Below, piece by piece: positions 1 through 64,000 of a DNA stretch of 64,000 nucleotides. Each line of letters starts with the position of its first letter. The stretch's first letter is position 1. The notes beneath the pieces were generated by a model. That model made no database searches, was not told where the DNA came from, and saw nothing but the letters and a program-made list of their open reading frames with translations. Made by a program: the position numbers and the translations under genes. The DNA is from Mobula hypostoma (taxonomy: Eukaryota): positions 105,340,001-105,404,000 of the forward strand of contig NC_086097.1 in assembly GCF_963921235.1 (NCBI RefSeq), given 5' to 3'.

Positions 1-329
1 AATATCATCCCTGTATCAGCTTCAGCCTCTGTCAGAATTCCCTATGTCATTAGCTTGCATTAAACTGTACATAGACTCCTGCTTACTTTTCCTTCATAGG
101 AATGAACCTGATAATCCTTCGCAGTCCCTCGATCTATATCCTTCCTTTGGTTGTCAATTATTCCTGCACTGAGTACTCCACATGTTGTCCCAGTGCCTGT
201 ATATAACTAGCACAGCGTCTATTGGATGGAAATTCTTTGATAAATGTCAACCAAGTGCCTTCCTAAATTCTTGCTGACCTGCATGTTATCTTTAGGTGAT
301 TCTTGTTTAAAGGCATCTCTGCAGAATGG

Positions 330-1120
330 TATAGCATAGGAACCGGCCCTTCGGCTCACAATGTTGTGCTGAACCAAATGATCAAATGAACCCCTCTGCC
401 CATATCCTTTCATTTTCCTCACATTCATGTCCCTATCCAAATGTCACTTAAAAGTCTCTAACGTATCTGCCTCTACCACCACCCCAAGCACCCATCATTC
501 GGTGTAAAAAAAAACACCTTGCCACTCAAATTACACAGTCTGGTTTTAGACATTTCAACCCTGGGAAAAAGATACTGACTGTCTACTTTATCTGTGCCTC
601 TCAATCTTATAAACCAGCAAATAGATGATCTCTCAGCCTCCACTGCTCTAGAAAAAAAATCATTTGTCTAACCTCTTGTTATAGCACACGCTCTCCAGGC
701 AGCATCTTATTAAACCTCTTCTGCACCCTCACCAAAGCCTTGATGTCCTCCCTGTAATGGGGCAACTAGAAATGTATGCAATACTCCAGATGCGGCCTAA
801 CAAGTTTGTAAAGCTGCAAAATTGCTGTCTTTTGAACCCAGTGTCTTGCTAATAAAGACAAGCATGCCATATGCCTTCTCAACCACCCTATCAACCTGAA
901 CTACTTTCAGGGAGCTACGAACTTGAACACCAAGATCCCTCTGATCATCAACAATGTTAAGGGTCTTACCCTTAACAGCGTACTGTCTCTTGACATTTGA
1001 CCTACCAAGGTGCCACATTTCACATTTGGCCAGGTTAAACTCCATCTACCATTTCTGCACCCATATCTACAACTGGGCTACGTCCCATTGGTATTCTTTG
1101 CCGGTCTTCTACACTATCCA
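330..1120 (-). mobile_element. CR1-clade LINE 3' fragment
   Basis: ORF 797..1045 (MEFNLAKC..HLGRSN..QRDLGVQV) is a typical CR1 RT C-terminal segment; CR1-like 3' end near 330. Boundaries approximate. Confidence 0.8.
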
Positions 1121-2224
1121 ATGACCCCTGTACTATGGTGCTCTGGTCAGTTTGCTGATCTTTTCTGCAGTTACTCCCCTTTCCCTTCTTACTGATAAAT
1201 TCTGCACTGTCAGAACATGGTGTCAGGGTAACTTCCTCTTCCCTTTTTCATTTCAGTGATCGAATCCTGGAGTCCAACTCATCAACTCTGGGTTCCTTGA
1301 GTTGCAGACACTTGCAACAGATGTTGACTTCATAGATCCCAATAGTTGTCAGCACACTGATACTGTGACTTCTACACACCAGCTATCTTGCCATCACAAA
1401 ATTAATTTAAATTATTACTTAATTATTTAGATGTAAAGTCCCTGACCTCCAGAATCCACAATTTGCATACTGCACGGTGTGCCAAAACTCGATCTCTCAG
1501 TGTACGTTTTCCATTTCAATATTGTTTGGAATGTTCCTGTTGAAACTGCTTCCACAATCCAATAATAAGATCATCAAATTATAACAGTTCTCTCCAATAA
1601 TAAGATCGCCTCTTTCTGATGATTCAGTTGATTATCTTTGATTTGTAGATTGCCAATCCCCCAGTCAAGAAATTTCTCCTTTATCAGAATCTGGTGTAGG
1701 ATTCGAAAACCACAGGCCATTAATATTGCATACTTCAGTGATAATCCAACAAGGTATCGCTGAGTATCAGAGCAGATGGGATGTGGAACTCTCTACTACA
1801 AGGGTGTTGCACATCAATGGGTGCTAGATATATATATTTGACAAAGTTCGGACAGGACAATATGCTGATTGGATGAACAAAGGCATTAACATTTAATTTG
1901 GGTTCTCATCTGTTCAGGTGAAAATTAAATGTTTCAATTGATGTGTGTTTAATAGAACTCCAGTGTATCAAACAGTAATCTTCCATATATCAACCACAGC
2001 ATGTCTTCTTCACTTCTCAGAAGTAAATACAAGCACTTATGGAACAAAACTCTTTGAGATTTCACACTTAACATATAAATAAATTGTGCTCTAATTCGTA
2101 CATGGTTAGCACAGACACCACCGTGTAAGAGTGGATCTTTCCTATAACTCTGATGTTGGGAAAGTACACAATTTTGTGTCGGTGTGTTTCCCTGGCCTGA
2201 GATTGACTCATGCTTTCTTTGCAG

Positions 2225-2273
2225 AGCAGGGATGCTGGTGGTAAGACCCTAATCATGCTGGATGAACAGGGAG
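2225..2273 (+). CDS. SNAP23: SNAP23 internal coding exon (49 bp; SRDAGGKTLIMLDEQG), includes the Qb zero-layer Gln
   Basis: ttctttgcag acceptor and gtgagt donor; matches SNAP25/23 SKDAGIRTLVMLDEQG; phase joins the next exon. Confidence 0.93.
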
Positions 2274-2751
2274 GTGAGTACACTGCTCCCCTTACTAATC
2301 ATTAGTGTGGCCCCCAGGAGGGAGAGGGTCCCTGTAGAGATGGGAGAACGGTAACAGCAGCCTCGTCGGTGAGCTGGCAGCCACTGGGCTGCGTGGCTAA
2401 TGTTGGTAGATTGGGGATATGTGCTTGTATTCTAACCCTTTGGGACAGGGCAATGGGAAAGAGAGGAAGTTCCCACTGGGCTCATTGTCCACATACTGCA
2501 TCGAGCAAGCCTAAACTTGCTGAGGTGTAGCCACTGTAGAGAATAGGATCCTAAGCTGCATGGGCAATTCCTGATATAGGAGGGGCAGGTGTCAGGTGGC
2601 ATTAAGTGGGTGGGGGTGGGGGGGGGAAGAGTTCTTCCTATTGGGCTTCACGTGCCTGTACTCTGAAGATTCATACAGGTGCAGACAAGTAGGCAAGAGC
2701 TGGACAGCCATACAACACCTGATCTGGCGCTTTGTGCTGTGGTTTGTTTAG

Positions 2752-2869
2752 AACAACTGAAGCGTATTGATGAGGGGCTGGATCAGATCAATCAGGACAT
2801 GAAAGAAGCAGAGAAAAACCTGACTGAGCTCAGCAAGTGTTGTGGCCTCTGTGTGTGTCCCTGCAGCAG
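2752..2869 (+). CDS. SNAP23: SNAP23 coding exon (118 bp; [39 protein letters not shown])
   Basis: tttag/gtaggt splice sites; five-Cys palmitoylation cluster CCGLCVCPC is SNAP23-type; adjacent to LRRC57 as in human. Confidence 0.96.
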
Positions 2870-3299
2870 GTAGGTGTGCTGTACACATCTAGAAAATGGC
2901 TGTAGCCACCCCCATCTCACTGTATACTTACTCTGTACTTGGGATATTACTACAAGCCACTGACTGCCATTGTGTAGAAAGCCCCACAGCTACTTGCACA
3001 GCAAGCTCTCACTAACAGGCTGACTACAGAACTACTTTTTTAAAAAAGCCAAGTTTAAAGTTGGCTAAAGTTTCAGGTGCAAAATTGCACTTCACAGCTG
3101 GTAAAGAGGAAAAACAAGATGGTTTTCAGCAGGGGAGTTGGTGGGGTAGGGATGGGTAGAATCTAGTGATTACATTGGTGAGACCAGCTGAGTTAATGGG
3201 TGAAGTTGTTTTCTCTCTACACCTCTGTTCTGCATTGGGATGGTGTGATGACTCTCCTTCCTTGAACAGAGGCCCAACCAGCTCCCCTCAACCAACACT

Positions 3300-3750
3300 C
3301 ACTTAATATGCATCCTTTGAATTCCCCATTCCACTCCAACATTGACCTGAGGTGTGTGGCCTCCTGCATTGTACACCGCGGCCCAACCCAGCTTGAAGAG
3401 CACCTCATCTTATATCTACTAATACAGCCTGATAGTGAGTCATCCAGCTTAAGGTAACTGGCCATTTCTGAGCATCCCCATCCTGCGGCTTGATCTGTTG
3501 GGCGTATCCCACAGTATTACTTTCAACAACACATGAGGCAAGCAAGGAACCTCAATGTGCTTGAAACCACACTTGTTATCACAGATAATCCCCATCACTT
3601 CCCCACATTTTCAACTGAGAACTAACTTTTTTCTTTTCCCTCAGACCTGAAACATTAATTGTTCCTCTTTCCCTAGATGCTGCCTGACCTGCTGAGTGCT
3701 TTCAGCATTTTCTAGTTTTATTTCATATTTCCAGCACTGCAGTTGTTTGA
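3300..3750 (+). mobile_element. Old Penelope-like element 3' fragment
   Basis: Decayed similarity to the endonuclease end and the gatgctgcctgacctgctgag terminus of the 38608-39358 copy. Confidence 0.55.
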
Positions 3751-6739
3751 TTTTCTATTTCTAATAATTTTGGGAGGTAATTATTGGCCAGCGCACCAGG
3801 GATAACCTTTGACTTTTGATTGGGGTCGTCCATCCACCCAGTAGGACAGTCCTTTAAGCCCTAAGTTTAACTTTATGCCCCTATGGCAGGGCATGTGCTC
3901 TGTGCTGCACAGGCCATGCAGCTTAATCTCCAGAATGGGATAGAGTTCTGATTTTTGAAGTTGTCACTGAGGCTCAGCTGACAGTATGCACCTGACTACT
4001 GTGCCTACAGAAAGCTGCCACCATCTGTCCACACAAGGCACTGGTTGATGTCGTTCCAACAACATTCCAGCATTAAAATCATTGGAATATTCCAGAAGGG
4101 CATGAAGCAGTTCAATATACTGCTGTTGTAAAAGTGCAAAAACAGGCTGTCCTTGAGTAAAGAACAGGGTCCGGTTTTGCAGACATCCATAAGTTGATTT
4201 TGTCCAAAAGCCAGTAAATACTCAAAAAAAAACCCTGCAATATGATAACCTTGTCTCCGTAGTACTGAATGGGATTAAAAGCAGATAACACTGACGAAAG
4301 AAAGAACAATTACTAAAACTGGTGAGAGAGACAAATCTTGTTCTGCCATTCATAGAAATAAATGTATGTTCGTTTATCAGACTTTTGTATTTAATGTTAT
4401 GGAGCTTGTTTATAAATTAGGGGTGTCCATAAGTCAGGTGTTCATTACTGGGAATGGCCTGTATCCAACCTATGCTGCACTTGCCAAGTGATTTTGCTTA
4501 ATGTCGATTTTAATATGTAAAGTTGGTGCAAATGTGACACAGGGCAAAATAAAACTTCAAGTGCAGGAGAGTGTGGTCAGTATTGGCGCTCGGAGTGCAG
4601 TGGTGGCTAATGTGTCAGGGGCTGAGCATGACATGTGAGAATTGAGCTCTTGGGTGTGTTGTATGTCAGCAGAAACCACTTTCTGCTGGTTGCTATTTAA
4701 TTGCTTTCCAACAGTCAATGTTTTCTCAATGTTTTGCTCCCATTCTGCATTGATACTAATCAAAGAGTCGATGATGTTAATGCAGTGAGTAACTCTAAGG
4801 AACTGTTTCCTGTAACCCTAGACTCCCAACTAACACTGCACTGATAATGTCTTCTTTGAGTTCATTTTCTTGCTGTCTCTTTTACTCTTTCCTCACCCCT
4901 CCACCCTACCTCCTTTGTTCTGTGCTTCATTCGATGGAGATTAACCCTAATGTAATCCTGAGTGGAAAGGGAGCCAGACAGTGATATACACAGTGGATTC
5001 TAGCATGGAAAACATGGACGATGTGGGATCAGCGTTTGCTGTGGTCGGACTGAGTAGGTGATATGTTTAACTGCACGCTGCATGAGCCTGTGTCTGCCTT
5101 TTTCTTTGTGTAAGGCTTGTAATCCTGTCCCTATAAGCATCTCTGTAGTGCCATTTAAATCTTCGGGATGTCCCAAAGGCTTTCTTGACAACGAACTTCT
5201 GTGTGTTAGTTATGTGAAAGCACAGCAGTCTTCTGCAACAGCAACACAATACTCCAGGTTGAGGGTGAATATTTAATGGAACATCAGACAGAACTTTTGC
5301 TTCAAGCAGTATCCACATTCACCTGAGAGAGTCAGGTAGGGCTGGTAGTCATAACTTAAGTACAGAATCAGGTTGTGTTAATGTGTGGAGGGAAGGGGGA
5401 GTTACACCAGTAGCCAAGCTGAAGGGCTTGGAAGTTAGATGGAGATGGTGAAGAGCCAATTAGCATGGTTAGTCTAGACTAGTTTAATTCAGATTTGGTT
5501 AAGTGTAAGGAATTGCATTTTGGAAAGACAAATCATGATAGGACTCAACCCAGTGAATGCCTTATGGAGTGTTGGAGGACAGAGGGATTTACAAGTATAC
5601 GGTTCACTGAAAGCTGAATAGACAGGGTGATGAAGATAACTTTTGGCATGCTGGCCTTCATCAGCTAGGGCATTGAGTATAGGAGGTAGGATATTGTGTT
5701 GCAGTTGTACAGGAGGGGCTTGTATTGGATGAATGTACAGAGTCTTTATCCCAGGGGCTGGGGAATCAAGAATTACAGGGTACCTGCTCTAGTATTGTTT
5801 AGCTGTCAAATCCGAAAGTTAGATGTGATGGGAGTTTGCAGCCTGGATTTGCACCAGGCTCACAGCACTGTAGTGTGTAGCCCTGGTCAGATGTATCCGT
5901 GTGAGACTGGAGGACCATCGATGCTCTGTGGAGTAGCAGTATACATCACAGTACCTTCAGATTGAATACTGCAAAGGTTCATAACCCAAGGACCTGTCCT
6001 CATTTCAGCCTTAAAACATTCTGAATAGCTTTGGGAGAACTGACAGGAAAGGCAGGATCAGAGATTCCACTGCAGTTTTCGACCACACTAGCTGAGACAG
6101 TCTGAACTTAACATTTTAAAAAAAAAAGGTTTAAATTAAGCTTCCTGTGTCTGACAGAGGAGAATATTTGTCTTTGACCCCACCTCACCAAATTCCCCAG
6201 CCTACATTTTGCAAAAACTTCACCCCAGTGGAGGTGTTTCCAGAGATGAAGCTTCCTGCTCTTGCCTTGACCATCACCATCCGCACCCCAGTCCTTCCTC
6301 TTTCTAAGGCCTATTTAGAAAGACAGCCAATCCCCCACCACTTCCAGAACCCCAATCAAAAATCATGATTTGTCCAAACAGATCTGTTCCCAACACTCAG
6401 AAACCTACCTCAGTGGTAGAAATGCTCACATGCCCCATGGCCCACTGTATCCATGTTGACCTTTTGCCCATTTACACCAATTCTACTTGCCCATATAAGG
6501 TATCTACCTTTCTAAAACTTGCATATGTAAGTGTCTGTTTTAATGACTCTGAAATGTAGTGATTGTATCTCATTCCACCACCACCTCTGCACTGAGTTCC
6601 TGATATCAACCATTCTGTTTAAAAATAACAGGCCCTCAGATTGCCTTTGAAGACTGATACTCTCAGGCTTAAACCAATGCCCTTGATGTCTCTCACAATA
6701 AGGCACTAGAGCAGAATTAGGCAGTTTGGCCCATTTAGT

Positions 6740-8522
6740 CTAATAGAAACATAGAAAACATACAGCACAATACAGGCCCTTCGGCCCCCAAAGTTGTGCC
6801 GAACATGTCCCTACCTTAGAAATTACTAGGCTTACCCATAGCCCTCTATTTTTCTAAGCTCCATGTACCTATCCAAAGGTCTCTTAAAAGACCCTATCGT
6901 ATCCGCCTCCACCACCATTGCCGGCAGCCCATTCCAGGCACTCACCACTCTGAGTAAAAAAAATTACCTCTGACATCTCCTCTGTACCTACTCCCCAGCA
7001 CCTTAAACCTGTGTCCTCTTGTGGCAACCTTTTCAGCCCTGGGAAAAAGCCTCTGACTATCCACATGATCAATGCCTCTCATAGTCTTATACACCTCTAT
7101 CAGATCACTTCTCACCCTCCATCGATCTAAGGAGAAAAGGCTGAGTTCACTCAACCTATTTCATAAGACATGCTCCCCAATGCAAGCAACATCCTTGTAA
7201 ATCTCCTCTGCACCCTTTCTATTGCTTCCACATCCTTCCCGTAGTGAGGCGACCAGAACTGAGCACAGTACTCCAAGTGGTGTCTGACCAGGGTCCTATA
7301 TAGCTGCAACATTACCTCTCGGCTCCTAAATTCAATTCCACGATTGATGAAGGCTAATACACCATATGACTTCTTAACCACAGAGTCAACCTGCGCAGCT
7401 GCTTTGAGCATCCTATGGCCTCGGACCCCAAGATCCCTCTGATCCTCCACACTACCAAGAGTCTTACCATTAATACTATATTCTGCCATCATATTTGACC
7501 TACCAAAATGAACAACTTCACACTTATTTGGGTTGAACTCCATCTGCCACTTCTCAGCCCAGTTTTGCATCCTATCAGTGTCCCACTATAACCTCTGACA
7601 GCCCTCCACACTATCCACAACACCTCCATCCTTTGTGTCATCAGCAAACTTACTAGCCCATCCCTCCACTTCCTCATCCAGGTCATTTATAAAAATCACA
7701 AAGAGTAAGGGTCCCAGAACAGATCCCTGAGGCACACCACTGGTCACCGACTTCCATGCAGAAAATGACCTGTCTACAACCACTCTGCCTTTTTTGGCAA
7801 GCCAGTTCTGGATCCACAAAGCAATGTCCCCTTGGATCCCATGCCTCCTTACTTTCTCAATAAGCCTTGCAATCGGGTACCTAATCAAATACTTTACTGA
7901 AATTCATATACACTACATCTACTGCTCTTTCATCAATGTGTTTAGTCACATCGTCAAAAAATTCGATCAGGCTCATAAGGCAGACCTGCCCTTGACAAAG
8001 CCATGCTGACTATTCCTAATGATATTATACCTCTCCAAATGTTCATAAATCCTGCCTCTCAGGATCTTCTCCATCAACTTACCAACCACTGAAGTAAGAC
8101 TCACTGTTCTATAATTTCCGGGGCTATCCCTACTCCCTTTCTTGAATAAGGGAACAACATCTGCAACCCTCCAGTCCTCCAGAACCTCTCCCGTCCCCAT
8201 TGATCATTGCCAGAGGCTCAGCAATCTCCTCCCTCACCTCCCACAGTAGCCTAGGACATCTCATCCAGTCCCGGTGACTTATCCAACTTGATGCTTTCCA
8301 AAAGCTCCAACACATCCTCCTTAATATCTACATGCTCAAGCTTTTCAGTCTGCCGCAAGTCAACACTACAATCACCAAGATCCTTTTCCATAGTGAATAC
8401 TGAAGTAAAATATTCATTAAGTACCTCTGCTATTTCCTCCGGTTCCATACACACTTTCCCACTGTCACACTTGATAGGTCCTATTCTTTCACATCTTATC
8501 CTCTTGCTCTTCACATACTTGT
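6740..8522 (-). mobile_element. CR1-clade LINE, 5'-truncated and frameshifted
   Basis: Consecutive ORF pieces with [21 protein letters not shown] and HLEYCAQFWSP; tail ctatgtttctatt. Confidence 0.92.
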
Positions 8523-9089
8523 GCTGGGATTCTCCACTGGGATAAACATCTACTCTACCATCTCATCATGGCTGATTGATTATCCCTTTCAACCCCAGTC
8601 TGCCATCTTCTCCCAGTAACATTTGATGCCCTTACTTATCAAGAACCTATCAACCTCTGCTTTAAATATACCCAATGACTTGGCCTCCACAGCCATCAGA
8701 GGCAGTGAATTCCAGGTGCCCCAACTTCCAGCTAAAGAAATTCTTCCTCAACTCTGTTCTAAGAGGATGTCCTTGTATTCTGCGTCTGTGCCCCCACTAC
8801 AGAAAACATCCACTCTATCTAGGCTTTTCAATATTCAATAGGTTTTAATAAGATGCACACCTCATTCTTCTGAACCCCAGCAAGTACAGGCCCAGAGCCA
8901 TCAAACACTCCTCATATGTTAACCCTTTTATTCCTGGGATCACCTCCTCCAGACCCTCTCAAATGCCGGCACATTCATTTGCAGATAAGGGGCCCAAAGC
9001 TGCTCTTAAGACTCCCACTGCAATCTGACCAGTACCTTATAAAGCCTTAGCATTGCTTCCTTGCTTTCATATTCTAGAATGTGAATTGA

Positions 9090-11320
9090 TTATAATTCAG
9101 CATTCAACACAATCATGCCCGCAAGTTTTAATCAACAAGCTTCAGAATCTGGTCCCCTGTATTGTACCTCCCTCTGCAACTGGATCCTTGCCTTCCTCGC
9201 AAGGAGACCACAGTCAGGGCAGATCAGAAATAACATCTCCTCCTCACTGACAATCAACAACTGTTGCACATCAAAAGATGTGTGCTTAGCCCAATGCTCT
9301 ACTCTTTCAACACCCACAATTGTGTGGCTAGGCATAGCTCAAACACAGTCAAACACAATTTGCCAATGGTGCAATTTTTGGCAGAATTTCAGATGGTGAC
9401 AAGAGATACATAGAAACCAAGAAGATCAGCTGGTTCAGTGGTGTCACAGCAACAGCCTTGTACTCGTCAGTAAGATCAAGGAATTGATTGCGGACTTCAG
9501 GAAGAGGAAGTTGAAGGAATACACACAAGTCCTTATCGAAGGATCAGAAGTGGAAAGGGTGAGCAGTTTCAAGCTTCTCAGCATCAACATCTCAGAAGAT
9601 GCATCTTGAGCCCAACATATTGATGCAGTTACAAAGAAGGCACAACAGTGGTTATATTTCATTAAGAGTTTGAGGAGAAGTGGTATGTCACCAAAGACCT
9701 CTCAAATTTCTACAGATGTACTGTAGAGAGCATTCTAACTGGCTGCATCATCAGCTGGAATGGAGGGACCAATGCACAGAATCGGAAAAAGCTGCAGAAA
9801 GTTGTAAAGTCAACCAGCTCCATTATGGGTACTGGCCCTTCCTAGCATTGAGAACATCTTCGGGGTACTTGGAGACTAATGATAAAATAAATCGAAGTCA
9901 GCATGGTTTCTGTAAAGGGAAATCTTGCCTGTCAAATCTGTTGGAATTCTTCAAAGAAGTAACCAGCAGGGTGGACAAAGGAAAAGCAGTGAATGTCATT
10001 TACTTGGATTTTCAGAAGGCATTTGATAAGGTGCATCACATGAGACTGCTAACAAGATAAAATCCTATGGTGTTACAGGAAAGACACTGGCATGGACAGA
10101 GGGATGGCTGACAGGAAGCAGTGAGTGGGAATAAAAGGGGCCTTTTCTGGTTGCCTGCCAGTGACTAGTGGTGTTCCTCAGGGGTCAGTATTGGAACCAC
10201 TACTTTTTACATTGTTTGTCAATGATTTAGATAATGGAACTTATGGCTTTGTGGCAAAGTTTGTGGATGATATGAAGATAGGTGGAGGGATGGTTAGTGC
10301 TGAGGAAGCAATGCGATTGCAACAGGACTTAGACTAATTGGAAGAATGGACAAAAAAGTAGCTGATGGAATACAATGTTGGGAAATGTGTGATATGCATT
10401 TTGGTGAAAGGAACAACAGTGCAGCCTACTATCTAACTGGGAAGGTGGTTGAAACAGAGGTGCAAAGGAGTCCTCGTTCAAGAGTCCCAGAAGGTTAATT
10501 TACAGGTTGAGTCTGTAGTAGAGAAGGTAATTGCAATGGTGGCATTTATTTCAAGAGGAATAGAATGTAAAAGCAAGGAGATAATGCTGATGCTTTATAA
10601 GACACTAGTCAGACTGCACTTGGAGAGTTGTCAACACTTTTGGGCCTTATATCTCCTGGAAGGATGTGTTGTTGTTGGAGAGAGTTCAGAGGAGGTACTT
10701 GAGGATGATTATGGGAACGAAGGGGTTAACTTATGAGAAGGATTTGGCAACTTTGGGCTGTACTCTCTGGAATTTAGAAGAATGTCAAAGGATCTCATTG
10801 AAGCTTACTGAATGTTGAAAGGACTAGATAGGGTGGATGTGGAGAGGATGTTTCCTCCAGTGGGGGTATCCAGAACTAGAGAGCACAGCCTCAAAACTGA
10901 GGGGTGACCTTTTAGAATGGAGGCAAGGTCAGGGCATCAAAGGATAGGGTGAAAAGGCAGGCGTATGGGGTTGAGTGGGATCCGAGATCAGCCATGATGG
11001 ACTGGTGGGGCAGACTCAATGGGCTGAATGGCCTAATTCTGCTCCTGTGTCTTATGACGATGCCTCAAAAAGGCAGCATCGATCAGTAAGGAGCCCCATC
11101 TCCCAGGACGTGCCCTGTCCTCATTGGCGCTAGAAGATCCAGGCTAACAACACTTCCCCTCTGCCATCGGATTTCCGAATGGTCTACTTATTTTCCCTTT
11201 CTTTTTACACTATAATTTTTATATCTATATTTTATGTCTATGTTTATATGTACATGTCCTGTTGCCGCAAAACAAGAAATTTCATGACATACCAGTGATA
11301 AGTATTAAAGCTGCTTCTGA
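9090..11320 (+). mobile_element. Rex1/Babar-like LINE fragment interrupted by a CR1 (9860-11058)
   Basis: Similar to the DUF1891-type RT end at 37548-38006; resumes at ~11060 after the CR1. Confidence 0.65.
9860..11058 (+). mobile_element. CR1-clade LINE fragment
   Basis: SQHGFCKGKSCLSNLLEFF, YLDFQKAFDKV and SGVPQGSVL motifs; 3' end ctaattctgctcctgtgtcttatg. Confidence 0.88.
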
Positions 11321-11710
11321 ATGTTTACATTGCATTTGTCTTCCTTCCTTACCACTGACTCAACCTGGAAGTTAACCTTCAAGGAGCCTTGTATGAAGAC
11401 TCCCAAGTCCCTTTTCACCTTTAATTTCTGAATTTACTCCCTACTTAGGAAATAGCCGATGCCTTTATTGCTTCTACCGAAGTGAATGACCGTGCATGTC
11501 CCTGCACTGTATGCTACTTTTTTGCCCATTCTCTTAATCAATCTACATCCTTTTGCAGACTCCCTGCTTCCTCAACACTGCCTGCCCCTCCACTTATCTT
11601 TGCAAATTTGGTCACAAAGCCAACATTTCTGTAATCCATTGACATACAGTGGCATGCAAAAGTTTGGGCACCCCAGTCAAAATTTCTGTTACTGTGAATA
11701 GCTAAGCGAG

Positions 11711-12573
11711 TGTTACGTACCCCGTAACTGGGTTGCCAAACCAGCAGAAATGGATCACTCAGTTGGAGTCTGGATTACTAGAACTAAGAAAGTTTTATTA
11801 AAGAAACAAGCAACACAGTAATCGAAAGGATAATAAATGCAACAGTTCAGCGATGATAAACACACATGTGCACAGAATTAAGATAACAGCATCAATCAAG
11901 CTCTTATCGTTGTCTAGGGATAAATGACCAATTTCAAAGTGACACAAAGTTCAGTCCAATTTAGTTCAGTTCGCAGTAATCGTTGCCATGGCGATGGACA
12001 ACGTGGTGGGAGAGAGAGAGAGAGAGAACGGGAATGACTGATCATTCAGAAACGGCTTCCACTCACAGACCGGCGATAATTGCTCACAAGCAACTTTTGG
12101 GCAGGTCCTTGGTGATGTCACCTGAGGTCACCGACTGTGACCCCTCCTCCAGATGCGGTTGATCCTCTGCAGTGAACCCGGCACCCAGGCAAGGGCGGAC
12201 ACACACCGGGTTCCCGCTGATCGTACCTTTCCACCCTGTCCGTTGTCCGGTACTTCCCACTGACTCGTGAGAGGCGCACCGCTTCCAGGGTCTCGTTACC
12301 TCGGGTGTCGTGTGTCCTGCCTTAGCGAACCTGTCCCTTTTTATCCCCCTGCTGGGGTATCGCCGGTCCATCACTTCAAACAGTTCAGGGTTCAAAGGGG
12401 GAGCCGCTCCAGACAGCTCTCTCTCCCCCGTCCCTTCATTACACATCTCCAGACGCTGCTTCATTGTTCCTTATCTCTCCTTCCCCTGAGGGCAGGTGGC
12501 AGACCACTTGCTGATGTCACTGATGCTAACCCAGGCCAGCAAATATCTTAATTTTACGTGTATTCTCGTCACA
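11711..12573 (-). repeat. 3' LTR
   Basis: Near-identical to 15720-16582; abuts the PPT. Confidence 0.95.
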
Positions 12574-12585
12574 CTTCCCCCCTTT
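12574..12585 (-). promoter_or_regulatory. Polypurine tract (aaaggggggaag)
   Basis: Purine run immediately upstream of the 3' LTR on the minus strand. Confidence 0.85.
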
Positions 12586-12745
12586 AAGGATTTTTACCGG
12601 GAGGTAAAATTACAAACATGAATACATTATTTGATACACACACAAATATACATCTTTATCAGCTATTTGGCTAACACAGCGAGTTTGAAGTTGTCAACAC
12701 CTTGCCAGACAGTCATCACATTTTCTGTTCCTTTTATATGTGTTA

Positions 12746-14161
12746 TTAATAATCCCTTCGACCAGGCTCCAACTCAGCAAACTTCATAGTGGCCAAAAAC
12801 ACTGATGAATTGCGATCAATGTAACCTCTCATTTGGCTTTGTCCCGGACCACAATAACAAGGGTCGTCCCATTCCAACTCAGTTTTCTCTCGCAAGGGCT
12901 TAGTAGGAGGGGGACGGGTATTGACCGCAGAGTTATTGCAAAACTTCCTGCAGTACCCCACCATCTCCAAGAGCCTTCTGAGGGCCCTCTTGTCTGTCGG
13001 GGTTGGGAGGTCAGCGATAGCCTGCACTGCAGCTTGCATCGCTGCCAGCTGCCCCTGTGTCACCACAATTCCCAGGTAAGTGACCCTCGTGTGGCCGAAT
13101 TCATTTTTTTCAAGGTTCACTATCAAGCTGGCTTCAGACAGCCGTATTAAATTGCCAATACACACCTCTGTGTTCATCAGCTCTTTAGTCACTGAATTAC
13201 TCATTATATATGGGTGTTGTTTACTAGGCTGACCTATTGTAACAGACATCACCCAACGTCCCAGTTCTTTGCATTGCCTCGGGACAATCAAACACACGGG
13301 TGCGAGTCGTTTAATTACTTCTTCTAAAGATTCGCTTTGTTCGGGGATTAAGGGAGAGACCTTATCAGTAGACCTGGCCAAAACAATAGCCTTCTCCCAT
13401 CTGATCGATCCCATACTAATCTTTTCAAAATGGTTTTTTCCTCTTATCAGGGGGCCCCTAGCTTCATTGATTTCCACGCTAACACCGACTAGGTTTGTTA
13501 GTATATCAAAAGCCAGTGACCGTCTCAGTTCGCGTCGGTCATGATCAATAACATTCTTCCCCCTGGGCAGCCGGTAAATCTCTTTCATGATTCCACCAAC
13601 TGTTTCCTCCAGCACCGCAAAATGTCCACCGAGGGGTACCTCGTGGGCCATGTTAAAAACCTCATCCCCATAACTCTTTTGCACCACCCCCCATTCCTCA
13701 TCTGCGGGTACTGTACTTGATTTCTCTTTTTTCCTTAGCACTTCCTCCTCCACACAATAGCCTACTTGTTCCCTTGTTAAAGCTGTGTCAGAGAGAGCTG
13801 TCTCTGCCAAAACCATCAGCCCCTCGTCTCGCTCCTGCGTCTGCACAAATTCTTTCCTGGCTACTGCTACGTCCGTCCCAGCTCCCTCACTACCTCTTGT
13901 CTCACTACACCCTGTCTCATACAAGGTTGGCAGAAACGTTTCAGCTAAATTCACTATCGCGGTCCCGTGATGAACCTGTGAGTCCATGGGCGGGGCCTCA
14001 ATGCTGGCAGGCTGACCTGTTAATCTCACGCCTGGGAACACGATTCCTCCGGCGATGTCATTACCGAGCAAGACTTCCACGTCTTTCATCGGTAATTCGG
14101 ACCTCACCCCGATCGTGACTAGTCCAGAGACCAGGTTGCTTTGTAAGTGTATCTGGTGCAA
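12746..14161 (-). pseudogene. Collapsed pol ORF: protease C-terminus, integrase Zn-binding remnant and RT thumb remnant
   Basis: VEVLLGNDIAGG (PR), AHEVPLGGHF (IN HH) and VTYLGIVV..LPTPTDKRALRRLLEMVGYCRKF (RT); no IN DDE core, YxDD or RNase H seen. Confidence 0.8.
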
Positions 14162-15621
14162 AGGGACGACTCTGTCCCTTCCCTAACACCTTTGACCTCT
14201 ACCTCCCCAGTCTGGGTCTCTGAGCTAAACTCTAATACACTCTTCAGTATTAGTGACTGACACGCTCCCGTGTCTCTCCAGATCCGCACTGGAACTGGTT
14301 TTAACCCCTCCTTCACTGACACCAATCCGGCCGAGATAAAACTCTCGCACCCTTCCTGGACTTTTTCAGACCTGTCCTTCCCTAGCGATTCGTGTACCAG
14401 CTCGATACAGCCAGTCAAAATTGCCGTTTTTCCTTTTCCCGTCTCCTCCTTTGGGGCAAAGCACCTGGACGCAAAGTGTCTGGCTTTCCCACAATTATAA
14501 CGGACGACCCCAGGAGACTTCCTACCAGACTGCTCCCGGTCTACCTTATCCTTTTCACTAGTCCCCGGCTTACTTTCTGACTTTTCTGGCAGACTCTCCC
14601 CGCCGTCCTGACTACCCTTCTGGTAGCTTTTACTCGGGGCAAACTTCATTTTATGCATCAACGCATACTTATCCGCTAACTTAGCAGTTGCGGCTAACGT
14701 GGCTGCCTCTTTCTCATTGAGGTAGGGTCTCATACCCTCAGGGACACAACCTTTAAACTGCTCAATCAGGATCAGTTGTAGCAGTCTGTCATAATCCCCC
14801 TCTACCCCCTTCGAGGCGCACCAACGCTCACAATATGTCTGCATCTCGCGGGCAAACTCCAAATACGTGCGGTCCCACTGCTTCCTCGCTTTCCGGAACC
14901 TCTGCCGGTATGCCTCCGGGACCAACTCATAAATCCTGAGGATGGCCTCTTTCACCACCTCATACCTCTGGGCATCTTCCGCGGACAAAGCGGAGTAAGC
15001 TTCTTGGGCCTTCCCTTTCAGTACACTCTGAAGTAAGACAACCCACTTATCCCTTGGCCAGTCCTGACTTATAGCCACTTTTTCGAAGTGGAGAAAGTAC
15101 CGATCCACGTCAGTATCGTCAAATGGGGGAACCAGCCTAACCTCCTGGGTCGCCCGGAACCCTCCACCTTGGTTCGGCACGAGCCCCTGCTCGGCCCTCA
15201 TCTTTAACTTCTCCAGCTCAAATTCCCTTTCCCTCTGTTTCTCCTCTCTCTCCAACTGTCTGTCCCTCTCTTTCTCTTCTCTCTCCAACTGTCTTTCTCT
15301 CTCTTGCCTTTCTAACTCTCTCTCCTTCTCTTCGTGTTCTAACTGCCGTACCTGGAACTCGTGCTCGAGTCTCAGTTTTTCAAGCTGTACCTGTACCGCG
15401 TCTCCAGCAGGTTTTTCAATAGACACCACCCCCAGCTCACCTTGGGGAAACACACCTTTAGATACATAGTGCTCTACAATAGCTCTGTGTATCTCCTCTC
15501 TCCTCATTGTCGACTTCACCTTAGCAAGATTCAACCGTTTGGCCACAGCTATCAATTCCGATTTCCTGGCATCCTCTAATGCCTCCAAGGTCGGCGCCTT
15601 TATAAATTCCTCAGCCTCCAT
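14119..15621 (-). CDS. Gag-protease ORF with SCAN-like capsid domain
   Basis: Coiled coil; PEAYRQRFR..LILIEQF SCAN-like segment; degenerate knuckle RYNCGKARHFASRC; protease motif RDTGA. Confidence 0.88.
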   Translation of the reverse strand: MEAEEFIKAPTLEALEDARKSELIAVAKRLNLAKVKSTMRREEIHRAIVEHYVSKGVFPQGELGVVSIEKPAGDAVQVQLEKLRLEHEFQVRQLEHEEKERELERQERERQLEREEKERDRQLEREEKQREREFELEKLKMRAEQGLVPNQGGGFRATQEVRLVPPFDDTDVDRYFLHFEKVAISQDWPRDKWVVLLQSVLKGKAQEAYSALSAEDAQRYEVVKEAILRIYELVPEAYRQRFRKARKQWDRTYLEFAREMQTYCERWCASKGVEGDYDRLLQLILIEQFKGCVPEGMRPYLNEKEAATLAATAKLADKYALMHKMKFAPSKSYQKGSQDGGESLPEKSESKPGTSEKDKVDREQSGRKSPGVVRYNCGKARHFASRCFAPKEETGKGKTAILTGCIELVHESLGKDRSEKVQEGCESFISAGLVSVKEGLKPVPVRIWRDTGACQSLILKSVLEFSSETQTGEVEVKGVREGTESSLCTRYTYKATWSLD

Positions 15622-15697
15622 TTCTGCTGTTTGTCTTTTCTTTCTTTCGGGAATTTTAACCCAATCAATTTACTCCGTCCCAAATTTAGCGTTCAAA

Positions 15698-15715
15698 ATC
15701 CCGGACGAGCCCCCA
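15698..15715 (-). promoter_or_regulatory. Primer binding site for tRNA-Pro (TGGGGGCTCGTCCGGGAT)
   Basis: 18-nt complement of the tRNA-Pro 3' end, 4 nt downstream of the 5' LTR. Confidence 0.93.
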
Positions 15716-15719
15716 CTTA

Positions 15720-16582
15720 TGTTACGTACCCCGTAACTGGGTTGCCAAACCAGCAGAAATGGATCACTCAGTTGGAGTCTGGATTACTAGAACTAAAAGT
15801 TTTATTAAAGAAACAAGCAACACAGTAATCGAAAGGATAATAAATGCAACAGTTCAGCAATGATAAACACACATGTGCACAGAATTAAGATAACAGCATC
15901 AATCAAGCTCTATCGTTGTCTAGGGATAAATGACCAATTTCGAAGTGACACAAAGTTCAGTCCAATTTAGTTCAGTTCGCAGTAATCGTTGCCATGGCGA
16001 TGGACAACATGGTGGGAGAGAGAGAGAGAGAGAACGGGAACGACTGATCATTCAGAAACAGCTTCCACTCACAGACCGACGATAATTGCTCACAAGCAAC
16101 TTTTGGGCAGGTCCTTGGTGATGTCAACTGAGGTCACCGACTGTGACCCCTCCTCCAGATGCAGTCGATCCTCTGCAGTGAACTCGGCACCCAGGCAAGG
16201 GCGGACACACACCGGGTTCCCGCTGATCGTACCTTTCCACCCTGTCCGTTGTCCGGTACTTCCCACTGACTCGTGAGAGGCGCACCGCTTCCAGGGTCTC
16301 GTTACCTCGGGTGTCGTGTGTCCTGCCTTAGCGAACCTGTCCCTTTTTATCCCCCTGCTGGGGTATCGCCTGTCCATCACTTCAAACAGTTCAGGGTTCA
16401 AAGGGGGGAGCCGCTCCAGACAGCTCTCTCTCCCCCCCGTCCCTTCATTACACATCTCCAGACACTGCTCCATTGTTCCTTATCTCTCCTTCCCCTGAGG
16501 GCAGGTGGCAGACCACTTGCTGATGTCACTGATGCTAACCCAGGCCAGCAAACATCTTAATTTTATGTGTATTCTCGTCACA
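15720..16582 (-). repeat. 5' LTR
   Basis: Paired with 11711-12573; followed by the PBS on the minus strand. Confidence 0.95.
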
Positions 16583-17984
16583 CGAGTAAAAGATGAACTG
16601 ATTTCCAGAAGGCATAAAGTTAAAGATGACACATTCCTTTAATATTTTAAGCAAGAAAATTTTTATTTGCATCTTTTATAATTTTAAAATAACAGAAAAG
16701 GGCCCAAAGCAAAAGTTTGGACGCCCTGCATGGCAGTACTTAATAACAACCCCCTTTGGCAAGTATCACAGCTTGTACAGGTTTCCCCCGCCATCCAAAG
16801 GTAGAGCGTTCCTATGTTTATTTTTACTAAGTTCTATTTTAACTTCATCAGTCCACAGGACTCGTTTCCAAAATGCATCAGGCTTGTTTAGATGTTCCTT
16901 TGAACTTTTTGAATAGAACTTTTTGGCCGCCATGAGCAAAGGTATGTTTGGAGAAAAAGGGTATAGGATTTCATGAAAAGAACCCCTCTCCAACTGTTAA
17001 GAATGGGAGTGGATCGATCATGCTTTTGGGCTTGTGTTGCAGCCAGTGCCATGGGGAACATTTACTGGTAGAGGGAAGAATGAAGTCAATTAAATACCAG
17101 CAAATTCTGGAAGCAAACATCACACCGTCTGTAAAAATGCCAAAGATGAAAAGAGGATGGCTTCTACAACAGGATAATGAACCTAAACACACCTCAAAAT
17201 CCACAGTGGACTACCAAGAGGCGCAAGCTAAAGTTTTGCCATGACCCTAAACATCAAGGATCTGTGGATAGACCTCAAAAGAGCAGTGCATGCAAGACGA
17301 CCCAAGAATCTCACAATACCAGAAGCCTTTTGCAAGGAAGAATGGGTGAAAATCCCCCAAACAAGAATTGAAAGACTCTTAGCTGGCTACAAAAAAACCT
17401 GTACAAGCCATGAAACTTGCCAAAGGGGATGTTACTAAGTACTGCCATGCAGGGTGCCCAAACTTTTGCTTCAGGCCCTTTTCCTTTTGTGTTATTTTGA
17501 AACTATAAAAGATGGAAATAGAAGTTTTCTTGCTTAAAATATTAAAGAAATGTGTCATCTTTAACTTTATGCCTTTTGGAAATCAGTTCATCTTTTACTT
17601 GCTTAGCTATTCACAGTAACAGAAATTTTGACGAGGAGTGCCCAAACTTTTGCATGCCACTGTATAATATGAAAAGTAGTCCTAACTCTACTAGTCACTG
17701 GCAGTCAACCAGAAAAGGCCCCCCTTTATTCCCACTCTGGGTGACTGTCGGGAGGCAATCTTCTATTCATGTTAGTATCTTTTCTGTAACACCACAACAC
17801 TTCCATAAGGTCACCTATTAGCCTCCTTCATCCCAGGGAAAACAAGCCCAACTTATCCAATCCAAGCAACATCCTGGTGAATGTTGGTTGCAAATTTCCT
17901 AAAATTCTCTGTTGAGGGAGGTCTACTAAATCAAAAATTCCTTTATTTAAAATGGAGGGACACAAAGCAGGAAACTACAGGACA

Positions 17985-18163
17985 CATGCAAACAGCTGGA
18001 GGAACTCAGCAGGCCAGGCAGCATCTATGGAAAACAGTACAGTTTGGGCTGAGACCCTTCGGCAGGACTCTTGGCCTGAAACATTGATTGTACTCTTTTC
18101 CATAGATGCTGCCTGGCCTAAGTTCCTCCAGCATCTGCAGAATTTCTCTTGCTTGTGATTGAA
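17985..18163. mobile_element. Fold-back element made of two inverted Penelope-like termini
   Basis: Inverted arms ctggaggaactcagcaggccaggcagcatctatgg / ccatagatgctgcctggcc; 13-bp TSD aaactacaggaca (17972-17984, 18164-18176). Confidence 0.8.
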
Positions 18164-19219
18164 AAACTACAGGACATTTAGGTTAGCACCTGTAATGGGG
18201 ACGATGTCTAAAGGTGCAACTAAAAATATCCTAATGGAATGTAGACAAAGCCAACAGTGTTAAAGGGATATCATGTTTGACCAGTTTGTTGAAGTTGTTT
18301 AAAGTGATAAATATTGTAGACAGAATATATCCACAGAAACTGGTGGAAATTCCCAGATTTCTAGACATTTGACCACTTCTAAGGTTGATATGGAAATAAA
18401 AGGTCAGCTTACAAGATAACTGTGAGGCTGGCTACCAGGAGAAGGCATGAATGAGTATTTTCTGGTGGAAGTCTGTATCGAGCAATTGGAACTGGGCCTC
18501 AGCTTTTGATAATGTACAGAACTGACTTAGATGAAGGTAGTGAAGGTATGGCTGCTAAATTTGTTGATGACACATAGGTAGGAATGCAAGTTGAGGAGAG
18601 GTCAAAATGAAACCACAAAGAAATATTGCTATGTTAATGGAATGGGCAAGGATTTAGCAGATGATTGTAGTGTGGGGAGAAATGATTTTGACAGGAAAAG
18701 TGAAAAGCATATAATCTAAATGGGAGATGAGAGTAATCTGGTTTCCTACTGTATAATTTGCAAAAGATTGGTATGCGTGAATGGCAAATAGTCAGACAAA
18801 TTTTCATTTAAGTGAGGTGGTTCTGCTTCAGTTCTACAGCTGAGATTGCTATCCGTCAGTATATGCAACAGGCCTTAGGCCTTTAAAGCCTGACCCCCAG
18901 CAGTCTGTGGCTACTCGGCTTTAGAAGTGTTTTCTGCCAGTTGTACTGAGAGCAGCTGGTGTGGTTAGTGTTCTAACTACTGTGTGTTTAATTCACATCA
19001 TTCTATGAGAGGCAAGCTGGGAGAAACTACCTATGCTCAACACATGAAAACAGACTTCCCTTTACACAAATATTCTTGCCTTGGGACATCCCAACTGATT
19101 CCGCAAGCTTTTAAGTACAGTTGCTGTTTCAGTGTGGTCAGGAACATTCTCCCTGCCCAGCTGACTAAATGGGAATACACCAATCACGTTATGTCATTGC
19201 TTGTTCTCTCCTCTCTCAG

Positions 19220-19372
19220 AGTGAGAAATTTTGAGATGGGGGACAAGTACAAGAAAGCCTGGACAAGCAATGCTGATGGAAACACAGGCAGAGTGGTCTC
19301 CAATCAACCAAGCAAGTCACAGAACAACCATGAAATGGCCAAGCAGAGTGGTGACGAAGCTTACATCAAGAG
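19220..19372 (+). CDS. SNAP23: SNAP23 linker exon (153 bp; VRNFEMGDKYKKAW..VVSNQP..YIKR)
   Basis: ctctctcag/gtaggt splice sites; matches human TKNFESGKAYKTTW..VVSKQP..YIKR; phase 2-2. Confidence 0.93.
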
Positions 19373-19629
19373 GTAGGTTGATCAGTCCACTAGTGTGGCA
19401 ATGCATCAGTCCTGCCCCAGCAGGAGCAGCACACATTCTCAACTCCCAGTGTATGCAACATTCAAATCAAATGGGCGAAGGAAACAAGCTCCCTTCACCA
19501 CTCGCTGTGGCAGAATACTCAGGATTATGTCCTTTCACCTGAACTCTCCATTGGTAAATATAGGAATTGGCATTCACTTCTGAGTCTCCTGTGCCAAGTG
19601 AAATAATGAGAGAACTCTGCTTTCCTCAG

Positions 19630-19774
19630 GATAACAAATGATGCACGAGAAGACGAGATGGAAGACAACCTGCAACAAGTGGGCAGTATCATTGGAAACC
19701 TGAAAAATATGGCGATTGACATGGGCAACAACATAGAGTCTCACAACAAGAAAATTGAAGACATCGCTGAGAAG
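19630..19774 (+). CDS. SNAP23: SNAP23 Qc exon (145 bp; [48 protein letters not shown])
   Basis: tttcctcag/gtattt splice sites; strong SNAP23/25 similarity. Confidence 0.96.
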
Positions 19775-22700
19775 GTATTTTTGTGTTGCCCCCCCCCCCC
19801 CCACAGTACAGTAGCTTCAACAGTGTAGATCACACTGAGAAAACCCAAACTCCCCAAGATCCTGTGTAAACTTACTGAGAGCAAGCTCATTGTTAGATAG
19901 CAAGCAAAGCATGTCTGCTAACTGGAGCCTTTAGTTAGACGAAGTAGAATTATGGCCCCAAAAAAAAAACACAAATCGCCAAAGAAACTCTCAAATGAGG
20001 CAACATCTTAACTAGATTTAAAGGGTTTTTACTGGTAACATTGATTGTCCATTTACCACCCCACTTGTTGCTCAATCTGCTGCATTCCTCCAGTTGTTTG
20101 TTGCTCCAAATTCTGCACCTGCAATCTCTTATGGCTCTGGAATTACATCATTTCATGTGGACAAAGACTAGCATGTTCTAGGCCTGAAGATTGATGGTTT
20201 TATGTCATTTTGTCTTCATGTAACAAGTATTCCTATTCACCAGAAAAAAATCTTGGCAAAGAGGCCTTAATAATTGAGCAAACCATTCCCAGACTTGATT
20301 TGAGCTTAAACATGACTTGATTAATATAAATAACAGAAAATTATGCAAAGCTTCTTTAACTGGCTTTGCTTCCCCTTTCAATGGGAATTCGGGTAAGAAT
20401 ACTTGTATTACTCCAGAGTGGAAGTTATTTCACGGTTGTGCAAAGTTTTGCTCTGAACTCACGTCTGTGTTCTGTATGGGGTGTGGCATCTTATAAAGAG
20501 ATGCAGTATAATTCAAAAGACAGCAATAAGTCTTAAAGGAATCACAGAATGGTTACAGCGCAAGAGGCTACTCAGCCTGTTGAATCCATACTGGCTAGAA
20601 GTGCAATCTAGCTAATCCCCCTCTATTCCCTCAAATCCTTCCTGTCAAGATATTTTTCCTGCTTTCTTTGAAACACCAGGATTGAATTAGTCTCCACTTC
20701 CACTCCCTTTGAAAGTATACCCCAAGCCTGAAACTCACTTTTCATTCTTTTGTCATTAACTTCCATTTTGTCTTTTAGTTTTCAACCCCTCTGCCAATGG
20801 GAACGGTTTCTCTTCAGTTGTTGTCCAACATTTTATACCTCTTGGATCTTTGCAATCATCCCCACTATTACCAGAACTACAAGGACCTGGCCCAGCAGAA
20901 CCAGCACAGGATGCCTGTGCCAACCAGAATGCCAAATTAATCTTTGCCTGCACACAATCCATATCCCTCTACGTTCATTAGCCTATCTCAGAGCCTCTTA
21001 AATGTCATTGTGTCTGCTTCCATCACCACAGCAACATGTTCCAGGCACCCATCACTTTGTTAAAAAAAATTTCACCCTCAAATTTACTTTTAATTTTCTA
21101 CCTGTCAGCTCAAATCCATGTCGTTTGTATTTAACATTTCTATGCCAGGAGAAACTCTAGCTACCTTTTCTGTTTTTCATAATTTTATAAATCTCCATTA
21201 AGTCACCCCTCAGCCTCCAATGCTCCAGGGAAAAACTTTGGTTCAGTCACTCATTACAAACTAGACTTCTAACCCAGGAAGCATCCCGGTGAGCCATTTT
21301 GCTCCCTCTCTAAAGCCTCCACATCCTTCCTATAATAAGGAAACAAGAACTGCACAAAGCACCGTGCAGCCTAACCAAAGCTTTATACAAGTGCAACGTG
21401 GCTTCCTGACTCATACTAACAGCCCCAACTGAAGGTAGGCATGCCCCATGCCTTCGTTTCCACTTGTGCTGCCACTTTCAGGGAGCTGAGGACTTCAACC
21501 CAAGATCAATGCCAGTAAGGGTCCTGTCACTTTACTGTACACTTTCCCCTTGCATTTGGCCTCTCAGAGCAAGACCCCACAAATTAAACTCCTTTTGCCA
21601 TTTCTCCACCCAAATCTACAATTGATCTAGATTTTGCCATATCCTTTGACACCTTCACTATCCACAACTCTGAATGTTTGTGTCATTCGCAACCATGCTA
21701 ATCAGCCCATCTACATTTATGGTTATCACAAACAAGAGATCACAGCACAGATCCTTGTAAAACACCACTGGTCATGGATTTCCAGCCAGAATACACCTGC
21801 CTATCTGATTTTGAACCCTGTATTATCAACTCACCATGCATCTTGCAATTGTAGTACCTGACGGCATGCATTGAAGGTGAAGCAGCCCCCCCCCCTCCCA
21901 ACTGGATGCCTGGAATACACTGCCTATTATGGTGGTAGAGGCAAATACATTAGAGGCTTTTAAGAGATATTTGGATAGGCACATGGATGTGAAGGAGATG
22001 GAGGGATATGAACACAGTGTAGGTAGGAGGGATTAGTGTTTGCCTGTTTTTAATTTGCTTTTTAGCTGATCTGGCACAATGTGGGCCAAATGGCCTGATC
22101 TTGTGCTGTACTGTTATATGATCTTAAAATCAGCCAAAGGAGGGAGCTTGCCAAATACTTTACTAAACTTCCCAACTTCTCCAATCTAAATATATCCTTC
22201 ACCTCTTTGAATTATTGTGGTTCATCACCATGTTTCCCAAAGGGTGGTGCCTAAAGCTAATGCTGCAGTCAAGGCCAAACTATTTTATACAGGTTCACAA
22301 TGATTCCCCTACTCTGGTGCATATGCCTCCGTAAAATCTTAGATCCCCTGGAAGATTTATTGACATTTTCGACTGGTGCCGCCACAGAATGATGCGTACA
22401 ATTACGCTTTGTTTACATTGCCTGCTCTCTCCCTTCCCACCAAAACACTTCACATTTCTCAGCATCAAGTTCATCTGATACCTACCTATCTGATACCTCT
22501 CCTTGAAGCACATTATCTTCAAGGTGAGAGAAGATTTAAAGGGAGCCTTTTCACACAGAGGGTTTCAGCTACATGCAACAAGCTGCTAGAGAAATCTGAA
22601 GGAATAGGTACAATAACATTTAAAAGACATTTGGACAGGTACATAGTTAAGAAAGGTTTAAAGCGATATTGGCCAAACACAGGTAATGGAACTGGCTCAG

Positions 22701-23389
22701 AAGGCACCCTGGTTGCCATGCTGATTTGGGCCAAAGGGTCTGTTTCCATACTGTATAACTCTTCAAATGCAATACACTTCACCTGTCTGAGTTTAACAGA
22801 TGCACATTACTAGAACAGGCCATTCAGCCCAGTTTGTCTATGCAGCCCATTGTACCCATCTACACTAATTCCATTTACTCACAGTAGGCTCATTGCCGAT
22901 TCAAGAACTTGTCTAAACAGTAGATACTGGATCGATTGGAGTATGGTTCAATTCTGGCAGACACATTAAAGGATAGATGAGGGTATTAGTTACAAGAATA
23001 GATAGGCAAAGTGCAACTATTTGCTTTAAAGGGAGAATGAAAGTATACTAATGAGTCATGACAGAATGGGTAGAACTGTTGGGGTTACTCTCGAGGTCCA
23101 AGATAAAGGGGAAGAGAACCGAGAGACATGAGAATAAACTTCTCCACAGTGTGCATCTGAAATGTGGATTAACTACCTACAGCTGTGGAGGAGTTGCTCC
23201 ATATGACATTCAGGAGGGAATTAGAATGGTGAAAAACATGCGACTTGTGTGCCTCTGGTTAAGGTGACATGGATATGATGGACAAAAGTAAGAGAGGGCA
23301 TAGAATAGAGCAAAAGTTGATGTTGGAGGACTGAGAAGCTTTTAAAACCAATAGAAGACAATTATCTACATCGCACCGGAGGAAATTTA

Positions 23390-24226
23390 GCGTAATTACA
23401 AAGGGGCTGAATACCTTTTCAGCCTCTCAATTTTGGTTTTTAATTTTGTAGTAAATATTGACAGGTTTTGGAATTTTTCATGATGCACGTTTTGTAGATT
23501 AGCTCAAAAAATCCCACTTCAATATATTTTAAATTTAGAAAATGAGACAGTAAATTATGAATCAAGACCGGAATACAAATATCAAGTAAGTCAACAAATT
23601 CAGATATCTCAGCAGCCTAATAACAAATGGTGGCATGTGCGACACATATCAACTACAGAATAGCAATGGCAAAAGAAGCTTTCCAAAAAATGAAAACCAT
23701 ATTAACAGACAGAAAAATGAGCATGTACACTAAAAACAGAATACTGCAGTGCTACATTTATTCTATCCTGACTTATGGAAGTGAATGCTGGACCACTTCT
23801 CCAGCAATGGAAAAGAGACTAGAAGCATCTGAATTATGGTTCTACAGGAGAATGTTAAAAATATCATGGACCACACACGTATCAAATGAAGAAGTTCTCA
23901 GAAGAGCCCAAGCAGTTCGATCACTCATACCAACAATAAGAGAAAGACAACTCAGATTCCTAGGACACATGCAGAAAGATGAACTAGAAAAACTCATACT
24001 CTGTGGAAAGATCAAGGGGAGCAAACCTAGAGGAAGACCTCGGTTTATGTACATCAAAAGCCTAGCCAGGTGGCTACACATGGAGGAAATGGAAGTCATC
24101 CAAAGAACGAGGGATAGATCTATATGGAAAACCATGGTCACCAATGTCTGCATTGGATATGGTACCCAGACAGACGGGGAATTGTGAAAATCGTTGTGGG
24201 GGCTGAATACATCTTACAAGACACTG
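23390..24226 (+). mobile_element. Tc1-like right-hand TIR fragment interrupted by an RTE LINE
   Basis: Inner and outer ggggctgaatac repeats; end caagacactg|TA. Confidence 0.6.
23562..24179 (+). mobile_element. RTE-clade LINE 3' fragment
   Basis: RIAMAKEAF..SILTYGSECWT..QLRFLGH..GSKPRGRPR; imperfect TSD aatt(a/g)tgaa. Confidence 0.85.
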
Positions 24227-24396
24227 TAGTGTAGAGAAGAGTCTGGTCATATACTATGGTAAAAGGAATAAAAGCAGACTTTTTTTAAACTGGAGAAAAT
24301 TCAAATCTCAGCAGTGGGTAGGGACTTGGAATCTTCTGCAGAATTCCCTGGAGGTTAATGTTCAGGTTGAGTTGGTAGCAAGGAAGGCAAATACAT

Positions 24397-24493
24397 CCTG
24401 ACGAAGGGTCTCGGCCTGAAACGTCGACTGCGCCTCTTCCTATAGATGCTGCCTGGCCTGCTGCGTTCACCAGCAACTTTTATGTGTGTTGCT
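24397..24493 (+). mobile_element. Short Penelope-terminus insertion starting at a hammerhead core
   Basis: CTGACGA at 24398-24404 and GAAACGTC at 24418-24425; 9-bp TSD caaatacat; helix I 5' strand mostly missing. Confidence 0.8.
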
Positions 24494-25371
24494 CAAATAC
24501 ATGACTGATCATTTCCACGGATGCTGCCCGACCTGCTGAGTTCCTCCAGCATGTTGTGAAGGTAAATACAATGTTAGCATTAATTTCAAGAGGCCCACAA
24601 TACAAGAGCAAGGATGTAATGCTGAAGCTTTATAAGGCCATGGTCAGTGTGCATTTGAAGGACTGTCGGCAGTTTTGGGCCCATAAGATGCACTGGCATT
24701 GAAGATGGCCCAGAGGTGGTGCATGAGAATGATTCAGGGAATGAAAGAGCTGGTATTTGAGGCTCTGGACCTGTACCCACTGGTGGTTAGAATGGAGGTT
24801 GGGGGGGGGGGCGCGGAGAGGAGAAAGAGGGAGAAATCTCATTGAAACCTATTGAAAGGCCTGTATTGAGAGGATGTTTCCTGCAGTAGGTGAGTCCAAG
24901 TTCAGAGGCACAGCCTCAGACTAGAAAAGACAAGGAGAAAATTCTTTAGCTAGTGGATAGTGAATCTGGATTTCATTGCCCCGGATGGCTGTCGAGACCA
25001 AGGCATTGAGTACATTTAAAGCAGAGCCTTAGGTTCTTGCTTAGCCAGGGTGTCAAAGGTTACAGGAAGGAGGAGGAGAATGTGGTCCTAAATCAGCCAT
25101 GATGGAATGGTGGAACAGACTCAATGGACCAAATGGCCTAATTCTGTTCCTGTGTCTTATGGAATGGCCTCTTCGGCTGTAACCATTTTATCATTCTCTG
25201 CACTATCAAATTAGATGGTAGAGCAGTGTTAACTTCAACTACTTTAAACTTGAAGGCCAAGTTTAAAGATGATACTATTCTCATCAAATTTTCCCAGTTG
25301 TCAAACTGTATTTCTGTCTGTGAGTATCTCAATATGTAAAGTAAGCAAACACTAATTCTTGTTTTAAACAG

Positions 25372-25437
25372 GCGGATGTTAACAAAGCTCGGATTGATGA
25401 AGCCAATGAGAGAGCAAACAAGCTCATCAAAAAGTAA
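25372..25437 (+). CDS. SNAP23: SNAP23 terminal coding exon (ADVNKARIDEANERANKLIKK*)
   Basis: ttttaaacag acceptor; matches ADSNKTRIDEANQRATK; TAA at 25435-25437. Confidence 0.94.
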   Translation, partial: ADVNKARIDEANERANKLIKK

Positions 25438-26534
25438 TGCGGAGCCCATGAAACTCACCTCTGAATTTACAGCTTCACACTAGAGCCTGATTTCCATGTG
25501 AGTCACTGTCTTGTGCCTCCACATCTCAATTTCTCCTATCAACGCATCTCCTTGAAATTATAATTGTAAGATGTTCCAAGTGGCTCACATCATTATTGAC
25601 TATGTACAGCTTCCCAGCCAGACTGCAACCACAACCACCCTCAGTGACCTGTATAGACAAGTTACTGATTTCTCAAATGTTCTTGTGGCTACATGTTCCA
25701 CAGGGAACCTTGGATGTAATGGTGTCGGAAAGAGAACCTCTGGAAAAATACTAATCCATACCTCTACTGCAGCAGACACACTTCTGATCAGTTCCCCATA
25801 CCTTGTCTTCCTCTATCCTGGCCATCTTTATGACTATTGCTTATGTATATTCTCCACCCCACACCTGTCAGTCAGTCTCCCTGCATCCCTTCCCACAATT
25901 ACCATCATTTAAGCTGCTGTTGACAACTGCCATCCTATCTGATTGGAAGAGAATGAGAAACTGGAGAAAGGGCTGGACACTTTTCCTGCAGTAGTGTTCC
26001 AGAGACTCCCAACTAAAGGAATGGTGCCCTGTAATTCAGATACCTCGTCTCAAAATGGACCATCGTCTGCACACCATTTCTCTCTTCACAATTCTTGTAC
26101 TTGCTACTGTGACACCCATGCTAGTTTTTTTAAATAAGGGACTTCTCTAAACTAAAAAAAAAATCCAAGTCCTTTCCCTCATAATTAAAGAATGATCCAA
26201 GCTCCGATTAGTTATCTCCACAACTGTCTCCATTGAGAGTTTCAGGCACTGGCTGTACATGGTGCTAATGCAGTAAGTCGCCTTTAGAAGGGGCATGTAT
26301 GCTCTGCTAGTTGGGTGAAGCTGGCTTTCCCCTTGGACAAAATTCTCTACACAAAGCTTATGTTTATCAGGGACCTTACTTCATTACTTATTAGTGAGTT
26401 GTGTACAGTGAGTAAAATATATTGCACATTTAATCATTTTTCTCCAACTGAGTGTATTGGGAAATGTTTAATAATGTGAAATGTGATCACAAACTTTATC
26501 CTTTCACCTTCACCTGTCTCAATACTTTTTCTAA

Positions 26535-26540
26535 AATAAA
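26535..26540 (+). terminator. Candidate SNAP23 polyadenylation signal AATAAA
   Basis: First canonical hexamer I found after the stop codon; followed by GT-rich gttgttgt. Confidence 0.55.
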
Positions 26541-27168
26541 GATGCATATTCTCCCCTGTAGTTGTTGTAATTGAAATTCAATTCAGAGCATTATTATATA
26601 CAAGGCAGGAGAATGGGGCAGCCCAAGCAAACTTTACTTTGTTCCCTCCATTCTGCTTTTTCACATCAAATTAGGAAACAGGAATAGGAATAGGATCAAA
26701 ATATTTGCACACGAATGACAAATGGTAACCCTGTCTCATCAACAAGTGTTTACACAAGGGATAAAGGTTGCAATTACATCTTGAAACTGAGCCTTGACAG
26801 AATGGCAGATGCCCCAGGTTGCCAACAGTGAAGAGTGTGGGAGATAGCTGACCATTCACACTCTTGGTCAGATTATACCCCTCAAGGTAGTGTGCACAGT
26901 GCTGAAGAGATCAAAAAAGCAACAGTGTCTTGGGAGTGAGTAAAGCCAAATGCCCTCATTTAGCAGCAGCTTAAAGTAGAGTGTGTAGTGTCTTATAAAA
27001 CCATCAGCTTAACTGCAAAACAGATAAGGAATTCATGTCCATTTCTCCTACAACATAGTAGAGGTACTTCCACTCCCGTGGCCTAACAAGCTACTATATT
27101 GTTTAACCAGCCATCGATGGACCAGCCCGTTGTCCCATAGTTCAAAGGCTCGTGCACCTAGATGTCCA

Positions 27169-27210
27169 TTAAGCAAATTTCTTCTTTGTTGCTGTAAAGC
27201 GCTCCATGTA
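27169..27210 (-). CDS. LRRC57: LRRC57 last coding exon (YMERFTATKKKFA*)
   Basis: cctttcag acceptor; matches the LRRC57 C-terminus as I recall it. Confidence 0.94.
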   Translation of the reverse strand, partial: YMERFTATKKKFA

Positions 27211-27371
27211 CTGAAAGGAGAAAGAATAAATCGCAAGTCAGACAGCAGCAGCACCACAATCATCCAGTAAGGACAGGCCAGCACCCTGAGCTCCAAACCC
27301 ATACAGATGCAACAGCTGAGAATTCCTGGTCTTATTGCTGCTAAGCAAGCCACCACACAGCAACCTTCCTA

Positions 27372-27611
<240 letters not shown>

Positions 27612-27999
27612 CTAGCAGACACACAGCTGCTATTGCTGGAAATCTATAGCATCACAAAGGAACTGGAGAAATTCAGGTGGTCAGGCAGCATCAAACTGCT
27701 AGTTTGTCTTTCAGAACTTAAAGAATCATTGACCTGACATATTGTCTCCACATTTGCTGCCTGATCAACTGTTTCCAGCATTCTCTGCTTCTGTTACAGC
27801 TTTTCAGCGTCTGTTGTTTTGCTTTCAATAACTGATGCAGCTATAAGTTTGTTTAGGATTATATGTTCCTATCCAAGTACCTCAACTGGATTACTCAAGT
27901 TTCCCAACTTCAAGATAATATATATGCAGTACATGCAGTCTTACTTCATAATATAACTGTGCCAAACTATACTAGAACTTTTCAGATATAGTAACCGAC

Positions 28000-28268
28000 C
28001 TGGTTCTGGTTGACATTAAGTTCAATAGCCTGCAGCTGCTCCAGGTCATCCGGAAGACGCTGGATCTGATTCTTGGACAGGTCCACCACATCCAGGTGTC
28101 GTAGTTGACATAGTTGGAGGGGAAACTCCCGCAGCCGGTTCCCAGAGAGACTCAGGGTCTTCAAGGCTGCCAGCTGCCCAAAACTGGAAGGGAGATGCTT
28201 CAATGAGTTAGCACAGAGGTGAAGACTCTCCAGTTTCCTCAGCTTGCCCAAATCCTCAGGAAGAACAG
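28000..28268 (-). CDS. LRRC57: LRRC57 coding exon 3 (269 bp; LRRs)
   Basis: cag/gtcggt splice sites; LxxLxLxxN repeats; phase consistent with neighbours. Confidence 0.95.
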
Positions 28269-28590
28269 CTGACAGGAAGGGAAAGACAAACTTGTTCAAT
28301 GGGTGGGATTGATAACAAGTGAAGGTACTGAGCAATAGTACGATTGTGGGTCACTGCAAGGCTTTAAACCTTAGGACAGAAAGGTTCATGTTTCTGGAAC
28401 ACTGACCACCAGAGGCAGGCAGCGACTCGGATTGGTTGCACAAGGGTTGTATGATGCAGTAAGAGAAAAGGGTATAGCCGCCTGGGATTAGGATCAGTCA
28501 ATAACGGCCCGAACAGAATGTATGGGCTATACCTACCCAAAACCTGGAACCAGAAATAATTGAGTGTAAACAATGCTGTTGAGGTGTTCA

Positions 28591-28989
<399 letters not shown>

Positions 28990-30540
28990 TCATCTGTAAG
29001 GATTGCTAAAGGATTAAAAACGCCATCGTATATCTCCCGCCCCTCTCCCCCCCCCCACCAATTACCATCCAGAGTCTTCCACGCCAAATCCCAACTTGCA
29101 CCCAGATGGTGGATGCACAATAGAGTATCCGCATCTGGGTTCAGTGGAGTGTTAGCCAAGGACTGAAGCAAACTCGTTAATCTCACTAGAACCAATACTG
29201 TCAGTGGATATGGGAATACTATCATGGGACATTAATTTGCATACAGGTTGACCATACAGTCACAGAATAACAGACTGGGTACAGGTTGGGAGTATAGTCA
29301 AGTTGGGTACGGGTTAGGAGTATGATCAATGGAACAAAATATCAGGTAGGATGCAGGGGAGGAATTTTTAATCACCTACATTCACAAACTGAGTGAAAAC
29401 TGAATGTAGGAAATGATTGCTCTCATATCTACTTCCTTAGGACTGGTGACAACAACCAGCCTTGTATTTCCTTTAACCTCTTTGGCCCTACAGCAGAACT
29501 GAGAGTGCTTACTGAATGCACACTGAGTGAGTGACAACCTGCGTGCAGCTTTCTTACACAAACCCCCCCTCCTGATAGTCGCTACAGAGCCTGTATGCTG
29601 CAATTCTCTATGTATTCCCATTTTGATGTCTCATCTATTGTCCCAACAGGCACCCCAGTTTTTCTTGTCCTTCAATTATTAGCAGCAATACTCCTGTTCC
29701 AATGTGCTTCAGTTTCCCTCCTAGGGAACTTCGCGTCCCCTCGTATATTTTAGCCATCAGTTGACATGTCATTTATTTCACATCTACCATGGCAATGTCC
29801 ATTTCTATCTAGGAATACAGGTTCTTAATTCGCTGAAAGTGGCGTCACAGGTTGTAAAGAAAGCTTTTGGCACATTGGTCTTCATACATCAATGTATTGA
29901 GTATAGAAGATGGGATGGGATGTTATGTTGGAAGTTGTAGAAGGCATTGGTGAGGTCTCATTTGGAGTACTGTGCATGCTTTTCTGGTCAGCTAACTACA
30001 ACAAAAATATCAATATGATTGAAGAGTGTAAAGAGTCTGTACAAGGATGTTGCTGGGTCTGGAGAAGCAGAGATTTGACAGGTTAGAATGTAAGATTATG
30101 AGGAGATTTGATAGAGATAGACAAAATTACGAGGGTATAGATAGGGTAAATGCAAGGAAGCTTTTTCCACTGAGGTTGGATGGGACTACAACCAGAGGTC
30201 ATGGGTCAAGGGTGAAAGGTGAGAAGTTTTAGGGGAACATGAGGGGAAAGTTCTTCACTCAGAAGGTTGAGAGTGTGGAATGAGCTGACAGAAGATGCCT
30301 GCAGCAGTCAGCAAATCCATCTCACCAATGTCCCAAACATCTAGAACATAAGCCTGCACCTCAATATTGTCTGACACCAAAGAAAACTGTTGCAATTAAA
30401 TACTGAGCTGGCTTTGTTCTTTCACACCCCCATCTTTAACAACTGCCAACAACTCTCCCAGATATGAAGATGAAAATATTCACAAATGAATCTAAGAAAG
30501 CCACACCATCACAACATCCATTTATTCCTTAACAGTATCA

Positions 30541-30804
<264 letters not shown>

Positions 30805-31159
30805 TCATATCTAAAAAAAAGACAAAAAAAACAACTGACAACATCCACTGATGCCGTTGCTGGGTCTATACTATGATATCAACCAATTCAAGTCCTCACT
30901 GTCGATGCTCCAAGTTCTGGGTCACCAGGACTATTTGCCCAATAACACATCAATGTCGGCAGTTCTTAACAGACAAGGGCAGAATTAGAGCCGAATCTGC
31001 TCCGCCATTCATCATGGCTGATCTACTATCCCTCTCAACCCCATTCTCCCGCCCTCTCCACATAACTTTTGATGCCCCTACAAGTTTTCTTTAAACGTTA
31101 TTTCTGTTTTTCTGTTTTTGGACTATTTTAAATTTAACTATTTAATATAGAGTAATATT

Positions 31160-31625
31160 AGAGACAGAGGGTGGAAGGTCTCATGCTATCCATTCAAAGT
31201 AGGCTGCCGTGGGTTTATTGCGTTCACTCTCCAGAAGTGGCTGCGTGAGCTTGGCTTCACTAGAAGAGAGATCAAGTCAACCAGCAAGTCTGTAGCTGAG
31301 GCATCAGAGAGAGGATCAGCATGGGTGTGGACCAAGTATGTCCAGAGGGGCAGATAGTCGGACAGTGTATCCATCTTTTGCAAACCCTTCAGTAGTTGCA
31401 TAGACACCTGAAGAGCAGACTATCTGTTGGATGGAAGTGACCAACAACTCTGATAGAGGCAGATGCCAAGTTTTTAAGCTCACCAGTGGGAGGTGGTGCT
31501 TTAGCACTGCTGGCCCACCACCTCGAGGGCGTCTTGATCAGAAGCGGGCCGAAACTCCTGAAGACAGGTGGCAGATCAATTGATGATCCCACTGGTGATA
31601 GCACAGGACAGTTAACATCTTAGTC
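31160..31625 (+). mobile_element. HERO-like (R2 group, restriction-like endonuclease) non-LTR 3' fragment
   Basis: 31160-31357 reads RDRGWKVSCYPFKVGCRGF..LRELG..AEASERGSAWVW*, resembling the GW..P.EVGCRGF..S.W.W C-terminus. Confidence 0.72.
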
Positions 31626-32872
31626 CACGTGTATTCTGTAACTATTTACTGTAATTGGTTTACTGATTGTTTTCCTATATCATGTACTGAATTGTATTGC
31701 TGCCACTAAGTTAACATTCATGACATATGCCAGTGATTCTAACATCAAGAACCTACCAACCTTTAAATATTCCCAAACTGTGGCAATGTGTCATTGCCTG
31801 TGGCAATGAATTACAGATTCACAATCCCCTGGCTAAACTTCCTCTTCATCTCTGATCTTTTCACCTTCTGAAAATCCACGTAAACATCCATTGACTCTCC
31901 TACTGTAGAAAACATTCTCTCTACATCCACTCTATTAAGCATTTCAATATTGGGTAGGTTTCATTGAGATAACACCCCCCCCTCCAAATTCTTCTAAACA
32001 GCAGCAAGTACTGGTCCAGAACCCTCCAACGGTGCTCATACATTAACTCTTTCATTCCCAGGATCATTTTTGTTAACCTTCATCAACATCAGCACATACT
32101 TTCTTAGACAAGAGGCCCAAAACTACTCACAACACTCCAAGTACGGTCTGACTACTGCCTTATAAAGCCTCAGCATCACATCCTTGCTTTTATATTCTAG
32201 ATCTCGCAAAATAAATGCTAACATTGCATTTGCCTTGACTCAACTTATAACATATAATATGAAAAGAATCAGTCTCAGTACTGACCCCTGCAGAACACAA
32301 CTAGTCAGAGGCAGCCAACCAGAAAAGGCTCCCTTTATTCCCAAGCTTCACCTCCTGCCACTCAGCCAATGCTAGTAGCTTTCCTTTAATAACATGGGCT
32401 ATTATCTTGTTTAGTTGTCTGATGTATGACACCTTGTCAAAGGCCTTCTGAAAATACAAGTAAACAACATCCATTAACTCTGTCTATCCTGCTTGTTACT
32501 TCTTCAAAAATAAAATAAATAAATCCAACAGATTTGTCAGGCAAGATTCAAACCCCCCCCCCCCCCAGAGGAAGGAAGCCATGCTGAATTTGGCTCATCT
32601 TATCATGTGTCTCAAGCCTGAAACCTTATCCTTCAAAGTGGACTCCAACATCTTACCAACCACAACTGGCCGATAATTTCCTGCCTTTTGCCCCCCTTCT
32701 TCTTAAAGACTGGAGTGACATTTGCAATTTTCCAGGCCTCTGGAACCATTCCAGAAAATAGTTATTCTTGAAAGATCATTACTAATGCCTCCACAATCTC
32801 TTCTGCCACCTCTTTCACCAGGGTGTACACCATCTGGACTTATCTACCTTTAAGCTTCCCAAGCACCTTCTC

Positions 32873-33080
32873 AAACACAAAATACTCTGCAGATGCTGGG
32901 GTCAAAGCAACACTCACAACACGCTGGAGGAACTCAGCAGGTCGGCCAGCATCCGTGGAAACGATCAGTCAACGTTTTGGGCCAGACATTGTTCACATTG
33001 TTCCGGCCCAAAACGTTGACTGATCGTTTCCACAGATGCTGCCCAACCTGCTGAGTTCCTCCAGCGTGTTCTGAGTGTTG
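32873..33080. mobile_element. Fold-back Penelope-terminus element
   Basis: ~77-bp near-perfect inverted arms 32907-32983 / 33005-33081; imperfect TSD ccaagca(cc/gt)ttctc. Confidence 0.85.
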
Positions 33081-33659
33081 CCAAGCAGTTTCTCCTTAGT
33101 AATGGCAACTACACCCACCTCTACTCCCAGCACTCTAATTTCTAACATACTGCTGGTGACTTCCACAGTGAAGACTGACACAAAAATACTTAAGAGTTTG
33201 GCTGCCATTTATTTGTCCTCCATAACTAGCTCTCCAGCAGTCTAATACCCATTCCCTCTTTTCTTTTGCTTGTCTTTGACCTCCTGTCAGCCATGGTTGC
33301 CTCATCTTCCTCCTTTGGGATGAATCTATCCTGTGCCTTCATAATTACTCCAAGAAATTCCTGCTATCGCAGTTCTGCTGTGATCCCTGCTAGTATCCCC
33401 TTCCAATCAACCTAGGCCAGATTCTCTGTAATTTCCTTTACTTCACTGTAATACTAATACATCTGCAGGGTGAATCCTATCATATTATGATTACTGCCTG
33501 TTAAACTCCTGAATTAAATCTGATTCATGACACAACACCCATTCCAGATCTGCCTTTTCTCTCCTGGGCTTAACCACAGGCTGCTCTTAAAAGGCATCTT
33601 GTAGGCATTCTGCAAATTACTTCTCTTGGAATCCAACAACCACCTGATTTTCCCAATCA

Positions 33660-35946
33660 TTGAACATGGAATAGTACAGCACAACACAGGCCCTTCAGCC
33701 CACATTGTTGTGCTGACCCTCAAACCCCACCTCCCATATCACCCCCCACCTTAAATTCCTCCATATACCTGTCTAGTAGTCTCCTAAACTTCACTAGTGT
33801 ATCTGCTTCCACCACTGACTCAGGCAGTGCATTCCACGCACCAACCACTCTCTGGGTAAAAAACCTTCCTCTAATATCCCCCTTGAACTTCCCACAAAGC
33901 CATGTCCTCTTGTATTCAGCAGTGGTGCCCTGGGGAAGAGGCGCTGGCTATCCACTCTATCTATTCCTCTTAATATCTTGTATACCTCTATCATGTCTCC
34001 TCTTATCCCCCTTCTCTCCAAAGAGTAAAGCCCCAGCTCCCTTAATCTCTGATCATAATCCATACTCTCTAAACCAGGCAGCATCCTGGTAAATCTCCTC
34101 TGTATCCTTTCCAATGCTTCTACATCCTTCCTATAGTGAGACGACCAGAACTGGACACAGTACTGCAAGTGTGGCCTAATCAGAGTTTACAGAGCTGCAT
34201 CACTACCTCGTGACTCTTGAACTCTATCCTTCGACTTATGAAAGCTAACACCCCATAAGCTTTCTTAACTACCCTATCCACCTGTGAAGCAACTTTCAGG
34301 GATTTGTGGACATGTACCCCCAGATCCCTATGCTCCTCCACACTACCAAGTATCCTGCCATTTACTTTGTACTCTGCCTTGGAGTTTGTCCTTCCAAAGT
34401 GTACCACATCACACTTCTCCGGGTTGAACTCCATCTGCCACTTTTCAACCACTTCTGCAACCTATGTCTCTCTGCAATCTTCGACTATCCACAACACCAA
34501 CAACCTTAGTGAAATCTGCAAACCTGCCAACCCGCCCTTCTACCCCCACATCCAGGTCGTTAATTAAAATCACAAAAAGTCAAGGCCCCAGAATTGATCC
34601 TTGTGGGACACCACTAGTCACAACCCTCCAATCCGAATGTACTCCCTCCACCACGATCCTCTGCCTTCTGCAGGTAAGCCAATTCTGAATCCACCTGGCC
34701 AAACTTCCTTGGATCCCATGCTTTCTGACTTTCTGAATAAGCCTACCGTGTGGAACCTTGACAAACGTCTTACTTTAGTCCATATAGATCACATCCACTG
34801 CACTAGCCTCATCTATATGCTTGTTCACCTCCTCAAAGAACTCTATCAGGCTTGTTAGACACAAAGACATGCTGACTGTCCCTGATCAGACCATGATTCT
34901 CTAAATGCCCAGAGATCCTATCTCTAAGAATCTTTTCCAACAGCTTTCCCACCACTGACGAAAGGCTCACTGGTCGATAATTACCCAGACTATCCCTACC
35001 AACTTTTTTGAACAAGGAGGCAACATTCACCTCCCTCCAATCTTCCGGTACCATTCCCGTAGACAATGAGGACATAAAGATCCTAGCCAGAGGCTCAGCA
35101 ATCTCTTACCTCGCCCTCATGCAGCAGCCTGGGGAATATTCTGTCAGGCCCCGGAGACTTATCCGTCCTAATGTATTTTAATAACTCCAACACCTCCTCT
35201 CCCTTAATATCAACATGCTCCAGAACATCAACCTCACTCATATTGTCCTCACCATCATCAAATTCCCTCTCATTGGTGAATACCTAAGAGGAGTATTCTT
35301 TGAGGACCTCGCTCACTTGCAGCCTCCAGGCACATCTTCCCACCTTTATCTCTAATCAGTCCTACCTTCACTCCTGTCATCCTTTTGTTCTTCACATAAT
35401 TGAAGAATGCTTTGGGGTTTTCCTTTACCCTACTCGCCAAGGCCTTCTCATGCCCCCTTCTGGCTCTTCTCAGCCCCTTACGCTCCTTTCTTACTACCCT
35501 ATATTCCTCAATAGACCCATCTGATCCTTGCTTCCTAAACCTCATGTATGCTGCCTTCTTCCACCTGACTAGATTTTCCACTTGTCACCCATGGTTCCTT
35601 CACCCTACCATTCTTTATCTTCCTCACCAGGACAAATTTATCCCTAACACCCTGCAAGAGATCTCTAAACATAGACCACATGTCCATAGTACATTTCCCT
35701 GCAAAAACATCATCCCAATTCACACCTGTAAGTTCTAGCCTTATAGCCTCATAATTTGCCCTTCCACAATTGAAAAATTTCCTGTCCTCTCTGCTTCTAT
35801 CCTTTTCCATGATAATGCTGAAGGTCAGGGAATGGTTGTCACTGTCCCCCAGATACTCACCCACTGAGAGATCTGTGAACTGACCTGGTTCGTTACCTAA
35901 TACTAGATCTAGTATGGCATTCCCCTTAGTCGGCCTGTCAACATAC
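33660..35946 (-). mobile_element. CR1-clade LINE, 5'-truncated
   Basis: Serial ORF2 pieces (KENPKAFFNY, PEDWR..NYRPVSL, WQMEFNPEKC, YCVQFWS). Confidence 0.92.
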
Positions 35947-36339
35947 CTGTCCCGCTTATGGCATTCCCATCCATGAGTTTCTCACCATCAAAATCCTGGA
36001 GTTATCAATCTTTCTGCATAATAAAATCCCCCGTGTCTCTCAAACCCCAATTCTACTGAACGTTCAAGAACCATGGAAAAAATTCCACACATTTAGACAA
36101 GTCCCAAGCAGCGACACCACCTCCCCGCCACCCCCGGAACCACCAAACAAGTCGTTGTTCACTTCTTATCGCGCTTATAGCATTCCAATCCATGAGTTCC
36201 TCAACATCAAAATCCTGGAGTTACCAACCAGTGGCGAAAACTAACCCACACGAAACTCCATGGGCACAAGCGGTCAGAAACCAAGTACCTGTAACAATAA
36301 TACCTTCCTGCCGCAGTGAGTACAGCTTTGCTTCCTCAG

Positions 36340-36800
36340 AAAACACTGTGTATTTGCGAGGCCTGGGCTCGGCCCGAACCGGCTTGGCCTTGTCCACCCC
36401 ACCTGAGTAAATGACTTCTCCTCGAGTACCAAAGCCTGTAGCCGGAAACTCCATGTCGGCACTTCCGATTGTCCTCAGCGCTCGTCGCAAAATCAACGAA
36501 AGTTTGTGTTGCTGCGACGCGCACTTCGTGTCAAACCATTTATAACGTGGCGGACGGTGCTTCGTCATATTTGCGCGACTTCGTGAAACGTCATCGGCAT
36601 TCGAGTGAATATCGGCGCGAAACCAGAAATCGGTGAGTGATGGCGGCTCAGGTTGTGTCATGTACGTGGACTCGCACCTCTCACGATTCCCCTTCGCCCA
36701 GCCTAACTGCACCACAACATCCCCACTCACAGCCCCTGCCAATGAGGGCCATGCTAAGGCTTAGGCAGCGGTGGGCGTTTCATCAATATAACTCCGCCGC
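36340..36800. promoter_or_regulatory. CpG island, probable bidirectional LRRC57/HAUS2 promoter
   Basis: Main non-repeat CpG-dense patch; E2F site ggcgcgaaa 36614-36622; ETS-like acttccg ~36461; acgtca ~36586; + strand donor CG|gtgagt at 36633; lies between divergent genes. Confidence 0.8.
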
Positions 36801-36805
36801 TTCCT

Positions 36806-38580
36806 CAAAGTTGCTGGTGAACGCAGCAGGCCAGGCAGCATCTCTAGGAAGAGGTACAGTGGACGTTTCAGACCGAGACCCTTCGTCAGGTCTAACTGAA
36901 AGAAGAACTAGTAAGAGATTTGAAAATGGGAGGGGGAGACCCGAAATGATAGGAGAAGACAGGAGGGGGAGGGATGGAGCCAAGAGCTGGACAGGTGATT
37001 GGCAAAAGGGATACGAGAGGATCATGGGACAGGAGGCCCAGGGAGAAGGAAAAGGGGGAGGGGGAAAACCCAGAGGATGGGCAAGGGGTTTAGTCAGAGG
37101 GACAGAGGGAGAAAAAGGAGAGAGAGAGAGAGAGAAAAAGAATGTGTGTATATAAATAAATAACGGATGGGGTACGAGGGGGAGGTGGGGCATTAGCGGA
37201 AGTTAGAGAAGTCAATGTTCATGCCATCAGGTTGGAGGCTACCCAGACGGAATATAAGGTGTTGTTCCTCCAACCTGAGTGTGGCTTCACCTTAACAGTA
37301 GAGGAGGCCGTGGATAGACATATCAGAATGGGAATTCAAAGATTCAAAAAACTTTATTGTCATTCTAACCGTACATCAGCTCTGTAGGGCAGAATGAGAC
37401 AGCGTTTCCCAGGAGCAGTGCAATCATAACATAACAAACGCAACACTAAATAATAAATATAACAATAAATAGTAAAACACAACAGCCACATGTCGGTTAA
37501 AATCAGTTATAAGTGTCCAGTGCAAGTTAAAAATGTCTAAAGCAGAGTCAGGTGGAGCAGCTATTTAGCAGTCTGACTGCCTGTGGGAGGAAGCTGTTTA
37601 GTAGCCTTGTAGTTTTAGTTTTGATGCTCCTGTAACGTTTGCCTGATGGCAGAAGAACAACCAGTTCATGGAGAGGGTGTGAGGAGTCTTTAATGATGTA
37701 CTGTGTCTTCTGGAGGCATCGACTCTGAAAGAGGTCTTGGACAGAAGGTAGGGAGACCCCAATAACCTTCTCTGCTTCCCTAACCACCCTCTGCAAGGCT
37801 TTATTGTGGACAGCACTGCAGCTGGAGTACCAGGTTGTGATGCAAAAGGTCAGCACACTCTCAACCACGCTTCTGTAGAAAGTAGTTAAGATGTTAGTGG
37901 GGAGTGACGCTTGTTTAAGCTCTCTCAGAAAGTGCAATCTCTGCTGGGCCCGTTTCACAATCCCAGTGGTGTTCCTGCACCAGGTGAGATTGTCTGAGAT
38001 CTGCACCCATGGGATGAATGGGTTGTTGAATTAAAATGTGTGACCACTGGGAGATCCTGCTTTCTCTGGCAGACAGAGCATAGGTGTTCAGCAAAACGAT
38101 CTCCCAGTCTGCGTCGAGTCTCGCCAATATATAGAAGGTCGCATCGGGAACACTGGACGCAGTATATCACCCCAGTCGACTCACAGGTGAAGTGTTGCCT
38201 CACCTGGAAGGACTGTTTGGGGCCCTGAATGATGGTAAGGGAGGAAGTGTAAGGGCATGTGTAGCACTTGTTCTGCTTACATGGGTAAGTGCCAGGAGGG
38301 AGATCAGTGGGGAGGGATGGGGGGAGAACGAATGGACAAGGGAGTCGTGTAGGGAGCGATCCCTGTGGAAAGCGGGGGGGGGGGAAGATGTGCTTAGTGG
38401 TGGGATCCCGTTGGAGGTGGCAGAAGAATAATATTGGAGAATAATATGTTGGACCCGGAGGCTGGTGGGGTGGTAGGTGAGGACCAGGAGAACCCTATTC
38501 CTAGTGGGGTGGCAGGAGGATGGAGTGAGAGCAGATGTACGTGAAATCGGGGAGATGCGTTTCAGAGCAGAGTTGATGGT
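36806..38580 (-). mobile_element. Penelope-like element fragment (GIY-YIG end plus terminus), split by a Rex1 insertion
   Basis: VIYCVQCSRCDLLYIGET (37955-38203); terminus mirrors 38950-39358; mutated hammerhead at 36857-36894. Confidence 0.88.
37335..38008 (-). mobile_element. Rex1/Babar-like LINE 3' fragment
   Basis: IVKRAQQRLHFLR..FYRSVVESVLT..LPSGKRYRSI..NSFLPQAVRLLN; tail tttgaatctttgaa. Confidence 0.85.
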
Positions 38581-38607
38581 GGAGGTCTTAGTGGTGGGAT
38601 CCCGTTG

Positions 38608-39358
38608 GCAGTCCCCGGACAGTCCTTCCAGGTGAGGCGACACTTCACCTGTGAGTCGGCTGGGGTGATATACTGTGTCCGGTGCTCCCGATGTGGCCTT
38701 CTATATATTGGAGAGTCCCGACGCAGACTGGGAGATCGCTTTGCTGAACACCTACGCTCTGTCCGCCAGAGAAAACAGGATCTCCCAGTGGCCACACATT
38801 TTAATTTCACATCCCATTTCCATTCTGATATGTCTATCCACGGCCTCCTCTACTGTCAAGATGAAGCCACACTCAAGTTGGAGGAACAACACCTTAAATT
38901 CTGTCTGGGTAGCCTCCAACCTGATGGCATGAACATTGACTTCTCTAACTTCCGCTAATGCCCCACCTCCCCCTCTTACCCCATCCATTATTTATTTATA
39001 TACATACATTCTTTCTCTCTCTCTCTCCCTTTTCTCCCTCTGTCCCTCTGACTATACCCCTTGCCTATCCTCTGGGTTCCCCCCACCCCCCTTTTCGTTC
39101 TCCCTGGGCCTCCTGTCCCATGATCTTCTCATATCCCTTTTGCCAATCAACTGTCCAGCTCTTGGCTCCATCCCTCCCCCTCCTGTCTTCTCCCGTCATT
39201 TTGGATCTCCCCCTCCCCCTCCCCCTCCCCCTCCCACTTTCAAATCTCTTACTAGCTCTTCCTTCAGTTAGTCCTGACGAAGGGTCTCGGCCCGAAACGT
39301 CGACTGTACCTCTTCCTATAGGTGCTGCCTGGCCTGCTGCGTTCACCAGCAACCTTGA
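38608..39358 (+). mobile_element. Penelope-like element 3' part: GIY-YIG endonuclease plus hammerhead-bearing terminus
   Basis: ORF 38605-38958: FTCES.GVIYCVRCSRCGLLYIGES..RFAEH..VATHFN..E..QPDGMN. Confidence 0.9.
39269..39306 (+). ncRNA. Minimal type I hammerhead ribozyme (predicted cleavage after C39301)
   Basis: UAGUC-CUGACGA-A-GGGU(CUCG)GCCC-GAAAC-GUC^GACUG; helices I and II intact; loopless palindromic helix III ACGU. Confidence 0.8.
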
Positions 39359-39360
39359 TG

Positions 39361-42300
39361 AACATCATTGTAAATCTCCTCTGCACCCTCTCTATAGTTT
39401 CCACACCCTTCCTGTAGCGAGGTGATCAGAACTGAGCACAGTTCTCCAAGTGGGGTCTGACCAGGGTCCTATATACCTGCAACATTACCTTTCAGCTCTT
39501 AAATTCAATTCCACGATTGATAAAGGCCAATGCACCGTATGCCTTCCTAACCACAGAGTCAACCTGCGCAGCTGCTTTGAGCGTCCTATGGACTCGGACC
39601 CCAAGATCCCTCTGATATTCCACACTGCCAATAGCCTTACCATTAATACTATATTCTGCCATCATATTTGACTTAGCAAAATGAACAACTTCACACTTAT
39701 CTGGGTTGAACTCCATCTGCCACTTCTCAGCCCAGTTTTGCATCCTATCAGTGTCCCACTATAACCTCTGACAGCCCTCCACACTATCCACAACACCTCC
39801 ATCCTTTGTGTCATCAGCAAACTTACTAGCCCATCCCTCCACTTCCTCATCCAGGTCATTTATAAACATCACGAAGAGTAAGGGTCCCAGAACAGATCCC
39901 TGAGGCACACCACTGGTCACTGACTTCCATGCAGAAAATGACCCGTCTAAAACCACTCTTTGCCTTTTTTGGCAAGCCAGGTCTGGATCCACAAAGCAAT
40001 GTCCCCTTGGATCCCATGCCTCCTTACTTTCTCAATAAGCCTTGCGTGGGGTACCTTCTACTGCTCTTCCTTCATCAGTGTGTTTAGTCACATCCTCAAA
40101 AAATTCAATCAGGCTTGTAAGGCACGACCTGCCCTTGACAAAGCCATGCTGACTATTCCTAATATTATACCTCTCCAAATGTTCATAAATCCTCCCTCTC
40201 AGGATCTTCTCCATCAACTGACCAACCACTGAAGTAAGACTCACTGACCTATAATTTCCTGGGCTATCTCTACTCCCTTTCTTGAATAAGGGAACAATAT
40301 CCGCAACCCTCCAATCCTCCGGAATCTCTCCCGTCCCCATTAATCACCGCCAGAGATCAGCAATCTCCTCCCTCGCCTCCCACAGTACCCTCAGGTACAT
40401 CTCATCCGGTCCAGGTGACTTATCCAACTTGATGCTTTCCAAAAGCTCCAGCACATCCTCTTTCTTAATATCTACATGCTCAAGCTTTTTAGTCAGCTCT
40501 ACAATCTCCAAGATCCTTTTCCATAGTGAATACTGGAGTATTCATTAAGTACCTTCGCTATTTCATCCAGTTCCATACACACTTTCCCACTATCACACTT
40601 GATAGGTCCTATTCCTTCACGTCTTATCCTTTTGCTCTTCACATACTTGTAGAATGCCTTGGGGTTTTCCTTAATCCTGCCCGCCAAGGCCTTCTCATGG
40701 CCCCTTCTGGCTCTCCTAATTTCCTTTTTAAGCTCCTTCCTATTAGCCTTATGATGTTCAAGCTCTCTGAACCTTTTGTAAGATTTTCTTTTCTTCTTGA
40801 CTAGATTTATTACAGCCTTTGTACACCACAGTTCCTGTACCCTACCATAACTTCCCTGTCTCATTCGAACGTACCTATGCAGAACTCCACACAAATATCC
40901 CCTGAACATTTGCCACATTTCTTCCGTACTTTTCCCTGAGAACATCTGTTCCCAATTTATATAACCATATAACAATTACAGCACGGAAACAAGCCATCTT
41001 GGCCCTTCTAGTCCATGCCGAACTCTTACTCTCACCTAGTCCCACCGACCTGCACTCAGCCCATAACCCTCCATTCCTTTCCTGTCCATATATCTATCCA
41101 TTTTTACTTTAAATGACAACATCGAACCTGCCTCAACCACTTCTGTTGGAAGTTCATTCCACACAGCTACCACTCTCTGAGTAAAGAGGTTCCCCCTCAT
41201 GTTACCCCTAAACTTTTGTCCTCTAACTCTCAAGCCATGTCCTCTTGTTTGAATCTTCCCCACTCTCAATGGAAAAAGTCTAACCATGTTAACCATGTTA
41301 TCAATCCCCCCATAATTTTAAATACCTCTATCAAGTCCCCCCTCAACCTTCTACGCTCCAAAGAATAAAGACCCAACTTGTTCAACCTTTCTCTGTAACT
41401 TAGGAGATGAAACTCAGGCAACATTTTAGTAAACCTCCTCTGTACTCTCTCAATTTTATTGACATCTTTCCTATAATTCGGTGACCAGAACTGTACACAA
41501 TATTCCAGATTTGGCCTTACCAATGCCTTCTACAAATTCAACATTACATCCCAACTCCTATACTCAATGCTCTGATTAATAAAGGCCAGCAAACCAAAAG
41601 CTTTCTTCACCACCCTATCCACATGAGATTCCATCTTCAGGGAACTATGCACCATTATTCCTAGATCCCTCTGTTCTAAAGCATTCTTTAATGCCCTACC
41701 ATTTACCATGTATGTCCTATTTTGATTAGTTCTACCAAAATGTAGCACCTCACATTTTTCAGCATTAAATTCCGTCTGCCATCTTTCAGCCCACTCTTCT
41801 AACTGTCCTAAATCTCTGCAAGTTTTGAAAACCTACCTCATCATCCACAACACCACCTATCTTAGTATCATCTGCATACTTACTAATCCAATTTACCACC
41901 CCATCATCCAGATCATTAATATATATTACAAACAACATTGGACCCAGTACAGATCCCTGAGGCACACCGACACACCGTCCTCCAATCTGACACACAGTTA
42001 TCCACCACTACTCTCTGTCGTCTCCCATGCTGAATCCATATTACTACTTCCATATTAATGCTTAATGATTGAACCTTCCTAACTAACCTTCCGTGTGGAA
42101 CCTTGTCAAAGGCTTTACTGAAGTCCATATAGACAACATCCACCGTTTTACCCTCGTCAACTTTCTTAGTAACCTCATCAAAAAATTCAATAAGATTTGT
42201 CAAACATGACCTTCCACGTACAAATCCATGTTGACTGTTCCTAATCAGACCCTGTCTATCCAGAAAATTATATATACCATCTCTAAGAATACTCTCCATC

Positions 42301-44920
42301 AATTTACCCACCACTGACGTCAAACGCACAGGCCAATAATTGCCAGGTTTACTCTTAGAACCCTTTTTAAACAATGGAACCACATGAGAACCATATTCGT
42401 TTTTTAAGCCAATTCTCCGGCACCATCCCTGTTCCTAATGACATTTGAAGTATCTCTGTCAGAGCCCCTGCTATTTCTACACTAACTTCCCTCAAGGTCC
42501 TAGGGAACATCTTGTCCGGACGCAGAGACTTATCCACTTTTATATTCCTTAAAAGCGCCAGTACTTCCTCTTGTTTAATTGTCATACTCTCCATAACTAC
42601 CCTACTTGTTTCCTTTACCTTGCACAATTCAATATCCTTCTCCTTAGTGAATACTGAAGAAAAGAAATTGTTCAAAATCTCCCCCATCTCTTTTGGCTCC
42701 GCACATAGCCGTCCACTCTGATTCTCCAAGGGACCAATTTTATCCCTCACTATCCTTTTGCCACTAACATAACTGTAGAAACCCTTTGGATTTATTTTCA
42801 CCTTACTTGCCAAAGCAGCCTCGTATCTTCTTTTAGCTTTTCTAATTTCTTTCTTAAGATTCTTTTTAGATTCTTTATATTCCTCGAGTACTTCATTAAC
42901 TCCAAGCTGCCCATATTTATTGAAGATCCCTCTCTTTTTCTGAATCAGGTTTCTAATATCTCTTGAAAACCATGGCTCTCTCAAACTTTTAACCCTTCCT
43001 TTCAACCTAACAGGAACATAAAGATTCTGAACCCTCAAAATTTCACCTTTAAATGACCTCCATTTCTCTGTTACATCCTTTGCATAAAAACAAATTTTCC
43101 CAATCCACTCCTTTTAATCCTTTCGCATCTCCTCAAAGTTAGCCTTTCTCCAATCAAAAATCTCAATCCTAGGTCCAGTCCTATCCTTCTCCATAATTAC
43201 ACTGAAACTAATTGTATTGTGATTACTGGACCCGAAGTGCTCCCCAACACACCTCCGTCACCTGACCTATCTCATTCCCTAACAGGAGATCCAACGCTGC
43301 CCCTTCTCTAGTTGGTACCTCTATGTATTGCTGCAAAAAACTATCCTGCAAACATTTTACAAACTCCAAACCATCCAGCCCTTTTACAGAATGGGCTTCC
43401 CAGTCTATGTGTGGAAAATTTAAATCTCCCACAATCACAATCTTGTGCTTACTACAAATATCTGCTATCTCCTTACAAATTTGCTCCTCCAGTTCTCGGT
43501 CTCCATCAGGTGGTCTATAATAGACCCCTATAAGTGTCACTACACCTTTCCCATTCCTCAATTCCACCCAAATAGCCTCCCTAGACGAGCCCACTAATCT
43601 ATCCTGCCAGAGCACCACTGTTATATAATCTCTGACAAGCAATGCAGCACCTCCCCCTCTTGTCCCTCCTATTCTTTCACATCTGAAGCAACGAAATCCT
43701 GGAATATTTAGTTGCCAATCACACCCCTGCGACCATGTTTCACTAATAGCTACAACATCATTTTTCCAGGTATCAATCTCTAAGCTCATCCACCTTTCTT
43801 ACAATGCTCCTAAATAGATGCATTTAAGAAACTGTCCCCCTCCCACTCTTAATTTAAGCTCCAATCTCCTGCCTGATAGCCTCATAATTCCCCTTACTCC
43901 AATTAAACGCTTTTCTAACTTGTCTGTTCCTATCCCCCTCCAATGCTATGGTAAAGGAGATAGAATTGTGATCACTATCTCCAAAATGCTCTCCCACTGA
44001 GAGATCTGACACCTGACCAGGTTCATTTCCCAATACCAAATCAAGTACAGTCTCTTTTCTTGTAGGCTTATTGTGTCAAGAAACTTTCCTGAACACACCT
44101 AACAAAGTTCACCCCATCTAAACCCCTCGCTCGAGGGAGATGCCAATCGATATTTGGGAAATTAAAATCTTCCATCACGACAAATCTGCTATTACACCTT
44201 TCCAGGATCTGTTTCCCTTTCTGCTCCTCGACGTCCCTGTTACTATTGGGCGGCTTATAAAAAACACCCAGCAAAGTTATTGACCCCTTCCTGTTCCTAA
44301 CCTCCACCCACAGAGACTCCGTAGAGAATCCCTCCATGGCGTCCACCTTTTTTGCAGCCGTGACACTATCTCTGATCAACAGCACCACACCCCCACCTCT
44401 TTCGCCTCCCTCCCTGTCCTGTCTGAAACATCTAAAACCCGGCACTTGAAGTAACCATTCCTGTCCCTGAGCCATCCAGGTCTCTGTAATGGCCACCACA
44501 TCATAGCTCCAAGTACTGATCCTTGCTCTCAGCTCATCTGCTTTGTTCACAATACTCCTTGTGTTAAAATACACATCTCAAACCTTCCATCTGAGCGCGT
44601 CCATTTTCTTATCCTCCCTCACACACTGTCTCCAAGCTTTCTCTATTTGTGAGCCAGCTGCCTCTTCCCCAGTCTCTTCAGTTCGGTTCCCACCCCCCAA
44701 CAATTCTAGTTTAAACTCTCCCCAGTAGCCTTAGCAAACCTACCCACCAGGATATTTGTCCCCCTGGGATTCAAGTGCAACCCGTTCTTTTTATACAGGT
44801 CACACCTGCCCCAAAAGAGGTCCCAATGATCCAGAAATCTGAATCTCTGCCCCCTTCTCCAATCCCTCAGCCACGCATTTTATTTTATCCTCCACCTCAT
44901 TCTATTCCTATTCTCACTGT
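39361..44920 (-). mobile_element. CR1 LINE with APE endonuclease and RT, split by an inner CR1
   Basis: YFNTRSI..AITETW..DFNFP (44068-44574); RT pieces at 39492-40975. Confidence 0.88.
40960..43850 (-). mobile_element. Nested CR1 LINE of a different subfamily
   Basis: EN and RT pieces at 41036-43789; tail gttatatggttata; aattta duplicated at 40954-40959 and 43851-43856. Confidence 0.88.
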
Positions 44921-46756
44921 CATTTTTTCTCTTTCGTATTTGCACAATTCGTTGTCTTTTGCACATTGGCTGTTTGTCCTGTTGAGTGCGGTCTTTCATT
45001 GAATCTATTGTGTTTCTTGGATTTACAGTGTATGCCCACAGGAAAATGCATCTCAGTGTTGTATATGATGACAGATATGCACTTTGATAATAAATTTACT
45101 TTGAACTTTGACTCACTGGCCTGCTGTTCCATTGCTTGTCCCTGCTCCCTTTCTTGAATAAAGGTGAATGTGCCCCATAAGGATGCAAAAATCTTACGCA
45201 AGGCTTCAATAATCTCCTTTCTTGATTTCCACCATAGCCTTAGATACATCTCATTGGACCCGGGGGATGTATTTCACATTTATTTAGTTGAAGACATCTG
45301 GGGAAAATCCTGACAATTCTGGACAATGTTTCTCACCCTCTGCATGCCACCTTGGCTGAACAGGGCAGCACTTTTAGTAATAGTCTGCGCTGCTCCAAAG
45401 AGCACTATACAAGGTCATTGTTACCCTTAGCCATTCGGCTCTATGATGAGTGTCCCTATCGCTGGGGAAGTGATGACCCCCTCCTGTTGGACTGTGGTAA
45501 CTTATTTTTTATTCTTTCTTACTTCTCTTCTGCACTTGTAATGCTACTGTGACACTATAATTTCCTTCGCAATCAATAAAGTATCTATCTTAATGCTAAT
45601 ATCCTGTCGAATATCACCAACATTTACCCCTCAATTCTCAATCTACCTTATTGCCTTCCTTGCCAACACCCCCTAGCTCTACACACAGATTCCTCATGGA
45701 CCACCTTTGCCCTCCTAATTTTTTAAGTTCTCACCTACCACCTCCCTGGTTCTTAAGGGTCTCTCCAGTTTTTAGTCACTTTTCTTTAACTTATTTCTAT
45801 TGATTAAATTCTCAATGTCCCCTCATCCAGAGTTCCCTGATCTAACTGTATTTACTTTTCATACTTAGAATGTGTTGGTTCTGATCTCTCGTAAAAGACT
45901 AATTTGTTTACCTGCAAGCCCTGTCAAGTTTCACCAAGCCCTGTCATTACCTTGTGTGTTGTATGTAAGTAGTGCACCTTGGTTTGACAGTGGACATGTA
46001 TACAGATGAATAACAATAACACTGAACTCATTGAAATCCACCTTCTGCCAATTTAACACAACTTCCCGTGCACATTTACCAGAACGTACCCCAGAACGCC
46101 CTCAGTGATGCATCCCTTTCTGTGTGTGTCTCTCTCTCACTCACCCCTCTTCCCCCACCACCCCAAGTGATATTGTGTCTGTCTGGGTGTGAGTGTGTGT
46201 CTGTTTCCGAGTCCGTAGTGATATCATGGTGTGAGTGTTGATGTGAATTTGTGTCTGTCTGGGTTCCAAGTGATCGATGAAGCCACCGATTCATTTTTGT
46301 GTGGTGTGTCTGTGTATGGGCCCAGAGTGATGTCACGGGTCTGTGTATTTTCAAGTCCCAAATGGTGTCACAGCATAGTGGGGGGTGAATGATGTGTTTC
46401 AGGGTCAGAAATCTTGTCACAGATGTGTGCATATGTCTCAGGATCAAAGGTGTTGGCTTTCTCGGTCAGATGTGTGTGTGTCTCCATGGTCCTGAGGTGA
46501 TGTCATGGAGTTGTGTGTGTGCGCGCGCGCAACGAGTGTGTTTTTGTCTGTCTTAGGGTCACAGGGTTTCTTCTTCTTCAGTTCACTGCTCTGTGTGTCT
46601 ACGTCTGTCTTTGCAATCTTTATTTCATTGAGATATCTGACTGTGAAGTTTTGCATTTATTCATATTATTTTAATTCTGTGCAAATGCCATGAGTAGCTG
46701 ACAGGTGATGACCATTAATTCCCTAAAGTTTGCTTCTCAGTGTGATTGAGGTGAGG

Positions 46757-46846
46757 ATGCAGACCAATAACACCTCGGACCCCACGGCACCAAATCCAGC
46801 TGCCTGCTTTCTGCAGAGGTGTCTGCGATCTGGGATGTTGTCACAG
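46757..46846 (+). CDS. HAUS2: HAUS2 first coding exon (MQTNNTSDPTAPNPAACFLQRCLRSGMLSQ); exon starts at 46741
   Basis: ttctcag acceptor and CAG|gtaagt donor; aligns with human [31 protein letters not shown]; head-to-head with LRRC57. Confidence 0.82.
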
Positions 46847-46902
46847 GTAAGTCTGGCTCACCTCCTAGCTGAAGCTGATGGTAAATTGGTATGATTATCT
46901 TT

Positions 46903-47034
46903 ACAACACACACAAAATGCTGGAGGAACTCAGCAGGCCAGGCAGGTCTATAGATGCTGTATGACTTGCTGAGTTCCTCCAGCATTTTGTGTGTATTGCT
47001 TGGACTTCCAGCATCTGCAGATTTTCTCTAGTTT
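46903..47034. mobile_element. Small fold-back Penelope-terminus element
   Basis: 28-bp perfect inverted arms 46908-46935 / 46967-46994. Confidence 0.75.
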
Positions 47035-47126
47035 ATGTTTATCCTTAAGTTGTCAGTATTTTTGCTTTGCCTTCTCCAGAGCAGATGTGGACAACAATAG
47101 GGAAAGGTTGGTGCCTGAGTGCATAT

Positions 47127-49637
47127 GTACGTGGTGGTAGGAGGACGTGGCTGAGTACGTGGTGGTAGGAGGACGTGGCTGAGCGCGTGGTGGTAGGAGG
47201 ACGTGGCTGAGTACGTGGTGGTAGGAGGACGTGCCTGAGGACATGGTGGTAGGAGGACGTGGCTGAGCGCGTGGTGGTAGGAGGACGTGGCTGAGCGCGT
47301 GGTGGTAGGAGGACGTGGCTGAGTACGTGGTGGTAGGAGGACATGCCTGAGCGCGTGGTGGTAGGAGGACGTGGCTGAGCGCGTGGTGGTAGGAGGACAT
47401 GCCTGAGCGCGTGGTGGTAGGAGGACGTGGCTGAGCGCGTGGTGGTAGGAGGACGTGGCTGAGTGCGTGGTGGTAGGAGGACGTGGCTGAGCGCGTGGTG
47501 GTAGGAGGACGTGGCTGAGCGCGTGGTGGTAGGAGGACATGCCTGAGCGCGTGGTGGTAGGAGGACGTGGCTGAGCGCGTGGTGGTAGGAGGACGTGGCT
47601 GAGGACGTGGTGGTAGGAGGACGTGGCTGAGCGCGTGGTGGTAGGAGGACGTGGCTGAGTACGTGGTGGTAGGAGGACGTGCCTGAGCGCGTGGTGGTAG
47701 GAGGACGTGCCTGAGGACATGGTGGTAGGAGGACGTGGCTGAGCGCGTGGTGGTAGGAGGACATGCCTGAGCGCGTGGTGGTAGGAGGACGTGGCTGAGC
47801 GTGTGGTGGTAGGAGGACGTGGCTGAGTACGTGGTGGTAGGAGGACGTGCCTGAGCGCGTGGTGGTAGGAGGACGTGGCTGAGCGCGTGGTGGTAGGAGG
47901 ACGTGGCTGAGTACGTGGTGGTAGGAGGACGTGGCTGAGGACATGGTGGTAGGAGGACGTGCCTGAGCGCGTGGTGGTAGGAGGACGTGCCTGAGCGCGT
48001 GGTGGTAGGAGGACGTGGCTGAGTACGTGGTGGTAGGAGGACGTGGCTGAGTACGTGGTGGTAGGAGGACGTGCCTGAGCGCGTGGTGGTAGGAGGACGT
48101 GGCTGAGCGCGTGGTGGTAGGAGGACGTGGCTGAGTACGTGGTGGTAGGAGGACGTGCCTGAGCGCGTGGTGGTAGGAGGACGTGCCTGAGGACATGGTG
48201 GTAGGAGGACGTGGCTGAGCGCGTGGTGGTAGGAGGACATGCCTGAGCGCGTGGTGGTAGGAGGACGTGGCTGAGCGCGTGGTGGTAGGAGGACGTGGCT
48301 GAGTACGTGGTGGTAGGAGGACGTGCCTGAGCGCGTGGTGGTAGGAGGACGTGCCTGAGGACATGGTGGTAGGAGGACGTGGCTGAGTACGTGGTGGTAG
48401 GAGGACGTGGCTGAGCGCGTGGTGGTAGGAGGACGTGGCTGAGCGCGTGGTGGTAGGAGGACATGCCTGAGCGCGTGGTGGTAGGAGGACGTGGCTGAGC
48501 GCGTGGTGGTAGGAGGACGTGGCTGAGTGCGTGGTGGTAGGAGGACGTGGCTGAGCGCGTGGTGGTAGGAGGACATGCCTGAGTGCGTGGTGGTAGGAGG
48601 ACGTGGCTGAGCGCGTGGTGGTAGGAGGACATGCCTGAGCGCGTGGTGGTAGGAGGACGTGGCTGAGCGCGTGGTGGTAGGAGGACGTGGCTGAGGACGT
48701 GGTGGTAGGAGGACGTGGCTGAGCGCGTGGTGGTAGGAGGACGTGGCTGAGTACGTGGTGGTAGGAGGACGTGCCTGAGGACATGGTGGTAGGAGGACGT
48801 GGCTGAGCGCGTGGTGGTAGGAGGACGTGGCTGAGGACATGGTGGTAGGAGGACGTGGCTGAGTACGTGGTGGTAGGAGGACGTGGCTGAGGACATGGTG
48901 GTAGGAGGACGTGGCTGAGGACATGGTGGTAGGAGGACGTGGCTGAGCGTGTGGTGGTAGGAGGACGTGCCTGAGGACATGGTGGTAGGAGGACGTGGCT
49001 GAGTACGTGGTGGTAGGAGGACGTGGCTGAGTACGTGGTGGTAGGAGGACGTGCCTGAGGACGTGGTGGTAGGAGGACGTGGCTGAGCGCGTGGTGGTAG
49101 GAGGACGTGCCTGAGCGCGTGGTGGTAGGAGGACGTGCCTGAGGACATGGTGGTAGGAGGACGTGCCTGAGGACATGGTGGTAGGAGGACGTGCCTGAGC
49201 ACGTGGTGGTAGGAGGACGTGGCTGAGCACGTGGTGGTAGGAGGACGTGCCTGAGCGCGTGGTGGTAGGAGGACGTGCCTGAGGACATGGTGGTAGGAGG
49301 ACGTGGCTGAGCGCGTGGTGGTAGGAGGACGTGGCTGAGCGCGTGGTGGTAGGAGGACGTGGCTGAGCACGTGGTGGTAGGAGGACGTGGCTGAGCGCGT
49401 GGTGGTAGGAGGACGTGGCTGAGCACGTGGTGGTAGGAGGACGTGGCTGAGCGCGTGGTGGTAGGAGGACGTGGCTGAGCGCGTGGTGGTAGGAGGACGT
49501 GCCTGAGGACATGGTGGTAGGAGGACGTGGCTGAGCGCGTGGTGGTAGGAGGACGTGGCTGAGCGCGTGGTGGTAGGAGGACGTGGCTGAGCGCGTGGTG
49601 GTAGGAGGGCGTGCCTGAGTACGTGGTGGTAGGAGGA
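47127..49637. repeat. 28-bp minisatellite (gtggtggtaggaggacgtggctgagcgc), ~90 copies
   Basis: Directly visible tandem array with variants at two positions. Confidence 0.97.
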
Positions 49638-49789
49638 ATGGAACCATGTTAGACTGTTCAGAGTACGAGTCTGAGCAAGTAGATGCAGCTCAGCTCCGGT
49701 GGGCAAGCACACGGGACAGTGAATGTAACTCGTTAAGTTTCAAAGTAGTTATGCCAAGGGATAGGAAGAGTCCAGAAATTAAAGTATTT

Positions 49790-51520
49790 GAAATTAGGAA
49801 AGGCTAATTTCAATGTCATTTGGATGAGACATTAAAAGCATAAACTGGGAGAGACTACAGTTGAGTAAATCTCCTTTCTGGAAGTGGGTCTTGTAAAAAG
49901 TGAAATAGTGAGCATTCAGAAGCAACATTCCTGTTGGGGGTGAATGGCAAGGAAGGCAACTCCCGGGACCTTGGGTCAAGAGGTAATATCTGAGAGGAAG
50001 TGTGTGTCAGGTGAAGAACATAGAGAGTCGAGGTGGGTGGTACGAGAAATAAGAAGGGCAAAGAGGGTCACAAAATATCGTTGGCAGATAAGGTTAAGGA
50101 AAGAAGTAAATAAGATGGAAAGAGTACAGAAAAAAATTACACAGATGCTGCTGGGTCTGGAGGATCTGAGTTATAAAGAAAGATTGAGCAAGTTAGGACT
50201 TTATTCCTTAGAATGTAGAAGAATGAGACGATATTTGATAGAGGTATACAAAATTATGAGGGTTATAGATGGGGTAATGAAAGCACCCTTTTCCCACTGT
50301 AGTTGGGTGGGACTGCAACCAGAGTCATGGTTTAAGGGTGAAAGGTGAGAAGTTTAGACCACAAGACGTAGGAGCAGAATTCAGCCATTTGGCCCATCGA
50401 GTCTGCTCCGCCATTCAATCATGGCTGAATCCTTTTTTCCCCTCCTCAGCCTCATTTCCTGGCCTTCTCCCTGTAACCTTTGATGCCATTTCCAATCAAG
50501 AACCTATCAATCTCTGCCTTAAGTACACCCAACAACCTGGCCACCACAGCTACATGTGGTAACAAATTACACAAATTCACCACCCTTTGGCTAAAAAAAG
50601 TTTTTCAGCTTTTTGAGCACCTTCTCCCTTGTAACAGTAACTGCACTTACTTTTCTTCCCTCACACCCTGCAACATCTGATACACTCCTGGTGTCTTCCA
50701 CAGTGAAGACTGATGCAAAGTACTCATTTAGTTCATCTGCCATCTCTTTTCTCCCTTTATTTCTCCAGCCTCATTTTCTAGCGGTCCTATATCCACTCTC
50801 ATCTCATTTTTTTTAACATCTTTACAGAAGCTTTTACTATCCGCTTTGATGTTTGCTAGCTTGCTTTCATATTTCATGATTTTTTTAGTTGCTCTCTGTA
50901 GGTTTTTAAATGCTTCCCAATCCTCCATCTTCCTGCTAATTTTTGCTTCGTTGTATGCCTCTCTTTTGCTTTTACATTAGCTTTGACTCTTCTGGTCAGC
51001 CATGATTTTACTATTTTGCCATTTGAGTATTTCTTCATTTTTTTGCCTATGTCTGTCCTGCATCTTTCTCATTTTTCCCAGAAACTTACGCCATTGCTGC
51101 TCTGCTGACATCCCTGCCAGCATCTCCTTCCAATGTACTTTGGCTAACTCTTCTCCCACACCACTGTAGTTTCCTTTCCTCCACTGAAATACTGCAACAT
51201 CAGACTTCACTTTTTCCCTATCAAATTATAAGTTGAATTTGATCAAATTGTGATCACTGCTCAGGGTCTTTTTACTTTAAGCTACCTGATCACCTCTGGT
51301 TCATTACATAACATCCAATCCATTATAGCTGATCCCTAGTAGGCTCAACAAGCTGCTCTAAAATGCCATCTCATAAACATTCAATAAACTCACTCCCTTG
51401 ACATCCATTACCAACCTGATTTTCCCAATTGACTTGCATGTTGAACTCTCCCATGACTATCAGAACATTGTCCTTTTGACATCCCTTTTCTATTTCCTAT
51501 TGTAATCTGTGGTCCACAGG
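49790..51520. mobile_element. Cluster of decayed CR1 fragments in both orientations
   Basis: MERVQKK..LGLYSLE (+); EDWEAFKN..DIGPLENE (-). Confidence 0.7.
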
Positions 51521-53806
51521 AGCACATGAGAGAAACTGTCAGCACAGGTGCTGCATGCAAGATTGATTTCAATGTTTAAGTGAAGTTTGGATTGGTACGT
51601 GGATGGAGGGCTGTGGTACCAGTGCAGGTCATTGGGAGTAGGCAGTTTAATGGTTTCGGCATGGACTAGGAGAGACGAAGGGCCTGTTTCTGTGCTGGGG
51701 TTCTCTATGACTGTGAAAATCCCAAGGCAATTAAGGGAGTTGCAAGGAAAAGAGTGTGATCTGTTTAAGATCAAAACGGCCAGAGGGCTTACCTGTTTCT
51801 GCTATGGAGAAAGTTGCTGGTTGGAGACTTCATTTGGGGTGGTGAATTTCTAGACTACATTAAGATTAAAAAAGAGGAATTATTAGATAACTTTGGCATA
51901 AAGGTGAATAAATCTCCAGAGCTTGTTGAAATGTATCCCAGTCTGCTATAGGGCATAACTGAGGAGGTTAAAGTCGGCACAACGTTGTGGGCTGAAGCAC
52001 CTGCACTCTGCTGCACTGTTTTGTGTTTCCTCGGGCCTCCCATTCACTGAAAGTATCGTACCTTTATTGGTTCTCCAAAAATGCTACGCCTCACATGTTC
52101 AGATTTGTTTCTTTGTCTACCTTACCAATTTATTCTTATCACTACAGTTGAATGCCATAGTGATATCAATACATTGGTAAGGTAGTTAACACAGATCTTT
52201 GTGTTGTCCATGAAGTTAGTAACCACATCCTTACATTCACATTCATTTTGTTACTAGATATAACAGTAAGGTCCTATCATTAATCTCTACAAAGGCACAA
52301 AGTTCCAATAATAAAGACAACCTCTGACTCCCAACTCCAAGCAGGTATTGGAACCACTTACCAAATTCCTTGGATCCCACAGGTTCTAACCTTTTGTACC
52401 AATGTTCTATGTGTGACCTTGTCAAAGGATTTACTGAACCTTTCGTAGACAAGATCAACAATACTGCTCTCATTGGAACACTTAGTAACCTTTTAGAAAA
52501 AATGAAATCAAGTTGAACAGGCAGAATCTAGCCTTAACAAAGACATGCTGACTCTCCCTGATCTCCCTGCCTGTCCAGCTGCAAATAAATCTTGTCCCTC
52601 ACAACCTTTTGTAATAACTATCAAGAGTACGGGGAACAATTTTGGACCCCCTATTTAAGGAAAGATATTAAAGACAGTTCAGAGAAGGTTCATTTGGATG
52701 ATCTTGGGTATGGAGGGATTGTCCTCTGAGGAAAAGTTAGATTGGGTCTCTACATCGTTTTGCAAGGTGATCTTATAGAAATATACAGATTTTCAAAAGG
52801 CATGAGTGTATAAATTCCTTTCATGGGGGAGATCTGAATTAGAGAGTGTGAACTCAGCATAGGGGACTGCAATGGGGACAAATTTCTCCTGAGGATTGAG
52901 AGTGTTTGCAACTCTGCCACAGGGAACAAAGGGGCCATAGTCATCTAGTTATAGAACACAGAAATGGGCCTTTCAGATCCAATTGCCCACACCTTCAAGG
53001 TGCCTATCTTTTCCTGTCCAAATACACTGTGGTTCTATCACTTCCTCTTACAGCTTGTTCCATACACCCACCATCCTCTGTGTGGAAATCTTGTACCTCA
53101 GAGCTCCTTTAAATATTCCTCTCTCACCTTAAACCCATGCTTTTCCTGCCCTTGGTAAAGACTTTTTACTATGTGCCTTCCCTAAAGATCAATAAGGTTG
53201 CCCCTCAGTCTCCTGTGCTCAAGGGAGAACAGTGTCAATCTTTCCAATCTCTCATTTTAACTCAAGCCATCCATTCCAGACAACATCCTGCACTTTTTCA
53301 AGTCCTACTGCATACTCTTTGTAACATACTGACCAGAACTAGAGTGGCATAACCAGTGGCCGTACAGCTGCAATCAAGACGATTAAGTTGCATGGGCGAT
53401 TTGGATTAAAAATTGGCCTGCCAATAGGAGACAGAGGGTCATGGTCAATGAGACTTATTCTGGCTGGAATAATCAGCAGCTAAAGTGCAGAACACCACTA
53501 AGCAGGTCACTCATTATTGGGGTATTAAATGCTGCCTGTGAACAAATTTAAATAAAAAGGCACTTGCTGTCCTTTGATAATTGATTCGTCCCTCGTTCTG
53601 CTCTTTTAATTCGCACGCATTCCCACTCTCATTGACTCTGATTGTGTTTCAACTGTCCCTCTGTGGTCCTGTTCTGCACCATTGCCCCCGAAGAGCAACA
53701 CTATGGCTTGCAACTTGGCAGAGACACTAGTGAATGGACGGCTGATTTATGAGGTCCACTCTGACTCCAACTGATGATGTTCTCCCCTCACCCCCACTGT
53801 AAATAG

Positions 53807-53911
53807 GAAGCTTTGGAATGGAATCAAGTACAGTTTGGAAACACAGTGCCATTCGCCCGGCGCTTCAAACAGCTGGATGCAATTTCAAACACCATGACAG
53901 AACTTCAGCAG
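53807..53911 (+). CDS. HAUS2: HAUS2 second coding exon (EALEWNQVQFGNTVPFARRFKQLDAISNTMTELQQ)
   Basis: aaatag acceptor and CAG|gtatga donor; 105 bp, phase 0-0; resembles human [31 protein letters not shown]. Confidence 0.75.
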
Positions 53912-56314
53912 GTATGAGCCTTACGATAAACTGATTTGTTCCGAAGGGTGGCATATAACAAAGTGATATTCATGCAATGATACCCAAAACAAAATGGGTC
54001 TCTAGCCACTTGATAGCAGTAAAATCAACAAGTTTGCAAGAGGTTTCTCAGTACATGGACTAACTTCCTCATTCTTGGTGTAAAATTGTGTAAGACTGAG
54101 GGTGTTATATTTGAATGGATGCAGTATACGAAATAAGGAAGCGGAGTTTGCAGTACAGTTCCAGATTAGCACATATGACGTTGTGGGCATCACTGAATCG
54201 TGGCTGAAGAAAGATGAAAGCTGGGAGTTTAACATCCAAGGATACGCATTGTATCAAAAAGACGGGCAGGTAGGCAGAAGGGGTAGGATGGCTCTGTTGG
54301 TAAAAATGAAATTAAGTCATTAGAAAGAAGTAACATAGGATCAGAAGGTGTAGAATCGTTGTGGGTTGAGCAAAGGTAAAAAGACCCTGATGGGAGTTAT
54401 ATACAGGCATGCAAACAGTAGCAAAGATGGGGTTTACAAATTGCAGCTGAAGATAGAAAATACATGTCAAAAGGGAAATATTACGATGTTTAGAATAGCT
54501 CATGGTAGAGCCCACTAGGTGATCAGCTATACTGAATAGTTTGTTGTGCAGCGAACTGGAATTGATTAGAGAACTTGAGACAATTCGCCCTGCAATTTGA
54601 GGAGAAGCTAAAGTCATGTGTATCAGTATTACAGTAGAGTAAAGGGAAGATGCAGATAGATATATCCCAAAGAAGTGTCTCTAGAAAGGGTGCAAGGAGA
54701 TTTACAAGGATGTTGCCTGGATTGGGAAGCATGCCGTATGAACATAGGTTGAGTGAACTTGGCCTTTTCCCCTTGGAGCGACGGAGGATGAGAGGTGACC
54801 TGATAGAGTTGGACAAGATGATGAGAGGCATTGATTGTGTGGATAATCAGAGTCTTTTTTCCCAGGGCTGAAATGGCTAACATGAGAAGGCACAGTCTTA
54901 AGGTGCTTGGAAGTAGGTACAGAGTAGATGTCAGGGGTAAGTTTTTTTTTGTGTAGAGGGTGGTGATTGTGTGGAATGGGCTGCCGGCAACGGTGCTGGA
55001 GGCGGATACGATAGGGTCTTTTAAGAGAGTCCTGGATAGGAAGATGGAGCTTAGAACAATAGAGGGTTATGGGTAACCCTGCGTAATTTCTAAGTTAAGG
55101 ACTTGTTCGGCACAGCACTGTGGGCTGAAGGGCCTGTATTGTGGTGTAGGTTTTCTATGTTTCTCTGTTTCTAAGTAGTAGTATTCTATGGCAGGATGAC
55201 ACAACCATGGCTGACAAAGCCAACTTAAGAGCCAAAGGGAGTGCATATAATTTAGCAAAAATTAGTGGGAAGTTAGAGGATTGGGAAGCTTTTAAAAACC
55301 AACAGAAGGCAACTAAAAAAGATATAAAAAAGGAAAAGATGCAATGCGAAGGTAAGCTAGCTAATAATATTAAAGAAGATACCAAAAGTTTCTTCAGATA
55401 TATAAGGTGTAAAAGAGGGGCGAGAGTAGATATTGGACACTGGAAAATCATGTTGGAGAGCTGGTAATTGGTGACAAGGAAATGGAGGGGCAGGCTCGAT
55501 GGGCCGGAAGGCCTACTCCTGCTCTTATTTCTTATTAGCATATAACCTGTAGCACCAGAGATCCCAACAAACTAGACCACTGCTATACTAAGGTAAAGAA
55601 TGCCTACCATTCTTTGCCCAGGCCTCATTTTGGTAAATCAGATTCCTTCTCCGACCTTCATACAGGCAGAGGCAAAAAAGCAATATTCTAGAGATTAGGA
55701 CAACAGAGAAGTGGTTGTGGGAGGCAGAGGAGCGATTACGGGATTGCTTTGAGTCAGTGTTCAAGCACTTATCCAGAGATCTGAATGAATACAATGTGAT
55801 TGTAACAGACTTCATTGAAACAGCTGTGGATGAGTGTGTTCAGAGTCTTCCCTAAACAGAACCCCTGGATGAAGCATGAGATCCACAATCTGCTGAGGGC
55901 TAGATCAGAGGTATTCAAATCTGGAGACGAAAAGATGCAGCTGTGATCTCTGGAAAGACATCTCACAGGCAAAGTGGAGATTCTGGACCAAACTTCAATC
56001 AACAAGGGATGATCAGCAGCTGTGCTCGCTTTAATCATCAGAAAATGGAGGAATCATCACGAACTCCCACTTTCCTGATGATCTTATGAACTGGATCTCT
56101 GAAGGAGGGTGAATCCATCCAGACTGTACTAAAGACCTGTACTAAGCAACTGGCTGGTGTGTTCACCAAGATCTTTAACCTCTCACTTTCACCCACCTGC
56201 TTCAGGCACCTACACCATACCGGTACCCAAGAAGAGTGTGGTGACCTACCTCAATGATTGTCCTCCAGTTGCACTTACATCCACGGTGATGAAGTATTTT
56301 GAGAGATTCGTAGG

Positions 56315-58245
56315 AACATAGAAAACCTACGGTACAATACAGGCCCTTTGGCCCACAATGCTGTGCCAAACATGCACTTACTTTAGAAATTACCTAGGGT
56401 TACCCATAGCCTTCTATTTTTCTAAACTCCATGTACCTATCCAGGAGTCTCTTAAAAGACCCGAACGTATCCGCGTCCACCACCGTCGCCAGTAGCCCAT
56501 TCCACGCACTCACCACTCTCTGTGTAAAAAAAACTTACCCCTGACATCTCCTCTGTACCTGCTTCCAAGCACCTTAAAACTGTGCCCTCTCATGTCAACC
56601 ATTTCAGCCCTGGGGAAAAGCCTCTGACTATCCACACGATCAATGCCTCTCCTTGTCTTGTACACCTCTATCAGGTCACCTCTCATCCCCTGTTGCTCCA
56701 AGGAGAAAAGGATGAGTTCACTCAGCCTATTCTCATAAGGCATGCTCCCCAATCCAGGCAACATCCTTGTAAATCTCCTCCACACCCTTTCTATAATTTC
56801 CACATCCTTCCTGTAGTGAGGTGACCAGAACTGGGCACAGTGCTCCAAGTGGGGTCTGACCAGGGTCCTACATATCTGCAACATTAACTCTCGGCTGTTA
56901 AACTCAATCCCACAGTTGATAAAAGCAAATGCACAGTATGCCTTCTAAACTACACAGTCAACCTGAGCAGCAGCTTTGAGTGTCTGATGGACTCGGACCC
57001 CAAGATCCCTCTGATCCTCCACACTGCCAAGAGTCTTACCATAAATACTATATTCTGCCATCATATTTGACCTACCAAAATGAACAACTTCACACTTATC
57101 TGGGTTGAACTCCATCTGCCACTTCTCAGCCCAGTTTTGCATCCTATTAGTGTCCCGCTGTAACCTCTGACAGCCCTCCACACTATCCACAACATCCCCA
57201 ACCTTTGTGTCATCAGCAAATTTACTAACCCATCCCTCCACTTCCTCATCCAGGTCATTTATAAAAATCATGAAGAGAAGGGGTCCCTGAGGCACACCAC
57301 TGGTCACTAACCTCCATGCAGAATATGATCCATCTACAACCACCCTTTGCCTTCTGTGTGCAAACCAGTTCTGGATCCACAAAGCAAGGTTCCCTTGGAT
57401 CCTATGCCTCCTTACTTTCTTCATAAGCTTTGCATTCAGGTACCTTAACAGATGCCATGCTGAAATCCATATACACTACATCTACGGCTCTACCTTCATC
57501 AATATATTTAGTCACATCCTCAATAAAATTCAGTCAGGCTCGTAAGGCACAACCTGCCCTTGACAAAGCTATGTTGTCTATTCCTAATCATATTATGCCT
57601 TTCCAAATGTTCATAAATCCTGCCTGTCAGGATCTTCTCCAACTTACCAACCAGTGATGTAAGATTCACTGGTCTATAATTTCCTGGGCTATCTCTACTC
57701 CCTTTCTTGAATAAGGGAACAACATCTTCAACCCTCCCAATTTTCCAGAACCTCTCCCGTCCCTATTGATGATGCAAAGATTGTTGCCAGAGGCTCAGCA
57801 ATCTCCTCACCCGCTTCCCACAGTAGCCTGGGGTACACCTCGTCCGGTCCTGGTGACTTATCCAACTTGATGCTTTCCAAAAGCTCCAGCACATCCTCTT
57901 TCTTAATGTCTATATGCTCAAGCTTTTCAGTCCACAGTAAGTCATCCCTACAATTGCCAAGGTCCTTCTCCGTGGTGAATACTGAAGCAAAGTATTCATT
58001 AAGTACCTCCATTACCTTCTCTGGTTCCATACACACTTTTCCTACTGTCACACTTGTTTGGTCCTGTTCTCTCATGTCTTATCCTCTTGCTCTTCACATA
58101 CTTACAGAATGCCTTGGGGTTTTCCTTAATCCTGCTCGCCAAGGCCTTCTCGTGGCCCCATCTGGCTCTCCTAATTACATTCTTAAGCTCCTTCCTGCTA
58201 GTCTATTAATTTTCTAGATCTCTATCATTACCTGGTTTTTGGAAC
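56315..58245 (-). mobile_element. CR1 LINE, same subfamily as 6740-8522
   Basis: KFADDTK, WQMEFNPDKC and HLEHCAQFWSP ORF pieces. Confidence 0.92.
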
Positions 58246-58436
58246 CATATTCAAGTTTGCTGGTGACACCACTTTCGGGGGCCAATTGAAAATCTGGCTG
58301 AGTGGTGTCATAACAGGCAAGACCAAGGAGCTGATTAGTGCTCATCGGAGGGTCAGAGGTGAAGAGGTTTGGCAGCTTTAAATTCCTGTGTATCACTATT
58401 TCAGAGGATCTGTCCTGGACCCAGCAATGTGCAATT

Positions 58437-59885
58437 GTGAAAGAAAAGCACGGCAACAGTGTAAAGAGCGGCAGCGGTGTGCAGAGAGCACGGCAGCAGT
58501 GTGTGAAGAGAGCACGGCAGCGGTGTGTGAAGAGAGCACGGCAGCGGTGTGTGAAGAGAGCACGGCAGCAGTGTGAAGAGCGGCAGCGGTGTGAAGAGAG
58601 CACGGCAGCGGTGTGTGAAGAGAGCACGGCAGCGGTGTGTGAAGAGAGCACGGCAGCGGTGTGTGAAGCGAGCACGGCAGCGGTGTGTGAAGCGAGCACG
58701 GCAGCAGTGTGAAGAGAGCACGGCAGCGGTGTGTGAAGAGAGCACGGCAGCGGTGTGTGAAGAGAGCACGGCAGCGGTGTGAAGAGAGCACGGCAGCGGT
58801 GTGAAGAGAGCACGGCAGCGGTGTGTGAAGAGAGCACGGCAGCGGTGTGAAGAGAGCACGGCAGCGGTGTGAAGAGAGCACGGCAGCGGTGTGTGAAGAG
58901 AGCACGGCAGCGGTGTGTGAAGAGAGCACGGCAGCGGTGTGTGAAGCGAGCACGGCAGCGGTGTGTGAAGCGAGCACGGCAGCGGTGTGTGAAGCGAGCA
59001 CGGCAGCAGTGTGAAGAGAGCACGGCAGCGGTGTGTGAAGAGAGCACGGCAGCGGTGTGAAGAGAGCACGGCAGCGGTGTGAAGAGAGCACGGCAGCGGT
59101 GTGTGAAGAGAGCACGGCAGCGGTGTGAAGAGAGCACGGCAGCGGTGTGAAGAGAGCACGGCAGCGGTGTGTGAAGAGAGCACGGCAGCGGTGTGAAGAG
59201 AGCACGGCAGCGGTGTGAAGAGAGCACGGCAGCGGTGTGTGAAGAGAGCACGGCAGCAGTGTGAAGAGAGCACGGCAGCGGTGTGTGAAGAGAGCACGGC
59301 AGCGGTGTGAAGAGAGCACGGCAGCGGTGTGTGAAGAGAGCACGGCAGCGGTGTGTGAAGAGAGCACGGCAGCGGTGTGTGAAGAGAGCACGGCAGCGGT
59401 GTGTGAAGCGAGCACGGCAGCGGTGTGTGAAGAGAGCACGGCAGCGGTGTGTGAAGCGAGCACGGCAGCGGTGTGTGAAGCGAGCACGGCAGCGGTGTGT
59501 GAAGAGAGCACGGCAGCGGTGTGTGAAGAGAGCACGGCAGCGGTGTGTGAAGAGAGCACGGCAGCGGTGTGTGAAGAGAGCACGGCAGCGGTGTGTGAAG
59601 AGAGCACGGCAGCGGTGTGTGAAGCGAGCACGGCAGCGGTGTGTGAAGAGAGCACGGCAGCGGTGTGTGAAGAGAGCACGGCAGCGGTGTGTGAAGCGAG
59701 CACGGCAGCGGTGTGTGAAGAGAGCACGGCAGCGGTGTGTGAAGAGAGCACGGCAGCGGTGTGTGAAGAGAGCACGGCAGCGGTGTGTGAAGCGAGCACG
59801 GCAGCGGTGTGTGAAGAGAGCACGGCAGCGGTGTGTGAAGAGAGCACGGCAGCGGTGTGTGAAGCGAGCACGGCAGCAGTGTGTG
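58437..59885. repeat. 24/22-bp minisatellite (gaagagagcacggcagcggtgt[gt]), ~60 copies
   Basis: Directly visible tandem array. Confidence 0.97.
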
Positions 59886-62627
59886 CCTCTACTTCATTTG
59901 AAGTTTGCGGAGATTCGGCCTGACATCTAAAATTCTGACAAACTTCTGCAGATGTGTAGTGGAGAGTATACTGACTGGCTGCATCACACCACAGCCTTGT
60001 ATGGAAATACCAATGCCTTTGAACGGAAAATCCTATAAAAAGTAGTGGATTAGGCCCAGTACATCACAGGTAAAGCCCTCCCAATCACTGAGCACATCTA
60101 GATGAAACACTATGATAGGAAAGCAGCATCCATCGTCAGAGATAGGCCCCACCCAGTCCACGCTTTCTTCTCACCGCTGGCATCAGGTAGAAGATACAAG
60201 TGCCACAGGACTCGCATCACCAGGTTCAGGAACAGTTGCTACCCCTCAACCATCAGTCTCTTAAACAAAAGGGGATGGCTACACCGAACTTTACTGAAAT
60301 GTTCCCACAGCCAATGATCTCACTTTAAGGACTCTTTATCTCATTATCTCATGTTCTTGTTATTTTGCTTTTTATTTTTATTTGCATTTGCAGTTTGTTG
60401 TCTTCTACACTCTGGTTGATCTTTCATTGATCCTGTTATAGTTACTATTCTATAGACTTGCTGAGTATGCCCATAAAGAAATGAATCTCAGGGTTATATA
60501 TGGTGACATATATGTATATAGATAGTAAAATTTACTTTGAACTTTGAGAAACTGATCAGAGCACCGGGGAGAACCCTGCTGCTTCACTGAATCGTGACTT
60601 GCAATCTGTTATCGAGAAGGGTATTCGCTGTGATCTTATCGAAAAGGGTGTTGGCTGTTTCATCTGGAGGAGACTGCACTGGCTGTCAGCTGGATCACAT
60701 TCTCGGTCTCTGAAATGGGAATTAGATCCATAACCTTCACATTGGAGACGGTGTTGCACTGAGCTGTAGCTGTGCGGAGGGAGAGAGGGGGGCGATAACC
60801 AGCGTTTTAATGGAGGTGAAGCATCACAAGTCATAGAGTCATACAGCAACAAAATGGGCTCTTTGACCCAGTTGATCTATTTTGACCTGGTTGAACTGCC
60901 TTTGGCCCAAATCACTCTGAACGTTTCCTATTCACGAACCTGGGATTAATTTACATGTGCTGTACATCGAAACATACAGTGAAATGTGTTATTTGCATTA
61001 ATGGCCATCACAACCTACTGATCTGATGGGGCACAAACATTGCATGCCACAATGCTCAGCAGAATAACACGTAACACAACAAAACAGAACGCATAAAGGA
61101 ACAAGACACACACACAGAACAAGCCCTGTTCCTCCCTCCCTCCCACTCACAGACACTGGGATTTTACTTCCCCAGCAGACTCTCAGACTCAGGCTTCTGC
61201 AGACTTCTGAAATTATGATTGATCTTTGGTATCAACCCCAAGATCGCCAGTGGCAACAAATGAGAACCCCGAACCTTTACCCACAAATCCTGCACTTGCC
61301 AATGACGGGACCCCGAACACTAGGCTTCAAACTCCACATTCACTGAAAATGGGACCCAAAGCACGGCCCTAAATTCCACATTCGCTGATGATGGGACCCA
61401 AAACACTAAGCTTCAAACTTTGGACTCGCTGACTCATGCACCAAGAAGGTCACCAGCCCTGGTGACTCCTGCCCGCACGGAACTCTGATCCCAGAACCTA
61501 CCGATGATAGGCTATCCTGTAGGGTGGGGGCCACCAGCCCTATCACCATATAGAACCCTAAGATAAGCTTTCTTGTAGGTATACTCAGTAAATCTAAGAA
61601 ATATTATAGAATCAATGAAAGACTGCGCCCAACAGACAAACAATCAATGTGCAAAAGACAACCGACTGCAAATACAAAAGAAAAAATAGTAAATAAATAT
61701 TAAGAACATGAGATGAAGAATCCTTGAAAGTGGTGGAAATGTTTCAATGATGGGGTGAGTGGAGTTGAGTGAAGTTCAAGAGCCTGAATGTTGAGGGGTA
61801 ATAACTGTTCCTGAACCTGGTGATATGGGTCCTGAGGCTTCTGTAGCTTCTTCTTGATGACAGCAACAAGAGACCATGTCGGATAGTGGGGGTCCCTGAA
61901 TGATAGATGCTGCTTTCCTGTGACAGTGCCTCTTCTTATTCTTCTGTGAAACACTGCATTTAAGCTGCATGCTCCACCAACCTATCTACAGTACATCTTC
62001 TTGATATCCATTATAATCCCTGAGCAGTCCCTGTTCATATTGCAGATTTTGCTGTGTACCTTTCCCCCACCCCTTCAAACAACAGTTTGCCTTTAACAAA
62101 TTTTACTCTACTGGCTCCTTGCTTGCCAAGGAAAGGCCATATAAGGTAGCAAAAGTGAGTGGGAAGTTGGAGATAGGGAAGCTTTTAAAATCCAACAAAA
62201 TACAACTATAAAAGCTATAAGAAAAGAAAAGATGAAATAAGGGGGCAGACTAGCCAATAATATAAAGTAGGATACCAAAAGTGGTTTTTTTTCCAGTTAT
62301 ATAAAGAGTGAAAGGGAGGTGAGAGTTGATACTGGACCACTGGAAAATGATTCTGTTGAGGTAGTAATGGGGACAAAGAAATGGGTACTTTGCATTTGTC
62401 TTCATTGTGGAAGTGTGTCAGTGATCCGTGAGTGTCAGGGAGCAGGAGTGAGCGCCATTGCTAATACAAAGGAAAAAGTGCTAGGCAAACTCAAAGGTCT
62501 TACGGTGGATAAGTCACCTGGACCAGATGGACTGCATCCCAGTGAAGTTGTTTAAGGATGTTGGGGAAGTAAGGCATGATTCTTGGACTCTTGTAAATAA
62601 TGGGTTAAAAACTTAAGTGAACAAATT

Positions 62628-62665
62628 CAGTCCTGACGAAGGGTCTCGGCCTGAAACGTCGACTG
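62628..62665 (+). ncRNA. Minimal type I hammerhead ribozyme (predicted cleavage after C62660)
   Basis: CAGUC-CUGACGA-A-GGGU(CUCG)GCCU-GAAAC-GUC^GACUG; perfect 5-bp helix I. Confidence 0.75.
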
Positions 62666-62764
62666 CGCCTCTTCCTATAGATGCTGCTTGGCCTGCTGCG
62701 TTCACCAGCAACTTTGATGTATGTTGCTTGAATTTCCAGCATCTGCAGAATTCCTGTTGTTTGC
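62629..62764 (+). mobile_element. 136-bp ribozyme-led Penelope-terminus insertion
   Basis: Perfect 12-bp TSD gtgaacaaattc (62617-62628, 62765-62776). Confidence 0.88.
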
Positions 62765-62790
62765 GTGAACAAATTCTGTTGCTTTTGCTG

Positions 62791-63799
62791 TGTGAGGGGA
62801 TCCTGGAGTACCCCTATTAACTGTTTGGAGAGAGACATTTATCATTGATGGTTTGTTTGGAAAGGAGAGAGAGACAGAGTTATTTACCACCGATATGTTG
62901 CTTTTGAAAAGAGAGAGAGAGAGAGAGACAAAGATTAACGCTTGGACTGTCACTTTAAGGCATTGGAAGTAACTTTGGATTTTTACTGAGTTGGGAGTTG
63001 GAGACAGCACCGAGCAGCTCGAAGGTTGCTATGGTGACCGAAGGCGGTGGACACTCGATGTTATGATTTTCAGCTGGTTATTGATGTTACTTTCAAGGAC
63101 TTGTTGCCTGCTTGTGCTCCTTTACAGACAAAGGAGGGAGTGACTCTTTGAATGACAGGTGATGCTCAGCCTGGTGAAATAAATGGGAGGTCAGATGATA
63201 CAGACCTCAGGACACATGATCTGGACACTGAATGAGCATTGTTGTGCCCGCAGAGAAAGTGGGTTTTGGAGGATCGATCAGGCGGATCGATCCAAATTGC
63301 TATTCCGTCAGTGAAGAAGGGGTTGACTGGTGGGGAGTTCTCTGTGTCCACCCTTGCCTGGGTGATAGCTCCACCACAGAAGACCGGTCCCCCTGGTTAA
63401 AGTCACAGTCGGTGACTTGTAAAGGATTTCGGAGGACGACGAGAAGATTGACGGCATCAGCTCACCTGAAGACTCAACTCACTCACTCTCTCTCTCCCCC
63501 CCCTTTCTCCATCACTACTCAACTAAATACCATGAACTGAACTGAACTGAACTTTACTCAACATCGTAAGACTGTATCTTTTTACTCCTAGACTTAAAGA
63601 AGCCTGGTTTCATACATATATATATATATATTCCACACTTACTTTTATCTATAACCATTGCTAACCTGTTTGATTTATTTACATTTATATTACTGTATTA
63701 CGTAGTTACTAATAAATATTATTAGTTTATAGCAATACTAGACTCCAAAGTGTTTTCCATCTCTGCTGGTTCTTTATCCCCGTCACGGGGTCCGTGACA
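62791..63799 (+). mobile_element. Solo LTR related to the Gmr1-like LTRs
   Basis: TGT..ACA ends; TSD gctg (62787-62790, 63800-63803); shares cccttgcctgggtg, gtcacagtcggtgac and a similar U5 end with the reverse complement of 11711-12573. Confidence 0.88.
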
Positions 63800-64000
63800 G
63801 CTGAAGAATAAGCCCGCAGTTTATTTAGATTAAAAGCTTGCCTGATTAACAGCCTGTAGCTGCCTCTTCAAGGTGACATGAGGGCTGGAATTACTCAGTT
63901 CTCACATAGGTCATGCTTTATTGTTTTGCTCCACTGACTTACGTCTTTTCTTCTGAGAGGCTCAATGATAAGAACATCTGTCTCTAATTAAGTCAGGGGC

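Follow-up and report, generated by a model that had tools for sequence, protein, structure and literature searches.

A Minimal Type I Hammerhead Motif in the Terminus of a 5'-Truncated Penelope-Like Element of the Ray Mobula hypostoma

Results

A Head-to-Head Insertion in LINE-Rich Ray DNA

The window, by which we mean the whole 64,000-nt stretch analyzed (Mobula hypostoma, assembly GCF_963921235.1, contig NC_086097.1, positions 105,340,001 to 105,404,000 of the forward strand), is vertebrate DNA rich in LINE fragments, and LRR domains were detected in it. It contains segments that we take to be exons like those of SNAP23 (plus strand, 2721–2870 and 19610–19735) and LRRC57 (minus strand, 27180–30711), and the two SNAP23-like exons flank the short element copies at 3640 and 17985 described below. 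Its other repeats include a Gypsy-like LTR remnant on the minus strand (12084–16479), whose two ends resemble each other and which includes, besides a degenerate pol-like frame, a gag-like frame of 516 aa that carries a SCAN domain (E = 2e-13); a minus-strand frame that by eye resembles a Tc1/mariner transposase fragment (16936–17244); and two tandem arrays, at 47130–49637 (28-bp unit, about 90 copies) and 58469–59885 (24-bp unit, about 61 copies), which hold the longest open frames of the window.

The hammerhead motif under study belongs to an insertion spanning 36801–39360, with the following features:

36801–37335, minus strand: outer part of the inverted arm, with the endonuclease end, the pLTR and a second hammerhead (36857–36894); 93.5% identical to the plus arm
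37336–38016, minus strand: unrelated LINE-like fragment of 681 bp that interrupts the inverted arm and is bounded by a 7-nt duplication (ALKBH8_N match)
38017–38608, minus strand: inner part of the inverted arm, with the RT C-terminal region, a CX4CxxC linker zinc finger and the endonuclease start; frameshifts and a rearrangement (tblastn; Pfam, E = 0.0022; alignment)
38613–38958, plus strand: GIY-YIG endonuclease end of the ORF, 5'-truncated, with CCHH and the catalytic R, H, E and N; stop at 38956–38958 (Pfam PF01541, alignment)
38959–39268, plus strand: pyrimidine-rich pLTR segment with a 3'-splice-site-like end (branch-point-like word, polypyrimidine tract, AGs at 39266–39267 and 39270–39271); splice function putative, by analogy to the D. 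virilis pLTR intron
39269–39306, plus strand: minimal type I hammerhead (the focal motif), with the predicted scissile bond at 39301/39302
39307–39360, plus strand: conserved sequence 3' of the ribozyme to the 3' end of the arm, next to a CR1-like LINE fragment

The minus arm (36801–38608) and the plus arm (38613–39360) are joined head to head and are 90–94% identical. The hammerhead at 36857–36894, in which two helix I pairs next to the core are broken, had been listed in the initial annotation as a separate copy and is instead the other outer end of this one inverted insertion. In the plus arm, 316 nt separate the ribozyme from the GIY-YIG stop on its 5' side; in the minus arm the distance is 304 nt. 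This agrees with the earlier view that the motif belongs to the end (pLTR) of a Penelope-like element (PLE) of the GIY-YIG type. The endonuclease frame ending at 38958 matched PF01541 with an E value of 3.1e-4, just short of the curated Pfam cut-off, and its nearest proteins come from rays (a Mobula PLE-type protein, 90% identity, and Hypanus, 87%), a sign of a myliobatiform host. Relatives carry RVT_1 and GIY-YIG domains, the full-length ones with DKG and YIDD; this DKG/YIDD RT is partial in the ray proteins of 78–90% identity and complete in distant relatives.

Both arms are 5'-truncated and only the RT C-terminal region is left, the RT core being missing from the window; the focal copy thus cannot move by itself. 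A search for a target-site duplication around the insertion found none, and the window holds no partial tandem copy, that is, two direct pLTRs around a full ORF. We read the insertion as a dead-on-arrival copy of an EN+ Penelope-like element with the motif in its pLTR. The element appears to be of the Neptune type, a label that rests on the linker motif, which Nematis shares, and on the host group. At the center of the inverted insertion, a 22-bp duplication (38393–38414 and 38587–38608) accompanies a jump in the order of the ORF, which suggests a template switch during integration.

Anatomy and Detection of the Motif

In the focal motif, helix I (39269–39273 with 39302–39306) is 5 bp long, a terminal U.G pair plus four Watson–Crick pairs, and leads into the core positions C3–A9 (39274–39280), with one extra A (39281) directly after A9. 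Helix II (39282–39285 with 39290–39293) consists of 4 bp, three G–C pairs and one U.G, and is closed by a loop of 4 nt; G12–A14 follow at 39294–39296, then the palindromic, loopless helix III (39297–39300; positions 15.2–16.2) and C17 (39301), 3' of which the cut is predicted. The catalytic core CUGANGA ... GAAA ... UH is complete, and the core, helix I, helix II, loopless helix III and extra A claimed in the initial annotation were all found in place. At the level of sequence, the identity of 39269–39306 as a minimal type I hammerhead motif is confirmed.

All nine pairs of helices I and II form in the focal copy and in the copy at 62628, giving the type I topology, and the palindrome at 15.2–16.2 without a loop III is present in each of the four window copies that keep the core. 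The pair at 10.1–11.1 (G39282–C39293) is G–C in the focal copy and G.U in the other three. Across the window copies, 86% of the cells are paired, compared with 12–44% for slid controls. Two-sided changes were absent from the nine pairs of the four copies, whose sequences, at 95% identity, are too similar for this absence to be informative.

We searched for hammerheads with a descriptor of our own and with Rfam, and the two disagreed. The minimal-hammerhead descriptor found two matches in the 64-kb window (39274 and 62633), above the level of 300 dinucleotide shuffles, which averaged 0.037 matches and never exceeded 1 (0/300 reached 2). Rfam gave no match at the gathering threshold and no hammerhead family among its four matches at E ≤ 10; such a miss is expected, as helix III and the loop–loop contacts are absent from the motif. 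The description of the ribozyme as probably unannotated thus holds for Rfam only and not as a claim of novelty, the motif class having been published (PMC4209133).

The Rfam result could also be taken to mean that the letters match the hammerhead consensus by chance, as could the folding of the 38-mer, which is no better than that of its shuffles (z = −1.27), and the hits of a loose core-plus-flank pattern at 28 loci in microbial and viral collections (1 viral, 27 metagenomic). None of these loci resembled the element by blastn and they were discarded as chance matches. In the window, the bare core pattern was weakly enriched (15 matches where 7.3 were expected; 1 of 100 shuffles was as high). 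Given that no shuffle reached the count of the full descriptor, and that the motif occupies the very position known for hammerheads of PLEs, we find a chance match hardly credible.

Related Copies in the Window

Outside the focal insertion, we identified the following related copies:

3640–3750, plus strand: decayed short copy with tail; the duplication search gave none that was clear
17985–18163, both strands: two decayed copies forming a fold-back pair, the minus arm of which begins at helix I; duplication of 13 nt
24396–24493, plus strand: short copy with intact core, helix I cut to 2 bp, no tail and a 9-nt duplication
24503–24558, plus strand: older fragment of a sister subfamily, starting at most about 1 nt from the predicted cut; duplication of 13 nt, one position mismatched
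32873–33080, both strands: fold-back pair that has lost the ribozyme core; only one arm is tailed
46904–47033, both strands: fold-back pair from the part 3' of the ribozyme; only one arm is tailed
62628–62765, plus strand: short copy starting at helix I, with an intact hammerhead (G.U at 10.1–11.1), a 3' tail and a 12-nt target-site duplication

In total, the family accounts for 12 segments in 8 insertions (2,795 bp, about 4.4% of the window), where the initial annotation had counted about five copies. Of the relatives named there, the descriptions of the intact copy at 62628, the shortened helix I at 24398, the mutated helix I at 36857 and the decayed copy near 18045 (a decayed core at 18033–18070 on the minus strand) stand, and only the separateness of 36857 does not. 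The core is kept in 4 of the 12 segments, and both helices in two of them (the focal one and 62628). Target-site duplications of 9–14 nt were found at six of the eight insertions in a post hoc search, two of them with 2 mismatches. In the three fold-back pairs a tail of 30–40 nt occurs on one arm, as established by alignment for two pairs and by eye for the third. At 24383–24570, a LINE remnant holds two nested PLE fragments, each from a different subfamily, at a single AT-rich target.

Such short units recall non-LTR retrozymes, which are tandem, circRNA-forming and non-autonomous. According to a preprint, retrozymes derive from PLE pLTRs and occur in one chondrichthyan genome (bioRxiv 10.64898/2026.07.22.740005), and there are a few short tandem joints in the sequencing runs described below. 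However, none of the nine rows of the tandem-repeat listing of the window covers the ribozyme; the copies are solo or inverted, the focal one being continuous with the endonuclease ORF, and the chondrichthyan units average 363 bp in the same preprint. With no head-to-tail hammerhead units in that listing, we rejected the retrozyme as a description of the window copies and give it almost no weight.

Sequence Variation across the Family

We compared positions 39236–39380 with contigs from four runs of four organisms, the "RNA" type of two of these being a guess. Thousands of contigs matched in each of the four runs (26,145, 19,957, 4,358 and 4,424, which are contig counts and not copy numbers), in line with the earlier claim of an abundant family. 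All five CpGs decay, including those at G8 (G>A in 1–8%) and at G12, which enjoys no protection (G>A in 5–18%), so many genomic copies must be dead. Non-CpG changes reaching at least 2% in all four runs affect none of the 10 core sites and 2 of the 16 helix sites, as against both loop sites and 9 of the 22 downstream sites. The difference between core and helix sites on one side and loop and downstream sites on the other is significant (Fisher P = 0.003, and P = 0.039 on the span with listed changes) within a tally that was post hoc, used depth-weighted unitigs and nonindependent sites, and omitted a change private to the focal copy.

Both of the changed helix sites keep their pairing (U.G to U–A and G–C to G.U), and the helix changes in the four runs are all one-sided and pairing-neutral, none of them being part of a two-sided compensatory change. 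At the variable core position N7, C>T reaches 8–18% and is higher than G>A at the essential G8 (1–8%) in every run. Together, these patterns suggest that the source elements are under constraint at the ribozyme. The frequency of 39293 C>T, which turns 11.1 into the U of a G.U pair, is 51–60% in the two RNA-like runs and 10–17% in the two large ones; as the organisms differ, this may reflect only a lineage-specific subfamily.

5' Ends at the Edge of Helix I

The 5' ends of short copies cluster at the outer edge of helix I. Three of the ten short segments in the window start at 39270–39272, and 11 of the 14 distinct joints in the runs have an end at 39265–39273, whereas 39303 is an end of one joint. 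In all four runs, the leading 5' loose ends fall at 39270 (637, 623, 94 and 95 records), 39271 and 39272, and agreement at the 5' loose ends is low (0.33–0.46) in comparison with the 3' loose ends (0.55–0.75). No loose ends at 39302 appear among the 24 of 526 rows listed. A start of the genomic copies at the cut site was considered and gained no support: by eye, 1 of the 10 short segments, that at 24503, begins at most about 1 nt from it, and local alignment placed the start of this fragment at 39323.

Position 39270 fits what we take to be an initiator-like word (consensus YYANWYY), and it also lies at an intron-type acceptor with a polypyrimidine tract and an AG just upstream. The stretch 39248–39271 contains a branch-point-like word, the polypyrimidine tract and two AGs, upstream of and within helix I, and most copies have a second acceptor-like AG followed by an ATG near 39321. 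In the Penelope element of D. virilis, the pLTR intron is described as ending at the 5' side of helix I. In one Mobula gene model, the predicted protein joins the motif at a place that would suit use of the AG at 39266–39267.

The endonuclease stop overlaps an ATG, and in both arms (38956–39360 on the plus strand and 36801–37195 on the minus strand) no stop interrupts the frame of this ATG across the pyrimidine-rich segment and the ribozyme; in the copy at 62628 the same frame is open through the tail. The other two frames of the focal arm contain four and three stops over this stretch, and the indels between the arms measure 6 and 18 nt. With only seven stop triplets in a pyrimidine-rich stretch, the open frame through the ribozyme may be due to chance. 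Searching for the motif-plus-tail peptide, we found two chimeric Mobula gene models (P0165 and P0166) and no start of a full-length ORF. Both models leave the motif peptide at the "short" 3' end class, and they are possible cases of exonization of PLE copies.

One reading of these ends, which we find conceivable but doubtful, is that the edge of helix I marks an RNA start or splice boundary and that the 100–140-bp ribozyme-plus-tail repeats are complete cDNAs made from an internal RT start. The choice between start and splice site would then decide on the presence of helix I and so switch the ribozyme, and one frame would run from the stop of the previous unit through the ribozyme. The pattern is confounded by the sister subfamily, which diverges just upstream of 39270 and would pile up loose ends there. 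If the reading were true, ray genomes would be a huge natural record of how PLEs use their hammerheads.

Predicted Folding and the Prospects for Cleavage

With no loop on helix III, a single RNA copy cannot complete the predicted active site. Cleavage would need a dimer, in line with the initial annotation, or a helper. The nearest-neighbor energies computed for the RNA leave out the tertiary energy: pairing of the core bases with the helix III/C17 stretch reaches −12.9 kcal/mol versus −8.9 for the hammerhead and, for two copies, the best dimer reaches −34.1 versus −16.7 for a double hammerhead, again ignoring the tertiary energy of the core. The helix III duplex between copies contributes −1.7 kcal/mol. 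No copy on the same strand that keeps both helices lies within 23 kb of the focal motif. Pairing of the two arms as a cis dimer was considered and rejected, the arms lying on opposite strands. Having an intact motif but neither a partner nor an RT, the focal copy is probably inert and most likely silent in vivo. Cleavage, if any, would be expected in tandem transcripts of the element and with help.

It could be argued instead that solo copies are active in vivo, finding partners in cis or in trans in host transcripts through the palindrome and cutting host RNAs. The focal motif is intact, the two RNA-like runs contain thousands of matching contigs (4,358 and 4,424), and the peptide derived from the motif is part of two ray gene models. 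We nevertheless consider this highly improbable: the helix III duplex is worth just −1.7 kcal/mol, the closest copy on the same strand to keep both helices lies 23 kb off, the published activity of such motifs is low (PMC4209133), and eight of nine Xenopus retrozyme dimers stayed uncleaved in a preprint (bioRxiv 10.64898/2026.07.22.740005). Nor did we find a host exon around the focal copy in 93 plus-strand frames (91 of them from a list of 174), a weak search, as two known exon-like controls also scored nothing in it.

Discussion

We consider it likely that the motif is the pLTR hammerhead of an EN+ Neptune-type ray PLE, preserved in a dead-on-arrival copy, and that in the source element it would work as its counterparts in other PLEs do. 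In PAc of Anolis, reverse transcription begins at either of two internal sites, which set the tail; it uses an uncleaved template, cleavage by the hammerhead depends on the protein of the element, and ribozyme mutants still insert, with no reads ending at the cut site (PMC11167929). PAc is a Poseidon element, and the mechanism proposed here is thus transferred across clades. For a minimal hammerhead of schistosomes, an inactive monomer and a weakly active multimer have been described (PMC4209133).

Under the favored interpretation, the source element would be transcribed as a partial tandem, yielding an RNA that carries two ribozymes and runs past the second one. The RT-endonuclease protein would nick AT-rich DNA, and reverse transcription would start internally, about 60–105 nt 3' of the cut site; the two 3' end classes of the ray family lie about 60–105 nt behind this site, and two alternative RT start sites would produce the 3' ends with and without tail. 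RT would then copy through the uncleaved ribozyme and usually stop early, leaving the short ribozyme-plus-tail copies and the fold-backs. That the template is uncleaved at the ribozyme is suggested by the intact ribozymes that have been copied into DNA. The monomer would be unable to form the active site, and cutting after C17 would require two copies joined through the 4-nt palindrome or the protein of the element. Cleavage would then be confined to tandem element transcripts, serving their processing to unit length, and solo copies in host transcripts would be harmless.

The behavior of PAc can also be turned against a catalytic role. Given that mutating its ribozyme leaves insertion unaffected and that the cut site yields no read ends (PMC11167929), the hammerhead letters may serve mainly as a noncatalytic signal, be it for protein binding, as a marker of the 5' end or of splicing, or as coding sequence, with cleavage vestigial. 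In the ray family, the 5' ends cluster at the edge of helix I instead of the cut site, the core is buried in the predicted fold, and a stop-free frame extends from the endonuclease stop through the motif in both long arms. Yet the family keeps all core positions and tolerates changes at N7, in loop II and at wobble-compatible sites, the same core occurs in 40 metazoan species of a published alignment (PMC4209133), and PAc does cleave with its protein (PMC11167929). On balance, we judge a mainly noncatalytic signal to be unlikely.

In kind, the motif is not new, contrary to the initial annotation: the extra base and the loopless palindromic helix III had already been described. The published class has an extra base after position 9, a conserved G10.1–C11.1 and palindromic 15.2–16.2 positions, and minimal hammerheads were described in Xena, Poseidon and Neptune elements of fishes, with thousands per genome in coelacanth and Xenopus (PMC4209133). 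The ray motif resembles the min-HHRs of Cervera and De la Pena (2014) in its type I topology, U-rich 5' flank, CUGANGA plus one base, G-initiated helix II, GAAA and short helix I, and also in its place in a pLTR behind the endonuclease and its occurrence mostly as solo truncated copies, some on opposite strands (PMC4209133). The same core letters appear there in rows for Acropora Neptune, Ixodes and sea urchin. The ray motif differs from that set in its short helix II (4 bp with a U.G) and in the common G.U variant at 10.1–11.1, where the published pair is G–C (PMC4209133). None of the 56 rows of Fig. S3 of that study comes from a cartilaginous fish.

With the Neptune clade as described (PMC8557442), the ray element shares the C-terminal GIY-YIG domain, the CX2-5CxxC linker and CCHH, as well as 5' truncation, an inverted copy at the 5' end and an optional tail of 30–40 bp. 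It is like PAc in having a hammerhead at the pLTR/ORF junction, two tail-defining 3' end classes and AT-rich targets; in contrast, PAc/Poseidon has no linker zinc finger, and the PAc ORF starts at helix II (PMC11167929), whereas the ray family has no ATG in the open frame there. The small PLE variants of Lunse, Weinberg and Breaker, in a paraphrase of their account (PMC6765202), likewise combine a very short palindromic stem III with dimer cleavage. Non-LTR retrozymes are alike in being short, noncoding, PLE-derived units with a type I hammerhead (PMC7229834; bioRxiv 10.64898/2026.07.22.740005), but form tandem arrays with mostly canonical hammerheads and circRNA, whereas the ray copies are solo or inverted and their motif is minimal.

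Our literature search found no paper on PLE hammerheads of elasmobranchs, and a preprint on shark and ray genome size contains no mention of Penelope or ribozyme; the set of the 2026 preprint, which covers one chondrichthyan, may include this family (bioRxiv 10.64898/2026.07.22.740005). The general picture of hammerheads and PLEs is unchanged by the finding, and published accounts leave the function of hammerheads in PLEs undecided (PMC8557442, PMC11167929). The ray family, with its many copies, clear duplications and two end classes, would allow 5' ends to be counted across a whole genome relative to the cut site, the splice acceptor and the start site. The motif extends a published class to the cartilaginous fishes and explains a very common repeat of rays that Rfam does not flag.
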